A stretch of 62,047 nt of DNA, counting the filler. It is 3 parts of 3 records of this genome, joined end to end, with 100 filler letters (N's around TTAATTAATTAA, not from the genome) between each part and the next. Parts side by side here need not be neighbours in the genome. Positions count along the whole stretch, not along the records: positions 1 to 26,555 come from SRR20825006_2264; 2 more parts are not named here. One strand, given 5' to 3'. The notes under the pieces were generated by a model, which was not told the origin of the DNA, searched no databases, and saw nothing but the letters and a program-made list of their open reading frames with translations. Below are positions 1 through 62,047 of this stretch, piece by piece. Positions within the stretch are counted from its first letter, which is position 1, and each line of letters begins with the position of its first letter. The position numbers and the translations under genes were made by a program.

Positions 1-1077
1 GGTGGTATACTATGCCCGTTTTTTGCAGATCGGACGATACAGGTTCCGGATTTTATCTTTTCGGGCTATCAACGTTCCTCCTTTAGTGAGCTGAACTTTT
101 CAACCGGTTCGGAAAACGGTCTTGAATGGGTGTTCGGGACCAATCTTTGGACGGAATATTTTAACGATACCAGGGAAGATCAGGCCATAGCACTGGACCA
201 ATCCTATCAAATTTTTGGATTGTTCGCCCAAAACGTTTGGCAAATCAATGAAGGGCTCAGTTTGGAAACAGGTCTTCGCACCGATTTTCATTCCGATTAC
301 GGAGCTTTGGCATTGCCTAGATTATCCATACTGTATGAGCCAAGTCAAAAATTGACATTTCGACTGGGGGGAGGAATGGGCTATAAGACCCCTACGGTTT
401 TTACGGAGGATGCAGAACGGTTACAGTTTAGGAACGTGCTCCCCATTGATATTGATCAAACGGATTTGGAACGTTCTTTGGGCGGTAATTTTGATGTAAA
501 TTATAAATGGGTACCCATGCCGGGCATGACCATGTCCATCAATACGCTATTATTTTATACCAGAATAGATGACCCTATGGTATTGCAGTCCGAAGGAGAC
601 GGCTTTTACACTTTTCAACAACCCGATGGATTTGTGGATACCCGTGGTGCGGAGATCAATCTCAAAGTCAAATACGGGGATTTCAAGTTGTTTACGGGCT
701 ATACCCACGCCAATGTTAAGCAACATCAAAACGGAACAGTGTCCGACTTTCCACTGGTTGCGAAGCATCGTTTGAACAATGTGCTGATGTATGAGAAAGA
801 GGGTGACCTTTGGATCGGTCTGGAGGGCTATTATTACAGTCCCCAAAAGCTCTCTTCAGGGGAAACAGGTAAATCCTATTGGATCGTGGGCTTAATGAGT
901 GAAAAGAAGCTAAGTGATAAATTCTCTATTTTCCTGAATTTTGAAAACTTTTTGGATACTCGGCAAACACGATTCGATACCATATACTCAGGCAATTTAA
1001 GTGATCCACAATTTTCTGAGATATATGCACCCGTTGATGGTTTTGTGATCAATGGTGGTTTTAAGATTAAAATTTAA
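1..1077 (+). CDS. TonB-dependent receptor, C-terminal beta-barrel part (5' truncated by window edge)
   Basis: Frame +1 is open from base 1, although the ORF track starts at 130. Barrel motifs GLRTD, PRLS, GYKTPT, ENFLD and C-terminal INGGFKIKI. Confidence 0.85.
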   Translation, partial: GGILCPFFADRTIQVPDFIFSGYQRSSFSELNFSTGSENGLEWVFGTNLWTEYFNDTREDQAIALDQSYQIFGLFAQNVWQINEGLSLETGLRTDFHSDYGALALPRLSILYEPSQKLTFRLGGGMGYKTPTVFTEDAERLQFRNVLPIDIDQTDLERSLGGNFDVNYKWVPMPGMTMSINTLLFYTRIDDPMVLQSEGDGFYTFQQPDGFVDTRGAEINLKVKYGDFKLFTGYTHANVKQHQNGTVSDFPLVAKHRLNNVLMYEKEGDLWIGLEGYYYSPQKLSSGETGKSYWIVGLMSEKKLSDKFSIFLNFENFLDTRQTRFDTIYSGNLSDPQFSEIYAPVDGFVINGGFKIKI

Positions 1078-1111
1078 AGTTTATTTGTATTGAAGGCTAC
1101 GACATGAATTT

Positions 1112-2968
1112 TTAGTTTACCCTGTATGTTACTTTCCTGTTAGTGATGATTGTTTGTACTCTAATATTCAATGTAATGCTATTGGAGGTTGATGAAGGTG
1201 AGCAAGTATAGGCATCGTTGAATAATTCCACTCGATACAAATATCCGTTCATGCTCATATCCGGATTGTTGATGGTCAAGGTATCCGTGTCCGTTCCTGA
1301 GTACATCCCAAAATCAGAAATATCGGTAAAGTTTGCACCACCGTCGGTGCTTACTTGCCATTGATATTGTGTGGTATTGGTCGTTGTGATGTTGAGGTTG
1401 CCCGGATGTCCATCAAAAATAATGGCGTTTGTCGGAATTGTCGAAACAGTGGGACTGTTTCCGGCTTCGGTATAATCATAAACGGTGTTGCCATCACCAT
1501 CTACCGGAGTGGTATATCCACCTTGTCCCAAGACCATTCCGGAAGAATTGATGGTTACTGGGGAGTTGCCCAGAAGACCATCACCATCCGGGTCGGTAAA
1601 ACCAGCCTCCACAACATCGTAACACCCGTCCGAGTCACTATCAATGGATGTATAGTTTAAAAATGCATCGTTATCAGAATCGGCTATGTTGTAATTGATG
1701 GTTCCATTATTGTATTGTGAAGGAGCTTGTATCGCATCTGGAATACCATCTGTGCCTACCGGACCGGGGATGCGCCCATTTACTGTGGTGACACCGTGAC
1801 CGGCTTCCACGGCATCCAAAATTCCATCGTTGTCACTGTCAAGGTCTAGTCCATTGGCGAGGCCGTCCCCATCACTGTCCGTTGGTGAACAACCTGTGCT
1901 AAAACTATCATCGTTAACTGCAAAAAAAACAGGGTCTGCATTGGCAGAAATTTCCAATCTAAAGATGACGGCTTCTGTTCTCTCGGCGGCTGTCAACCCA
2001 AATTCAGAGAGTTCAACGGCGGCCAACCTAATATTCTTTTTTACGTTTTTATTGTTAGGGGTGTCGTTCACATTATATTGGTCGATCATTGAATTGCCCA
2101 CAATAGGTGTGTTGTTCCAGTTTACTTCGACGCCATTGCCAAGGTAGTTCCCATCCTTGTCCAATAAATGCAATCTATTATAATTAGATCCCCCGGATAG
2201 TTGAGCGCCCTGGGTCAAAAGAATATCCATGATGCCATCACCATATGCAGGAGTATTGGTGCCCCCCAATCTAAAATACCACGCATTGCCGATATTGGCA
2301 ATGGCATAAGCCATGTCCAGTCCTCGTTCTCCTTGGTATAAATAAGGGTTGAAGGGAATTCCTCCGGTGGTCAACAAAGGGCCTGCAGCTTGTCCGTTGT
2401 TCCCATCAATAGATCTTCCTTCCAGACGTATTCCGGATAGAATCTTTGTAACCGGTTTAAGTGCCCTCCAAGAAGTTTCTTCCACATTTAGGTCACCAAT
2501 TCCGTTGCCGTCAGTGTCGATTTGGTCATAATAACTGTTGTTATCACTGTCAATCATTCGTGTAGATACCACTCCGGTCGCGTATGTATTGCTTCCAACT
2601 GTAAAGCCCAACAGGGTGGAAACGTCATCATAGGCTTTCGGGTTCAAGCTTCCTACAGATGATGTCCAGAAGCCATTATAGTCTGTATAAATGGAGGTGA
2701 CATAATTTGTAGTGCTGTTGGATGGTGGGGGAGAACCAAATCCAACATTGGTCTCACAGCCATCTTCGTAAATATCGGGAATACCGTCGTTGTCATCATC
2801 TTGGTCAATATCGTCAGGGAAGCCATCACCATCACTATCTAAACTGAGGTGGTTCATGTGAGGGTTTTTGTTTGATGAATTGTCAAGAACATCAATTTTG
2901 TCAAGTTCAGGATTGAACAAAATTAAAACAAGCGCGATTAGACCGATAAGAAAGCGTATGTATGTCAA
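1112..2968 (-). CDS. Secreted/surface protein with thrombospondin type 3-like DxDxDG Ca-binding repeats and a C-terminal Ig-like domain
   Basis: Hydrophobic N-terminus. Repeated DSDGDG/DDDNDG/DSDNDG motifs. Ig-like segment QYQWQVSTDGGANFTDI...NGYLYRV. Confidence 0.8.
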   Translation of the reverse strand: MTYIRFLIGLIALVLILFNPELDKIDVLDNSSNKNPHMNHLSLDSDGDGFPDDIDQDDDNDGIPDIYEDGCETNVGFGSPPPSNSTTNYVTSIYTDYNGFWTSSVGSLNPKAYDDVSTLLGFTVGSNTYATGVVSTRMIDSDNNSYYDQIDTDGNGIGDLNVEETSWRALKPVTKILSGIRLEGRSIDGNNGQAAGPLLTTGGIPFNPYLYQGERGLDMAYAIANIGNAWYFRLGGTNTPAYGDGIMDILLTQGAQLSGGSNYNRLHLLDKDGNYLGNGVEVNWNNTPIVGNSMIDQYNVNDTPNNKNVKKNIRLAAVELSEFGLTAAERTEAVIFRLEISANADPVFFAVNDDSFSTGCSPTDSDGDGLANGLDLDSDNDGILDAVEAGHGVTTVNGRIPGPVGTDGIPDAIQAPSQYNNGTINYNIADSDNDAFLNYTSIDSDSDGCYDVVEAGFTDPDGDGLLGNSPVTINSSGMVLGQGGYTTPVDGDGNTVYDYTEAGNSPTVSTIPTNAIIFDGHPGNLNITTTNTTQYQWQVSTDGGANFTDISDFGMYSGTDTDTLTINNPDMSMNGYLYRVELFNDAYTCSPSSTSNSITLNIRVQTIITNRKVTYRVN

Positions 2969-3243
2969 AATACAATTATAGGTTTGGTTTGTGGGTCGAT
3001 TATCGATTGGATAATCAAAGGCAAATTAGATGTGTTTGAGGTTTCAGTATATTTTTTGTTGTTAATCTGCTGTAAAGTATGGTGTAGTTCGTCGATTGCG
3101 TGGTTCGCTTGTTGCGGATAGACTGGGTCTAACCTTGTTTTGAAAACTTGTTGTGGGAGTTGGGTCTCAAAAATTGTTAAAAAACTGTGAAAAACTATTT
3201 TGGACAATTTGCGACAAGCGTGAATTTTTTGGAGACCTTACTA

Positions 3244-3251
3244 TACGTTTG
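3244..3251 (+). promoter_or_regulatory. Candidate Bacteroidota -7 promoter element (TAnnTTTG) upstream of nrdB
   Basis: TACGTTTG about 140 nt upstream of the nrdB ATG; no well-spaced -33 element found. Confidence 0.4.
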
Positions 3252-3391
3252 TTCACAAGGTTTTTGACTCTTAAAAATCTCGAATGTTGATAAAAGTGTT
3301 AAGAACCTAATTGCCAAAACCGCGAATCCAAGTAAAGAAAATATGAATTTTACAGTCAAGCTATTTTTTACAACTCCAAACCGTTTTCTTC

Positions 3392-4666
3392 ATGCAGATT
3401 ACTCAGATAACTAAGAGGGATTTTAGTACGCAAGAATTTGATTTACACAAGATTACAAATGCAATCTTGAAGGCCATGACAGCTGTGGAGCATGGTCAGA
3501 TCACTGATGCGCAGACCATTGCCAATAACGTCAACCAAGTGTTGTTGGAGAGAAAAAGCCAAGACGAACATTATTTGCCGACCGTTGAGGAAGTACAAGA
3601 TGTTGTTGAGAACGAACTTATGGATAGTGAGTTCCATGATGCGGCAAAAGCATACATTATTTACAGAAATAAAAGGGCTCAAATGCGCGAGTCGGACATT
3701 TTTGAGAAGCGCATCAACTTAAAGCCTTATGAGTACCCGCAATTGTATGAGTATGTTCCAGCAATCCGTCATTCGTATTGGATTCATACCGAGTTTAACT
3801 TTACCAGTGACATCCAGGACTTTAAATCTGGACTGAACGAGGTGGAGCGTAGCGCCATCAAAAACACCATGCTTGCCATTTCTCAAATAGAGGTGGCCGT
3901 GAAATCTTTCTGGGGCGATATTTACCATAGAATGCCAAAACCGGAAATTGGTTCTGTCGGGGCTACGTTTGCGGAAAGCGAAGTGCGCCATCACGATGCC
4001 TATTCCCATCTTTTGGAAATTTTGGGATTGAACAAGGAGTTCGAAAACCTGAAGAAAAAGCCCGTGATCATGAAAAGGGTGCAGTATTTGGAGACTGCGC
4101 TCAAGAATGCAAAAAGCGAGAACAATAAGGATTACGCAGAGTCGGTATTGCTGTTCTCACTTTTTATAGAGCACGTTTCACTTTTCTCCCAGTTTTTGAT
4201 CATTATGGCATTCAATAAACACAAGAATGTCCTAAAAGGAATTTCGAATGTGGTTGAGGCTACTTCAAAAGAAGAGCAGATTCATGGTGATTTCGGAATC
4301 GACATCATCAACATCATCAAAAAGGAGCACCCAGAGTGGTTCGATGATGCATATAAAGAAATGATTCAGGATATCTGCGAGAAAGCATTTGAAGCGGAAA
4401 GCAAGATAGTGGATTGGATCTTTGAAGATGGTGAATTGGATTTCTTGCCAAAAAATTTGGTGAACGAATTCATCAAAAACAGATTCAACAACTCATTGGA
4501 GAGCATTGGCATCTCCAAAATATTCGACGTCGACCAAAAACTATTGGAACAAACCGAGTGGTTCGACGACGAGATCATTGGAACAAAACATGGAGACTTT
4601 TTTGTAAAAAGATCCATCAACTATAGCAAAAGAACACAAAGTATAACAAGCGACGACCTTTTTTAA
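3392..4666 (+). CDS. nrdB: Ribonucleotide reductase beta subunit (class Id-like) with N-terminal ATP-cone
   Basis: ATP-cone signature ITKRD...FDLHKITNAILKAM...TVEEVQDVVE...AKAYIIYR, then ferritin-like metal ligands QIEVAVK, SEVRH, IEHVSLFSQF, EEQIH and C-terminal DFF...NYSK. Confidence 0.95.
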   Translation: MQITQITKRDFSTQEFDLHKITNAILKAMTAVEHGQITDAQTIANNVNQVLLERKSQDEHYLPTVEEVQDVVENELMDSEFHDAAKAYIIYRNKRAQMRESDIFEKRINLKPYEYPQLYEYVPAIRHSYWIHTEFNFTSDIQDFKSGLNEVERSAIKNTMLAISQIEVAVKSFWGDIYHRMPKPEIGSVGATFAESEVRHHDAYSHLLEILGLNKEFENLKKKPVIMKRVQYLETALKNAKSENNKDYAESVLLFSLFIEHVSLFSQFLIIMAFNKHKNVLKGISNVVEATSKEEQIHGDFGIDIINIIKKEHPEWFDDAYKEMIQDICEKAFEAESKIVDWIFEDGELDFLPKNLVNEFIKNRFNNSLESIGISKIFDVDQKLLEQTEWFDDEIIGTKHGDFFVKRSINYSKRTQSITSDDLF

Positions 4667-4669
4667 ATT

Positions 4670-6457
4670 ATGGAGAAGAGAACACAAACCCCGACCACTG
4701 ACCAAAAGCAAGACAACAAAACACAGGAACTTGTAAATGCAAGAAAGGACACTTTGTCCAAACTCAAGAACGAGGAGGATAAAGGCTTTGAATGGTTGAA
4801 CGAGTATAGCCGAAAGTTTTTGGCATCTGGATACCTTACCGAGGGGGTTACCCCAGAGGGGCGTATCCGTGAGATAGGCGATAGGGCAGAGGAGATTTTG
4901 CAGATTCCGGGGTACTCGGACAAATTTTACGGTTACATGTCCGAAGGTTTCTTTTCTTTGGCTTCCCCTGTTTGGTCGAACTTTGGTAAAAAGCGAGGGT
5001 TGCCTATTAGTTGCTTTGGTTCCCATATAGATGATGACATGGGGAACATACTCTACACCCAATCTGAGGTAGGGATGATGTCGAAGCTTGGTGGTGGAAC
5101 TTCTGGATACTTTGGAAAAATAAGACATAGAGGAGCGCCTGTTAAAAATAACGGACAGGCTTCGGGAGCTGTCCATATTATGCAGTTGTTCGAATCCATG
5201 GTGGATGTGGTGAGCCAAGGCTCCGTTCGTCGAGGTCGTTTTTCTCCATATTTGCCCATTGACCACAAGGATATTTTGGAATTCTTGGAAATCGGGACCG
5301 AAGGGAATCCTATCCAACAATTGACCCATGGCGTTACCGTGACCAACCAATGGATGCAGGAAATGATCGAGGGGGATGTTGATAAAAGAACCGTTTGGGC
5401 AAAAGTATTGCAACGTAGAGGTGAGATGGGTTATCCGTATGTATTCTTCACCGACAATGCCAACGATGGTGCGGTAGATGTTTATAAGGACAAGAATCAC
5501 CGTATCCATGCCAGCAACTTGTGTACAGAAATTATGTTGCCATCCAATGATGATTGGTCATTTGTATGTGTACTTTCCAGTATCAACCTATTGCATTATG
5601 ATAAATGGAAGAAAACCGATGCCGTTGAGACCATGGTTCACTTCCTGGATGCGGTAATTACGGAGTTCATCGAAAAATTGGAAGCTTACAGGGATTCTTC
5701 AGACAGGGACGACCGACAAACTTTCCTATTTATGGAAAGAGCCTACAATTTTGCAAAACAAAACAGGGCATTGGGTCTAGGTGCTTTGGGTTGGCACTCC
5801 CTATTGCAGTCCAAGAGATATGCATTCAACAGCCAGGAAGCCTATAACTTGAACAGTGAGATATTCAAAGAGATCAAAGAACGTTCTTACAAAGCATCCG
5901 AGCAATTGGCAGAGCGTTTTGGAGAGCCAGAAGTGTTGAAGGGTTACGGTAGACGTAACGCTACGTTGAACGCAATTGCTCCTACTACTTCCTCAGCTTT
6001 CATTTTGGGACAGGTATCACAGGGAATCGAGCCAATCTGGTCTAACTGCTATGTGAAGGATATAGCCAAAATCAAGACCACTATCAAGAATCCTTTCTTA
6101 ATGGACCTATTGGAAGAAAAGGGACAGAATACCAACGAAGTTTGGAAGAGCATTCGCGATATGGATGGTTCGGTACAGCATTTGGACTTTTTGACCGAAG
6201 CAGAGAAAGCAGTCTTTTTAACCTACTCGGAATTAGATCAGTTGGATATCATCTATCAAGCGGCCAACAGGCAAAACCATATAGATCAAGGACAGTCGGT
6301 GAATATCATTGTACACCCTGATATGCCTACAAAGGAGGTCAATAAAATCCACGTTACCGCATGGAAACTGGGTCTAAAATCCTTGTACTATCAACACAGT
6401 ATGAATGCTGCACAAAAATTCAAACAAAAGAAAGATTGTGTAAGCTGCGAGGCATAA
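4670..6457 (+). CDS. nrdA: Ribonucleotide reductase alpha subunit lacking an ATP-cone
   Basis: ISCF, GGGTS, SNLCTEI (thiyl radical Cys), VCVLSSINL, AIAPT, DQGQS, KSLYY and C-terminal CVSC redox pair. Confidence 0.95.
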   Translation: MEKRTQTPTTDQKQDNKTQELVNARKDTLSKLKNEEDKGFEWLNEYSRKFLASGYLTEGVTPEGRIREIGDRAEEILQIPGYSDKFYGYMSEGFFSLASPVWSNFGKKRGLPISCFGSHIDDDMGNILYTQSEVGMMSKLGGGTSGYFGKIRHRGAPVKNNGQASGAVHIMQLFESMVDVVSQGSVRRGRFSPYLPIDHKDILEFLEIGTEGNPIQQLTHGVTVTNQWMQEMIEGDVDKRTVWAKVLQRRGEMGYPYVFFTDNANDGAVDVYKDKNHRIHASNLCTEIMLPSNDDWSFVCVLSSINLLHYDKWKKTDAVETMVHFLDAVITEFIEKLEAYRDSSDRDDRQTFLFMERAYNFAKQNRALGLGALGWHSLLQSKRYAFNSQEAYNLNSEIFKEIKERSYKASEQLAERFGEPEVLKGYGRRNATLNAIAPTTSSAFILGQVSQGIEPIWSNCYVKDIAKIKTTIKNPFLMDLLEEKGQNTNEVWKSIRDMDGSVQHLDFLTEAEKAVFLTYSELDQLDIIYQAANRQNHIDQGQSVNIIVHPDMPTKEVNKIHVTAWKLGLKSLYYQHSMNAAQKFKQKKDCVSCEA

Positions 6458-6475
6458 AAGCAAATAACAACCAAT

Positions 6476-6513
6476 AAAAAAAGGAGGTTCGAATTAACGA
6501 AGCCTCCTTTTTT
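6476..6513. terminator. Bidirectional intrinsic terminator between convergent nrdA and the DUF4625 operon
   Basis: AAAAAAAGGAGGTTCG-AATTAA-CGAAGCCTCCTTTTTT: GC stem with a T-tract on both strands. Confidence 0.8.
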
Positions 6514-6536
6514 CTTCAAACTAACTAGAAAAGAGA

Positions 6537-7019
6537 TTATAGTATCTTAATGTCTACGGAGGTTCTACTTTGCCAACCGGTAACATCGGTTACAGAGAAT
6601 GAACAGTGATAATCCCCTGGGTCAATATCTTCTGGAATGTCAATTGAAACGTTGATTTCATATGAAGTGGTTCCCTCTTCAATATCAAAATTCTCTATAT
6701 AAATCATGGGGTTCACTGCATCCTTAGTAGGTTCCAGTTCACATTGTGCGCCTTGGTCATCATGTGTGTGATGGTCAAAATTGTGATGGATGTTCAAACT
6801 GTAAGCAGCAAGCGCAAGATTATCTGTCACTCGAGCCTTAAAGGTGTAGGTGTTTCCCCTTTCCAGGACTTCACAAGCTTGGGGAAATCCACCATCGTAA
6901 TTAATTGTTATGGATGGTTTTTCCTCGTCAACACCGCTATCGTCACTACTGGAACAAGATGCTAGCAACATTATCAAAGGAAGAATCTGTAAGTATTTGA
7001 TAATCGATTTCATATTCAT
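6537..7019 (-). CDS. DUF4625-type His-rich lipoprotein
   Basis: Lipobox LASC followed by SSSDD. IHHNFDHHTH and PGDYH motifs typical of DUF4625. Confidence 0.8.
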   Translation of the reverse strand: MNMKSIIKYLQILPLIMLLASCSSSDDSGVDEEKPSITINYDGGFPQACEVLERGNTYTFKARVTDNLALAAYSLNIHHNFDHHTHDDQGAQCELEPTKDAVNPMIYIENFDIEEGTTSYEINVSIDIPEDIDPGDYHCSFSVTDVTGWQSRTSVDIKIL

Positions 7020-7070
7020 TTTTTAGAATAATTAGCCGCATGGCGCTTGAATGCCATTCGGCAATTGGTT

Positions 7071-7880
7071 TTATGATGCAGTTACATCAATATGTGTTTC
7101 GTATGTAACGGCATTCCCATCTTCATCCTCTATCGTAAAAAGAATATGGTATTCACCAGCTGGTGCTGTTGCCGGAACATCGATATGCTCATGGAACTCT
7201 GCTTCGGACAATTCGTGATATCCTTCGGAATATGTTTGCTCAAAGTCCCATTCCACTTCTCCTTCACCTACGGGCAAATCATGTCCGTGAATGTCCACTG
7301 TAATTTCATGGATTCCGTTAACCGCATTGATCATAAATTCTGCATGCATATCTGTACCGCGAACCACAGTCTCATCAATGGAAAATGCACTTAATGAGAT
7401 GGCCTCCATAATGTCTACATGGCCTTCGACCTCGGTGCTGTTGCCCAATTCATCCGTAACGGTCAAAGTAATATGGTATTCACCGGATGGAATATCCGAA
7501 GGGATGTCCACATGCTCGTGAAATGTTGGGTTGATCGCCAAATAGCTGGCATCGGTATAGGTTTGCTCAAAATCCCATTCCACTTCACCTTCTCCTACTT
7601 CAAGGTCGTGTCCGTGAATGCTCAATTCGATACTGTTTACCGTTCCGGGAGCATTGATTTCAGCTTCTAGATGGATATCCGAACCTTTGTAGGCCACTTG
7701 CTCTGTTGAGTGTGAACTTCCTTCGCCATATTCAAAATTCGAAATTTCGGGTGCAGCTACAGAAGAGCCCCCATCATCGTCACTGCTACAAGAATGTAAA
7801 GCGAAGGCTCCCAATGCGATAATCGCCAAAGATTTAAAATTAGTTTTCATGTTGTTTCTGTTTTTGGTGTTAAACTTCAT
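7071..7880 (-). CDS. Tandem DUF4625-type His-containing lipoprotein (start may be 7850)
   Basis: Lipobox LHSC-SSDDD. Two internal repeats IHGHDLxVGEGEVEWDFEQTY...FHEHxDxP...GEYHI. Confidence 0.8.
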   Translation of the reverse strand: MKFNTKNRNNMKTNFKSLAIIALGAFALHSCSSDDDGGSSVAAPEISNFEYGEGSSHSTEQVAYKGSDIHLEAEINAPGTVNSIELSIHGHDLEVGEGEVEWDFEQTYTDASYLAINPTFHEHVDIPSDIPSGEYHITLTVTDELGNSTEVEGHVDIMEAISLSAFSIDETVVRGTDMHAEFMINAVNGIHEITVDIHGHDLPVGEGEVEWDFEQTYSEGYHELSEAEFHEHIDVPATAPAGEYHILFTIEDEDGNAVTYETHIDVTAS

Positions 7881-7889
7881 TTGATTTAA

Positions 7890-10262
7890 TTAAAATGGTA
7901 CGGTCATCGAAAGCGAAAGGTTCCTGCCAGGTTCTGGAACATCGATGAGCCTATAAAAACTGGTATGATCGTAGTATTCGGTATTGAATACATTGTTTAA
8001 TTTGATGCGTAATTGAGCTGGTTTCCCCTTGCCAAAGAGTTGGATTTTTGTGTTGGCCGAGAGATTGAGCGCTTGGTACCCATCGGTAACCTCTTCTGGA
8101 GGCACAATATCATTTTGGGCGGCTGTTACCCTAAAATCAGCCGTAAGCTGAGGCGATTGCATAAATGCGATATCCTTGAATTGATAGCTGGCCGAGAACA
8201 ATCCCGAGAGCGGAGGCGAAAACGGAATGGTAAAATCTTTTTTGGGTCCGCTGGTCTGTCTGGAATACACATACTCGGCAGACGCATTCAACCGCAGCAT
8301 CGGAGTTACATTGACCCCGGCACGAGCTTCACCGCCAAATCGGAAAACCTTGCTTTGGGTGTACTCGTAAATTTGCAAGGTTTCATAATAATTAGGGGTT
8401 GGGTTCAGGTAAATGAAATTCTCAAAGAAATTCACGAATGGACTTATCCCAATGTTGAATTTTGAAGTGGAATGATCAATATCGATATCTAACTGATAGG
8501 ATTGCTCAGGATCAAGGTTCATATTTCCCCTCTCGTATCGGTACATATGGTAGTTTACCCCATCAGAGGCCAGTTCGTTGGCCAAGGGCATTCTAAAACT
8601 CTTGCCAAGGTTTATTTTAAATGTGGTATTTTGATGGATGTAACTCAATCCAAAGGAACCGCTCAGGTTACCAAATTCAAGGCTCTTGCCTTGTGAGCGT
8701 TGCAAATACATATAAGAGGTTGAGCCATCGGGGTTGTTGATTGGTGTTTGGAACCAATCAAAATGAGCCTTGGTCTCCATCAGGCCTGCATCATAACGTA
8801 GCCCACCTTGAAGGTGGAAATTCTCATTTATCTTAAAATGATCGTAAACAAAAACTCCTGCGGAGTATCTGTTGTATGCTGGGATCAAGAAACCCCAACC
8901 ACCAATATTGTTGTTCTGTAATTCGGTGTTTATTCCAAGAACTACATTGTGCTTGTCATTGGGGCTAAAGGTATCTTTAAGGTTTAGGGAGTATGTATTT
9001 TTAGTGAATATCCGTTCTCTGCTATTGGAGGGAGTTGGCATGTATCCATGTGGTACGGGTTCCGAATTTTCATCCCGTTGGTTGTTTTGATAGCCGAAAT
9101 CAAGCTCCAAAATATGTTGGTCCAAATACAGGGTGGTGTTGTTGGTTACCTTAAAATGGTTCACACGATGATAAGGAAGGTCTACATCACGGTTAGAACT
9201 GTCATAATCAATGTTGGAGGAGCGAACTTCAAGACCATGGGCGTTGGCAAAAAAACCGTTCTTGGCATTGACATTGCTAAAAAAGGTTTCAGATTTTATC
9301 TTATCGGAGATGTAACCAATACTAAAACTGGTATTGATCTCTTCGCCCGCAGTATTTCTGAGGTTGTTCTCGTGAAGCTCAAAAATGTAGTTTTCATAGT
9401 TGATCCTGTCCGTGGGAACTTTATAATCGGCATAATCCCTATAGGTTAAACGACCTCTGTAGAACCAATGCTGCTTTCGTCCCTGTACACCGGTAGATAT
9501 GCCGATCAGGTCGTTGTTGGTCTCTCCCAATATATTAACTTCTCCACTGAACGAATTCGGCAATGGGACTTTGGAGGGTTGAATGTCCACGACCCCTGCA
9601 ATGGCATCCGAACCGTAGACCAGCGAAGCAGGGCCTTTTACAATTTGTATACTTTCTATTCCGTATTGGTCAATCTCAAGGCCATGATCATTGCCCCATT
9701 GTTGCGCTTCGTGCTTAATACCGTTCTGGACCACACTGACCCGGTTGAAGCCCAAACCACGGATTACAGGTTTTGATTGTCCAGAACCAATGGTTATAGT
9801 GCTCACCCCGGGAATCTTTTTTAGGGTCTGCATTAAGCTGTTTTCCCGATTCTTGTTCAGGAATTCTTCATCCACCCCAACAGTTATGGTGGAGAGTTCT
9901 TGAGTTTTTCGTTTTTCCGTTTTTCCAAGAAGTTCCACGCCATCCAAATTTGTGATGGATTCCTTTAATCGGATGGTCAGTCCTTTGACATCGTTTTGAC
10001 CTATTTCCACGGTAAAATGTTCATGGCCGTACCCGATATGGGTAATTTCAAAGCGGTGTTTTCCAGCGGGAACGTTTTTTATGACGAACTCGCCATTGTC
10101 CGCAGAAATTGCATATAAATCTTTTCCGATTATGTTTACTCCAGCTATGGGTGCCGAAGTATTTGCATCCACTACAATACCTTTTAAAGTGTGGTATTCT
10201 TGAGCGGATGCCGAAACGCACAGACCGATGAACAGCCATGCGAATAGCATATGTTTAATCAT
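7890..10262 (-). CDS. TonB-dependent receptor, probably for metal uptake
   Basis: Signal peptide, carboxypeptidase-regulatory-like N-domain, plug motif KPVIRGL...QQWGNDHG...IVKGPASLVYGSDAIAGVV, C-terminal PGRNLSLSMTVPF. Confidence 0.9.
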   Translation of the reverse strand: MIKHMLFAWLFIGLCVSASAQEYHTLKGIVVDANTSAPIAGVNIIGKDLYAISADNGEFVIKNVPAGKHRFEITHIGYGHEHFTVEIGQNDVKGLTIRLKESITNLDGVELLGKTEKRKTQELSTITVGVDEEFLNKNRENSLMQTLKKIPGVSTITIGSGQSKPVIRGLGFNRVSVVQNGIKHEAQQWGNDHGLEIDQYGIESIQIVKGPASLVYGSDAIAGVVDIQPSKVPLPNSFSGEVNILGETNNDLIGISTGVQGRKQHWFYRGRLTYRDYADYKVPTDRINYENYIFELHENNLRNTAGEEINTSFSIGYISDKIKSETFFSNVNAKNGFFANAHGLEVRSSNIDYDSSNRDVDLPYHRVNHFKVTNNTTLYLDQHILELDFGYQNNQRDENSEPVPHGYMPTPSNSRERIFTKNTYSLNLKDTFSPNDKHNVVLGINTELQNNNIGGWGFLIPAYNRYSAGVFVYDHFKINENFHLQGGLRYDAGLMETKAHFDWFQTPINNPDGSTSYMYLQRSQGKSLEFGNLSGSFGLSYIHQNTTFKINLGKSFRMPLANELASDGVNYHMYRYERGNMNLDPEQSYQLDIDIDHSTSKFNIGISPFVNFFENFIYLNPTPNYYETLQIYEYTQSKVFRFGGEARAGVNVTPMLRLNASAEYVYSRQTSGPKKDFTIPFSPPLSGLFSASYQFKDIAFMQSPQLTADFRVTAAQNDIVPPEEVTDGYQALNLSANTKIQLFGKGKPAQLRIKLNNVFNTEYYDHTSFYRLIDVPEPGRNLSLSMTVPF

Positions 10263-10479
10263 TTTAGGGAATACTATGGGATTCTCAAATTGCCTCCAGA
10301 GAGGAAGCTTCTAGACTATTCCCCCATTGCATTATTTCAGAAAAGTTTGAATGAATCCATCAATGGACAGTTGATAAAGCTATGCGATTACAGCATGCTT
10401 TTGTACATATTGAATACAGTCAAATTTCTTTAGTCCTTAAAAAAGACCAAGACTTTTTGTTGAAAAAATGAATGGGTTT

Positions 10480-10788
10480 TTAGATTGTTGGCGGAGGCCT
10501 CGAGAAGAGCTGGCTTGTTGTCAAGGTGCCAGAAACCTGAAAATCGTACTTGGAATCAATGTTCTGTTGAACAGCTATTTCAATTTGCTCGGAAATAGGT
10601 TCATGAGAATCGGTTAAAATACCAGGCGTATGAGTATCGGAGGCGATATTGTGACAAATGGCACAATGATCTAAATACCCTTCCGTGTCGTCGTGGTGGG
10701 TAAGCACATGGAGCCCAACAAGCTTCGTTGCCAAAAACAGGGCAAGAAACGCAAAGGTGATGCTATTTAAAAAACGACTGTTTTTCAT
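10480..10788 (-). CDS. Small leader-type protein with a hydrophobic N-terminus, His/CxxC motif and C-terminal RPPP (DUF2946/CruR-like)
   Basis: TM/signal segment, HVLTHH, DHCAICH, ends FSRPPPTI; lies 217 nt upstream of the TonB receptor on the same strand. Confidence 0.75.
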   Translation of the reverse strand: MKNSRFLNSITFAFLALFLATKLVGLHVLTHHDDTEGYLDHCAICHNIASDTHTPGILTDSHEPISEQIEIAVQQNIDSKYDFQVSGTLTTSQLFSRPPPTI

Positions 10789-10795
10789 TCAAGAA

Positions 10796-10824
10796 CAAAT
10801 CTATTAAAAAACATTGTTATGCAA
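10796..10824 (-). promoter_or_regulatory. Bacteroidota sigma-70 promoter TTG-N18-TAGATTTG for the leader ORF/TonB receptor operon
   Basis: Minus strand TTG at 10824-10822 and TAGATTTG at 10803-10796, 7 nt before the ATG at 10788. Confidence 0.6.
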
Positions 10825-11103
10825 GGGTAATTTCCTTAATGTCCATATTTTTTTAGCATTTCCTTAATAGTGAATGTTAATTTTGTCAATTGTGAAAGTA
10901 TATATAGAGATTCAATAAAATTGGCAATTGAAGAGGTGTATTTCTTTTTGGATTTATAATTAAAGTAGGATATTTTTTCCATCATTAAAGTGCCATTTCA
11001 CAACAAAACCATCTTGCCATACAACATAACTTCTCCAATCTACCCTGTTCTTGATAAGTTTGGGTATGCCTTACTACGTAAGGAACACCTCATCATCCAA
11101 ACT

Positions 11104-14100
11104 ATGAACAAACCCCAATCCTCCCTAATTTTTAGGTGTTTTTTAGTGTTGACCCTTCTTGGTATAGCTTCGGTTCAAGTGGGATATGCACAGGATTGTG
11201 TTGTTATCGCAGGACCCAATCAGGTCGTTTCACAGGTCAATGCCGTTTTGATGGATGCCAATGCCGCACCAGTTGACGGTTTGGGAACTTGGAGCCGTTT
11301 ATCTGGCCCATCTTCGGTAATCATTGCTGATGTAAATGACCCCCAAACCCAATTATTGGATTTGGTGCCGGGAGATTACATTTTTGAATGGACCGTTTCC
11401 GGTTCTAGTTGTGATGAAGCATCAGACTTGATCGGTATTACAGTACAGGGTATAGATCTGGAAATGGAAATTGTGGCAAGCAATACCGAACCTGATATTG
11501 GCGAAGTGGTAACTTTCACTGTAAACATGAGCAATTTTGGAGATATCGATGCAACAAATGTTGTGGTAGAATATTTTGTGCCCTCTGGATATTCCAATAT
11601 TGCCGCAATCGATAATGCCGGTTCTGTAGATGGTTCACAGAAAATCACATGGTTTGGATTTGATGTGCCAGTAGGGAGCAATACAGTTTCTTTAAGCTTT
11701 AATGCCACGGTACTTACCCCTACAGGGTCCAATGGAGAGTACACTCATGTGGCTGAAGTGATCTATGCCGATCAAATTGATGAGGATAGTACTGCGAACA
11801 ATGACGATGGTGACCAGAGCGAAGATGATGAGGATAACATTGATGCCGCTCCGGTTCAAGCTGATCTATCTCTTAGTAAATCCGTAGTAGGAGGGAACAT
11901 GTCCCCTTATGTGGACTCACAAACCAGTTTTGAGATATCCGTAACCAACAACGGACCTCATGATGCCACCAATGTCCAGGTTCAAGACCAATTGATGTCA
12001 GGGTTCAGTTTTGATTCTTATTCGTCGACATCGGGGACCTATGATCCCATCACGGGAATTTGGGAAATAGGAACTGTGGGCAATGCAACTACGGAAACAC
12101 TTACCGTTGTAGTTGATATAAATGCCTCGGGAAATTATACAAATACAGCACAAATAATCGCTTCGGATGCTTTTGATATTGATTCAACACCCAACAACAA
12201 TATTCCGGCCGAGGACGATCAAGATGAAATTATTCTGACGCCAGAGCCGGTAATTGACCTCTCATTGACCAAAACTATTGATAAATCACCGCCTTTGGTA
12301 AGCGACAATGTAAGGTTTACCCTAACGGTGGCCAACGACGGTCCCAGTGGAGCAACTTCTGTAGAGGTATTGGATCTATTGCCCTCTGGATATACCTATG
12401 TTTCTGACGATGGTGGAGGTGCTTACGATGAAGTTACTGGTGTTTGGAATGTGGGTTCGGTTGCAAGCGGTGACTCAACCAGTTTAAGTATCCTTTGCAA
12501 CGTAAACGCTTCTGGAGATTATGATAACATGGCAGAAATTATAGCTCATGATCAAACGGATATGGATTCAACTCCGAACAACAATGTCCCTGGTGAAGAC
12601 GATCAAGATGGTGTATCGGTGATACCGGTACCATTGGTGGATATATCCGTTGCCAAAACGGTAGACCAAGTCATCCCGGAAGTGGGAGAGGAGATACTTT
12701 TTATGGTCACGGTTCAGAATGATGGTCCAAGTGATGCCACCAATATTGTGGTCACGGATGTTTTGTCCACTGGTTATCAATTGGTGAGTTCCAACCCTTC
12801 CATTGGAACTTATAATTCTACCAACGGCTCATGGGTTGTGGGTGATTTGGCCGACGGAGCTTCTGAAACTTTGGAAATTACCGTAGAGGTTCTGCCAACA
12901 GGAAATTATTCCAATACCGCCGAATTGACCAATGTCTCGGAAATGGATGTGGATTCCAGCCCAAACAACAACAACGAGTCGGAAGATGACCAGCAGACCA
13001 TTGAACCCATAGTTATTCCAGTGGCCGATTTGCTATTGCAAAAATCTGTTAATGTTCTGAGTCCGTATGTGGGTCAAGATGTGATCTTTACCATCAACAT
13101 TACCAATTTGGGCCCAAGTGAAGCCACAGGGGTCGCAGTAATGGATTTGCTGCCTGATGGATATACCTATGTTTCCCACGGAACCACGGCAGGCATCTAC
13201 AATGAAAGCTCGGGAATGTGGAATCTTAATGGAACCTTGGAAGATACAAGTACAGAAACCCTTACCATTGTGGCCACGGTGAACAACACAGGGGATTACT
13301 TCAACGTTACGGAGGTTTTTTCTTCCGATCAGTACGATCCCAATTCCATACCCAACAATAACAGCATTTTTGAGAATGATCAAGACAATGCCGGGACCAC
13401 TCCCGTTCCTTCTGCTGATTTAAACTTGAATGTGAGTGTGGACAACGCAACTCCGGACGTAGGTTCAGAGGTTATTTTTACCATCACACTGACCAATGAA
13501 GGGCCAAGTGATGCCATCGGAATTGTTGTGGAAAACACGTTACCGGATGGATTTACCTATGTTTCCGATAATTCAGGGGGACTGTTTAATCCATCAAACG
13601 GAATTTGGAGCGTGGGCAATCTGGCTTTGGAGTCACAGATAGAGCTTCAAATAATTGCCGAAGTAAATCCTTCGGGTGATTATACAGCGAGTACCGAGTT
13701 GATCAATGCCATTTTTTTCGATATAGATTCAACGCCTGGCAACAATGCACTTTCAGAAGATGATCAGGATGAACAAACGGTCGTGCCAAGACATGTTGCC
13801 GATATTTCCGTTTTCAAAACTGTAAGCGATATGAACCCAGAAGTTGGGGAGGAAATCATTTTTACTGTTGAGGTGAACAATGATGGGCCGAACGATGCTT
13901 TTGGATTGATCATTGAAGATGAGTTGAGGAACGGTTACCAATTTGTTTCGGCAACCACATCGGCCGGAAATTATGATGAAATTGCTGGTACATGGGATTT
14001 ACCATCTTTAACAAACGCCTCGATCGAAACATTGGAGATACGGGCAATTGTACTTGCTAGTGGTGAATATCGGAATAGGGCCGAACTGATTGCTTTGGAT

Positions 14101-15249
14101 ACTTTTGACCCTGATTCCACACCCAACAATAACTTAGGCTCCGAAGACGATCAATCAACAGTGACACCTATTCCAGAAGGCTTGAGCGATTTGTCGCTTT
14201 CCAAAACCGTGGACAACACAAACCCCAACGTTGGTGATGTGGTTCGCTTTGTGCTGAGCGTTACCAATAATGGCCCGTCCGATGCCAGAAATGTAGAAGT
14301 AACCGATATGCTTCCAATGGGTTACACATACCAGTCACACACCTCCACTGCTGGAATATACAATCAGGCTACCGGAATTTGGCGCATAAACAGGACCATT
14401 CTGAATCTGGAAACTGAAAGTTTAGAGATTTTGGCCGTTGTAAATGCGCCAACAAGTGCAGAAGACGAATATTTGAACGAGGCTTTTGTTTCTTCAAGTT
14501 TATATCCTGACCCTGATAGCTACCCATCAACCGGAATCGGGGAAGATGATTTTGCCGACAGTATTGCGGACGATGACGAGGCATCAGCTTTTGTAGTGCC
14601 TCAAACCACGGATATTGCCATTACAAAAAGCGTAAACAATGTAATGCCCAATATAGGGGATGAGGTTGTTTTTGAAATAACGGTGATCAATCAAGGTCTG
14701 GATGATGCCACATATATCGGCATACAGGAAGAATTGCCCTTGGGCTATCAATTCATCAGTTCGGAAACTACAGTAGGAAATTATGATGCTGAATCTTCAT
14801 TTTGGGAAATTGAATCCCTTGCGGTTACCGAAACAGCAACCCTATTGCTTACTGTTGAGGTTATGGATATTGATGATTATGTGAATAGGGCAAGCCTTGT
14901 CTTTGTAGATCAGTGGGACACCAATGAGATCAATAATGAAGCAGAGGCGTTTGTAGATCCAAGTTGTCTTGTTGTTTACAACGAGTTTTCCCCTAACGGA
15001 GATGGGGTCAACGATTATTTTAAGATTGATTGCTTAGGCCATTACCCGAATAATACGCTTCAGGTTTATAATCGTTGGGGAAACATCGTTTTCCAGACAA
15101 AATCCTATAAAAATGATTGGGATGGTACGCCAAACGGACGCGCTATGGTACAGCCCGAGGACCAGTTGCCCGTGGGTACCTATTATTATGTATTGGATTT
15201 AGGGGATGGTTCGGAGCCAAGAACGGACTGGTTGTATTTAAACAGATAA
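11104..15249 (+). CDS. Large T9SS type-B substrate: PKD-like domain, 9 DUF11 repeats and a gliding-motility-associated C-terminal domain (ORF track start 10990; ATG 11104 fits the signal peptide better)
   Basis: Nine ~130-aa repeats DLxxxKxV...NxGPxxA...DxLPxG...W. CTD FSPNGDGVND...YNRWG...YKNDWDG...GTYYY. Adjacent PorP/SprF gene. Confidence 0.9.
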   Translation: MNKPQSSLIFRCFLVLTLLGIASVQVGYAQDCVVIAGPNQVVSQVNAVLMDANAAPVDGLGTWSRLSGPSSVIIADVNDPQTQLLDLVPGDYIFEWTVSGSSCDEASDLIGITVQGIDLEMEIVASNTEPDIGEVVTFTVNMSNFGDIDATNVVVEYFVPSGYSNIAAIDNAGSVDGSQKITWFGFDVPVGSNTVSLSFNATVLTPTGSNGEYTHVAEVIYADQIDEDSTANNDDGDQSEDDEDNIDAAPVQADLSLSKSVVGGNMSPYVDSQTSFEISVTNNGPHDATNVQVQDQLMSGFSFDSYSSTSGTYDPITGIWEIGTVGNATTETLTVVVDINASGNYTNTAQIIASDAFDIDSTPNNNIPAEDDQDEIILTPEPVIDLSLTKTIDKSPPLVSDNVRFTLTVANDGPSGATSVEVLDLLPSGYTYVSDDGGGAYDEVTGVWNVGSVASGDSTSLSILCNVNASGDYDNMAEIIAHDQTDMDSTPNNNVPGEDDQDGVSVIPVPLVDISVAKTVDQVIPEVGEEILFMVTVQNDGPSDATNIVVTDVLSTGYQLVSSNPSIGTYNSTNGSWVVGDLADGASETLEITVEVLPTGNYSNTAELTNVSEMDVDSSPNNNNESEDDQQTIEPIVIPVADLLLQKSVNVLSPYVGQDVIFTINITNLGPSEATGVAVMDLLPDGYTYVSHGTTAGIYNESSGMWNLNGTLEDTSTETLTIVATVNNTGDYFNVTEVFSSDQYDPNSIPNNNSIFENDQDNAGTTPVPSADLNLNVSVDNATPDVGSEVIFTITLTNEGPSDAIGIVVENTLPDGFTYVSDNSGGLFNPSNGIWSVGNLALESQIELQIIAEVNPSGDYTASTELINAIFFDIDSTPGNNALSEDDQDEQTVVPRHVADISVFKTVSDMNPEVGEEIIFTVEVNNDGPNDAFGLIIEDELRNGYQFVSATTSAGNYDEIAGTWDLPSLTNASIETLEIRAIVLASGEYRNRAELIALDTFDPDSTPNNNLGSEDDQSTVTPIPEGLSDLSLSKTVDNTNPNVGDVVRFVLSVTNNGPSDARNVEVTDMLPMGYTYQSHTSTAGIYNQATGIWRINRTILNLETESLEILAVVNAPTSAEDEYLNEAFVSSSLYPDPDSYPSTGIGEDDFADSIADDDEASAFVVPQTTDIAITKSVNNVMPNIGDEVVFEITVINQGLDDATYIGIQEELPLGYQFISSETTVGNYDAESSFWEIESLAVTETATLLLTVEVMDIDDYVNRASLVFVDQWDTNEINNEAEAFVDPSCLVVYNEFSPNGDGVNDYFKIDCLGHYPNNTLQVYNRWGNIVFQTKSYKNDWDGTPNGRAMVQPEDQLPVGTYYYVLDLGDGSEPRTDWLYLNR

Positions 15250-15252
15250 AGA

Positions 15253-16194
15253 ATGGAGTTGGTTTCATCGAAATATAAAATAATCGGAGGTAAGCATGTA
15301 CTTGTGCTACTGCTTGTCCTATGCTCCATTTTTGGTTATTCTCAGCAAGACCCGCAGTTTACGCAATACATGTACAACACTATGAGTGTCAATCCCGCAT
15401 TTGCTGGCAATAACGGGCATTTAACCGCCTTGTTGTTGCACCGGTCGCAATGGGTGGGGGTAAATGGTGCTCCCAATACGCAGGTGTTGGCGGTAGATAC
15501 ACCTTTAGAAAATAAACTTGGGGTAGGAGGAATCATATCGCGCGATGCCTTGGGTCCCTCATCCGAAATATCATTGGACGGAAACGTTTCGTATACCATT
15601 CAGTTGGATAGTGCCCATAGCAAACTATCCTTTGGTATGAAGCTCGGCGGGCGTATTTTTGATGTAGATTTTTCCAAGGGACTTACCGAAGATTCCGATG
15701 TGGCTTTCCAGAATAACATCAAGAGCAAGTTTTTCCCCACCATTGGAGCAGGACTTTATTATGATACAAAAAAGGGGTATTTGGGCTTTGCCATACCCAA
15801 CTTTTTTTCGCAGAAGCATTATGATGGCGAGGAACAGGAAATCGCTGCAGAACGCTTGCACTATTATTTTATCGGAGGAAAAGTGGTGGATTTGACCCCA
15901 GATGTGAAACTAAAGCCAGCTTTCTTCGTAAAGTGGGTGCCCGGTGCTCCGATTATTGCCGATTTATCGGTGAATGCTATGCTCAGGGAAACCTTCACTT
16001 TTGGATTGGCCTACCGTTGGGACGATTCATTTTCCACATTGTTGGGAATGCAGATCAATCCAAACTTTAGTGCTGGGTATGCTTATGATCTTACCACTTC
16101 AAACTTGGCCAGCTATACGGGCGGTTCCCACGAATTATTTGTGCGATATGAGTTTAAATCTTCCCAAAAACAAAAGGAGGAGCCTACATTTTAG
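15253..16194 (+). CDS. PorP/SprF-family T9SS outer-membrane beta-barrel
   Basis: QQDPQFTQYMYN...NPAFAG, RSQWVG..GAP, GYAYD, GSHE; directly follows a type-B CTD gene. Confidence 0.92.
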   Translation: MELVSSKYKIIGGKHVLVLLLVLCSIFGYSQQDPQFTQYMYNTMSVNPAFAGNNGHLTALLLHRSQWVGVNGAPNTQVLAVDTPLENKLGVGGIISRDALGPSSEISLDGNVSYTIQLDSAHSKLSFGMKLGGRIFDVDFSKGLTEDSDVAFQNNIKSKFFPTIGAGLYYDTKKGYLGFAIPNFFSQKHYDGEEQEIAAERLHYYFIGGKVVDLTPDVKLKPAFFVKWVPGAPIIADLSVNAMLRETFTFGLAYRWDDSFSTLLGMQINPNFSAGYAYDLTTSNLASYTGGSHELFVRYEFKSSQKQKEEPTF

Positions 16195-16263
16195 ATAAGG
16201 TTAGGCTTGGCCCGAAAATAGTGGTTAACTTTACAACGATAATCGCTTATAAATCGATATGCT

Positions 16264-16845
16264 ATGGAAAGGAATGAGCTGTATCCCGTTTTTTTGAAGG
16301 TAAACAACTTAAATGTACTCATTGTTGGGGGTGGAAATGTTGGATTGGAAAAACTGACTTTTTTATTGAAGTCAAGTCCCAATGCGCAGGTACAAATGGT
16401 TGCACCTGAATTTTTGCCTGAAACATTAAAGTTGGCGGGTAATCATAATGTAGAGATTACAAAAGATGTTTATCAAGAAAAGTATCTGGAAGGAAAGCAT
16501 ATGGTCGTGGCCTGTACGGATAAACCCGAAGTGAACGAGCAGGTGTACCACGATTGCAGAAAGTTGAGCAAATTGGTAAATGTGGCGGATAATCCACCGT
16601 TCTGTGATTTTTATATGGGCGGTATTGTTACCAAGGGAAATGTAAAGGTGGCCATTTCGACTAACGGACAATCCCCGACAACGGCAAAAAGATTGAGACA
16701 GTTCTTTGAGGACGTGCTCCCAGAAAACATTGATGACTTGGTCAAGAACTTGAACGAATACCGAAAAACCCTTAAGGGTGATTTTGAACAAAAGGTCGAG
16801 GCATTGAACGAGTTTACCAAAGGCTTGGTCAACAAGAAAGGTTGA
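16264..16845 (+). CDS. Precorrin-2 dehydrogenase/sirohydrochlorin ferrochelatase (CysG N-terminal/SirC-like)
   Basis: LYPVFL, VGGGNVG, VNVADNPPFCDF, AISTNGQSP. Confidence 0.9.
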   Translation: MERNELYPVFLKVNNLNVLIVGGGNVGLEKLTFLLKSSPNAQVQMVAPEFLPETLKLAGNHNVEITKDVYQEKYLEGKHMVVACTDKPEVNEQVYHDCRKLSKLVNVADNPPFCDFYMGGIVTKGNVKVAISTNGQSPTTAKRLRQFFEDVLPENIDDLVKNLNEYRKTLKGDFEQKVEALNEFTKGLVNKKG

Positions 16846-16850
16846 TAAGG

Positions 16851-17314
16851 CTATAAACGTTTCATCGCCTCTATCAAATCATCTCTTTTTCTTGGTGAAA
16901 TATTCACCTGCATATCACTGCTCATGATAAGGTGCCCTCCATCAGATTTAACATATTTCTTTACCTTTTTTAAGTTGATAAGGAAACTGTTGTGTACCCG
17001 CATAAAGTTGTGTTCTGAAAGTAGCATTTCGTATTCCTTTAGATGCTTGCTCACCAAGAGCATACTTTGATCTTGCAACATAAAACAAGTGTACGAGCCA
17101 TCCGCTTTGCAGGCCACTATGTCATCTAAGGCAATAAACTCCATTCCAGCCGTGGGGTGGCCAAGCAAATTTTTTCGGGACGTACTTTTCCGCGAGAAAT
17201 GCTTTGCATTAATATATCTAACTGTTCTCTGTAAACATTGGTGTCCATTCGGTTTCTTGCCTTTTCCACCGCTTGCTGAAGTTCGTCCAAATCTATAGGT
17301 TTTAGTAAATGCAT
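16851..17314 (-). pseudogene. Truncated, frameshifted LytTR-family response regulator
   Basis: The receiver tail (LLKPIDLDELQQAVEKA...KICLAT) is in ORF 17126-17314. The LytTR domain (ADGSYT, VSKHLKEYE, FMRVHNSFLINL) is in another frame. The shift is at the GGGG run near 17154-17157, and the receiver N-terminus is absent. Confidence 0.75.
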
Positions 17315-17725
17315 GAATGCGGGTTTTGAATTGACGGATGGGCCAGTTGAGTTTATCTAGGTTTTTTTGAAGCCCCTTTTTTTGCCGAAATATGAGATCT
17401 TGATGGTTATCTGAACAAGCCAATAATTCTCTGGATTGATAAATTAGGGAGAAGGGGTAGGTTCCAAATAAAAAAACCATTACAACCAAGGAACTTTTGT
17501 AGTTCCTTGGCGTAACGGAAACCTCAACTAAACTAAACACTTTTTTGACCAACAGTCGCCAAAAGTGAATTGCTATCTGTGCATGCGTTATATTGATCTT
17601 GCTTATCAATATGCATGCAGGACAAACATAGAATCAATAAATGAGATTTTAGGGCCCCAATTAACGGATGCCCCTTTTTAAACCAATGAATGGCCCATTT
17701 GAATTGGTGGGTGAAAATTTGACAT

Positions 17726-17749
17726 AAAAAAACAGCCCTTTTGGGCTGT
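17726..17749 (-). terminator. Intrinsic terminator downstream of the YegP-family gene
   Basis: ACAGCCC-N4-GGGCTGT stem followed by a T-tract on the minus strand. Confidence 0.75.
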
Positions 17750-17778
17750 CTTATTCGATGTGAAATGATACCAGTTTT

Positions 17779-18108
17779 TTAGGAAATTTCTTCCACTGAT
17801 GCGTCCGGCGCATTTTTTTTGACGGATGCAATGCCATTTTCCATAGCTGAATCACTGGAATACATTTCGCTATTTCCAATAACTTGTCCGTTGGATGCTT
17901 TTAGGTTAAAGTATGGACTGCCGTCTTTCGCAGTGTTTCTTTCAAAATTCTCATCGTCCTGTGAATGTTTTTTTACAGATTCGATACCATTTTCGCAAGC
18001 AGATTTGGTGGTGTACCCTTGACTGCTTAAAATAACTTGGCCATTTCCAGCTTTTAAATTAAACCTGAACTTTCCGGCTTTATCCGTGTTAATCTCAAAT
18101 TTTCCCAT
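17779..18108 (-). CDS. YegP/DUF1508 family protein
   Basis: Two repeats FNLKAxNGQVI..S..Y......ENGIxSVKK. Confidence 0.9.
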   Translation of the reverse strand: MGKFEINTDKAGKFRFNLKAGNGQVILSSQGYTTKSACENGIESVKKHSQDDENFERNTAKDGSPYFNLKASNGQVIGNSEMYSSDSAMENGIASVKKNAPDASVEEIS

Positions 18109-18208
18109 ATTTTATATATTTTAAGTAATAAATCTAGAGATTTTCTTAAAAAACTACCAATAAATACCTTGAAATTTGATAATAAAATAAAGTTTGGCCA
18201 CATGGTAC

Positions 18209-18238
18209 AAAAAAGGAGGCCATCAGCCTCCTTTTTTT
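18209..18238. terminator. Intrinsic terminator downstream of proA
   Basis: AAAAAAGGAGGC-CATCA-GCCTCCTTTTTTT. Confidence 0.8.
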
Positions 18239-18256
18239 GTTTGATGCAATATATGT

Positions 18257-19456
18257 TTACACCCTTATCTGCCCATCGCCAAATACATAGTATTTGTTGG
18301 TGACCAGTTGTTTTAGTCCGAGTGGCCCTCGGTGGTGCAATTTGTCCGTACTGATTGCGAGTTCCGCACCAACGCCCATTTGCCCACCATCAGTGAAACG
18401 GGTGGATGCGTTTTGGTATACCGCAGCACAGTCCACATTTTCCATGAACGTTTTGGCTACACTATTGTTCTCCGTCATTATGGATGCTGAGTGCCCTCCA
18501 GAGTTCTTGTTGATTTTATCCATGGCTTCGTCAATATTATCGACAGCACCAATAACACACTTCATGGCCAAGAACTCTTCTTGCCAAATGGATTCATCGG
18601 TAATGGCATCCTCATTGGTCAATGTTTTTTTGACTTTATCATCCACGATTATGGATACATTGTTTGCCGTGAGTACTTGTTGTAATTCTTTCAGCTTGTC
18701 TTCATAACCATCAATTTGAGTATCAACCAAAATTTTGTCCAAGGCATTACAGGCCGAAATCTTATGGGTTTTTGCGTTCAAAATCACTTTCAAACTTTTT
18801 TCCCAATCGGCTTCTTTGTGCACATATAGGAAATTGTTCCCTCTACCGCTTATGAGCACCGCGCATTTGGCGTGTTCTTTTACAAAATTGATCAATCGTT
18901 CGCCGCCACGGGGAACAATGAGGTCTAGCTCCTGATCCGGATTCCTAAGGAACTCCTGTGTTTGGGTCCTGTCCATCTCCATAAACTGGATATAATCTTT
19001 GGACAGACCATTTTCGGTCAGGGCTTGATGCCAGAACTTAACCAAGGCTTTGTTGCTGTGGTAAGCTTCCTTACCTCCTTTGAGCAATATTTTATTATTC
19101 GCCTTAAATGCAAGTACGGCTGCCTCAATGGTTACATCGGGGCGGGACTCGTAAATAATCATTATGGTGCCAAAAGGAGCAGTTCTGTTGATGATTTTGA
19201 GTCCGTTGTCCAATTCCCTTGTGGAGATTTCCTTATTGACCGGGTCATCTTGCAAGCGAACTTCTTTCACGGCCTGGATCATTTGGTCCACTTTCTTTTG
19301 GTCCACCACCAAACGATCGTACAATGCTTGATCGTCGCGGTTGAATGCGTCTAAATCTTTTTTGTTTGCTTGGAGCAATTCGTCCCGATTTTCATCAAGG
19401 ATTCGCTCCATATCTTGCAATACTTTATTTTTTAAATCTGTTTTTAATAATTTCAT
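18257..19456 (-). CDS. proA: Gamma-glutamyl phosphate reductase
   Basis: IYESRPDVT, LKGGKEA, IVPRGG, SACNALD, NASTRFTDG, ISTDKLHHRGPLGL. Confidence 0.95.
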   Translation of the reverse strand: MKLLKTDLKNKVLQDMERILDENRDELLQANKKDLDAFNRDDQALYDRLVVDQKKVDQMIQAVKEVRLQDDPVNKEISTRELDNGLKIINRTAPFGTIMIIYESRPDVTIEAAVLAFKANNKILLKGGKEAYHSNKALVKFWHQALTENGLSKDYIQFMEMDRTQTQEFLRNPDQELDLIVPRGGERLINFVKEHAKCAVLISGRGNNFLYVHKEADWEKSLKVILNAKTHKISACNALDKILVDTQIDGYEDKLKELQQVLTANNVSIIVDDKVKKTLTNEDAITDESIWQEEFLAMKCVIGAVDNIDEAMDKINKNSGGHSASIMTENNSVAKTFMENVDCAAVYQNASTRFTDGGQMGVGAELAISTDKLHHRGPLGLKQLVTNKYYVFGDGQIRV

Positions 19457-19461
19457 TGTTG

Positions 19462-20232
19462 TTATTTTGAAACTTCTGTTCCTACATTTTTTCCTTCTAC
19501 AATATCCAGGATTACGTTATCTCGTTTCCCATTGACAATGTAAGATGGAATGTCTGCCGCTGCGGCTTTTTGGGCATAGTTTAATTTTGATCCCATGCCA
19601 CCACGGCCTTCGCCTTCTTGTTTGTTTCCCTCTTCTATATACTTGTCCAAGTCTTCTTTTGGCTCGACCTTGTCGATTACCTTGGAATCGGCTTTTTCTG
19701 GATGTCCATCGTAAAGGCCATCAATATCCGTCATTAGGATAAGTCTGTCTGCCTTCATCAGTTGTGCCAGCAAAGTGGCCAATTCATCATTGTCCGAAAA
19801 CATGGACATGGATACGGAAACGGCATCATCCTCATTGGCAATCGGAATCACGCCTTCGGAAAGGAGTCCTTCCAAGCAATTGATCATGTTGTCGCGGTGC
19901 ACGCCAGGATTAAAATCCCTTTTTGTTGGGAGTACCTGGGCACATTTCATTCCGTAATCGTTGAATATGTTATAATAATGCCTCATCATTCTGGGTTGCC
20001 CAATGGCGGAATATACTTGCCTACGTTGGGTCTTATCTTTGATCTTTGCTTTTCCCAGAACCTCTTTACCGGCGATTACCGACCCAGAGGAGACCAAAAT
20101 GGTCATGATGTCACGTTCGTAAAGCTCTGCAATTTGTTGTACCAAATTGTTGAGCACTGGTCTTACAATTCTGTTGTCTTTGTTGGTCATCACATTTGTA
20201 CCTACTTTGATGACCACTAGTTCTTTATACAT
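19462..20232 (-). CDS. proB: Glutamate 5-kinase (no PUA domain)
   Basis: VIKVGT, VSSG, AIGQ, NEDDAV, FSDNDELA, GRGGMGSKL. Confidence 0.95.
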   Translation of the reverse strand: MYKELVVIKVGTNVMTNKDNRIVRPVLNNLVQQIAELYERDIMTILVSSGSVIAGKEVLGKAKIKDKTQRRQVYSAIGQPRMMRHYYNIFNDYGMKCAQVLPTKRDFNPGVHRDNMINCLEGLLSEGVIPIANEDDAVSVSMSMFSDNDELATLLAQLMKADRLILMTDIDGLYDGHPEKADSKVIDKVEPKEDLDKYIEEGNKQEGEGRGGMGSKLNYAQKAAAADIPSYIVNGKRDNVILDIVEGKNVGTEVSK

Positions 20233-20235
20233 GTT

Positions 20236-21042
20236 TTAGTATTCTTCGCCCAGTTCCACAGCTCTACCGAATGCTGCAAAGGCGGCTTCTTTGATTAATT
20301 CGTTTACATTGTTGTCTTCCATGGAGTCCAAGGCGGCCCTGGTGGTTCCTCCTTTGGAGGCTACCATCTCCATCCAAGTGTCGGGATTTAGGTTGTTCTG
20401 GTTGAACAATTCCACGGCACCTGTAAATGTTTGGCTCACGAGTACTTTGGATACATTTTCGGAGAATCCCATTTGTAGTGCGGCTTCCATCATACTTTGC
20501 ATGAAGTAGAAAACATATGCTGGTCCACTTCCAGAAATTCCGGTAGATGCATCAATATATTTCTCATTTTTCACTCTAAGCGATTTACCCGTTGTATCCA
20601 ACAGCCCTTCGACCATAAAAAGTTCCAATCGGGAAACTTCCTCGGCGGACACGTAGCTGGTCAAACCCTTACCAACTTGAGCTGGCAGATTGGGCATGGC
20701 CCTTACCACTTTTTTGATACCAAGGGCTTCCTGTATATAGTTGATGGTGACCCCTGCCATAATGGATATGAACAATTGTTCTGGGTTTACCAATGGTTTC
20801 ATGCGCCCAAAAAGTTCCTCGGCATGATATGGTTTTACGGCCAAAAAGATGATATCCGCCTGTGGAACACAATCTTCGATTTTGTCAATGGCATCGAAAT
20901 AGGCTATTTTACCTACTTCTTCCAATTTTTCTTTTGATTTGTCCAGCACCATGATGTTGCGTTTTTTCAACAATTTGGATTTAGACATACCTGTGGCATA
21001 GGTAAGCCCCATGTTACCTGCGCCAATAACCAATACTTTCAT
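20236..21042 (-). CDS. proC: Pyrroline-5-carboxylate reductase
   Basis: IGAGNMG, LAVKP, SIMAG, RAMPN, SGSGPAY, VASKGGTT. Confidence 0.95.
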   Translation of the reverse strand: MKVLVIGAGNMGLTYATGMSKSKLLKKRNIMVLDKSKEKLEEVGKIAYFDAIDKIEDCVPQADIIFLAVKPYHAEELFGRMKPLVNPEQLFISIMAGVTINYIQEALGIKKVVRAMPNLPAQVGKGLTSYVSAEEVSRLELFMVEGLLDTTGKSLRVKNEKYIDASTGISGSGPAYVFYFMQSMMEAALQMGFSENVSKVLVSQTFTGAVELFNQNNLNPDTWMEMVASKGGTTRAALDSMEDNNVNELIKEAAFAAFGRAVELGEEY

Positions 21043-21082
21043 TGTTTATGTTAAAAGGTTTATATAAAAAGTTCTAATAATG

Positions 21083-21274
21083 TTATGATAATACGTTGCA
21101 ATCGTTGCAATCTTTGACCTTACCGTAGTATGTTGAACGGTATCTGTGCAAAGTGCGTACGGGAAGTCCCATTATGTACCTTCTTATATAGGTGACACGG
21201 GTAGTAAGTTCTCCCATTTTAACGCTATAGCGTTTTTCATATCTTGTTTCCCTTTTAATTCTTGAAAGTCTCAT
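21083..21274 (-). CDS. Small, very basic hypothetical protein with a C-terminal CxxC
   Basis: 63 aa, ATG with an A-rich upstream region, co-oriented and tightly spaced between rpsU and proC; 16 Arg/Lys; CNDC. Confidence 0.65.
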   Translation of the reverse strand: MRLSRIKRETRYEKRYSVKMGELTTRVTYIRRYIMGLPVRTLHRYRSTYYGKVKDCNDCNVLS

Positions 21275-21308
21275 TTTATTGTTATTGATACTTTAATTTT
21301 TGATGTTA

Positions 21309-21503
21309 TTAGTCTTCCTGTTCGTTCAGGAATTGCTCTTTATATTGTGCCTTTTTAAGTGTTTTTCGGCGTTCTACTGATTTTTTGGTATACTCTTGCC
21401 GGCTGCGTATTTGGTCCAAACGCTTTGTGTTTCTATATTTTCTTTTATAGCGTTTTAGAGCCCTTTCAATACTTTCGCCTGGCTTAACTTCTATTTTTAA
21501 CAT
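21309..21503 (-). CDS. rpsU: 30S ribosomal protein bS21 (probable paralogue)
   Basis: VKPGESIERALKRYKRK...RQEYTKKSVERR pattern, 64 aa. Confidence 0.9.
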   Translation of the reverse strand: MLKIEVKPGESIERALKRYKRKYRNTKRLDQIRSRQEYTKKSVERRKTLKKAQYKEQFLNEQED

Positions 21504-21511
21504 ATAATGGT

Positions 21512-21955
21512 TTATCTGTTCAATCTCATTTCTAAATGGGTTGCGCTGAACCCTTTATCTTCAAAAAATTTTTTATTCGGATATTGGTTTTCACCTGTAA
21601 TGTGAACGGCAACGTCTCCTTTACAATATTGCAGGGTGTAGTCCAATAGTTTTTGCTCTATATCGTTGTTTCTATAATCTCTGTGAATCACAAAGAATAC
21701 CAAGAAATTTTCGGGTATATAATCTCCCATGCCTGTTTTGTTTACAACTGCCAAACCTAAAATTTCATTTTTGTCCTCCATGGCGAACACATATCCGCCA
21801 AGTCCGGGAATATCTTTGGTAGAATATTGTATAGCCTTTCTAATTGCTTTTTTTGTAGCTCTCTTGCCCTCTTGGTGGTCAAAGAGAAAATTGGCAAACC
21901 GGTCGGCTTCCATGGTAGAAAGCCTTGTATAGGCATCGTAGGTCTTAATTACCAT
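21512..21955 (-). CDS. GNAT-fold protein with a degenerate acetyl-CoA-binding loop
   Basis: GNAT-like order GGYVF...TGMGDYIPEN...HRDYR...FFEDKGF...EMRL; YRNNDIE where RxxGxG is expected. Confidence 0.7.
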   Translation of the reverse strand: MVIKTYDAYTRLSTMEADRFANFLFDHQEGKRATKKAIRKAIQYSTKDIPGLGGYVFAMEDKNEILGLAVVNKTGMGDYIPENFLVFFVIHRDYRNNDIEQKLLDYTLQYCKGDVAVHITGENQYPNKKFFEDKGFSATHLEMRLNR

Positions 21956-22099
21956 GCTTTTGTTTTGAACGATAATGGATTAATTTTTAAGTTTTTAGTT
22001 TAGTTAAAGCTTCGATTAGGGCTAAATGGAAAAGGATGGACGAAATGTCCTTAAGTTCCCATAGTAATAGGGTCTACTTCCCGAATAAGGGGAAGGTAA

Positions 22100-22201
22100 T
22101 TAAAGGGTAGGCGGAATGAACTTATCTGACTGGTTTCTGAATACCAGATAATTAAAACTTAGGATTCTACAGTTTTTTCTCTCGTGGAGCTTAACGTTCA
22201 T
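22100..22201 (-). CDS. Putative 33-aa leader peptide MNVKLHERKNCRILSFNYLVFRNQSDKFIPPTL (below ORF-track cutoff)
   Basis: Hand translation: ATG at 22201, TAA at 22102-22100. The ATG is 5 nt after a TACCTTTG element. Confidence 0.4.
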   Translation of the reverse strand: MNVKLHERKNCRILSFNYLVFRNQSDKFIPPTL

Positions 22202-22206
22202 CGAGA

Positions 22207-22238
22207 CAAAGGTAAGAAAATAAGGCCTTAAATCCCAA
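22207..22238 (-). promoter_or_regulatory. Bacteroidota promoter TTG-N21-TACCTTTG for the GNAT-rpsU-proCBA unit
   Basis: Plus strand CAAAGGTA at 22207-22214 and CAA at 22236-22238. Confidence 0.6.
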
Positions 22239-22266
22239 TAATACAAGGGGTTTATGCTTTTTATAA

Positions 22267-22287
22267 CGTAATAGGTGCCCTATTACG
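22267..22287. promoter_or_regulatory. Perfect inverted repeat CGTAATAGG-TGC-CCTATTACG, candidate operator or hairpin
   Basis: 9-bp arms with a 3-nt spacer, about 30 nt upstream of the -33 element. Confidence 0.45.
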
Positions 22288-22372
22288 ATTTGTCGAAAAC
22301 GTTATAGTGCCATTTGCTTTTTTAATGGGCCATACGGCCTAGGGTAATAGGGGAGCGAGCGCTATGGTGCAA

Positions 22373-23398
22373 TCAGGCTGGAACAAGGCGGGAATTTTGC
22401 TTGTCCTTATATTCCTTTGGACTACAATTGTATCTTGCTTTGAAAATTTTTGAAAAATAACTTCTGCTTATGAATCCGATGCTATAGACCACCTGTGAAA
22501 TATTTAAATCAGTGGTCTTTATCAATTCTTCCGCTTTACATATTCTTACATTTCGGATGTAATCGGTCACTGTGGTGCCGTGCATCAATTTGAAGCCTTC
22601 TTGCAATTTTGAAGGAGATAGCCCGCTTTTTTTGCATAAATAGGATATGGGCAGTTTTCTCTCTATATAGTTGCTGATGAATTCCGAAAGCTCTTGTACC
22701 ACCCCTCTTTCCCTAGAAGTCAGCATTGAGTCACGAAGAACAGCATTCTTTAAGTCGTCGGAATGTTGTTGTATTTCCAATGCCAATATCATGTGTACCA
22801 ATCCCTCGATCATTATTTTTCGGGCAATGCCATCTATGGAAATACTTTTAAGCTGTTGTATTTTATCCGCTACCTTTAAATTATGGGAACCTACATAAAC
22901 AAAATTGTCGTTCTCCATGTTATCGAAGAACAGTTTCTGTAGTTTTTGGTTGAGGTTTTTTTCTGCTCTATTGTTCTTCGAAGGATTTACGATGATCAGC
23001 ATCATTTTTAAGTTGGTGGATTCGTCAAAGTACAATAGGTTGTCCTGTGAGGAGTTGCTGGCCAACATTCCAGTTTGAAAACTTTCCAGTTCGGTTTTTT
23101 TGCCATTTTTCCCAAAGCTTTGCGCTATCTGCCCTTGGGAACAATATGCAAAGCAAATGGAGGTGTACTCTGGCGAATTGACGACCATGGTTAAATCTTT
23201 GGTAAATTTAATATCGAACTCCATATAACACATACCATCATTAAACGAGATTCCTTTGATATAGCCGTCTCCAAAGTCATTGTTGATGTCAAGAGTATGT
23301 TCGTTGTTCGAATCGACCTTTAGGTCGCCCCCAATATCATTTTGAAACTGTTCAAACATATTTCTAAAGTATGTGGTCTGTGGCGCTTTTGTTTTCAT
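22373..23398 (-). CDS. AraC-family transcriptional regulator
   Basis: C-terminal double HTH GLSPSKLQEGFK...YIRNVRI..AEELI...ISQVVYSIGF.SRSYFSKIFK..Y..SP. Confidence 0.92.
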   Translation of the reverse strand: MKTKAPQTTYFRNMFEQFQNDIGGDLKVDSNNEHTLDINNDFGDGYIKGISFNDGMCYMEFDIKFTKDLTMVVNSPEYTSICFAYCSQGQIAQSFGKNGKKTELESFQTGMLASNSSQDNLLYFDESTNLKMMLIIVNPSKNNRAEKNLNQKLQKLFFDNMENDNFVYVGSHNLKVADKIQQLKSISIDGIARKIMIEGLVHMILALEIQQHSDDLKNAVLRDSMLTSRERGVVQELSEFISNYIERKLPISYLCKKSGLSPSKLQEGFKLMHGTTVTDYIRNVRICKAEELIKTTDLNISQVVYSIGFISRSYFSKIFKARYNCSPKEYKDKQNSRLVPA

Positions 23399-23888
23399 GG
23401 TTCTGTTGTTTTAAAGACGTTTTGTGTTAGGGCCAAACGTAAAAGGGTAATGTAATGATGATATTACGGTTTACGTTACATAACTTGTGGATTCTGTTAC
23501 ATAATTATCGTCAACAGAAGAGATTTTAGTCTTTTTTTAAAAAAAGTGGAAAGAGTGTCCATAATATTATATCCCATTCTTCCTGTGCATTTTCACGATT
23601 TTTTAGAACTGATCGGGGGTCAGTCCAGTTGTTTTTTTTGAACTGGTTGGATAAATGGCAACGCTAAAATAGTTCAAGTGATCGGCCAAATAGGAAGAAA
23701 CATTGTACAAGCGCATCAGGTCGTTCGTCAACATTTCTTCAATGGTGTTTTTTGGCCGTCTTTATCAAACAACGTCCAAATTTTCCTTTTTGCGTCAAAA
23801 ATTTTGTGGAATATGTCAAACACATAATCGGAAAGAGCTATTTTGAACTAGCTATGCACCTGTAAATCAAATAATAAACATGTAAAAA

Positions 23889-24080
23889 ATGGAAAACGAA
23901 AAGCAACCAGAGGAAAAAACAGAACTTGTAAAAGAGCTAGACAATCCAAAACGCAACTATATTTTTAAGAAAAATGGCGCCACCAAAACGGGTTTTATAG
24001 TCGTATTGGTCGTTTTGATCATTGTTGCCGTTGGGGTACTGCTCTCAGGTTTGATATTTGAAACCTCCGTGAGCTTTTAG
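23889..24080 (+). CDS. Small single-pass membrane protein
   Basis: ATG with an A-rich upstream region; charged N-half and a ~22-aa hydrophobic C-terminal helix. Confidence 0.6.
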   Translation: MENEKQPEEKTELVKELDNPKRNYIFKKNGATKTGFIVVLVVLIIVAVGVLLSGLIFETSVSF

Positions 24081-24301
24081 GTACAAGTTTGTGTGGAGTA
24101 TTTCAATGCAACCTGCTGCGCCGAAAAAGTAGGTTGTTTATAGCGTTAATGATTGTGTTTTCTACGTTGATCTATAATGTTTTAAAAAAGTAGTTTACCA
24201 AGGTTGCTGCTTGAAATTCAAAATATTGACTGTAAACACAAAATAGTATCACAGAACTTTTTACATACGATTCGCAAGAAGTAATCGCCTTTACCCTAAA
24301 G

Positions 24302-24700
24302 TTGGGCCTGGCCATACTTGCTGGTCTGTTCATTGGGTTGGAGCGCGAGTACAAGGGTAAAAATGCCGGGCTTAAGACCAATACTTTGGTTGCAGTGGGA
24401 GCTTGTGCATATGTCCTTGTTTCTTTACGGTTCTATGGTGAAGAATATGCAGATATTACAAGGGTGTTAAGCCAAGTGGTCACAGGCATGGGGTTTCTAG
24501 GTGCCGGAGTAATCATGCAAAAAAAGCAAGAAGACAAAATCAAGGGGCTTACTACTGCAGCTACACTATGGTGCAGTGGGGGAGCTGGGTGTCTAGCGGC
24601 CACATCCATGTTTGTGGAACTGGGCATACTCACCATTTTGGTAGTGATCATCAATATTGTGTTTGGTTATATAGACGATAAAATAGAAGGAAAAAAATAA
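24302..24700 (+). CDS. MgtC/SapB family membrane protein (frame extends upstream to about 24248 without an ATG)
   Basis: IGLERE...AGLKT..LV..GA, RVLSQVVTGMGFLGAG, GLTTAATLW. Confidence 0.85.
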   Translation: MGLAILAGLFIGLEREYKGKNAGLKTNTLVAVGACAYVLVSLRFYGEEYADITRVLSQVVTGMGFLGAGVIMQKKQEDKIKGLTTAATLWCSGGAGCLAATSMFVELGILTILVVIINIVFGYIDDKIEGKK

Positions 24701-24728
24701 GCTCAAAAAAAATAAAGCAGACATCAAA

Positions 24729-24884
24729 AAGCACATTGTAAAGATCAAATCCATAAGATTCACCAATCATAACGTTTTAAGAATTGTTGTGGAAAAGCCC
24801 GACAATTATAATTTTGAGCCCGGTCAGGCCACTGAGGTTTCCATCAACCAAGAAAAAAGGAGAGACGAAAAGAGACCCTTTACA
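24729..24884 (+). pseudogene. N-terminal remnant of a flavodoxin/ferredoxin-NADP reductase
   Basis: Hand translation KHIVKIKSIRFTNHNVLRIVVEKPDNYNFEPGQATEVSINQEKRRDEKRPFT (FxPGQ and RPFT FAD-binding motifs). No ATG; stop at 24909-24911. Confidence 0.7.
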
Positions 24885-24896
24885 TTAAAAATAATA

Positions 24897-24920
24897 GGCG
24901 ACCACTTTTAAGCGGTCGCC
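24897..24920. terminator. Hairpin, probable terminator for the PfpI gene
   Basis: GGCGACC-N10-GGTCGCC, followed on the minus strand by TATTATTTT. Confidence 0.55.
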
Positions 24921-24971
24921 CATATTAATTGGTACATGCTTTACAATTCTTATTCTTAGGAAAACAAGATA

Positions 24972-25529
24972 TTAGGCATGTTGTTCTTCATGTTTCCCTT
25001 CCAAAACCTCTTCCACGATTTTATTGCAGAAAGCAGGTAGGTCTCCAGGGTTTCGGCTTGTTACCAAGCCACTGTCCACTACCACTTCATTATCTTCCCA
25101 AAGCCCACCGGCATTGATCACATCCTTTTTAATGCTCTTATAGGAAGTTACTTTTCGTCCATCGATCACCTCTGCTTCTATCAAAAGCCAAGGAGCATGG
25201 CAAATGGCCGCTACCGGTTTGCTTCTTTCGAAAAAACCTTTAACAAAGTTAACGGCAACCGTATGGGTCCGCAATGTGTCCGGGTTCATCACTCCACCGG
25301 GCAAGACCAGGGCATCGTAATCAAGTATGTGGGCCGAATCCACAGTTTTGTCGACTTTGATGCTTTTTCCCCAATCGGTTTTGTTCCAAGATTTTATCTC
25401 ACCTTCTTTAGTGGAAACAATGTCCACGGTGGCTCCTTCTGATTTTAATTTTTCCAAAGGCTCAAACAGTTCCGATTGTTCAAAACCATCCGTGGCCAAA
25501 ATCGCAATTCTTTTTTCTTTCAATTTCAT
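24972..25529 (-). CDS. PfpI/DJ-1 family type 1 glutamine amidotransferase-like protein
   Basis: DGFEQSEL, DALVLPGG, AICHAP, TSRNPGDL. Confidence 0.92.
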   Translation of the reverse strand: MKLKEKRIAILATDGFEQSELFEPLEKLKSEGATVDIVSTKEGEIKSWNKTDWGKSIKVDKTVDSAHILDYDALVLPGGVMNPDTLRTHTVAVNFVKGFFERSKPVAAICHAPWLLIEAEVIDGRKVTSYKSIKKDVINAGGLWEDNEVVVDSGLVTSRNPGDLPAFCNKIVEEVLEGKHEEQHA

Positions 25530-25790
25530 GATATCTAATTTTTTAAGGTTAAAACTTATGTTCGCTCAAAAAGATAAGCCTACATAATTCCTTAGATTGA
25601 CGCAAAAGGAAATAACTTGAATGGTATCGGGTTGTGTTGAAATTCCATCAACCGTTGTCACATTTCTGATTGTCCGCGATGGATTGCTTTGTTTGAACCA
25701 ATTTTTTTATGGATACCATCAATCAATAGCATACAAAATGGATATCATATAGGTATTGAAGTGTATTTCAACAAACATAAATTCCCGAAT

Positions 25791-26555
25791 ATGAGCAAAA
25801 CCAAAGAACAAAGAGCAATTGATACCGTAAGAATACTATCGGCAGATGCCGTACAACAAGCTGAGTCCGGACACCCGGGCACAGCAATGGCACTTGCGCC
25901 CATGGGGCATATACTTTGGGCACAGGTGATGGATTATAACCCAAAAAACCCTGATTGGGCCAATCGTGATAGATTCATACTTTCTGCTGGCCATGCCTGT
26001 ATTCTCCAGTACAATTTTTTGTATTTGACAGGGTATGACATCAACATGGATGATTTAAAAGATTTTAGGCAGTTGCATAGCAAAACGGCCGGGCACCCCG
26101 AAAAACACTTGTTGGACGGCGTGGAGGTTACCACAGGGCCGTTGGGCCAAGGTTTTGCTAATGGCGTGGGTATGGCCATTGCCCAAAAATATATGGCCGC
26201 GCGGTTCAACAAACCCGATTTTGATTTATTCGATTATAAGGTGTATGCGATTTGTAGCGATGGAGACCTTATGGAAGGAATAAGTGCGGAAGCTGCTTCG
26301 TTGGCAGGGCATTTAAAGTTGGGCAATATCATTTATTTGTATGATGACAACCATATCTCCATAGAAGGTGACACCAGTATCACATTTTCAGATAACACCT
26401 CCAAACGCTTTCAATCCTATGGATGGCACGTACAGGAACTGGATGATGGTAATAATGTAGAAGCACTCTCCAAAGCAATTATAAAAGCTGGAGAAGAGAG
26501 CGAACGTCCTTCCCTTATAAAGGTACGCACCCATATTGCCTATGGCAGTCCCAAC
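25791..26555 (+). CDS. tkt: Transketolase, N-terminal part (cut by the linker)
   Basis: SGHPG, NRDRFILSAGH, GHPE, TTGPLGQG, SDGDLMEG ThDP motif. Confidence 0.93.
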
Positions 26556-26655
26556 NNNNNNNNNNNNNNNNNNNNNNNNNNNNNNNNNNNNNNNNNNNNT
26601 TAATTAATTAANNNNNNNNNNNNNNNNNNNNNNNNNNNNNNNNNNNNNNNNNNNN
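26556..26655. other. Artificial contig linker
   Basis: 44 N + TTAATTAATTAA (stops in all six frames) + 44 N; genes on both sides are truncated. Confidence 0.98.
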
Positions 26656-26781
26656 ACTAACCGTGTTGGACCAATTAGAAAAACTGTTACCGTTTATTCA
26701 AATGCCAGCGAAACAATGGTGGCTTTAAAAATAAAAGGTGAAGTATTAAAAGAAACAGGCAGTGTTTTGGAAAAAAGCTAA
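26656..26781 (+). CDS. C-terminal fragment of a DUF1573-like protein
   Basis: Hand translation TNRVGPIRKTVTVYSNASETMVALKIKGEVLKETGSVLEKS*. Confidence 0.65.
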   Translation, partial: TNRVGPIRKTVTVYSNASETMVALKIKGEVLKETGSVLEKS

Positions 26782-26801
26782 ATAGCTTACATACAAATCA
26801 G

Positions 26802-26843
26802 AAAATCTGGTTGAAGCATTTGGCTTCAACCAGATTTTTTTTT
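26802..26843. terminator. Bidirectional intrinsic terminator
   Basis: AAAATCTGGTTGAAGC-ATTTG-GCTTCAACCAGATTTT, perfect 16-bp stem between convergent genes. Confidence 0.85.
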
Positions 26844-28170
26844 AAAAAACATTTTTAAGATAGAACTTAGTTTTACTAAATACACCATTTCGTTTAAATT
26901 CTATTGAAATTCGTTTGCCTTCTTCACTGGAAAATACTTCTACTAATTCATATAGTTTATATTGGTAACTAGGTTTTCCATTAATTGAAATTACTTCATC
27001 TCCTTTTAGCATTCCTACTAATGCTGCAGGAGAACCTTCACGAACATCAACTACCACAAACTTAGGAACTAATGAAAATTGAAATTCTGTAGTTACAGAA
27101 ATACTGTTCTGTGAAAAACTTTGATTTGCATTTAATCGATCCGAATTTACAACCGCTTGCTTTTCTTGCTTCACCAGCTCTACACCTTCGTGCTCAAGCG
27201 TTAATCCGCTCATGTTATAATTAAATGGTTTATTAAATTTATGGTTCCTTTTTAAGCGAACAATTTTATTTCCATAATCAAAAGTTACTGTAAACCTACT
27301 TAAAAAACCACCTCCCAAACTTCCGTCTCTATCTTCGTAATAACGTGCTTTTGTTATTGCAGCTTCATCGGGAAATGAAGTGTTTACTTCGTTTAATTGA
27401 AAATCACCAATAATGAGTGTTGGAATTCTTGTACGTTTTCCAAAAATATTTCCGCTAAGTCCGAGGCCTAAAAAGTCTTTAAAATAGTTTTTTGGCGACT
27501 CCTTAATAAACCCACTTCTATCAAAAAGCCAAAGCACATCACTGGAGCCAGAATCTACCAAAAGTTTTACCTCTTCCTGTACTTCATCAGAAGCAGTTTT
27601 TAAAGAAATATATGGCTTCATCCCCACAAAATTTAACGCTAAATCTTCACATTTTTTACATTCTTTTAGCGCATACTTTTTAGGGTTGTATATTGTAATT
27701 ACTTCCGAAGTATAATTAATTTTAACTATGAAATTCTTAAAAAATTCATTACCCAGAATACCATGAATTGGAATCCCCATTCTTGGTGAAAAATTTAGCG
27801 TACTATCAAAAATTATATAGAGAGCATGATTATTATCTATAGCTGCACCTACCTTTATATTGTTGTTTAAACTTTTTAAAGCTGCTACAGACCCACCAGC
27901 ACCTAACCCCTGTAGTTTAACAGGAGAGGTGTTTTTAAGCTGCACACTATCTGCTGCCTCCAAGCTAAATAGTATGGTAGATTTTACGCCCGTATCCAAT
28001 ATAAAAGAAAGCGGGGTTCCATTAACCTCCACTTTAATGATAGGTAGGTTATTTACCAAGCGGAATGGAATGCGATCCTTCTTTTTTGCGTCAGGCATAA
28101 AAAATCCTGTTTGAGCAGATAAAGCAGCACAAAAACAAATAAAAATTAAAATTAATAATGATTTACGCAA
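26842..28170 (-). CDS. Secreted retropepsin-like aspartyl protease with a C-terminal PDZ domain
   Basis: FILDTG and LLVDSG catalytic motifs, GILG, and PDZ-like VREGSPAALVGMLKGDEVISING. Confidence 0.85.
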   Translation of the reverse strand: MRKSLLILIFICFCAALSAQTGFFMPDAKKKDRIPFRLVNNLPIIKVEVNGTPLSFILDTGVKSTILFSLEAADSVQLKNTSPVKLQGLGAGGSVAALKSLNNNIKVGAAIDNNHALYIIFDSTLNFSPRMGIPIHGILGNEFFKNFIVKINYTSEVITIYNPKKYALKECKKCEDLALNFVGMKPYISLKTASDEVQEEVKLLVDSGSSDVLWLFDRSGFIKESPKNYFKDFLGLGLSGNIFGKRTRIPTLIIGDFQLNEVNTSFPDEAAITKARYYEDRDGSLGGGFLSRFTVTFDYGNKIVRLKRNHKFNKPFNYNMSGLTLEHEGVELVKQEKQAVVNSDRLNANQSFSQNSISVTTEFQFSLVPKFVVVDVREGSPAALVGMLKGDEVISINGKPSYQYKLYELVEVFSSEEGKRISIEFKRNGVFSKTKFYLKNVF

Positions 28171-28284
28171 GTTTTTAAGAATTACATTGAATAAACTTGA
28201 AGATATAAAAAAAAGCTGAATGTTGCCATGACCACAATGTATTTATAAAATATATTTCGCAACTTTGCAACAAACAAATTCACT

Positions 28285-29475
28285 ATGCCTTCAGTTTCAA
28301 ACAAAGGGAAAAACATGCCGGAATCACCTATCCGCAAACTGGTTCCCTACGCAGAAAAAGCTTATAAAGCCAATAAAACAGTTTACCACCTTAACATTGG
28401 TCAACCAGATATTAAATCGCCAGACATAGCTATGGAAGCCGTGGCAAACCACCATTTGGAGATTCTCGCTTATACCCGTTCGGAAGGTTCAGAAGAATAT
28501 CGAAAAAAAATTGCAACTTATTATCAAAATAACAACATCCCTGTTCAATCTGATGAAATAGTTGTTACTACCGGCGGTAGTGAAGCTTTATTATTTGCCA
28601 TGGGAAGCATTGCAGATACTGACGATGAAATTATTATCCCAGAACCATTTTATGCAAATTACAACGGCTTTGCAACAGCTTCTGGAGTAAAAATTGTTCC
28701 TGTAAATTCAAAAATTGAAGACAACTTTGCATTGCCTCCTATTTCAGAATTTGAAAAACTTATCACCCCAAAAACAAAGGCGATTCTTATTTGTAATCCT
28801 GGAAACCCAACTGGATACCTTTATTCAAAAGAAGAAATAAAAACTTTGGCTGCAATTGTAAAAAAGCACGATTTGTTTTTAGTTGCTGATGAAGTGTATC
28901 GTGAGTTTACATACGACGGTTACAAACATTACTCCATACTTGAAGAAGAAAGCATGGCTGAAAACGGAATAATTATAGATTCCGTATCTAAAAGGTATAG
29001 TATGTGTGGTGCTCGTATTGGTTGTTTGGTTTCAAAAAACAAACAAGTAATTGCTACAGCTTTAAAATTTGCACAAGCTAGATTGAGCCCGCCAACTTTT
29101 GCACAAATTGCAAGTGAAGCAGCACTTCAAACTCCGCAAATATATTTTGATGAAGTAATTACGGAATATCAGGACAGAAGAAACACCTTAGTAGCTGCGT
29201 TAAAAGCTATTCCAGGCGTACAAGTAGGCGAACCAAAAGGTGCTTTTTATTGTATTGTTCAACTACCTATAAAAAATAGTGATGCTTTTGCTCAATGGCT
29301 TTTAGAGGAATTTGATGACAATGGCGAAACCATTATGGTTGCTCCTGCAGCAGGTTTTTACTCTACTCCGGGTATAGGTTTGAACCAAGTTCGAATTGCT
29401 TATGTTTTGAAAAAAGAAAGCCTTATTAGAGCTGTTGAAATCTTAAAACTTGCACTTCAAAAATACAAGGATTGA
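28285..29475 (+). CDS. PLP-dependent class I/II aminotransferase (aspartate aminotransferase-like)
   Basis: LNIGQPD, CNPGNPTG, DEVY, SVSKRYSMCGARIG. Confidence 0.92.
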   Translation: MPSVSNKGKNMPESPIRKLVPYAEKAYKANKTVYHLNIGQPDIKSPDIAMEAVANHHLEILAYTRSEGSEEYRKKIATYYQNNNIPVQSDEIVVTTGGSEALLFAMGSIADTDDEIIIPEPFYANYNGFATASGVKIVPVNSKIEDNFALPPISEFEKLITPKTKAILICNPGNPTGYLYSKEEIKTLAAIVKKHDLFLVADEVYREFTYDGYKHYSILEEESMAENGIIIDSVSKRYSMCGARIGCLVSKNKQVIATALKFAQARLSPPTFAQIASEAALQTPQIYFDEVITEYQDRRNTLVAALKAIPGVQVGEPKGAFYCIVQLPIKNSDAFAQWLLEEFDDNGETIMVAPAAGFYSTPGIGLNQVRIAYVLKKESLIRAVEILKLALQKYKD

Positions 29476-30488
29476 TGCGAATTGAAGAAAACAAATCGCT
29501 TAAAACCTACAATACTTTCGGAATAGATTGCAACGCGCGCTATTTTGTTTCAATTGAAACTATTGATGAATTAAAAAAAGTGCTTTCTGAAAAACCTTCA
29601 GAAGCACTTTTTATTCTTGGGGGAGGGAGCAACATGTTGCTCACCAAAGATTTAAACGCATTTGTACTTCACATAAATTTAAAGGGAATAGAAATCCTTG
29701 AAGAGACCGACACCCAAGTTATAGTAAAAGCAATGGCTGGCGAAAACTGGCATGAATTTGTTCAATATTGCATTGAAAAAGATTTTGGCGGACTTGAAAA
29801 TTTATCATTAATTCCTGGAAACGTTGGTACAGCTCCCATTCAAAACATAGGTGCTTATGGCGTTGAACTAAAAGACACTTTTGAAAGTTGCACCGTTCTT
29901 GAAATTGAAACTTTAAAAGAAAGTATTTTCACAAAAGAAGAATGCGCTTTTGGTTACCGAAATTCAATTTTCAAAAATGAAGCAAAAGGAAAATTTATTA
30001 TTACAAGTGTCACGTTTCGATTAACAAAAAGCAATCATAAAACAAGTATTTCATACGGCGATATTCAGAAAAACTTAACCGACAGAAATATTCAAGAACC
30101 ATCAATTAAAGCTATTTCAGAAGCTGTTATCGCCATTCGGCAATCGAAACTTCCAGATCCAAAAGTATTAGGAAATAGCGGTAGTTTTTTTAAAAACCCC
30201 GTTGTACCATCAGAAACATTTAAAGAATTTAGACGGAAGTTTCCGGAAGCTCCTTTTTATGAAATTTCACCAATAGAGTTTAAAATTCCTGCTGGTTGGT
30301 TAATAGAAAATGCTGGTTTTAAAGGCAAACGTTTTGGTGATGCTGGTGTTCATAAAAACCAAGCTCTTGTTTTGGTTAATTATGCAAACGCAACAGGCAA
30401 AGAAATTTGGCAACTGGCAATGGATATTCAAAAAAAGGTAAAAGAAACAACCGGAATCTTTATTGAACCAGAAGTAAATGTTTTCTAA
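29472..30488 (+). CDS. murB: UDP-N-acetylenolpyruvoylglucosamine reductase
   Basis: NTFGI, LGGGSN, GLENLSLIPG, QNIGAYG, FGYRNSIFK, GNSGSFFKNP, EPEV. Confidence 0.96.
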   Translation: MMRIEENKSLKTYNTFGIDCNARYFVSIETIDELKKVLSEKPSEALFILGGGSNMLLTKDLNAFVLHINLKGIEILEETDTQVIVKAMAGENWHEFVQYCIEKDFGGLENLSLIPGNVGTAPIQNIGAYGVELKDTFESCTVLEIETLKESIFTKEECAFGYRNSIFKNEAKGKFIITSVTFRLTKSNHKTSISYGDIQKNLTDRNIQEPSIKAISEAVIAIRQSKLPDPKVLGNSGSFFKNPVVPSETFKEFRRKFPEAPFYEISPIEFKIPAGWLIENAGFKGKRFGDAGVHKNQALVLVNYANATGKEIWQLAMDIQKKVKETTGIFIEPEVNVF

Positions 30489-31102
30489 TTAGCATTTAGC
30501 ACACCATCAACAATATAAACTACGCCGTTAGCGCCTTCAATATCAGCTTTTATAACTTTTACTTTAGAACCTTTTCCATCAGAAATATATAAATCCTCTC
30601 CTGTTTTTGTGGCTATCAAATTAATTCCAGCTAATGTTTCCAACTTGGCTTTTCCTGTAGCCGCAATTTTTTGAGTTAATGCTACAGCATCAAGCTTTTC
30701 ATTTAGAATATGAGACTTTAGCATTTCCTCCAGCTTGACTTTATTAGTTGGCATTGCAAAGAATTTTTTCCTTTCATCCGAAAAATTTTCGAATGCAACA
30801 TCCGCAGGTGCAAAAACAGTAAGTGATTCCTTGTCACTAAAAAGCAACTCAGAAATCTCTGCTGTAACCGAATAACTTGCAAATTTTTTCAGCTGAGGAT
30901 CTGTCATTATACGAGCCATAACGCTACGTATTTCAGCAATATCTTGAGATGTTAACTCTTTCTTTGATGAATTATTTGGAGTAACATTTTCTGAAACACT
31001 TTCTGGACTACTTATATTCTCTTGATTTTGTGTTTCATCCTTACATGAAAATACTGTAAATATTAACGTAAAAATCAATAGGTAAGAGAATGGTTTTTGC
31101 AT
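30485..31102 (-). CDS. Fasciclin (FAS1) domain lipoprotein
   Basis: Lipobox VFSC; TVFAPADVAF and DIEGANGVVYIVDGVL motifs. Confidence 0.85.
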   Translation of the reverse strand: MQKPFSYLLIFTLIFTVFSCKDETQNQENISSPESVSENVTPNNSSKKELTSQDIAEIRSVMARIMTDPQLKKFASYSVTAEISELLFSDKESLTVFAPADVAFENFSDERKKFFAMPTNKVKLEEMLKSHILNEKLDAVALTQKIAATGKAKLETLAGINLIATKTGEDLYISDGKGSKVKVIKADIEGANGVVYIVDGVLNAN

Positions 31103-31167
31103 CGTTAAAATTTTTAAAATGAAAGCTAAAAATACTTAAATTCTGAGCAAAACAATAAGAAAGATTG

Positions 31168-31175
31168 TACTTTTG
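31168..31175 (+). promoter_or_regulatory. Candidate -7 promoter element TACTTTTG
   Basis: TAnnTTTG match 17 nt before the ATG at 31193. Confidence 0.5.
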
Positions 31176-31192
31176 TAGCTTAAAATAAAGTC

Positions 31193-31417
31193 ATGAAGCT
31201 TTTACTTATTACCTTAGTATTATTACTGCTTGGTGTAGCTGGTATTGCCATTAAAATTTGGGCAAAAAAAGACGGAAAATTTGCTGGTACCTGCGCCAGT
31301 CAGAGTCCTTTTTTGAACAAAGACGGTGAAGCCTGTGGTTTCTGTGGAAAAACTCCAGATCAATTTGAAGATTGTTCCGGTGAAAATTCCGAAACGCAAA
31401 TTCCAAATTCCAAATAA
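31193..31417 (+). CDS. Small membrane-anchored Cys-rich protein
   Basis: N-terminal TM helix, then GTCAS...CGFCG...C. Confidence 0.75.
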   Translation: MKLLLITLVLLLLGVAGIAIKIWAKKDGKFAGTCASQSPFLNKDGEACGFCGKTPDQFEDCSGENSETQIPNSK

Positions 31418-31490
31418 AGACAGCATTGTTTTTCGCTCTAATGTGTCTGTATTTTGGAAGCACTCTTAACTCCTAATATATAACTATCAA

Positions 31491-32585
31491 ATGGTGCTAT
31501 TATATGTTTTCGGCGCAGTTGCGTTGATTAACTGTGCTTTTTACCTTCTATTTTCGAAATTTTCCCTTCTAAAACCTTCAGAAAAAAGGGTTTCGGAAAA
31601 ACACCCTGTATCCCTTATTGTTTGTGCCAAAAATGAAGCAGAAAACTTAAAAAAGAATATCCCCCTTTGGCAAGAACAAAATTATCCTCATTTTGATATT
31701 ATTCTTATAAATGATGCTTCTATAGATGAAACATTGGATGTTATGGAGGATTTTGCTAAAGACGATCCTCGCATTCAAATTGTAAACGTAAAAAACAACG
31801 AAGCTTTTTGGGCCAGTAAAAAATATGCACTCACATTAGGCATTAAGCGTTCAAAAAACACGCGGCTTATATTTACGGACGCTGATTGTTACCCAGCTTC
31901 AAATAATTGGCTCTCTATAATGGTTTCAAATTTTTCAAATGAAAAACAACTTGTTTTAGGTTATGGAGCTTATGAAAAAAAACCTGGATTTTTAAACAAA
32001 CTCATCCGTTTTGAAACCTTGATGACGGCGGTTCAATATTTCTCATATGCTAAAGCTGGCACACCATACATGGGTGTCGGTAGAAATTTAGCCTATACCA
32101 GTAATCTGTATTATGAAAATAATGGTTTTATGAGCCATATAAAAGTAGCTTCTGGCGATGATGACCTTTTTGTAAATGAAGCCGGAACATCAACAAACAC
32201 TGAAATATGTGTAGATCCAGACGCTTTTACCTATTCATTTCCAAAGAAGAAAAAGAAAAATTGGCATATTCAGAAAAAGAGACATTATACAACGGCAAAG
32301 CTTTACAAACCCAAACATCGGTTTTTATTAGGTACTTATTACCTCTTTAAATTACTATTTTGGCTTTTAACACCGATTGTATTATTCACTGATTTTTGGA
32401 TATTTGGATTGGGAATACTATTCATTCGAATTCTTTTTCAATACATAATTGTTGGTTCTGCAGCCAAAAAATTACATGAAAATGATTTAATTCCACTTAT
32501 TCCTTTTTATGAATTGTTTTTAATCTTCACACAATTAAGTATCTTTATTTCCAACAGCGGTGAAAAAAGCGCGCGATGGAAATAA
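31491..32585 (+). CDS. Glycosyltransferase family 2, membrane-bound
   Basis: IVCAKNE, INDAS.D, FTDADC, SGDDDL, QKKRH; TM helices at both ends. Confidence 0.9.
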   Translation: MVLLYVFGAVALINCAFYLLFSKFSLLKPSEKRVSEKHPVSLIVCAKNEAENLKKNIPLWQEQNYPHFDIILINDASIDETLDVMEDFAKDDPRIQIVNVKNNEAFWASKKYALTLGIKRSKNTRLIFTDADCYPASNNWLSIMVSNFSNEKQLVLGYGAYEKKPGFLNKLIRFETLMTAVQYFSYAKAGTPYMGVGRNLAYTSNLYYENNGFMSHIKVASGDDDLFVNEAGTSTNTEICVDPDAFTYSFPKKKKKNWHIQKKRHYTTAKLYKPKHRFLLGTYYLFKLLFWLLTPIVLFTDFWIFGLGILFIRILFQYIIVGSAAKKLHENDLIPLIPFYELFLIFTQLSIFISNSGEKSARWK

Positions 32586-33142
32586 CTACAGAAGAAATTA
32601 CATATCAAATAGAAAAGGCGAAAAAAGGAGAGCAGGGCGCTTTCAAGTTTTTGCTCGACTATTACTGGAATTCAGTGTATGGTTTTCAACTGAAAAGAGT
32701 GCGAAATGAACATGAAGCAGAAGATATTACCATCGAAACTTTTGCCAAAGCCTTTGATAAAATCGAAACTTTTAATGAAAATTATACATTTTCTACTTGG
32801 CTTATTACAATTTCAAAAAACATACAAATAGACCGTTCACGAAAAAAAAATGCATCTATTTTTATAAATACCACAGACACTTCAAACGAGCAGATTCAAA
32901 AAATTGCAGACCACTCGCCTACTCCAGAAGACAAATTGATTCGAGAACAAAATCTTGCGGAATTACTACGCTACATAAAGCAATTAAAGCCGCATTACCA
33001 AGACGTTATAAATTTGCGATATTTTCAAGAATTGAGTTATAATGAAATTTCAGAAACGCTGAAAGAGCCTTTAAACAATGTAAAAGTAAGACTACTTAGA
33101 GCACGAAAATTACTTTCTGAAATTATTACTCAAAAAGGATAA
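32576..33142 (+). CDS. ECF-type sigma-70 factor
   Basis: AEDITIETF.KAF, FSTWLITISKN, LSYNEISE...VKVRLLRAR. Confidence 0.92.
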   Translation: MEITTEEITYQIEKAKKGEQGAFKFLLDYYWNSVYGFQLKRVRNEHEAEDITIETFAKAFDKIETFNENYTFSTWLITISKNIQIDRSRKKNASIFINTTDTSNEQIQKIADHSPTPEDKLIREQNLAELLRYIKQLKPHYQDVINLRYFQELSYNEISETLKEPLNNVKVRLLRARKLLSEIITQKG

Positions 33143-33239
33143 AAGCTAAAATTGTAAGATAAATCCTATATTTTTCCACATCCCATCTATTAATATTTTT
33201 CTTCTCATTTCTTTGTTCTTTTTTCGTGTTTCATTTTCG

Positions 33240-33247
33240 TACTTTTG
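33240..33247 (+). promoter_or_regulatory. Candidate -7 promoter element TACTTTTG for lipA
   Basis: TAnnTTTG 8 nt before ATG 33256, supporting that start over 33226. Confidence 0.5.
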
Positions 33248-33255
33248 TTACCCTT

Positions 33256-34128
33256 ATGAGCACAGAAACTTTGGATCTTCAAAAACCTGCGCCAAAACCA
33301 AAATGGTTGCGCGTTAAACTTCCCACCGGAAAAAAATATACCGAACTTCGTGGATTGGTAGACAAATATAAGCTGCACACTATTTGCGCTTCTGGAAGCT
33401 GCCCAAATATGGGAGAATGCTGGGGAGAAGGCACCGCAACTTTTATGATTTTAGGAAACATCTGCACCCGTTCTTGTGGATTTTGCGGTGTAAAAACCGG
33501 CCGTCCAGAAACTATAGATTGGGACGAACCTGAGAAAGTTGCCCGCTCCATAAAGATTATGGATATAAAACATGCGGTTATAACCTCGGTAGATCGAGAT
33601 GATTTAAAAGATATGGGTTCTATTATTTGGGCCGAAACTGTTAAAGCAATTCGAAGAATGAACCCAACAACCACATTGGAAACTTTAATCCCAGATTTCC
33701 AAGGAAATACTAGAAACATAGACCGAATTATTGCCGTTAAACCAGAAGTAGTAAGCCATAATATGGAAACTGTAAAAAGGCTAACACGCGAAGTACGCAT
33801 ACAAGCAAAATACGAAAGAAGCCTTGAAGTTTTAAATTATTTAAAACAATCGGGCATGCCACGTACAAAAAGTGGAATTATGCTCGGTCTTGGTGAAAAA
33901 GAAGCTGAAGTTTTACAAACCATGGAAGATTTAAAAAACATTGGACTAGACATTTTAACTATTGGTCAATACTTACAACCTTCCAAAAAGCACTTGCCTG
34001 TTAAAGAATTTATTACTCCAGAGCAGTTTAAAAAGTATGAAACTGTTGGTTTAGAAATGGGCTTCCGTCATGTAGAAAGTGGCGCCTTAGTGCGATCTTC
34101 CTACAAAGCACAAAAACACCTTACCTAA
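33256..34128 (+). CDS. lipA: Lipoyl synthase
   Basis: [20 protein letters not shown], radical-SAM [13 protein letters not shown]. Confidence 0.97.
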
Positions 34129-34136
34129 TTACAACA

Positions 34137-35135
34137 ATGGAAAAGAAAACAACTGTTGGTATAAATGGATTTGGGCGTATTGGTCGAAATGTTTTTAGGT
34201 TATTGTTGAATCATCCTTCAATTGAAGTAGTTGCTGTAAATGATTTGGCAGACACAAAAACACTGAGCCATCTATTAAAGTACGACAGCATCCACGGAGT
34301 TTTAAAAGAAGAAATTTCGCATTCAGCAAATGAAATTTCGGTTGCTGGAAAAAAAGTAAAATTTTCTTCTGAAAAAAATATTGAAGCGATTCATTGGGGC
34401 GACCTTGATGTAGTTGTAGAAAGTACGGGGAAATTTAAAAGTAAAGAGCAGCTAGAAAATCATATTAAAAATGGTGCTAAAAAGGTTATCCTTTCCGTTC
34501 CCCCTTTAGATGATGATATAAAAACAATTGTACTCGGGGTTAACGATGCTATCTTGAAGGCGGAGGATTTAATTATTTCAAACGCATCTTGTACTACCAA
34601 TAATGCAGCGCCGATGCTAAAAATAATAGACGAGCTCTGCGGGATTGAACAAGCATACATTACCACCGTACACTCCTATACCACAGACCAAAGTTTGCAT
34701 GATCAGCCACATCGTGACCTTCGGCGTGCTCGTGCTGCAGGACAATCTATTGTTCCAACAACAACTGGGGCAGCGAAAGCATTAACCAAAATTTTCCCAA
34801 ACCTATCTGATGTTATTGGAGGGTGCGGAATTCGTGTTCCTGTGCCCGACGGATCCCTGACAGATGTTACCTTGAATGTAAAAAAAGAGGTTTCTATTGA
34901 AGAGATTAATAACGCCTTTAAAAAAGCTTCAAAAGAAACTATGATTGGTATTATTGAATATACTGAAGACCCAATAGTTTCAATAGATATTGTTGGAAAT
35001 ACCCACTCCTGTATTTTTGATGCTGGCATGACCTCAGTGATTGGAAAAATGGTAAAAATAATTGGTTGGTATGATAATGAAATTGGCTATTCTTCCAGAA
35101 TAATAGATTTAATAGACAGAATTTCATTGAAATAA
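34137..35135 (+). CDS. gap: Glyceraldehyde-3-phosphate dehydrogenase
   Basis: GINGFGRIGR, SNASCTTN, PTTTGAAKA, WYDNE. Confidence 0.96.
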   Translation: MEKKTTVGINGFGRIGRNVFRLLLNHPSIEVVAVNDLADTKTLSHLLKYDSIHGVLKEEISHSANEISVAGKKVKFSSEKNIEAIHWGDLDVVVESTGKFKSKEQLENHIKNGAKKVILSVPPLDDDIKTIVLGVNDAILKAEDLIISNASCTTNNAAPMLKIIDELCGIEQAYITTVHSYTTDQSLHDQPHRDLRRARAAGQSIVPTTTGAAKALTKIFPNLSDVIGGCGIRVPVPDGSLTDVTLNVKKEVSIEEINNAFKKASKETMIGIIEYTEDPIVSIDIVGNTHSCIFDAGMTSVIGKMVKIIGWYDNEIGYSSRIIDLIDRISLK

Positions 35136-35163
35136 CTATATTTATTGTACTTTAAATTAACTG

Positions 35164-37410
35164 ATGCATAAATCATTTTCGGTATACAGAATATTTGTGT
35201 TTCTTTTTTTCTGCACATTATTTTCGGTTAAATTATATTCGCAGCAGATAAAAGATACGGTTGAAACTATAAAACAGTTACAACTTACTGCTACAAAAGA
35301 ACTTCACCAAGAAAATTTTATTGAAGCTGTTGAAAATTTAAATGATGCCAACAAACTGGCGATGTTTCCCAAATACAGAGACTACAAAGCTGATATAGCG
35401 CTAAGTATTGCAGAGTTGTACTACAATCTGGAATATTTTAACAAAGCAAATGAGCAAATTAGAAACGCAATAAATAACGCCATAGATTTTGGAGATGATC
35501 AAAAACTGGCGAAAATTTACAATCGCTATGGTATCATCCTTATTTCGACTGGAGCATATAGTGAATCAGAAATTTATCTTGCAAAAGCAGATTCACTTTA
35601 CAAAAAAAACAATGATATAGCCAGTAGTGTAAATACCACTTACGGAGAAGGACTGCTAGCATTAAGACTAGGTGATTATCAAAATGCTATTTCAAAATTT
35701 AAATCTGCAGCAAAAAGATATAAGGAACAAGGACTTCATTATTATGAAGCTTCATCGTACAGTCATCTTGCTGATGCGCTTTCATTAATAAACCCTACAT
35801 ATTACTTAAATGCATTTGAAGAAGCGAAAGAAAATTTAGATTTAGTCTCAGAAATTGCTATTCCAGAAGGGTTTTCAAGACTTTTGGTTGAAAACCATCG
35901 TATAAATTCACAAATTTTAGTAGGGCAAAAAGAAAGCGAATTTGCCGAAAAAGAACTAAAATTTTATTTGCATCAAAAAGATTCTTTAAAACAAGTTTAC
36001 CTAAAAGCAATAGAACGCGGTATTCAAGCAGAATCAGCAATTGGAGACTTAAAAGAAACTATTGCTAATCAAAAAAATGATTTAAGTAAAAAAGATAAAA
36101 CCCTTTTCTTTGGAAAACTTACAGCTTGGTTAAGTATTGCCTTAATATTAATACTTTCATTATTAACGCTTTCATTATATAAGAACAACAACCTTAGAGC
36201 AAAAGCAAATGAACTTTTGCAGGACAAAAATTCAGAGTTACAAGAAGCGAAGGAAAAGGCTGAAAAAGCTTCACAAGCAAAGGCACAATTTCTTTCAACC
36301 ATAACCCATGAGTTACGCACACCCATGTATACTGTAACAGGTTTAACCCATTTACTTTTAGAGGAAGGTCCAAAACCAGACCAAAGGGATCACTTAAATT
36401 CACTTAAGTTTTCTGGCGAATATTTACTCTCGCTTATTAACAATATCTTAGACCTTAACAAACTTGAAGCAAACAAAGTAGAGTTAGAAAAAGTACCTTT
36501 TCAACTGAAAAAAAGAATTGATGGAGTTCTTATTGCACTTAACAAATCTGCCGAAAACAAAGGCAATAACATTATATATGAATATGATGAAGCGCTACCT
36601 TATGAGGTAATTGGCGATTCATTAAAAATATCTCAAATACTAATCAACCTTATAAGTAATTCCATAAAATTTACTGAAAATGGCACAATTTGGGTACGTA
36701 TAAAGAAACTGGAAAAAAAGAAGAAAAAAGTTATTGTACGGTTTGAAGTTGAAGATACTGGAGATGGAATTTCAAAGAAAAAACAACATACTATTTTTGA
36801 ATCTTTTTCTCAAGGCTCTCTTCAAATAAATCGAAAATATGGTGGAACTGGGCTTGGGCTTTCAATTGTTAAAAACCTATTGGAACTTATGGGAAGCAAA
36901 ATATTCTTAGAAAGCAGATTAGGCGAAGGCTCGAAGTTTTGGTTTAATATTACTTATGACGTTTCTGAGATTGAAAGTGAAGCTGCTGAACACGCTAAAA
37001 AAGAAGGCGGTATTGAAAATACTATTTTTGAAGGCAAATCGGTAATGATTGTGGAAGATAACAAGATCAACCAAATGATTACAAAAAAAATTCTAGAAAA
37101 AAAGAAGATGATTTGTACTGTTGTAGATAATGGCACAGAAGCAGTAAAACAAGCCACGGAAAAAGCATTTGATGTTATTTTAATGGATATCCACATGCCA
37201 GGAATAAGTGGTGTTGAAGCCACAAAAAGAATTCGAGAATTTAATCAAACCGTTCCTGTTATTGCCCTAACAGCTATAACTATTGAAGAAAATCTAGAGG
37301 ATTTTTATAATGCAGGGTTTAATGAGTTTATTCCAAAACCTTTTAACGCAGATGATTTTTTTGAAAAAATAAATAGAGTGCTTCGAAATAATGAATTTTT
37401 AATGATGTAG
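35164..37410 (+). CDS. Hybrid sensor histidine kinase/response regulator with a periplasmic TPR-like region
   Basis: Signal peptide, helical repeats, TM helix, THELRTP H-box, N/G boxes (DTGDG, GGTGLGL), receiver DIHMP...KP. Confidence 0.92.
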   Translation: MHKSFSVYRIFVFLFFCTLFSVKLYSQQIKDTVETIKQLQLTATKELHQENFIEAVENLNDANKLAMFPKYRDYKADIALSIAELYYNLEYFNKANEQIRNAINNAIDFGDDQKLAKIYNRYGIILISTGAYSESEIYLAKADSLYKKNNDIASSVNTTYGEGLLALRLGDYQNAISKFKSAAKRYKEQGLHYYEASSYSHLADALSLINPTYYLNAFEEAKENLDLVSEIAIPEGFSRLLVENHRINSQILVGQKESEFAEKELKFYLHQKDSLKQVYLKAIERGIQAESAIGDLKETIANQKNDLSKKDKTLFFGKLTAWLSIALILILSLLTLSLYKNNNLRAKANELLQDKNSELQEAKEKAEKASQAKAQFLSTITHELRTPMYTVTGLTHLLLEEGPKPDQRDHLNSLKFSGEYLLSLINNILDLNKLEANKVELEKVPFQLKKRIDGVLIALNKSAENKGNNIIYEYDEALPYEVIGDSLKISQILINLISNSIKFTENGTIWVRIKKLEKKKKKVIVRFEVEDTGDGISKKKQHTIFESFSQGSLQINRKYGGTGLGLSIVKNLLELMGSKIFLESRLGEGSKFWFNITYDVSEIESEAAEHAKKEGGIENTIFEGKSVMIVEDNKINQMITKKILEKKKMICTVVDNGTEAVKQATEKAFDVILMDIHMPGISGVEATKRIREFNQTVPVIALTAITIEENLEDFYNAGFNEFIPKPFNADDFFEKINRVLRNNEFLMM

Positions 37411-38412
37411 TTAGCTATTTATATTCTCTTCCACAGCAATTTTAAAATTAGCCTCTTCTCCATTTAAAATCACCGTTTTTATTGGCAAAAAATAGATTTC
37501 ATTGGTTGCAGAAATGCCTTGCAAACGCATAAAATCTTTTTCGGTAGTAAGTATTAAAGAATGCTTTTTTAAATCTTCAATTTCGGCGACAGTAAAATTA
37601 TGATGGTCTGGAAATGATTTTTCTTCAAAACTTAATCCTTTAGTTTTTAAAAAATTAACCAAGGGTTTTGGATTGGCAATTCCAGTAACTAATAGAAAAT
37701 TTTTGCTTTTCAAATACTCTAAAGGTTTGGACTCATTTTCATTTTTTATTTCTGAATCATATCCAATTTTAGAAAAAAACAGAGACTGATAGGGTTTAAG
37801 TTTCAGCTTCTTTTTTATGGCTTCAAGCGTAGAACTATCAGTATATTGAGGACATTTTGTTACAACAACTATATTTGCTCGCTTCGCACCAAATTTTGGT
37901 TCGCGAAGATTTCCTGCAGGAAGCAAACAATCATTGCTATATAAATTATAAAACGGGGTGAGCAAAATATTTAGTGATGGCTCAACTTTTCTATGCTGAA
38001 ACGCATCATCTAGCAGAACTACAGTAGCTACTTTTTCAAGCTTTTCAATACCCGTTTGGCGGTCTTCACACACAGCTACAGTAATTTCAGGAAATTTCTT
38101 TTTGAATTGAAGTGGCTCATCACCTACTTCTTCAACAGTGCTTTCTACCAAAACCTCTCGATAGCCGCTTGTTTTTCGTTTATAACCGCGACTTAAAACT
38201 GCAATTTTATAATTATCCTTCAAAAAAGACACAAGAAGCTCAACCATAGGTGATTTTCCAGTGCCACCTGTAGAAAGATTTCCTACGCAAATAACTGGGA
38301 AATTATACCGCTTACTTTTTAACCAACCTATATCGAAAAATAAATTGCGAAGCGCAGTTATACCGCCATACACCAATGCAAAAGGGAAAAGTAATTTTCG
38401 AAAGAATTTCAT
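37411..38412 (-). CDS. lpxK: Tetraacyldisaccharide 4'-kinase
   Basis: VGNLSTGGTGKSP, LSRGYKR, GDEP, LDDAFQH, FPDHH, TTEKD. Confidence 0.96.
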   Translation of the reverse strand: MKFFRKLLFPFALVYGGITALRNLFFDIGWLKSKRYNFPVICVGNLSTGGTGKSPMVELLVSFLKDNYKIAVLSRGYKRKTSGYREVLVESTVEEVGDEPLQFKKKFPEITVAVCEDRQTGIEKLEKVATVVLLDDAFQHRKVEPSLNILLTPFYNLYSNDCLLPAGNLREPKFGAKRANIVVVTKCPQYTDSSTLEAIKKKLKLKPYQSLFFSKIGYDSEIKNENESKPLEYLKSKNFLLVTGIANPKPLVNFLKTKGLSFEEKSFPDHHNFTVAEIEDLKKHSLILTTEKDFMRLQGISATNEIYFLPIKTVILNGEEANFKIAVEENINS

Positions 38413-38515
38413 TTAACGAAAGTACTAATTCCTTAGAAAACTAGAATACTTTAAAATGGATTTAGAAAACCTAAAAAAATTCTACAAACTGTTATCTTTA
38501 CGAAAAATGTATAAA

Positions 38516-39610
38516 ATGAAGGTAAAAGAAGTCATCGCAATACTCGAAGAATTGTCACCTCTCCACTACTCAGAAGGTTTTGACAATACAGGATTGCTGG
38601 TTGGAGACACAAATGCAACTGTTACCGGCATACTGGTAACGCTGGATACTTTGGAAGCTGTAGTAGATGAAGCAATTGAAAATGGCTGCAATGTAATTGT
38701 AAGTTTTCACCCTATTATTTTTTCGGGTTTGAAAAAGATTACTGGAAAAACGTATGTAGAGCGTGTAGTTTTAAAAGCAATAAAAAATGACATCGCCATA
38801 TTTTCAAACCATACTGCGCTCGATAATTCTTGGAATGGTGTAAATGCTATGATTTGTGAAAAACTAGGCTTAAAAAATAGAAGCGTACTCATTCCGCAGA
38901 GCGAAACCATTAAAAAACTAATAACGTTTGTACCGAAAGACGATGCAGAAAAAGTTAGAAATGCACTTTTTGCAGTTGGCGGTGGAACTATTGGGAATTA
39001 TGAAAATTGTAGTTTTAATATTGAAGGAAAAGGAAGTTTTAAACCCACAAATGCTGCAAACCCGACAATTGGAAAAAAAGGTGAAATTCATTTTGAAGAA
39101 GAAATACAACTAGGAATTACCTTTTCAAAACATATTCAAAATACTATTTTGAAAACCTTATTTGAAACACATCCTTACGAAGAAGTTGCCTATGAAATAA
39201 CCACACTTGAAAACCAAAACCAACATATAGGTATGGGAATGGTAGGCGAATTTGAAAAACCTATGGAAGAAAAGGAGTTTTTAACTTTCTTGAAAAAGAC
39301 GATGAAAACCGATTGCGTACGGCATTCTAAACTACTTAAAACAAACATTAAAAAAGTTGCAGTGCTCGGCGGAAGTGGAAGTTTTGCCATCGACGCAGCA
39401 AAAAATGCTGGCGCAGATGCTTTTATTTCGGCAGATTTTAAATATCATGATTTCTTTAAGGCTGAAAACACAGTACTTTTGGCAGATATTGGGCATTATG
39501 AAAGTGAACAATACACAAAAGAGCTTTTACATTCTTTCCTTAAGAAAAAAATCACTAATTTTGCAGTCCTTTTATCACAAACAAATACCAATCCTATTAG
39601 CTATTTATAA
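38516..39610 (+). CDS. Nif3/YbgI-family dinuclear metal-centre protein with a PII-like insert (ORF track start 38456)
   Basis: DNTGLLVG, FHPIIF, HTALD, HPYEEVAY, GHYESE. Confidence 0.92.
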   Translation: MKVKEVIAILEELSPLHYSEGFDNTGLLVGDTNATVTGILVTLDTLEAVVDEAIENGCNVIVSFHPIIFSGLKKITGKTYVERVVLKAIKNDIAIFSNHTALDNSWNGVNAMICEKLGLKNRSVLIPQSETIKKLITFVPKDDAEKVRNALFAVGGGTIGNYENCSFNIEGKGSFKPTNAANPTIGKKGEIHFEEEIQLGITFSKHIQNTILKTLFETHPYEEVAYEITTLENQNQHIGMGMVGEFEKPMEEKEFLTFLKKTMKTDCVRHSKLLKTNIKKVAVLGGSGSFAIDAAKNAGADAFISADFKYHDFFKAENTVLLADIGHYESEQYTKELLHSFLKKKITNFAVLLSQTNTNPISYL

Positions 39611-39613
39611 TTT

Positions 39614-40396
39614 ATGGCAACAAAAACCGAAGTTACTGTTGAAGAGAAGTTAAGAGCACTTTACGACCTACAACTTATAGATTCAAGAATTGATGAAATT
39701 AGAAGCGTTCGTGGCGAACTTCCATTGGAAGTTGAAGATCTTGAAGACGAGGTTGCAGGAATGAACACTCGTTTGGAAAAACTTAAAGCCGATCTTGAAG
39801 TAATTGAAGATCAAATCAAGGAAAAAAAGAACAATATTGAAGAGTCTAAAACTTTAATAAAAAAGTATTCGACACAACAAGATAATGTTCGTAATAACCG
39901 TGAATACAACTCTTTGAGTAAAGAAGTAGAGTTTCAAGAATTAGAAATTCAACTTGCTGAAAAAAACATCAAGGAATTCCGCGCACAAATAGAGCAGAAA
40001 AATCAAGTTATTGAAGAAACTTCAGCTCGTTTTGACCAACGTTCTGAGCATTTAAAGCATAAGCAAAGTGAGCTTGATGAAATTTTAAAAGAAACCGAAA
40101 AAGAAGAGAAAACACTCATCAAAGAATCGGAAAGTTTTGAAACTCAAATTGAGCCACGTCTTATTAAAGCATATAAAAGAATACGCACCAATGTAAAAAA
40201 TGGTTTAGCAGTTGTAGCTGTTGAGCGTGGCGCATCTGGTGGATCTTTCTTTACTATCCCACCACAAGTTCAAATGGAGATTGCTGGTCGTAAAAAAATT
40301 ATTACTGACGAGCATAGTGGGCGTATTTTGGTAGATCCAGATCTAGCAAATGAGGAAAAAGAAAAAATGGAAGCAATGTTTGCAAAACTTAAGTAA
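39614..40396 (+). CDS. Coiled-coil protein of the C4 zinc-ribbon (zf-RING_7/DUF164-like) family, Cys-less variant
   Basis: LYDLQLIDS, long coiled coil, YKRIR...GLAVV..ERGASGGSFFTIPPQ...ITDEHSGRIL; usual neighbour of Nif3. Confidence 0.85.
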   Translation: MATKTEVTVEEKLRALYDLQLIDSRIDEIRSVRGELPLEVEDLEDEVAGMNTRLEKLKADLEVIEDQIKEKKNNIEESKTLIKKYSTQQDNVRNNREYNSLSKEVEFQELEIQLAEKNIKEFRAQIEQKNQVIEETSARFDQRSEHLKHKQSELDEILKETEKEEKTLIKESESFETQIEPRLIKAYKRIRTNVKNGLAVVAVERGASGGSFFTIPPQVQMEIAGRKKIITDEHSGRILVDPDLANEEKEKMEAMFAKLK

Positions 40397-40417
40397 GCAT
40401 CTACAAATTTTTATAAC

Positions 40418-40448
40418 AAAGCCTTCACATAATATGAAGGCTTTTTTT
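40418..40448 (+). terminator. Intrinsic terminator
   Basis: AAAGCCTTCA-CATAATA-TGAAGGCTTTTTTT. Confidence 0.8.
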
Positions 40449-40505
40449 GTACATTAACTGCAAGGTTTTTGGTTAAAAACAGACCTATTTATAAAACGAT
40501 TCAAA

Positions 40506-41177
40506 ATGAAAAAATTTTCAATAATACTATTAAGTATCTTTCTGTTTTCACTACATGGAGCTTGTAAACCTTCTAACGATAGTAATAAAACTGCTGAAGA
40601 AATTGCTCAAAAAGAACAAAACCCAGTTCAAATGAAACCGGTAAACGGCATGAAAACAGCGTATTTTGCAAGTGGTTGTTTTTGGTGTGTAGAAGCTGTT
40701 TATGAAAGCGTAGCTGGAGTAAAAGAAGCCATTTCTGGTTATAGCGGCGGGAAACTACAAAACCCAAGTTATAAAAATCACGGAGATCATGCCGAAGCTG
40801 TAGAAGTTATATACGACCCAGCGCTAGTTAGTTTTAGTCAGTTAGTAGATGTATATTTTGGATCACAAAACATAACACAAATTAATGGACAGGGACCAGA
40901 CCGTGGCACTTCATACCGTTCTATTGTTTTTTATCAAAATGAAGAGGAAAAACGAATTATTGATGAAAAGGTTGAGAAGCTAAATAAAAAATTAGATGGA
41001 GATAAAGTTGCCGCTCAAATTTTACCATTCCAAAAATTTTGGGATGCAGAAAATTATCATCAAAATTATGAAAAGAATAATCCAGACAACCCATATATTC
41101 AGAATGTTTCAATTCCAAGACTGAATCGATTTAAAGAAAAATTTCCAGAATTACTCAAAAAATCTGAAACGCATTAA
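40506..41177 (+). CDS. msrA: Peptide methionine sulfoxide reductase A, exported (probable lipoprotein)
   Basis: GCFWCVE, GYSGG, HAEAV, QGPDRGTSYRS, AENYHQNY; N-terminal signal ending in Cys. Confidence 0.93.
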   Translation: MKKFSIILLSIFLFSLHGACKPSNDSNKTAEEIAQKEQNPVQMKPVNGMKTAYFASGCFWCVEAVYESVAGVKEAISGYSGGKLQNPSYKNHGDHAEAVEVIYDPALVSFSQLVDVYFGSQNITQINGQGPDRGTSYRSIVFYQNEEEKRIIDEKVEKLNKKLDGDKVAAQILPFQKFWDAENYHQNYEKNNPDNPYIQNVSIPRLNRFKEKFPELLKKSETH

Positions 41178-41219
41178 TTAAATCCATACCAAAACTAAGT
41201 CTAGCAAATTTTATGTTTG

Positions 41220-42020
41220 TTAGACTTTTTTTAGTGCTTTTATTTCAAAAATTAAAGGATACATTTTAGTTTTAAGTTCGAACATCTCTTCACTATTTTT
41301 TTCCAAATTAGGAAAAATATTATACGGTGAGGCATCGTGTTCATTTAAATATTCAATAGTAAGCCCAGCATCACAAAGGGAAGTAATTACCTCTCCCAAA
41401 CTATGATTCCAGCCATATTCCTTACTTATTATTTTTGAATCTGGATTGGCATATGTGCCTTCATATTCTTCATAAACCGCTTCTTGTTGGTGGTATCCAT
41501 ATTTCATAATTGGTGGCGAAACTGTATAATCAAACATCCACGCTATTGGGTGGAATTCAACTATATATAAAAAGCCCCCTGGTTTTAATCGTTCCGAAAT
41601 CATCTTTGCCCAAGGTTTTAAATCTGGCAACCAGCCAATGGTTCCGTAACTGGTAAAAACAATATCAAATTTTTCGGAAATATGCTTTGAAGTATCCAAC
41701 ACATTGCAACAAACAAATTGTGCATCTTGCTCAAGTTCGGTATTTAAGTTTTTTGCTAAATTAATCGCTACATCAGAAATATCTACACCTGTACATTTTG
41801 CGCCCATCCGACTCAAGCTTAAAGTATCTTGCCCAAAATGACATTGTAGATGAAGTATCTTTTTTTCTGAAACTGGCTTTAATGCTTTTAATTCATATTT
41901 GTTTAGAGAACTTTTTCCTTTTTTAAAATCTTTCAAATTATAAAAATCACTACTCGCATGAATAGCAACTTTATTGTTCCATGTGTTCCTATTTGTTTCA
42001 AATGCTTTTTGAATATCCAT
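41220..42020 (-). CDS. Class I SAM-dependent methyltransferase
   Basis: LHLQCHFGQD, GVDIS, FDIVFTSYG, LKPGG...EFHP. Confidence 0.88.
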   Translation of the reverse strand: MDIQKAFETNRNTWNNKVAIHASSDFYNLKDFKKGKSSLNKYELKALKPVSEKKILHLQCHFGQDTLSLSRMGAKCTGVDISDVAINLAKNLNTELEQDAQFVCCNVLDTSKHISEKFDIVFTSYGTIGWLPDLKPWAKMISERLKPGGFLYIVEFHPIAWMFDYTVSPPIMKYGYHQQEAVYEEYEGTYANPDSKIISKEYGWNHSLGEVITSLCDAGLTIEYLNEHDASPYNIFPNLEKNSEEMFELKTKMYPLIFEIKALKKV

Positions 42021-42255
42021 GTCTAAGTTTTAATTTTTTTAAATATATAAGTAAGTGGAATTAACGACTATTTTTAGTTTAATCTAAAATTTTAATTACC
42101 TACAGCTTAAAACACTGGATTAAGAAAAATTTACCTTTATCCCCTATAGGCATTACATGTTACAAATTATAAAGAGAAGGTTTCAATTATAAAAATATAA
42201 GAAAAATAATTAAGCAACAACATTAAAAATAATTACTTGAAGAATATTCTTACGG

Positions 42256-42531
42256 TTATTTCGAATAAATAAGAGACTTCCATTCGGGATTTTTTGCAAT
42301 AAACTTTTTAGTGAAAGGGCATTTAGGAACAATTTTTAAACCTCTTTGCTTTATTTCCATCAAGACCTTTTCTGTCAATTCACTAGCTACACCCATTCCA
42401 GAAAGTTCTTTATCCACAATAGTATGATTTAGTGAATAATATTCTGGCGCAATCGAATATTCAATATAAGCCTCATGGGCGTCAATAATTGCAACAAACC
42501 TGTTTTTTTCTTTGTTTTCTGTAATTTCCAT
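42256..42531 (-). CDS. Small GNAT-family protein (YjdJ-like)
   Basis: HTIVD..LSGMGVA and IVPKCPF motifs. Confidence 0.85.
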   Translation of the reverse strand: MEITENKEKNRFVAIIDAHEAYIEYSIAPEYYSLNHTIVDKELSGMGVASELTEKVLMEIKQRGLKIVPKCPFTKKFIAKNPEWKSLIYSK

Positions 42532-42609
42532 AGAACTATTTTTTTAAAAGTTCAAAAAAGAACTAACCCAAAAGTATTCATTATTTTTACTTAAAATATA
42601 AAAGAACAA

Positions 42610-43320
42610 ATGAAAATCAACTTCTTCCTACTTTTAGTTTTAATCAGTACCATAAGCTGTCAAGACAATAAAACTTCTAAAAAACTTATAACTGAAGAAA
42701 ATATATTAAAAATTGATTCTCTAGAAAATTTAAATCTTGCGCATAAAATTTCAAATGCAAATGGTTATGAAAATTGGAAAAATGTTTCAGAAATAGCTTT
42801 TACATTTAATGTGAATCGTGGTGAAAACCATTTTGAACGTTCTTGGATTTGGAAACCTAAAAGTGGAAATGTAGCTATGATTTCTTCGGAAGACACCATT
42901 AAGTACAACCGTTCGCAAATGGACAGTTTGCTTTTAAAAACCGATGCTGCATTTATTAATGATTCCTATTGGCTCTTAGCGCCCTTTCAAATTGCTTGGG
43001 ATAAAAGTGTTTCTTTTAAAGAAAAAGAACAACGAATCGCTCCAATTTCAAAAGATACTTTAAATCAATTAACAATTGTTTATGGAAATAATGGCGGCTA
43101 CACGCCTGGGGATGCATATGATTTATTTTATGATGAAAATTTCAAAATTAAAGAATGGATTTTTAGAAAAGGAAACACTGAAACGCCATCAATGATAACT
43201 ACTTGGGAAGATTATGAAAATTTCAATGGTATTGAAATAGCAAAAACGCATAAGGACAGCACTGGTAATTTTAAGTTGTATTTCACAAATATTACAGTGA
43301 AAAAAGAGTCTGAAAATTAA
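42610..43320 (+). CDS. Hypothetical lipoprotein
   Basis: Lipobox TISC; conserved-looking FINDSYWLLAPF and GGYTPGDAY. Confidence 0.75.
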   Translation: MKINFFLLLVLISTISCQDNKTSKKLITEENILKIDSLENLNLAHKISNANGYENWKNVSEIAFTFNVNRGENHFERSWIWKPKSGNVAMISSEDTIKYNRSQMDSLLLKTDAAFINDSYWLLAPFQIAWDKSVSFKEKEQRIAPISKDTLNQLTIVYGNNGGYTPGDAYDLFYDENFKIKEWIFRKGNTETPSMITTWEDYENFNGIEIAKTHKDSTGNFKLYFTNITVKKESEN

Positions 43321-43375
43321 TTCTTTTCTTTAAAATAGATCTTTAAACAGCTTAATCTAAACAGATATTAATTCC

Positions 43376-43383
43376 TATTTTTG
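43376..43383 (+). promoter_or_regulatory. Candidate -7 promoter element TATTTTTG for the kynurenine operon
   Basis: TAnnTTTG 30 nt before the kynU ATG. Confidence 0.45.
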
Positions 43384-43413
43384 TAAGAATTCGAAAAATA
43401 ACAACTTACCTCC

Positions 43414-44676
43414 ATGTTCCAAAACAATATAGAATATGCCAAAAAGCAGGATGCTGACGACAAATTAGCGCCTTTTAGAAATAAATTTCACATCCCGAAA
43501 AGTGCAACAGGCGAAGAATTAATTTATCTCTGCGGAAATTCACTTGGCTTGCAACCCAAAATTACTTCAGATTATATAAAAGATGAACTTATAGACTGGG
43601 CAAATCTTGGCGTAGAAGGACATACCGAAGGGAAGCATCCTTGGCTTCCTTACCATGAATTTTTAACCGAAAATATGGCGAAAATTGTGGGAGCAAAAGC
43701 TTCGGAAGTTGTTGTAATGAACACGCTTACAACCAACCTTCATTTAATGATGGTTTCGTTTTACCAACCTACAAAAACAAAATATAAAATTGTTGTAGAA
43801 AGTGATGCTTTTCCCAGTGATAAATACGCGGTTGAAAGTCAATTAAAATTTCATGGAATCGACCCAAAAGAAGGTTTAATTCTTTGGAAACCTAGAAAAG
43901 GTGAGGAATTATGCCACTTTGAAGATTTGGAAGAAATAATGAAAAATCACGGAAACGAGATTGCGCTTTTAATGATTGGCAGCACCAATTATTATACAGG
44001 ACAATCTTTTCCACTAAAAAAAATAACAGAGCTCGGCCACAAACATAATTGCCTAGTAGGTTTTGATTTGGCACATGGCGCAGGCAATATTCAACCTAAT
44101 TTGCACGAAACTGGAGCTGATTTTGCTGTTTGGTGTACCTATAAATATTTAAATAGTGGTCCAGGAAGTCTTGGTGGATGCTTTGTACACGAACGCCACG
44201 CTAATAATGAAAAACTAAACCGTTTTGCAGGCTGGTGGGGTCATAATAAAAGCACCCGTTTCAATATGCGTCATGAATTTGACGCACTACCAGGGGCTGA
44301 AGGGTGGCAATTAAGCAATCCACCCATACTCTCAATGGCGGCAATTCGTGCATCTTTAGACACTTTTGCTGAAGCAGGATTCGAAAATATTCGTGACAAA
44401 TCCGTGAAACTTACTGGCTATTTAGAGTTTTTATTAGATGAAATGAAAAACGATGCAATCAATGTAATTACACCAAGAAATCCTGAAGAACGTGGCTGCC
44501 AACTTTCAATACAAGTGAAAAATGCTGATAAAAAATTACATACTAAACTCACCGAAGCTGGTGTAATTAGTGATTGGCGCGAACCAGATGTAATTCGTGT
44601 CGCTCCTGCCCCACTTTATAATAGTTTTGAAGACGTTTTTCATTTTTCAGAAAAGTTGAAAGAAGTTTTAAAATAG
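43414..44676 (+). CDS. kynU: Kynureninase
   Basis: YLCGNSLGLQP, MNTLT.NLH, AFPSD, DLAHGAGN, WCTYKYLNSGPG, GWWGH. Confidence 0.96.
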   Translation: MFQNNIEYAKKQDADDKLAPFRNKFHIPKSATGEELIYLCGNSLGLQPKITSDYIKDELIDWANLGVEGHTEGKHPWLPYHEFLTENMAKIVGAKASEVVVMNTLTTNLHLMMVSFYQPTKTKYKIVVESDAFPSDKYAVESQLKFHGIDPKEGLILWKPRKGEELCHFEDLEEIMKNHGNEIALLMIGSTNYYTGQSFPLKKITELGHKHNCLVGFDLAHGAGNIQPNLHETGADFAVWCTYKYLNSGPGSLGGCFVHERHANNEKLNRFAGWWGHNKSTRFNMRHEFDALPGAEGWQLSNPPILSMAAIRASLDTFAEAGFENIRDKSVKLTGYLEFLLDEMKNDAINVITPRNPEERGCQLSIQVKNADKKLHTKLTEAGVISDWREPDVIRVAPAPLYNSFEDVFHFSEKLKEVLK

Positions 44677-44735
44677 TTTTTTGCTTCGACTATACTTATT
44701 GAAAAAAAAAATCAGAAATAAAATAACAATATATA

Positions 44736-46133
44736 ATGAACAATATTCTAATTATCGGCGCCGGTCTTTGTGGAAGCCTACTCGCACTGCGAATGGCACA
44801 GCGTGGCTACAACGTAACTTTGGTGGAAAAACGTCCTGATTTACGCAAAACCACTCAAGATGCTGGACGTTCCATAAACCTTGCTTTAAGCGATCGCGGA
44901 CTTCGTGGTTTACGTTTGGCAGGAGTTGAAGAAGCTGCAAAAAAGCTTTGCATTCCAATGAATGGGCGGATGATTCACGATAAAGAAGGAAATACTTTTT
45001 TAAGTCCGTATAGCGGGAGAAAGGATGAATACATCAATTCCATTTCACGTCCTGGGCTTAATATGTTGTTGTTGGATGAAGCCGAAAAAATGCCAAATGT
45101 TCAACTTATTTTCAATCACGCTTGTGAAGATGTGGATTTAGAAAATGCTTCCGCAACTTTCATAAACTATATTTCAAATGAAAAAGTAACCTATTCAGCA
45201 GATGTTATTTTTGGAACTGACGGCGCAGGTTCTGCAGTTCGTAAAAATATGTTTGAAAGTCATAAATTCCTCTTTAGTTTTTCTCAGGAATGGCTTAGTC
45301 ACGGCTATAAGGAATTAGAAATTCCCGCAACTGAAAATAACGGATATAGAACCTACAAAAATGCGTTGCACATCTGGCCACGAGGTGAAGATATGCTGAT
45401 TGCGCTTCCTAATCTCGATGGAAGTTTTACGGTTACTTTATTTCTTCCGTATGAAAACAGCGACTATTGTTTCGCAAATTTGACTACTCCAGAAATGGTT
45501 CACGAATATTTCAACAAAGAATTTCCTGATGTTGTTGCAATGATTCCAAACCTTTCCGAAGAGTTTTTCGGAAACCCAACTGGCCCACTCGGCACCGTAA
45601 AATGCGCACCTTGGAATGCCTTCGGAAAAACGCTTCTTTTGGGCGATGCCGCACACGCAATCGTTCCATTTTATGGGCAAGGAATGAATGCTTCCTTTGA
45701 AGATGTGGTGGTTTTTGATGAAATTCTTGAGAAATATGCTTCCGAAGAAAACATCAATTGGAACAAGATTTTCAAGGAATATGAAGCACTTCGGAAAAAA
45801 GATACTGATGCTATTGCAGATTTAGCGGTAGATAATTTCCATGAAATGAAAGAGCATACCGCAATGGAAATTTTTCAGAAAAAACGAAAACTAGAAACAG
45901 CTTTTGAAGCAGAATTTCCTAAAGAATATTACAGCAAATATTCTTTAGTTACCTTTAAGGAATCAATAAGTTATTCAGAAGCATTAAAGCTAGGAAGAGC
46001 ACAAGACAAAGCAATTTTAAACCTTTTGGACGATGATAAATTACCTGAAAAAATGTCCTTAAAAGAAAAGCTGGAATTGGTAAAAAAAGAAACTCAAGCA
46101 ATTCTTCACGATAATGAAGTGGCGTTTGGGTAA
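44736..46133 (+). CDS. kmo: Kynurenine 3-monooxygenase
   Basis: GAGLCG, GRSINLALS.RG, YKELEIP, ALHIWPR, GDAAHAIVPFYGQGMN..FED. Confidence 0.95.
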   Translation: MNNILIIGAGLCGSLLALRMAQRGYNVTLVEKRPDLRKTTQDAGRSINLALSDRGLRGLRLAGVEEAAKKLCIPMNGRMIHDKEGNTFLSPYSGRKDEYINSISRPGLNMLLLDEAEKMPNVQLIFNHACEDVDLENASATFINYISNEKVTYSADVIFGTDGAGSAVRKNMFESHKFLFSFSQEWLSHGYKELEIPATENNGYRTYKNALHIWPRGEDMLIALPNLDGSFTVTLFLPYENSDYCFANLTTPEMVHEYFNKEFPDVVAMIPNLSEEFFGNPTGPLGTVKCAPWNAFGKTLLLGDAAHAIVPFYGQGMNASFEDVVVFDEILEKYASEENINWNKIFKEYEALRKKDTDAIADLAVDNFHEMKEHTAMEIFQKKRKLETAFEAEFPKEYYSKYSLVTFKESISYSEALKLGRAQDKAILNLLDDDKLPEKMSLKEKLELVKKETQAILHDNEVAFG

Positions 46134-46196
46134 TTTTTTCAATACATAAACATCATTTATTGAGCGAATTACGAAGTGACATTATAAAAATAAATT

Positions 46197-46619
46197 ATGA
46201 GCAATAAAAGCAGATTGGTAGAAGGAAAAGCAACGCCTCGAGGTGCATACCCACACGTAAAACGCGTTGGCGATTTTATATTTATTAGCGGAACAAGTTC
46301 ACGCCTGCCCGACAATACCTTTGCTGGTGTTAACAAAATTGATGAGATGGGCACGATGCATTTCGACATAAAAGAACAAACACGTGCCGTGCTAGAAAAT
46401 ATAAAAGATTACCTCGCTACCGAAGGCGCAACAATGGCAGATGTGGTGGACGTAACCAGTTTTTTAGTAAATATGAACGACTTTGCAGGTTATAATGCAG
46501 TTTATGCAGAATATTTTAATAAAGAAACTGGACCTACCCGAACTACTGTGGCTGTGCATCAATTGCCACATCCATATTTGGTTGTGGAGATAAAGGCGAT
46601 GGCTTATAAACCTTTGTAA
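46197..46619 (+). CDS. RidA family protein, probable 2-aminomuconate deaminase
   Basis: [12 protein letters not shown]...[21 protein letters not shown]...VEI; operon context. Confidence 0.8.
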
Positions 46620-46620
46620 A

Positions 46621-48066
46621 ATGCAAAAAATCCTAAACTATATAAATGGCGAATACGTTGAGCCACATTCTAAAAAATGGTTAGACAACTACAATCCTTC
46701 CAATGGCGAAGTGTATTCACAAATTGCAAATTCAAATGCAGAGGATATTGAAAATGCTTATCAAGCTGCCAAAGAAGCATTTCCAAAATGGAGCAACACA
46801 ACCATTGAAGAGCGCAGCCGCATTCTTCTAAAAATCGCAGATTTAATTGAAGAAAAGCTGGTTAGTTTGGCAGAAGCTGAAGCAAAAGACAATGGCAAAC
46901 CGCTTAGTTTAGCCTTGGCTGTTGATATTCCAAGAGCATCTGCAAATTTTCGTTTTTTCGGAAATGCAATCACACAATTTTCCAGTGAAGCACATGAAAG
47001 CGTAGGTTTAAACACGATGAATTTTACATTAAGGCAACCCCTTGGCGTAGTGGGTTGTATTTCACCTTGGAACCTTCCGCTTTATTTGTTTTCTTGGAAA
47101 ATCGCACCCGCAATCGCTGCAGGAAATACAGTTGTCGCCAAACCTAGTGAAGTTACACCGCTTACCGCTTTTCTTTTAGGTGAAATATGCACTGAAGCAG
47201 GCTTGCCAAAAGGTGTTTTAAACATCGTTCATGGCACGGGGCCTTCCGCAGGGCAAGCCATTGTAGCGCATAAAAACATTAAAGCAATTTCATTTACAGG
47301 AGGAACCAAAACTGGTGAACACATTGCTCGTACCGCCGCGCCAATGTTTAAAAAACTTTCGTTGGAATTGGGTGGAAAAAATCCAAATCTCATTTTTGCT
47401 GATTGCGATTATGAAAAAATGCTCGCCGTTACGGTGCGTTCTTCTTTTGCAAATCAAGGACAGATTTGCCTTTGTGGAAGTAGAATTTTTGTGGAAAAAC
47501 CAATTTATGAAAAGTTCAAAAAAGATTTTGTTGAAAAAGTAAAACAATTAAAAATAGGCAACCCTTTTAATGCCGAAACAACTATTGGAGCCTTGGTTTC
47601 AAAACCACATTTAGAAAAAGTAGTATCATACATTAAAATTGCCCAAGAAGAAGGTGAAAAAATTCTTTGTGGCGGAAATAGAGTAACTGTAAAAGATTTT
47701 GAAAACGGTTATTATTTAGAACCTACCGTTATTGAAGTGTCTGACGACCAATGTCGTGTAAACCAAGAAGAAATATTCGGGCCAGTGGTTACCATCATGC
47801 CTTTTGAAACTGAGGAAGAAGCATTGCAAATGGCAAACTCAGTTAAATATGGCTTATCTTCCACACTTTGGACTTCAGACCTAAACCGAACCATGCGTAT
47901 TTCAAAAAATATTGAAGCTGGAATTGTTTGGGTAAACACATGGCTAAACCGTGATTTAAGAACTCCTTTTGGTGGAATGAAAGACAGCGGCGTAGGTCGT
48001 GAAGGCGGATTTGAAGCACTACATTTTTTTACAGAAACGAAGAATGTGTGTATAAAATATGAATAA
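46621..48066 (+). CDS. Aldehyde dehydrogenase, probable 2-aminomuconate semialdehyde dehydrogenase
   Basis: SPWNLPLYL, KPSE, FTGGT, LELGGKN, NQGQICLCGSR, EEIFGPV, RDLRTPFGG; context. Confidence 0.88.
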   Translation: MQKILNYINGEYVEPHSKKWLDNYNPSNGEVYSQIANSNAEDIENAYQAAKEAFPKWSNTTIEERSRILLKIADLIEEKLVSLAEAEAKDNGKPLSLALAVDIPRASANFRFFGNAITQFSSEAHESVGLNTMNFTLRQPLGVVGCISPWNLPLYLFSWKIAPAIAAGNTVVAKPSEVTPLTAFLLGEICTEAGLPKGVLNIVHGTGPSAGQAIVAHKNIKAISFTGGTKTGEHIARTAAPMFKKLSLELGGKNPNLIFADCDYEKMLAVTVRSSFANQGQICLCGSRIFVEKPIYEKFKKDFVEKVKQLKIGNPFNAETTIGALVSKPHLEKVVSYIKIAQEEGEKILCGGNRVTVKDFENGYYLEPTVIEVSDDQCRVNQEEIFGPVVTIMPFETEEEALQMANSVKYGLSSTLWTSDLNRTMRISKNIEAGIVWVNTWLNRDLRTPFGGMKDSGVGREGGFEALHFFTETKNVCIKYE

Positions 48067-48070
48067 GAAT

Positions 48071-48141
48071 GTCAGGCTGAGCGAAGTCGAAGCCCGATTG
48101 AAATTGTAACATAAAAGCCCTTCGACTGTGCTCAGGGTGAC
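48071..48141. repeat. REP-like imperfect inverted repeat in an intra-operon spacer
   Basis: GTCAGGCTGAGCGAAGTCGAAG (48071-48092) versus CTTCGACTGTGCTCAGGGTGAC (48120-48141), 18/22 complementary. Confidence 0.75.
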
Positions 48142-48153
48142 AAAAGAAATATT

Positions 48154-48939
48154 ATGAATTTAGATTTAACAAATAAAAATGCTTTAGTCTGTGGAAGTAC
48201 CGCAGGAATAGGAAGAGCAACAGCAATTTTGCTAGCAAACCTAGGAGCGACAGTAACCTTGGTTGCGCGCGATGAAGCAAAATTAAAAGAAACGCTGATT
48301 GAACTTGACCACGATAAAGGACAAAAACACAATTATTTTGTAGCCGATTTCACCAATCCGCAACAGTTGAAGGATAAAGTGGAGGTTGCCGTTTCAAACA
48401 AAATTTTCCATATTCTAGTTAATAATACAGGTGGTCCAAAAGGTGGTCCAATTTTTTCTGCCGAAACTGATGCTTTTGAAAAAGCTTTTTCCATGCACTT
48501 AGTTTGTAATCAAATATTGGTGCAAGCGGTGGTTCCAGGAATGAAAGAAGCTGATTATGGGAGAATTATAAATATTATTTCTACTTCAGTAAAACAGCCT
48601 ATCGACGGGCTTGGCGTAAGCAATACCATTCGTGGCGCAGTAGCTAGTTGGAGTAAAACGCTTGCAAATGAATTAGGGCAATTTGGCATTACCGTAAACA
48701 ATGTATTGCCTGGTTTTACAGCTACAGATAGATTGGAAGATATTGTGGGCAATGCAGCCAAAAAAATGAATAAAACTGAAAAAGAAGCCAGTGAATTTAT
48801 GAAAAGTCTTGTTCCAGCAAGGCGTTTTGCACAACCTGGTGAAATTGCAAATGCAGTTGCTTTTCTTTCCAGCGAAGCTGCAAGTTACATAAACGGAATA
48901 AACCTTCCTGTGGATGGTGGACGAACCAAAAGTTTGTAA
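48154..48939 (+). CDS. SDR-family oxidoreductase with an atypical active site
   Basis: GSTAGIG, NNTGG, VNNVLPG; SNTIR occupies the YxxxK position. Confidence 0.9.
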   Translation: MNLDLTNKNALVCGSTAGIGRATAILLANLGATVTLVARDEAKLKETLIELDHDKGQKHNYFVADFTNPQQLKDKVEVAVSNKIFHILVNNTGGPKGGPIFSAETDAFEKAFSMHLVCNQILVQAVVPGMKEADYGRIINIISTSVKQPIDGLGVSNTIRGAVASWSKTLANELGQFGITVNNVLPGFTATDRLEDIVGNAAKKMNKTEKEASEFMKSLVPARRFAQPGEIANAVAFLSSEAASYINGINLPVDGGRTKSL

Positions 48940-48963
48940 CTTTAACATTCTTTAAAAAAACCT

Positions 48964-49443
48964 ATGAAACGAAAACTCCGCATTAACGGTCATTCACACC
49001 TGCTTCCATATCCAGAGGAAATTCCTCAATTTATGCAAGACAAGGGTATTTTTTGGGTAGATAAAGACCGAAAATTCATGCTTCAAAAAGATTGGAGCCG
49101 TCCAGTTACCGATTCTAGTTTTTTCCTCGATGAAAAACTGGAATGGATGGAGCGTTTTAAAATTGACCATGCTGTGGTTTTAAATCTTTCACAACTTTAT
49201 GGAAACGGTCTCCGTGTTGAAGAAATGAAACAAGCGCTTCGTTTTCAGAATGATTTTAATGCCAAAGTGCAACACGACCATCCTTCAAAATTTACCTGTG
49301 GGTTTGTAGTGCACCCAGGTTTTGTGCGCGGTGCTTTATGGGAAATTGAACGTTGTGTAGAACAATTAGGACTCCAACTTTTATGCTTGCCTACTCACTA
49401 TATGGACACCATTGGAACGTGGCGTTGTATTTTTGATGAAGAA
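48964..49443 (+). CDS. Amidohydrolase-family protein, probable ACMS decarboxylase (3' truncated)
   Basis: HSH metal motif near the N-terminus, amidohydrolase_2-like pattern, kynurenine operon context. Confidence 0.75.
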
Positions 49444-49543
49444 NNNNNNNNNNNNNNNNNNNNNNNNNNNNNNNNNNNNNNNNNNNNTTAATTAATTAAN
49501 NNNNNNNNNNNNNNNNNNNNNNNNNNNNNNNNNNNNNNNNNNN
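49444..49543. other. Artificial contig linker
   Basis: Same 44 N + TTAATTAATTAA + 44 N structure. Confidence 0.98.
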
Positions 49544-49544
49544 T

Positions 49545-50792
49545 GCGGGAAGTGGAAAGACCGAAAGTGTAGTCTATGGTTTTTTGAAACACTTCGAAAA
49601 AGAAGGGTTTTGCGGAATTATCCACGACTACAAGGATTTTGAGCTTACTGAAATGGCTTATCCCCTTTTTAAAGATGGTAATATCCCGTTTAAGGTCATT
49701 TCCTTTGATAAAATCATACATAGGGTAAATCCTATTGCACCACGCTATTTAGAGAACGAGGAAAGCGTAAACGAAGTTTCAAGGGTATTGATTGAAAACC
49801 TTTTGGAACAACGGGAATCTGGAACAACTGGAACGACCAAATTTTTCAATGATGCTGCGGAAGGCTTGATTGGTGGATTGATTTGGAAATTAAAAACTAC
49901 CTATCCACAATTCTGTACCCTTCCACATTTAATCGCCATTTATCAATATCTGGACACAAACAGCCTTATCCAGTTTTTGGAAACCAATACGACATCGAGG
50001 GCAATGGCAGATGCTTTTATAAGTGGAAAAGATTCTGAAAGACAGACCGCAGGAGTAAAAAGCACCTTGGCCAATGCTTTTAAACGAATTAGTACACACC
50101 GCATTTTTATGGCGTTGTCTGCGGACGAAGTGCCACTCAATATAAATAGTCCTGAAAATCCAACTGTAATTTCGGTCGTGAACAATCCCAAATTTGAAAC
50201 TTCGTATTCTCCTGTGATTGCCACCATCATCCATACCATTACAAAACAAATGAGTGTACGCAATGCAAAGCCTTCTTTTTTGATGATGGAAGAAGCACCA
50301 ACCATTCGTTTATTGAATATGCATCGTATTCCTGCGACACTTCGAAGCTATAATATTTCTACGATTTATGTGATGCAGGACAAAATACAAAATGATATGA
50401 TGTATGGGGACAAGGCAAGCAAAGCGATTTTAAGCAATCTATCCTACCAATTTTTCGGCAAGGTCAACGACCCAGATACTGCCAAATATTACGAACGCTT
50501 TTTTGAAATTATCAAAGACCCTACGAAGAGTATAAGTCGTGGGCATAATCTGGATTTTGATACGCGAATAACAACGGGCGAAAAAGAGATACCGAAGATA
50601 AGAGCAGACGTTTTCTTTCGATTAAAACAGGGCGAATTTATAACCTATGCTGATGGTAAGGATAAGAAAGTGCAGTTTAAATTGTCAAGAATCCAAAGGC
50701 AACTTCCTGAAGAATCCAAGCAATTTTCTCAGGCGGATTTAGCGGATAATTTTGATAGGATTTATGATGAGGCGAAGTCTATATTTAATTAA
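49545..50792 (+). CDS. Type IV coupling protein (VirD4/TraD/MobC-like), 5' truncated
   Basis: Frame is open from the linker: AGSGKT Walker A, IHDYK, NP, MEEAPT Walker B-like, ATLRS, QD..Q. Confidence 0.85.
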   Translation, partial: AGSGKTESVVYGFLKHFEKEGFCGIIHDYKDFELTEMAYPLFKDGNIPFKVISFDKIIHRVNPIAPRYLENEESVNEVSRVLIENLLEQRESGTTGTTKFFNDAAEGLIGGLIWKLKTTYPQFCTLPHLIAIYQYLDTNSLIQFLETNTTSRAMADAFISGKDSERQTAGVKSTLANAFKRISTHRIFMALSADEVPLNINSPENPTVISVVNNPKFETSYSPVIATIIHTITKQMSVRNAKPSFLMMEEAPTIRLLNMHRIPATLRSYNISTIYVMQDKIQNDMMYGDKASKAILSNLSYQFFGKVNDPDTAKYYERFFEIIKDPTKSISRGHNLDFDTRITTGEKEIPKIRADVFFRLKQGEFITYADGKDKKVQFKLSRIQRQLPEESKQFSQADLADNFDRIYDEAKSIFN

Positions 50793-50805
50793 GAAAGACA
50801 ATCTT

Positions 50806-52614
50806 TCAATCAAGATCAATGATTGAAATCTCTTTCCCGAACTTTTCAATTAATTGTTTATCTGTAATTTTTTCAGGAAATGCCATCGCCAAAAGATGTT
50901 TAGGTCTCGACATCGCAACGTAGATTATACGTTTCTTTTCTTTAATGAAACCATCGGCATCAGGCTCTAAATCTCTAAAATTAATATTGCTTGCGTGGTT
51001 TTTTTCATCAAAAAATATTAGGATAGCATCCAATGTTTTTCCTTTAACTTGATGAACTGTGGTCAGCGAGCTGGTTTTATCAATATCGACACGATTGAAA
51101 TGAGCTGTGATAGGGTCTGTTCTCGTAGCCTTTGCAAAATATTTTGAAGTTTTCTTTATTTTAAAATCAATATCATAATCGAGATTTAAAACTTTCTTTA
51201 CGTAAGCTGGGCATAGCTTTGACCAGTCTTCTACGGTATTTGAAAGTTCTGGCAACCCTTCAACAAATTTTATGATGCGGGCATTATAGAGATAATCAGT
51301 TTTTAGGTCGGCTCGCAAATGGCCAAAATCAACAAAAGATAATCCTCTATTTTCCAAGCGAATTATAATATTGCGGGCTATGTTAATGGCTTCTTTTAAA
51401 TTTCTATCATCATACTCAATTTTAGCGGCGATAAGGTCATAGGCTAATTGGTTGTGCCAAGGACGTTGTTGGGCATCTCTACCTAACATTTTGTTTCTCA
51501 TACTATTTCCACGTACAACTACTTTCAGCTTTCCAAATCCTTTGTTACTGCAGTATTCTTCAAAATGACCAATAATATCGCCCCTGTCATCCGATTTGTA
51601 TTTATATACAAGAATAGATTCCTTTAGGTCGGTCGTACAAGCACTCTTAATTGTGCGTTCTGTTTCTGGTCGTAAAAGTGAGAAACAGTCAATTATACGT
51701 TGGGGCGACCTTCTATTGTTTGATAAATCTAAACCTGTATAATCATCGTTATTATATTTGTCTAAAAATAATTGTGGGTTAGCATCCCTAAATTCATACA
51801 AGCTTTGATAGGGGTCGCCAATAAACTCAATATTCGCTAATCCTTGACTGTTCAATTCCTCAAAAATGTGATGTTGCATAAGAGAATTATCTTGTGCCTC
51901 GTCAACAATTATATGAGGAAACCTGCTTGCAAGCCATTTACTTATTCTTGGATTCTTTCTTAGTAGTCTTAAGGCAATATAGGCAGAATCATTGGTAGTT
52001 ATTAGGCCATTTTCAAATTGCCAGCCTTTAACATATTTACAGTATTTCTCAAAAATAGCCAAATCAACTTTTTCTTCTGAAGGGGCATTCCCATTTACAG
52101 AATAGCTTCCATCGGGTTCCAGTCTTATCGTGGATGGCAAGTATTGATAATAGATGCTTCTTCCCGACTTAGCTTTTAAAGAATTCATTGGATTTTTGAG
52201 ACCATCCATTAACTGACCTTTCTTGTTGGTGTATTTCGTTTTCCAGAATAAATCTAAACGGGCATTGCTTTCCAAAATTTGTGGTCGTGCAAAATTTCGT
52301 TCAAGAAGATAGTAAAATGGTAATGTGATGTAGGTGTTAATGAAGCTATCAATAGTGCTAACTAAATGTGGGTATTTTAGACTTCTACCACAAAGTTGAT
52401 TGTAAGTTAGGTTAAGCTCATCTTTTGCAGCATTTGTAAAAGAGATACAGGCAATTCCTGAATGATTACCATAACTGCTTTTGTATTCGTCTTCGAGGTT
52501 GATAACTTTTTGAGCAATAGCAGTAGTTTTACCACCGCCTGGACAGGCATTTAAAACAACTCTACCTCTGGCATCAAAATAGCCTTTTAATTCGTCTGTA
52601 ATGTCCAATTCCAT
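50806..52614 (-). CDS. UvrD/Rep superfamily-1 helicase, GajB-like
   Basis: ACPGGGKT, ISFTN, TIDSF, VDEAQD, GDPYQSLYEFR, NRRS, TVHQVKG, YVAMSRPK. Confidence 0.88.
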   Translation of the reverse strand: MELDITDELKGYFDARGRVVLNACPGGGKTTAIAQKVINLEDEYKSSYGNHSGIACISFTNAAKDELNLTYNQLCGRSLKYPHLVSTIDSFINTYITLPFYYLLERNFARPQILESNARLDLFWKTKYTNKKGQLMDGLKNPMNSLKAKSGRSIYYQYLPSTIRLEPDGSYSVNGNAPSEEKVDLAIFEKYCKYVKGWQFENGLITTNDSAYIALRLLRKNPRISKWLASRFPHIIVDEAQDNSLMQHHIFEELNSQGLANIEFIGDPYQSLYEFRDANPQLFLDKYNNDDYTGLDLSNNRRSPQRIIDCFSLLRPETERTIKSACTTDLKESILVYKYKSDDRGDIIGHFEEYCSNKGFGKLKVVVRGNSMRNKMLGRDAQQRPWHNQLAYDLIAAKIEYDDRNLKEAINIARNIIIRLENRGLSFVDFGHLRADLKTDYLYNARIIKFVEGLPELSNTVEDWSKLCPAYVKKVLNLDYDIDFKIKKTSKYFAKATRTDPITAHFNRVDIDKTSSLTTVHQVKGKTLDAILIFFDEKNHASNINFRDLEPDADGFIKEKKRIIYVAMSRPKHLLAMAFPEKITDKQLIEKFGKEISIIDLD

Positions 52615-52616
52615 AC

Positions 52617-54548
52617 TTACCCCTTTAAATGCTTTAGACTTTTTCGAATGTATTTTGGAATTACAAATTCTTTTCTGGCACGCTTTAGGTTCTTGAGAAT
52701 ATATAGTGAGAAGTTTTGAGAAAATTCGCCTTTAGCTGGAAACGACTTCCACAATAATATAGCTGCTTTTCTCTGTTGTTCTTCGGTAAGTTCTTTGTCA
52801 ATCACGGCATCCACATAGTCAAGAATGGCTTTCGCTTTCTTGGAACTTATTTTGTAGATGTACTTAAATAGAAAGTTATTTTCAATACCCTCTTTTGTAT
52901 TTGGGATATTTGCAAGTGCCAATTCATATTCAAGAGTTTTTTCAGCAGCAAAGATTTTTATAGTGTCTTTACCATTAATCGCGGAAGTAATATTTGGAAT
53001 TCTCGATGATACGTCTGCTGCCTGAATTAAACCATCCAGTTCATCCAACTTTTCATAATCTGTGACAAGAAGTTTCTTAAAAGAGTATTCTTTTTTCTTC
53101 GAGCCAGAAAATTTGTCATCATCCGTTAGAATTGAAACTGGTTTGTCAATGGATTTATGTGGCTGGCTCGAATTGAACAAATGAATAAACGGATAAAAAC
53201 TCGTGCCACCAATATTGACCAGTTCTATTCTGTAATCTTCCAAACGATATTTCTTTATTGCTGTAAAAGCTGATATTAAAAGCTCTTCGGAAATACCTTC
53301 AACAAATAGTACTGCTTTGGCAAACAGCAGTTGAGATTTTGTCACATCTATATACCTTTCCAACTGTCTTCGTCTGAATCTGAAATTTGCTTGGGTCAAT
53401 TCCTTACCCTTAACGGTGTCTTCTATAATCTTTTCCGAAACCCTATCTTTAAACTGCTTGCTCAATTGGAAGGCTTGACCATCCAATAATATTAAGTTCT
53501 TTAAAGGTACTTTGGAAGTTAACGTTGGGGAATGTGTTGTAATGAATAATTGACTGTTTTTAGATTTGCTGGAATCTCTCAAAAAACTATAAAGACTTAG
53601 CTGAAGTTGCGGATGTAGGTGTGCTTCGGGTTCTTCAATAAGCAGGGCAAAGTGAGGTATCTTATTATCTTTGATTTGGTCTTTAATATCGCCGAGAACT
53701 GTTGCAATATATATAAGATTATTTTGCCCTAAACTATTCTGCCAAAGCGAAAAACCATCACCCGCCAAACTATCCCTATCGTGAGGTAAGAATGGTTTTA
53801 TAGCGTTTACAATATATTCGGTTTTTGATTGCTCTATTTGAAGTCCAATTTGGTTATCTCTAAAGCGTTGATAAATACCAGCGAGATTTTCGTTTACCCC
53901 ATCACGGGTTTCCGAAACTTCAGTTTGCGCTAAAAGTTCATCATTTGCAGTACGCATAATACCTTCAATAACATCTTCAGTCTCGTTTTTTTCAACTCGC
54001 CTTTTGATAACACGACCCAAGACATTTCCTCTATTGGTCAATAAATCTCTGGTGCTGTCCCTTAGACCACTCAGGTAGTAATGCTGAAAAATTGCGAATG
54101 TACTATAATCAGCTTTCTGACCCTCAACATTCCCAGTATAGTAAGATGAGATAGGATATTTTCCGCCTTTATCTTCGTAGGTTAGTACAACTTGTGCATA
54201 TTCATTTGTATCATCTTCGGGATCAATAACCATATACTCATACAATGCACCTCTTTGTGAGGCTGATAACCCTTTAAACTGAAAAGCTATGGTAATTTTA
54301 TCTGCTCTCGTGACATTCAAGTTGTCTTCTGCATCTTTTTCTATACTTTCGTGGAAATCAGCAAATCCTACTGAAATATCCCTGATGGGTTCACCCATAT
54401 TGTAAAGTAACCTGATAGCATCGATAACTGCCGATTTGTTACTTCCATTTTCCCCGATTAGTATATTTATGCTACGGTTAAAATTAAGCACCATTTCTTT
54501 GATTCCCCTAAAATTTTTGATGACAAGTTTGGATAAATACATACGCAA
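52617..54548 (-). CDS. OLD-family ATP-dependent endonuclease (ABC ATPase + TOPRIM), GajA-like
   Basis: IKNFRGI, GENGSNKS, IEEPEAHLHPQLQ, ITTHSP, TOPRIM FVEGISE and TDDD, TLEYEL. Confidence 0.9.
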   Translation of the reverse strand: MRMYLSKLVIKNFRGIKEMVLNFNRSINILIGENGSNKSAVIDAIRLLYNMGEPIRDISVGFADFHESIEKDAEDNLNVTRADKITIAFQFKGLSASQRGALYEYMVIDPEDDTNEYAQVVLTYEDKGGKYPISSYYTGNVEGQKADYSTFAIFQHYYLSGLRDSTRDLLTNRGNVLGRVIKRRVEKNETEDVIEGIMRTANDELLAQTEVSETRDGVNENLAGIYQRFRDNQIGLQIEQSKTEYIVNAIKPFLPHDRDSLAGDGFSLWQNSLGQNNLIYIATVLGDIKDQIKDNKIPHFALLIEEPEAHLHPQLQLSLYSFLRDSSKSKNSQLFITTHSPTLTSKVPLKNLILLDGQAFQLSKQFKDRVSEKIIEDTVKGKELTQANFRFRRRQLERYIDVTKSQLLFAKAVLFVEGISEELLISAFTAIKKYRLEDYRIELVNIGGTSFYPFIHLFNSSQPHKSIDKPVSILTDDDKFSGSKKKEYSFKKLLVTDYEKLDELDGLIQAADVSSRIPNITSAINGKDTIKIFAAEKTLEYELALANIPNTKEGIENNFLFKYIYKISSKKAKAILDYVDAVIDKELTEEQQRKAAILLWKSFPAKGEFSQNFSLYILKNLKRARKEFVIPKYIRKSLKHLKG

Positions 54549-54684
54549 GTGGATGGTTGGTTAAACTTGTAAATTTAACAAACATTTTCTTGCATTCGGA
54601 ATAACTGTAATCCTATTGTAGTTTTTAAAAACATATCCTCACAATTTAATATCATTATCTTTACTGTCCGATTTTATTTAAACA

Positions 54685-56052
54685 ATGACCGAAACAAACC
54701 GCATAGAATACAAACGAGAACTGTCCGATGGACTTGAAAAAGAGGTCATTGCTTTTTTGAACTATCGTGAAGGCGGCATTATTTATATTGGTATTGATAA
54801 GGAAGGGAACACTTACGGTCTGGCTGATGCGGATGGCGACCAATTAAAAATTAAAGACAGGTTAAAGAACAATATTCGCCCTTCAGCTTTGGGTCTTTTT
54901 GATATTGTAAGCGAAGAACGAGATGGAAAGAATATCCTGAAAATCATTGTGGCGAGTGGTCCCGAAAAACCCTATCATCTCAAAAAATACGGGATGAGCG
55001 AAAAGGGTTGTTTTATCCGCTTAGGTTCAGCAGCTGAGCCAATGCCCCAAAAAATGATTGACGAGCTCTTTGCCAAGCGCACCCGAAATTCCATCAGCAA
55101 AATTAAAGCGGGTCGTCAAGATTTAAGCTTTAGCCAGTTGAAAATCTACTACGAGGAATCGGGTCATACCCTTGGTAAAGCCTTTGCAAAGAACTTGGAA
55201 CTACTTGCTGAAGATGGCGCATTCAATTATGCCGGCTATCTTTTGGCAGACAAAAACAATACTTCTATTAAAGTAGCCAAGTATTCGGGCAAAACCCGAA
55301 TAGACTTGATAGAAAGCAACGAATACGGTCACGAATGCCTGGTCAAAGCCACCAAGCAAGTAATTGATAAAATTGCGGTTGAAAACAGAACCAACACAAA
55401 AATAACGGCCAAAGAAAGACAGCAAGCCAACCTTTGGAATCCCATCGCATTACGCGAGGCCATCATCAATGCCTTTGTGCATAACGATTATACCAATGAG
55501 ATTACCCCAAAGTTTGAAATCTTTGCGGATAGAATTGAAATCACATCTGCAGGCGGTCTTCCGGAAGGATTGAGCAAACAGGAATTTTTCGAGGGCTTTT
55601 CAGTTCCACGGAATAAAGAACTGATGCGGATTTTTAAGGATTTGGAACTTGTGGAACAGTTGGGTTCTGGCATCCCTCGTATTTTGGAACACTATGGAAA
55701 AGAGAGTTTTGGCTTTTCAGATAACTTCCTTAGAATGACTTTTGCTGCTAAAGAAACTACTGTTGAAGAAGGTGGTCAAATAGGTGGTGTAATGGGTGGT
55801 CAAAAAGGTGGTGCAATAGGTGGTGTAATAGGTGGTGTAATTGATACGACAGAAGCTCTAACTAAAAGACAAAAAGAAGTTCTTAAACTTATTGCTACAA
55901 ATCCTTCCATAACTTATAACGAAATAGCTGAAGCTTTGGGTATTAATGAATCTGCTGTTGGTAAGCATATTACGGCTATCAAAAATAAAGGCTTTTTAAC
56001 GCGTCAAGGCGATACAAGAGGTTATTGGCAAATCAATCTTGATAAAAATTAA
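54685..56052 (+). CDS. AlbA_2/Schlafen domain + HATPase_c_4 + C-terminal HTH protein
   Basis: ETNRIEYK...AFLN..GG.IYIGID; ALREAIINAFVHNDY, S.GGL, PRN..L...F, EQLGSGI; HTH ITYNEIAEALGI...G.W. Confidence 0.85.
   Translation: MTETNRIEYKRELSDGLEKEVIAFLNYREGGIIYIGIDKEGNTYGLADADGDQLKIKDRLKNNIRPSALGLFDIVSEERDGKNILKIIVASGPEKPYHLKKYGMSEKGCFIRLGSAAEPMPQKMIDELFAKRTRNSISKIKAGRQDLSFSQLKIYYEESGHTLGKAFAKNLELLAEDGAFNYAGYLLADKNNTSIKVAKYSGKTRIDLIESNEYGHECLVKATKQVIDKIAVENRTNTKITAKERQQANLWNPIALREAIINAFVHNDYTNEITPKFEIFADRIEITSAGGLPEGLSKQEFFEGFSVPRNKELMRIFKDLELVEQLGSGIPRILEHYGKESFGFSDNFLRMTFAAKETTVEEGGQIGGVMGGQKGGAIGGVIGGVIDTTEALTKRQKEVLKLIATNPSITYNEIAEALGINESAVGKHITAIKNKGFLTRQGDTRGYWQINLDKN
55771..55842 (+). repeat. 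In-frame 12-bp tandem repeat, six copies (GGTGGTnnAAnn; GGxx peptide)
   Basis: ggtggtcaaata ggtggtgtaatg ggtggtcaaaaa ggtggtgcaata ggtggtgtaata ggtggtgtaatt. Confidence 0.9.
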
Positions 56053-56062
56053 AAAAAGTCTT

Positions 56063-56425
56063 TTAAAACGGCCCTTTTTCCCTCGGGCCTTTACTGGTCA
56101 CTTTCCATTGACCATTTTCCTTAGTCAGTTTAAAAATGCCAGTTTTCCCATCGAAAGTTGTGCTGTATTTTACCCAGGCAATTTCGCCATCTATAGATTC
56201 ATCTAAAATTTCTACCTCGATGTCTTGGTCGGAATCTGGCATCATATTCTGTACAGTAATCAAACTGGCATAGCCCTCAGAAGTGGTATGCTTTTTTAAG
56301 GCTGATTCATCTTTTGAGAAAAAGCTTGACGCAACAACTTTGGCAATTTCAGAAGGGGATTTTGTTGTGCTTTCTGAACAAGAAAGGAACAAAAGTATGA
56401 GCGAGCAAATGACTAATCTTTTCAT
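56063..56425 (-). CDS. Small lipoprotein (DUF4878/NTF2-like) at the end of the tra operon
   Basis: Lipobox FLSC; SPSEIA...LTKENGQWKV. Confidence 0.75.
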   Translation of the reverse strand: MKRLVICSLILLFLSCSESTTKSPSEIAKVVASSFFSKDESALKKHTTSEGYASLITVQNMMPDSDQDIEVEILDESIDGEIAWVKYSTTFDGKTGIFKLTKENGQWKVTSKGPREKGPF

Positions 56426-56432
56426 AATAGTA

Positions 56433-57272
56433 TTAATTTGGGTTATTGATATATCTATGCGATAATTTCAGTTCTATATTACGTTCGCCATCCTTTTCAT
56501 TCAATTCCAAAATTGCCCTGCGGTCATCGGATAATGAAAATTTGGGCAACACATAAACAAATCGAGCCATTTCATTTTCCTTAATCTTGGACGGCAGATT
56601 ATGTTTATATATCGGTTCTTTATATAGTCGTTGCAACGATTTCCTTTTCCCTTTTTGCCGAGTTTCAATCGAAAGGTTCAAGAAATTCAAATCGTAATCC
56701 AACGTAGAATTATTTTCAATCTCGATAACGAAATAGAGCTCATCTTTATCAAAAACAATATTCTCTACGGTCAAGATAATACCTTCGTTTCGTTTCTTGA
56801 TTCGCCCTATGCGCTGTTTTCTATTGAGAAGATATGAGCAGAATTTTTGGTAATAATAGGTGCTGTTATCTACACGTTCTTCAGAAGATTCAACAAGAAC
56901 CGAATCATTTACAATCGGTTTTTCATTACCGATACTATTTGATAGCGGAATGAAATAATTGAGCTTAGAAAGCTGTTTTTTGTACCTTACAATATACGAA
57001 AAAATCGAACCATTTCTGTTGATTACCAACAAATTACTTTCCTTCCCAGGGGTTGCCTGAAGTAGCCCAAAATATTGTTCATTTTCACGGTTGTATGTAA
57101 AAACAAAATTGTCTGAACCAGTTATGCCTTGACGGATTGGCTCAGGAAAAAATAACGCAACGTTCTTGGTGTCGTTTGCATAAATGGTGTCGAGTAAATG
57201 AGTGGTTTGTGCTTTTACTTTTGCGAAAGTCGAACAAATAATAAGAGCGGAAATAATGATATAATTTTTCAT
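56433..57272 (-). CDS. traN: Conjugative transposon protein TraN (DUF4138)
   Basis: Signal peptide, LFFPEPI, IENNSTLDYDL, RFVYVLPKF, ELNEKDGER; position after traM. Confidence 0.85.
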   Translation of the reverse strand: MKNYIIISALIICSTFAKVKAQTTHLLDTIYANDTKNVALFFPEPIRQGITGSDNFVFTYNRENEQYFGLLQATPGKESNLLVINRNGSIFSYIVRYKKQLSKLNYFIPLSNSIGNEKPIVNDSVLVESSEERVDNSTYYYQKFCSYLLNRKQRIGRIKKRNEGIILTVENIVFDKDELYFVIEIENNSTLDYDLNFLNLSIETRQKGKRKSLQRLYKEPIYKHNLPSKIKENEMARFVYVLPKFSLSDDRRAILELNEKDGERNIELKLSHRYINNPN

Positions 57273-57302
57273 AAGAGTGCGTTTTAAATGCCCATTATGG
57301 GC

Positions 57303-58232
57303 TCATAATTTCGGTTTTAAGATTAATCTGTAATTGTTCAAAACCGTAACTTTTACATTGCGGTTGCTACGTCTGAGCACCTTTGTTACGCCACCTACTT
57401 GCGGAACGGTAGGTATGTTGATGTCGCCAATAATATCGTCCAACACTTCAGTAGTGGCCTCTGCCCTAAAATTGTTTTGTACGTAGATACCTTCGCTTCC
57501 ATCAGATAAATCAAAAGCTTTAAGTTTTGTGGGATGGTGCTTTATGTTTTCAATTTCAATAAGCGCCCGATTAGGCTGAAAACTTATAAAACCGAAAATG
57601 GGTGTATTCTTGAGCATTTCTTTACCATTAATGGTAGCAGTTTTGGTCAGGCGCATTCGTAATCTGGTATTCGCTTTTACAACTTGGTCGCCATCCACAA
57701 CTACGTAAATAGTTTCATCTGTATTTCCGATTATTGAAATTTCATTGGGTTTAGGTGCAGCAGCGAAGAACAATTGATGTTCCAAGCCCAATTCTTTCGC
57801 TTGGATTATTTGTTCCCGCTTTACTTCAGCAGAATCGATTGTTGATACCACTTTGCGAGCAGTTCTTTTCTGTCCCAAATTTTGGTGTCGCTTTTCTGAA
57901 TACTGAATCTTACCCGTTTCATAGATACTATCTACGATACGTTCTTTTTCGCGTTCTGGTAAATCTGGGTCGTAAAATCCCAAGGAATCAATCAACTTTT
58001 CATCGTAGATGCTTGGTGCATTGTTTTCCCGAACTTTCTTTAAGTCGTTAATTGCATCCAGTTTGGAATCATACTCTTTTTGGTCCTCTTCCAAATCTGG
58101 TACTAAGGTCTGTTTAAGATTTTCTGTTTCACTTTCATCATCGCCAATTACCATTACCGAATAGGAAATAAGGAATATGAAAATCACGGCCAATACCGCT
58201 GCAAATACTATCTTGTTTTTTTCTACTTTCAT
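57303..58232 (-). CDS. traM: Conjugative transposon protein TraM
   Basis: N-terminal TM helix, DQVV...RLRMRL, AFDLSDGSEGIYV, KVTVLNNYRLIL. Confidence 0.85.
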   Translation of the reverse strand: MKVEKNKIVFAAVLAVIFIFLISYSVMVIGDDESETENLKQTLVPDLEEDQKEYDSKLDAINDLKKVRENNAPSIYDEKLIDSLGFYDPDLPEREKERIVDSIYETGKIQYSEKRHQNLGQKRTARKVVSTIDSAEVKREQIIQAKELGLEHQLFFAAAPKPNEISIIGNTDETIYVVVDGDQVVKANTRLRMRLTKTATINGKEMLKNTPIFGFISFQPNRALIEIENIKHHPTKLKAFDLSDGSEGIYVQNNFRAEATTEVLDDIIGDINIPTVPQVGGVTKVLRRSNRNVKVTVLNNYRLILKPKL

Positions 58233-58285
58233 AAGAGTGAGTTTTTAAGTGCCGATTACCTGCCCGAAGTCAGGCGGGTCGGCTT

Positions 58286-58900
58286 TCAACTTTCATCGTT
58301 TAGTTTTTTTAAAGTGTTTTCGAAATAGTTGGTAATCAATAATCCGTGTGGATTGTTGGGAAAGTTTCGATCAACCATAATCAGGTTTCCGGTGGAAACC
58401 AATTCGTAGGTGTCGATGATTGTACCTCTATTGATTTCAAAAATGGTAGTCGTTGTAAAACCATACGAGCCATTATTTTCAGATATCCGTGACTCGATAC
58501 TCAGAACTTTTTGAACTAAGGAATACTGAAGCAATCTGTTGTAAACACCATCGGCTTTTTTCTGGCGGTAGAGATTGTCCACGGAACTATTGCCTAACCA
58601 CAAAGCCTTTTCCAGGTTGCGTTCGTAATTACTCGCATCGATGTTATAGAAGTAGTTGTGGAACAGATCCAAATGTGCCAAAGCTTCAACCCGAAAATTT
58701 TCCTTTTGGGTCACGAGCTTCAGGGGAATGATACTGCCATCGGTATTGATGGCAAACGCACTATTAAGTGCTTTTTGATTGGTATTGAATACCATCCAAA
58801 CCGAAAATGTGCTGGATAGTAAGGCACAGGCAACAACCGCCAAAACGATAAACCGATTCAGCTTTAGGACGTTGTAAATATTCTTGTATGGTGTTTTCAT
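58286..58900 (-). CDS. traK: Conjugative transposon protein TraK (VirB8-like)
   Basis: Single TM helix, EALAHLDLFH..F, KALWL, R..NNPHGLLI. Confidence 0.88.
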   Translation of the reverse strand: MKTPYKNIYNVLKLNRFIVLAVVACALLSSTFSVWMVFNTNQKALNSAFAINTDGSIIPLKLVTQKENFRVEALAHLDLFHNYFYNIDASNYERNLEKALWLGNSSVDNLYRQKKADGVYNRLLQYSLVQKVLSIESRISENNGSYGFTTTTIFEINRGTIIDTYELVSTGNLIMVDRNFPNNPHGLLITNYFENTLKKLNDES

Positions 58901-58911
58901 TCTGAATGGGT

Positions 58912-59754
58912 TTAATTGGTAAATAGTCTGAGAGTAAAAGACGTGGCACGTTTATACAATTTGAATTTTAGGAAAACAATAAAACCAACCGACCCAAGCT
59001 GAACCACAGGTGCAAAAAATCCTTGACCTGTATCGGTTCCAAAAAGGTTGACCCAGAAATTAGTATTGATTTCCGTATAGAGTGCATTCACAAAGACGTT
59101 TACTAAAAAGAAAGCAGGTACTAACATATAGACCGCAGCATAAAGCTTGAAGAATGTATAAGCTAACGAACGGAACTTTTCAAAGACTGCAAGGCTAATG
59201 ACCAAGGGAAAAAAAGTTTGCATTATTCCGAGTAGAAAAAAGCGTTCTGCCAAAAACAATGGATAAATGAACAAATCTAATATCCAGAGGAACAAGCTAA
59301 TGATGAATGCAAATATTTTGAATCCGTAAAGCGGTGTGACCAAGGCTTCATATAATAATGTCATAGCAGCTTGTGCAACCTCGATGATACTTACATCTTC
59401 TTCTATGGGAATATCCTGCATTTGTAATGGCAATAAGGCTGGTGCAGTTCCTCGATATTGTCCTTCAATGGCAACTAATATACCATCGAAAAATCCTAAT
59501 ACTTGTGTTGAGAAAATGACCAAAATGACAATGGCAAAATTCTTTGCCAGTTCGCCTGGACTCAATCCCCAAGTGTAGCCATCCTTATCTGCAATGCCTT
59601 CATTGTATTTTTTGAGGATGTTGACCAGAAAGAACAGGACAGCGAGCGTTTTCATTCCTGCAATCGTGTATTGCGAAAAGTCGCTGGCCTGTATGGTCTG
59701 GAAGACGGTATCGATGTATTCCAGTCCAATTCCTAAGAGAATGGTCGCAGTCAT
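58912..59754 (-). CDS. Polytopic membrane protein, TraJ/VirB6-like
   Basis: Several TM helices; occupies the traJ position between the TraI-like gene and traK. Confidence 0.65.
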   Translation of the reverse strand: MTATILLGIGLEYIDTVFQTIQASDFSQYTIAGMKTLAVLFFLVNILKKYNEGIADKDGYTWGLSPGELAKNFAIVILVIFSTQVLGFFDGILVAIEGQYRGTAPALLPLQMQDIPIEEDVSIIEVAQAAMTLLYEALVTPLYGFKIFAFIISLFLWILDLFIYPLFLAERFFLLGIMQTFFPLVISLAVFEKFRSLAYTFFKLYAAVYMLVPAFFLVNVFVNALYTEINTNFWVNLFGTDTGQGFFAPVVQLGSVGFIVFLKFKLYKRATSFTLRLFTN

Positions 59755-59756
59755 TT

Positions 59757-60338
59757 TTAGTATTCGGTTTCTCGATTATTGACTTTATCCTGCATTTTCC
59801 TGAAGGAAATGATGTCACGATAGCGTTTGGTTTTGGTTGTAATATTGGAAACCATTTGCTTGGATTCCTGCTCTTTTGCTTTAAGGATTTCAGCACGTTC
59901 GGCATCGCTCATTTTTAGGTAATCGCTGGATAGTACTTCATCAATAAAATCTACTGTGTCTAACGAGTTTTGTACTATGGCATCGAACGATTCCACAACC
60001 CTTGAAACTTCATCGGGTTTGATGTAGGGCGAATTCAAAATATCCTGTAAATCATTTTGCATTACGTTGATAAGGCGCTGATTATTCTGGCCAATTTCCT
60101 CAACTGCTCTGAGTTGTTCGACAACGCTTGATACCTTTTCTATAGCCTCTTTTGCATCTTTCAAGAATTTTACAGACTTAATCATTTGAGCAGTCTGTTT
60201 ACCCGATTCTATCAGTTGCTTAACCAAGCTGATAAAATTTGTATTATCGTAAGTAGGCATTCCTTGGGCGGTTGCTTTGCCTGACATAAATAAGGTCAAT
60301 ACTACCGTTGTTACTAAAATTTTGATTTTTGTCTTCAT
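59757..60338 (-). CDS. TraI-like (DUF4141-like) secreted conjugation protein
   Basis: Signal peptide, PTYDNTN, helical body, LKMSDAER; position after traG. Confidence 0.7.
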   Translation of the reverse strand: MKTKIKILVTTVVLTLFMSGKATAQGMPTYDNTNFISLVKQLIESGKQTAQMIKSVKFLKDAKEAIEKVSSVVEQLRAVEEIGQNNQRLINVMQNDLQDILNSPYIKPDEVSRVVESFDAIVQNSLDTVDFIDEVLSSDYLKMSDAERAEILKAKEQESKQMVSNITTKTKRYRDIISFRKMQDKVNNRETEY

Positions 60339-60342
60339 AATA

Positions 60343-62047
60343 TTATGTTTTAGATGTGAATTGAATTATTGCTTTTTGCATATCGTGATGCTCATTGTAG
60401 AGCTTCATTATTTCCTCGTTTTCCTGTCCATCGGTCAAATAAGCTGCATAAACTTCCTTCGGAACTTCGAGCCGAAAAATATTACTTTCCCTACCAATCT
60501 TGATAAACATTTCGGTGTACTTGCGTGGACCGGAAAGATTGTTCTTGATGGACTTTAATTGGTTTAAATCGTGGCTGGAAAGGTTGAGACGTTTGACCAA
60601 TTCGTCATAGCCTTTTTCGTTATTGAGGCTATAAATAACCTGTGTATTTTCAAGAATACTTGCTGAAGTTGAATTATTTGGTAGCTGATTGATGGACTGA
60701 AGAATAATCCCAATCGCACCATTTTGTTTTCGGATGGCTTGATAGTAAAATTCCACACTTTCCAACACGTTGTCAAACTTCAATTGCTTGGCAAACTCAT
60801 CAAAAAGGATGATGCCTTTTTCTGCCCTGTTTTTCCAAATGGTTCTTTGAATGGCGGATTTAATTAGCTTGAGCATCACAGACAGGATTTCCTTATTGTC
60901 CTTGACTTCATCCAGTTCAAAAACAATCAAGCGTTTGTCTTCAATCTTATAGGTTTGGTCTTCACTTACTTCAAACAGGAAGCTATATAGACCATCGCCG
61001 ACATATTCGGACATTACGTGCAAGAAGCTCGTCACATTGAAATAGTCGGGATGGATTTTTAAGGTGTCCAGAAGGTCTTTCTGGTTCCTTTCTATAAAGC
61101 TGTAAAAACCATCCAACGAATGATTTTCTGAAGTACTATCGTAATAATGGCGTAATATCTTTTTAACCGATACTGATTGTGCTTTGGTCACTTTTAAATC
61201 TGAAGCAAATAATTCAAACAGGAAAACAGACAAGTCTTCCAATCGCTCGGGTGTGAGGTCATTTGTGTCGCTAATGTAAAATGGGTTGATACCTAAGTTC
61301 TTCCCACTTTCATAACGAAGCACCGTATACTTTTCAGGATAGAGTTTAGCGAATTTGGTATAAGAACCACCCAAGTCTATGATAACCAAGCGAACGCCAC
61401 TTTCAAAATACTGGCGCAGAATGTTATTGGCCAAAAAGGATTTTCCTTCGCCAGTTGGCGCGAAAATGGCAAAGTTTCGTGCCTTGATGCGTTTCTTCTT
61501 TTCATCCCAAACATCTTTCAGAACAGGAATGTTGTGCTCGCGGTCATTAAAGATAATTCCGGTGTTATCGCTTTTGTAATTGGTGTTATTGATGAACAGG
61601 CAAAGCGCGTGTTTTAAATCGGTTACGTACAAATCATTATTTGAGAAGTTAGAAGAGAAACAGCAGTAGCTATTTAGGATGTAATTCTTACGTTCTTCGC
61701 CTCTTGGATAGTATGGTATGATATCCAATTCCTTAAATTCAGTCTTTATTTTTGAAGTTATTTTGTCGAGCTCTTTGGCTTCCTTTGCCCAATACACGAT
61801 ATTGAGATGACCACGGATGATTCGTGCATTATCATCGGCATTGATTTGGTCAAGAATGTGCTGGATTTTACCAAGTACCACTTTATTCTGTGAACCGAAA
61901 TTTGAACTTTTATTGAGTTCTTCAATCTTTTTATCCAGTAGCTTGCGCCACTTCTGTTTGTCATCGAGATATAGGATTTGGTTGACGATATGGTTCTCAT
62001 TAAGCGTAAGCCCTAAGCCATCAATAAACCCTTGATGAAATACAAAA
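60343..62047 (-). CDS. traG: TraG/VirB4 conjugation ATPase (5' truncated by window edge)
   Basis: Frame stays open to the window end. APTGEGKSF Walker A, IDLGGSY, FDEFAK, IRKQNGA...Q, RLEVP...AYLTD. Confidence 0.92.
   Translation of the reverse strand, partial: FVFHQGFIDGLGLTLNENHIVNQILYLDDKQKWRKLLDKKIEELNKSSNFGSQNKVVLGKIQHILDQINADDNARIIRGHLNIVYWAKEAKELDKITSKIKTEFKELDIIPYYPRGEERKNYILNSYCCFSSNFSNNDLYVTDLKHALCLFINNTNYKSDNTGIIFNDREHNIPVLKDVWDEKKKRIKARNFAIFAPTGEGKSFLANNILRQYFESGVRLVIIDLGGSYTKFAKLYPEKYTVLRYESGKNLGINPFYISDTNDLTPERLEDLSVFLFELFASDLKVTKAQSVSVKKILRHYYDSTSENHSLDGFYSFIERNQKDLLDTLKIHPDYFNVTSFLHVMSEYVGDGLYSFLFEVSEDQTYKIEDKRLIVFELDEVKDNKEILSVMLKLIKSAIQRTIWKNRAEKGIILFDEFAKQLKFDNVLESVEFYYQAIRKQNGAIGIILQSINQLPNNSTSASILENTQVIYSLNNEKGYDELVKRLNLSSHDLNQLKSIKNNLSGPRKYTEMFIKIGRESNIFRLEVPKEVYAAYLTDGQENEEIMKLYNEHHDMQKAIIQFTSKT

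Follow-up and report, generated by a model that had tools for sequence, protein, structure and literature searches.

The question raised by this locus is why a gene for ribosomal protein bS21 should stand in a row of genes for proline synthesis. The window, a stretch of 62,047 nt from a marine flavobacterium, has a short leader ORF followed by genes for a GNAT acetyltransferase, bS21, a small basic protein with a CxxC motif, ProC, ProB, and ProA, all on the minus strand (Table 1). This order and the gaps of 8, 34, 40, 3, and 5 nt from GNAT to proA are exactly those of the original prediction, which described a stress operon joining bS21 to proline supply. Families were assigned with Pfam and NCBIfam profiles; because the TIGR01027 match of ProB covers only profile positions 3-251 of 363, this kinase has no PUA domain. 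The stress genes described around the unit are also present: YegP/DUF1508 (17779-18108), MgtC, and DJ-1/PfpI.

Table 1. Features of the unit and their positions in the window.
Feature	Positions	Strand	Evidence
Bacteroidetes-type promoter (-33 TTG 22238-22236; -7 box TACCTTTG 22214-22207)	22207-22238	-	TAnnTTTG scan
Leader ORF, 33 codons + stop (MNVKLHERKNCRILSFNYLVFRNQSDKFIPPTL)	22100-22201	-	alignment, codon divergence, HMM
Leader Pro-Pro codons	22114-22109	-	
Leader stop codon	22102-22100	-	
Untranslated spacer, 144 nt, two predicted hairpins (~22095-22077, ~22062-22026)	21956-22099	-	folding
GNAT acetyltransferase, 147 aa	21512-21955	-	PF13673 27.6 bits (cut-off 23.6)
bS21, accessory paralog, 64 aa	21309-21503	-	PF01165 48.8 bits (cut-off 27); TIGR00030 42.2 bits (cut-off 28.95)
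Basic CxxC protein, 63 aa, uncharacterised family, predicted all-beta	21083-21274	-	homologue search, predicted structure
proC, pyrroline-5-carboxylate reductase	20236-21042	-	TIGR00112 235.6 bits (cut-off 196.75)
proB, glutamate 5-kinase, short form	19462-20232	-	TIGR01027 222 bits
proA, glutamate-5-semialdehyde dehydrogenase	18257-19456	-	NF001221 434.7 bits (cut-off 289)
Bidirectional intrinsic-terminator-like hairpin, 12 bp, A6 + T6 flanks	18209-18237	.	19 nt past proA stop

Bacteroidetes promoters have a -33/-7 consensus motif. The minus strand between 18100 and 22460 has two TAnnTTTG boxes, and only the box TACCTTTG has an upstream TTG, 24 nt before the box start; it ends 5 nt before the leader ATG and is the single upstream promoter that had been predicted. 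The second box is inside the GNAT gene and has no -33 TTG, and the gaps between genes have none. Across 17 loci, TTTG or TAnnTTTG boxes align at a near-fixed 4-5 nt from the leader ATG. The single terminator claimed after proA is also found, and the A6 and T6 flanks give its hairpin a T-run on both strands. Metatranscriptome contigs with 100% identity bridge leader-GNAT, GNAT-bS21-CxxC, bS21-CxxC-proC, and proC-proB, although such contigs do not reveal where transcripts end, how abundant they are, or how they are regulated, and RNA libraries may contain DNA. Two bridging contigs, from two runs of one study, end at 22178, and no contig was found over 22326-22450 on the AraC side. With one good promoter, one terminator, and contigs bridging the junctions from leader to proB, the genes from leader to proA look like one operon. 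The AraC gene does lie directly upstream (22373-23398), but its position is not conserved: it occurs in only one of 29 leader loci, that of the genome nearest to the window (G001, 62% of sampled words in common), and is absent even from a genome of the same genus (G296). For this count, 30 loci of 9 kb were fetched and 29 mapped, the script finding no leader in the remaining one (L094).

The original prediction was correct that a leader ORF is present, but its start is the conserved ATG at 22201, giving 33 codons, and not the TTG at 22246. Fifteen of the 33 positions are invariant across 15 genera (alignment A1). The peptide has a hydrophobic FNFNFLVF core and an invariant C-terminal end (...VFR.QS.KFIPP), in which K-F-I-P-P is followed by 2-6 variable residues before the stop. 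Over a 20-codon core, divergence at codon positions 1, 2, and 3 is 0.10, 0.10, and 0.48, and pairwise comparisons give 3200 synonymous versus 1245 non-synonymous codon differences; the pattern across codon positions indicates that the ORF is translated. Since the ORF starts 5 nt after the -7 box, its mRNA probably has little or no untranslated leader. Strong matches (HMM, E < 1e-12) were found in 31 of 301 sampled Flavobacteriaceae genomes, with one copy each, and in none of 388 genomes from 83 other families of Bacteroidia. It is this previously unannotated peptide, and not bS21, that is the conserved core of the unit, and it is a more novel element than the bS21 linkage.

The genes that follow the leader vary. 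GNAT follows it in 22 of the 31 loci and proC is included in 21. Single loci have a ProV(ABC+CBS)/permease/OpuAC set, a ProVWX-type betaine/proline transporter; a BCCT transporter (PF02028, E 1e-193); GNAT with an M20 peptidase and two racemase-like genes; or a decayed pro operon, and one reaches the contig end. Two loci have only GNAT and the small protein. The leader also heads units without an obvious proline or osmolyte role, namely the small protein alone in two genomes (G230 and G094) and the small protein with an RpoD-like sigma gene behind it in one (G113). Separate from the 31 loci, a divergent 29-aa variant ending in ...CIPPTT precedes, in G020, a sigma gene and a gene that is presumably Dps-like. 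The stress and osmolyte theme of the original prediction is supported by these loci, since the leader heads both transporter types and the RpoD-like sigma factor.

The spacer between leader and GNAT is conserved in length (mostly 130-155 nt) and in its tendency to fold. At 29 loci, spacers fold more stably than shuffles, with a mean z of -1.74 (below -1 in 20 loci and below -2 in 11); the sequence identical to that of the window (L078) has a folding energy of -18.8 kcal/mol (z -2.09). There is a mild C>G skew, 0.16 versus -0.03 in an upstream control. No conserved sequence was found in the spacer across the loci compared, and no conserved terminator/antiterminator pair. Because the sequence is unconserved and many spacer hairpins, including both in the window, have no clear U-tract, an intrinsic attenuator is not demonstrated.

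Among bS21 proteins, the window copy belongs to a divergent group that is set apart with 97/96 support. G001, from which copy numbers were taken in place of the window's own assembly, has three S21 genes: a canonical rpsU with the Shine-Dalgarno (SD) sequence AAAGGAGGT, beside genes that we take to be xerC-like and hpf-like, and two accessory copies. The window gene is 58% identical to the canonical copy and has no SD sequence upstream; as G001 has a separate canonical rpsU, it is an accessory paralog. The membership of bS21 in the unit, however, is not conserved: 4 of the 31 leader loci have the gene, and its pairing with the small protein, also predicted, occurs in 5 of the 108 Flavobacteriaceae genomes (of 301) that have the small protein. 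Accessory bS21 genes abut the leader/small-protein/pro unit in six genomes of five genera (G001, G296, G172, G218, G171, and G247) and in five different arrangements, so the link is recurrent but not core. An RpoD-like sigma gene adjoins 16 of the 30 best loci matched with the window paralog. Two or more S21 genes occur in 28 of 31 leader genomes versus 105 of 301 overall (a hand count of the table), an excess that may be only shared ancestry. The operon, the accessory rpsU, and the stress theme of the original prediction are supported, then, while bS21 as the core and AraC as a conserved neighbor are not.

For the GNAT, no PDB relative was found; a paralog with 35-36% identity adjoins accessory bS21 genes in three other places, as sigma-bS21-GNAT in G039 and G005 and as GNAT-bS21 in G172 (contig 9). 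The small-protein gene stands alone in 72 of its 108 genomes and precedes proC in 27. It has 1340 homologues, and most named rows among those listed are "hypothetical." Its predicted structure (pLDDT 79.6) has three to four strands and no convincing fold match, and neither Pfam and NCBIfam profiles nor fold comparison gave a ribosomal-protein family match. The CxxC motif is present, but it is single and not invariant, with Thr in place of the first Cys in 3 of 28 aligned homologues. The protein lacks a zinc-ribbon signature and is not a zinc ribbon.

A dedicated stress module, in which ribosome composition and proline supply change together, bS21 is a functional core member, and GNAT and the basic protein may likewise be directed at the ribosome, seems unlikely. 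The bS21 contacts in six genomes and five genera are far above chance for about 115 accessory copies, adjacency to the GNAT paralog recurs, most leader genomes have multiple S21 genes, and the sigma paralog that is the usual companion of accessory bS21 stands behind the leader in two genera; however, no bS21 is adjacent in 27 of 31 leader loci or 103 of 108 small-protein loci, and the small protein is mostly solitary and without ribosomal affinity in family or fold. It is very improbable that bS21 and the small protein were inserted between GNAT and proC by chance and are expressed separately, with no regulation in common. The exact position of bS21 is confined to one genus and the 34- and 40-nt gaps might in principle hold weak promoters, but those gaps have no TAnnTTTG box, RNA-library contigs bridge GNAT to proC, and the small protein precedes proC in 27 of 108 genomes.

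Two further alternatives concern the leader itself. If the 33-aa product were a trans-acting small protein, such as a hydrophobic regulatory or membrane micropeptide, then its place at the operon head would reflect co-expression; its unusual conservation, the hydrophobic core, purifying selection on the amino-acid sequence, and the missing terminator/antiterminator pair would fit. Yet it is the first cistron in 31 of 31 loci, right behind a promoter and before a long, untranslated, structured spacer, and payloads differ where the contig continues, which together are the layout of leader peptides; with the invariant Pro-Pro placed so near the stop, a trans-acting role is quite unlikely. It is also doubtful, but less so, that prolyl-tRNA is not the signal and that the nascent peptide instead senses, for instance, ionic strength or K+, the status of EF-P, or a small molecule bound in the tunnel (e.g., a betaine). 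The 15 invariant residues exceed the need of a plain Pro-codon sensor, so the peptide may have another role, and in its conserved body it is closer to peptides whose arrest depends on a ligand or on context (TnaC, with tryptophan bound in the exit tunnel, or SecM) than to codon-run attenuators. Betaine importers, a sigma factor, and orphan small proteins among the payloads would suit such a sensor, but proline biosynthesis is the payload in 21 of 31 loci and, of the invariant features, only Pro-Pro is known to act in stalling.

The reading that is somewhat favored is a single leader-controlled transcription unit with a compatible-solute payload and a recruited accessory bS21, in the order promoter, leader ORF, structured spacer of about 144 nt, GNAT, bS21, basic protein, proC-proB-proA, and terminator. 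The leader, to which the original prediction assigned no function, is probably the regulatory sensor of the proline operon, and we infer a proline- or osmotic-sensing ribosome-stalling peptide. A shortage of prolyl-tRNA or proline, as under hyperosmotic conditions that draw on the proline pool, would make the ribosome pause or arrest at the Pro-Pro codons, and the conserved upstream residues in the exit tunnel would strengthen the arrest. Stalled only a few nucleotides before the spacer, the ribosome would either prevent premature termination or open the spacer, and the downstream genes would be expressed; smooth translation and release would leave the spacer free and shut expression down. The payload would be compatible-solute supply, here proline synthesis and in other genera osmolyte importers or a sigma paralog. 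The bS21 gene would be drawn from a family-wide pool that is usually linked to RpoD-like sigma factors and sometimes to a paralogous GNAT, recruited into the unit several times, and here co-induced with proline synthesis.

In regulatory arrest peptides (TnaC, SecM, and SpeFL, for example), critical residues are spaced through the exit tunnel and a Pro stands at the arrest site or close to it, with a possible Rho-dependent step for TnaC. The flavobacterial leader, known here from its sequence, shares with them a conserved nascent peptide, Pro, and a long untranslated spacer before the regulated gene. It has no sequence similarity to them, its stop lies 2-6 codons past Pro-Pro rather than directly at Pro, and, unlike them, its family is confined to Flavobacteriaceae in the sampled genomes. 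The mgtP and mgtL leaders of the Salmonella mgtCBR and mgtA mRNAs (Lee and Groisman 2012, PMC3641672) are likewise short translated 5'-leader ORFs that, as described there, sense through two adjacent Pro codons and respond to proline limitation or hyperosmotic stress with downstream transcription, which resembles the role proposed here. In that account, two consecutive Pro codons suffice in mgtP for induction by proline limitation and 0.3 M NaCl, and scrambling the remaining residues is tolerated (PMC3641672), whereas the flavobacterial leader is strongly conserved outside Pro-Pro. The payload there is Mg2+ transport rather than proline synthesis and osmolyte import, and only the leader studied here begins about 5 nt after a promoter box in a host not using SD sequences and has a spacer without defined alternative stem-loops.

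For bS21, the nearest comparison is Flavobacterium johnsoniae, in which the protein is described as sequestering the anti-SD sequence, with a role for Tyr54 (a phylum signature) and Ile55, and as allowing SD-based autoregulation of rpsU (PMC7797042, PMC9976891). The canonical G001 rpsU has the extended SD described for Flavobacteriales in those sources. By family score the window protein is likewise a bS21, and it keeps Tyr54, but it has Lys55 in place of Ile55, KKS instead of KPS, and no SD. Several bS21 paralogs in one genome are also reported from Francisella tularensis, where ribosomes with different translational preferences were proposed (PMC9578407, PMC13374519); in contrast to that different phylum, the paralogs here are linked to an RpoD-like sigma, GNAT, and the proline/osmolyte leader unit. 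The proposed stress-specific expression also recalls the Zur-regulated zinc-free (C-) ribosomal protein paralogs, described as alternatives switched on under specific stress (PMC9976891), although bS21 binds no zinc and the neighboring CxxC protein, with its single non-invariant motif and lack of a ribosomal family match, is unlike them. As the window paralog is without the autoregulatory SD yet keeps Tyr54, it might displace canonical bS21 on 30S subunits, and its transcription from the leader promoter would free it from the autoregulatory loop.

The unit is headed by a short leader ORF that is conserved well beyond the genes it precedes here. When the 63-aa small protein of the unit was searched in 301 Flavobacteriaceae genomes and the proteins of the window were mapped onto the 30 best loci, the leader region was found to be kept across genera even where GNAT or pro genes were missing. 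In the nucleotide alignment, the -33 and -7 promoter boxes are followed by an ATG after 4-5 nt, and changes cluster at third codon positions. The conserved ORF has 33 codons (sequence MNVKLHERKNCRILSFNYLVFRNQSDKFIPPTL); a 48-codon form with a TTG start is not the conserved one. The consensus from fifteen genera, MxKGIHExxNxRIFNFNFLVFRNQSDKFIPPxx, has 15 invariant positions, including Pro30-Pro31. At 29 loci, chosen by a peptide pattern that biases them towards amino-acid conservation and cannot create a third-position signal, a 20-codon core has mean pairwise divergences of 0.10, 0.10, and 0.48 at codon positions 1, 2, and 3, with 3200 synonymous versus 1245 non-synonymous codon differences. 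Judged from sequence, this concentration at third positions indicates that the ORF is translated; by its codon-position signature it is thus a translated short ORF with adjacent proline codons in a 5' leader, as are those of the mgtP/mgtL type. A profile of the leader peptide gave one strong match (E < 1e-12) per genome in 31 of the 301 Flavobacteriaceae genomes. Across 83 other Bacteroidia families it matched none of 388 genomes, the sole match of that 401-genome search being G001, the genome nearest to the window. None of five exact leader peptides is present in a collection of 15 billion proteins, so the ORF is not annotated with the 22201 start.

The genes behind the leader are arranged as the original prediction had described: ORF listing and family scans place them co-oriented on the minus strand, with gaps of 8, 34, 40, 3, and 5 nt from GNAT to proA, while MgtC and DJ-1/PfpI genes lie near the unit and YegP/DUF1508 downstream. 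The NCBIfam cut-offs exceeded by proC, proB, and proA are all equivalog-level. Bacteroidetes promoters have the consensus TTG at -33 and TAnnTTTG at -7 and differ from the sigma-70 consensus, and this motif was therefore the one searched. On the minus strand between 18100 and 22460 there are two TAnnTTTG boxes, one ahead of the leader with a TTG 24 nt upstream of the box start, and one within GNAT with no -33 element; the intergenic gaps contain none. The proposed single upstream promoter thus agrees with the motif search, as does the proposed single terminator with the hairpin past proA. A generic sigma-70-type scan did no better than shuffled sequence (23 promoters versus 21.3 expected), and a fixed-spacer search for TTG-N19-TAnnTTTG returned three sites elsewhere in the window versus 2.2 expected and missed the leader promoter, which has a 21-nt spacer. 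Covariance models from Rfam 15 gave no gathering-score match anywhere in the window, and a relaxed scan of 20900-22500 gave only two matches, both at chance level (E 0.3-0.36).

Features of the unit and its surroundings, with gene junctions bridged by contigs from three marine metatranscriptomes (X5, X6, and X7)
Feature	Position	Strand	Basis or remark
AraC gene, upstream of unit	22373-23398		
TAnnTTTG box of leader promoter	22214-22207	minus	motif search
Leader ORF	22201-22100	minus	nucleotide and peptide alignment
Spacer hairpin 1 (predicted)	about 22095-22077		starts 6 nt past leader stop
Spacer hairpin 2 (predicted)	about 22062-22026		
GNAT	21512-21955	minus	ORF listing, family scans
bS21	21309-21503	minus	ORF listing; PF01165, TIGR00030
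63-aa basic protein	21083-21274	minus	ORF listing
proC	20236-21042	minus	TIGR00112: 235.6, cut-off 196.75
proB, without PUA domain	19462-20232	minus	TIGR01027: 222, cut-off 186
proA	18257-19456	minus	NF001221: 434.7, cut-off 289
Hairpin, 12-bp, A6 and T6 flanks	18209-18237		19 nt past proA
YegP/DUF1508, downstream of unit	17779-18108		
Junction leader-GNAT	21798-22178		X5 contig
Junction leader-GNAT	21724-22178		X7 contig
Junctions GNAT-bS21-small protein	21248-21530		X6 contig
Junctions bS21-small protein-proC	20953-21370		X7 contig
Junction proC-proB	20056-20281		X5 contig

Metatranscriptome contigs 100% identical to the window tile it from 22178 to about 19461; in the three metatranscriptomes, no contig bridges the proB-proA junction and none covers 22326-22450. 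The two contigs that reach the leader come from two runs of one study and share an end at 22178, 23 nt into the leader ORF. The contigs are compatible with a transcript that starts at the leader, but this evidence is weak because contigs do not give ends or levels and RNA libraries may carry DNA.

The AraC gene, which had been included in the proposed arrangement as the direct upstream neighbour, does not hold up as a companion of the unit, since it was found only in G001 among 29 mapped 9-kb leader loci (30 fetched). The contig of one relative departs from the window sequence at 22269. Directly upstream of the leader promoter, many leader loci from many genera have a 93-99-aa membrane protein, presumably YajC-like, with a terminator-like hairpin after it (for example L007, L012, L014, L017, L018, L022, L024, and L030); the window's genus has AraC or other genes in its place. 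Elsewhere in the window, the plus strand at 10990-16194 carries an ORF of 1419 aa with about ten similar repeats of ~95 residues (recurring DxDSTPNN motifs) and, after it, one of 313 aa; the pair resembles a large, secreted repeat protein and its partner. A minus-strand ORF of 252 aa (16851-17609) has a LytTR DNA-binding domain (residues 156-249) as its only family match, and an ORF of 62 aa at 17126-17314, on that strand but in a different frame, is presumably the end of a receiver domain; the two may represent a frameshifted response regulator. The ORF at 25689-26603 translates to a sequence whose last residues are all X, corresponding to an N stretch at about 26560-26603.

Past the leader stop lies an untranslated spacer of 44-252 nt; most spacers are 130-155 nt long, and that of the window has 144 nt. 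The first 78 nt of the spacer are more stable when folded than dinucleotide-shuffled sequence (over 29 loci, the mean z is -1.74, with z below -1 in 20 and below -2 in 11 of them), and the spacer sequence is not conserved across the leader loci. Several spacers have a hairpin with a T-run, while many, including that of the window, do not, there is no consistent U-tract, and the C>G skew is mild (0.16 versus -0.03 in an upstream control). With no conserved sequence or consistent T-runs and only this mild skew, intrinsic attenuation, Rho-dependent polarity, and translational effects are all three candidate modes of action for the spacer, and these features do not decide among them.

The genes that follow the leader vary considerably among the 31 loci. 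GNAT, the small protein, proC, and proB, with or without proA, are found at 16 loci, in nine of which proA does not follow proB within the mapped stretch (L065, L066, L070, L072, L075, L084, L086, L088, and L091). GNAT, bS21, the small protein, and proCBA follow at two loci, those of the window's genus (G001 and G296), and GNAT, bS21, and proCBA at one (G218). The small protein with proC, with or without proB, is found at two loci, GNAT with the small protein only at two, and the small protein only at two, so that proC is within the payload at 21 of the 31 loci. Other payloads were each seen once: the small protein and an RpoD-like sigma (G113); bS21, the small protein, and a proA remnant (G172); a BCCT transporter (G023; PF02028, E 1e-193); and, in G283, a 396-aa protein with a signal-like N-terminus followed by an ABC ATPase with CBS, a permease, and an OpuAC binding protein. 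The leader in G299 is followed by a contig end. In G271 (locus L087, 2670-6056), an M20 peptidase and two alanine-racemase-like proteins replace the pro genes after the leader and GNAT; this payload may be a route to an N-acetylated or D-amino-acid solute, and hints at a small molecule, not a ribosomal protein, as the substrate of GNAT. The common denominator of the payloads is compatible-solute supply and stress regulation.

The leader family may be wider than the strong profile matches show, with further variants that match only weakly. A divergent 29-residue leader-like variant from G020, ending in CIPPTT, has the small protein on one side and an RpoD-like sigma on the other and gives such a weak profile match (E 3.5e-6); on the minus strand of this locus (L162, 1294-2964) the leader-like ORF is followed by the sigma and then by a 160-aa gene that we take to be Dps-like. 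In 205 loci, matches to a degenerate DNA pattern for F-R-x-Q-x4-I-P-P were confined to the known leader loci and G020, with no match in the sigma-bS21 loci L099-L124 and none in 66 of the 67 small-protein loci L139-L205, the one match being L162. Within the fetched flanks, no leader was found ahead of the usual sigma-bS21 modules.

The small protein is present in 108 of the 301 family genomes and has 1340 database homologs, with most named homologs among those listed called "hypothetical." Of its copies in the 108 genomes, 72 are solitary, 27 lie ahead of proC, 26 come after the leader, and 5 adjoin a bS21 gene. The protein has no Pfam or NCBIfam match and has one CxxC, in which the first cysteine is threonine in 3 of 28 sequences and only the second, Cys59, is invariant; a zinc-ribbon (C+) ribosomal protein would need two invariant CxxC pairs, and this reading was rejected. 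AlphaFold models the protein as a beta meander with three to four strands (pLDDT 79.6), for which fold searches found no convincing structural neighbour (best Foldseek E 0.68; best VIA Z 4.5). Some homologs are labelled "transposase," but a helix-turn-helix reading was dropped with an AF2 model that is all-beta. Being so basic, the protein could possibly contact nucleic acid or the ribosome, although nothing supports this. For the window GNAT, the PDB gave no noteworthy sequence relative at E <= 1, and in the Atlas the protein falls in generic GNAT clusters only; one of these is named ribosomal-protein-alanine acetyltransferase, an automatic label that was not relied on.

The bS21 of the window is a clear family member (PF01165, 48.8 bits with a cut-off of 27, residues 4-56; TIGR00030, 42.2 bits with a cut-off of 28.95). 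In the Flavobacterium johnsoniae bS21, Tyr54, a signature residue of the Bacteroidetes type, is described as stacking on A1534 at the bend of the 16S tail towards its pocket, and Ile55 as making van der Waals contacts (PMC7797042). The window protein keeps Tyr54 but has lysine at position 55, and all leader- or small-protein-linked copies have Y/F-K/R at positions 54-55. S21 copy number and genome-wide statements are from G001 rather than from the window's own assembly; its operon proteins are 100% identical to those of the window, and a 48-aa query from the leader region is 98% identical. G001 has three S21 genes, a canonical copy and two others, so the window bS21 is not the only rpsU, in line with the original prediction. 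The third copy (L003, contig 82) is about 24 kb from the operon and is followed by a NYN and OST-HTH (LabA-like) protein and an RpoD-like sigma; the ORF on its other side is presumably tyrosine-integrase-like. The neighbours of the canonical rpsU are genes that we take to be xerC-like and hpf-like. The canonical gene has a TAnnTTTG box and a AAAGGAGGT Shine-Dalgarno (SD) sequence 9 nt before its ATG, a promoter and extended-SD arrangement described for rpsU autoregulation in Flavobacteriales (PMC9976891). For the window bS21, neither the 8-nt gap nor the GNAT 3' end contains a GGAGG-like element.

S21 is present in 291 of the 301 family genomes (406 matches overall), with at least two copies in 105 by hand count. 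Sigma-bS21 pairs like that of the third G001 copy are common across the family: of the 30 loci closest in sequence to the window bS21, 16 adjoin an RpoD-like sigma of 287 aa, and two of these 16 continue into a GNAT 36% identical to that of the window; the others comprise 4 leader loci, 1 locus beside a broken small-protein gene (G171), 3 canonical loci, and 6 without a recognised neighbour. The genomes with these loci have 2-4 RpoD-like sigmas each. In G247, the sigma, bS21, the small protein, and proCBA are contiguous, and G172 has an additional GNAT-bS21 pair. A tree of 33 S21 proteins, which omits 7 of the 30 loci with ORFs not caught by the search pattern, has a canonical clade (100/98) with a sigma-linked clade beside it, and a divergent, poorly resolved group (97/96) of the window paralog, the other leader- or small-protein-linked copies, and the third G001 copy. 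None of these groups with the canonical copy of its own genome, so they are not recent duplications.

The original prediction, which finds partial support, was a stress module that changes ribosome composition and proline supply together. In its favour, an accessory bS21 adjoins the unit in 6 genomes of 5 genera, and this recurrence in five arrangements, together with the paralogous GNAT found elsewhere, argues for a functional connection. If the window bS21 binds the 30S subunit, its induction would lower synthesis of canonical bS21 and shift ribosome composition, because the operon copy does not have the SD sequence that ties rpsU to bS21-free ribosomes. However, bS21 is absent from 27 of the 31 leader loci and is therefore an add-on to the leader unit rather than its core. 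The layout of the unit is that of a leader-peptide regulator: the leader is the first cistron, right behind the promoter, with Pro-Pro shortly before its stop, and is followed by a long structured spacer and by payloads that are interchangeable but thematically related. Since this layout is accompanied by a conserved peptide body, we give some preference to the reading in which a ribosome would stall on the translated leader, sensing prolyl-tRNA or osmotic state, and so control read-through into the operon, with the stall, the signal, and the termination step all postulated. The closest documented analogues are the mgtP and mgtL ORFs of Salmonella, although the conserved peptide body is more like the arrest peptides TnaC and SecM. 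Sequence-specific arrest by the nascent leader chain may occur, conservation of the peptide being the one observation that speaks for it. A bolder version, which we consider rather unlikely, is that the leader represents a new class of nascent-chain sensor in SD-blind Flavobacteriaceae, translated from a near-leaderless mRNA and arrested at K-F-I-P-P by proline or osmotic state. Its dispersed regulon would include proline synthesis, betaine/proline importers, an RpoD-like sigma paralog, and the alternative bS21, and, if true, one peptide would link osmolyte supply to reprogrammed transcription and ribosomes.

Leader-peptide control and ribosomal-protein paralogy are general kinds that are already known, and within the system the leader peptide has the greater novelty and lends itself better to testing. 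As originally supposed, no description of a proline operon that includes bS21 was found in a literature search, nor of the leader peptide or the small-protein family; supplements, which might list small ORFs, were outside this search, and the portions of the literature on bS21 paralogs that it covered treat them in general terms only.

To our knowledge, Bacteroidota have neither SD-led initiation nor T-box riboswitches, and regulation of their amino-acid and osmolyte genes is largely unknown. The leader is unannotated, conserved, easily mutated, and at the head of operons for proline synthesis and osmolyte uptake, making it a directly testable regulatory device in this phylum as well as a candidate new arrest peptide for ribosome biochemistry. 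Accessory bS21 genes, found in about one third of the sampled Flavobacteriaceae genomes, usually beside an RpoD-like sigma paralog and repeatedly beside the leader unit, are a concrete place to test tuning of translation by bS21 exchange in organisms whose anti-SD sequence is accessible under bS21 control.
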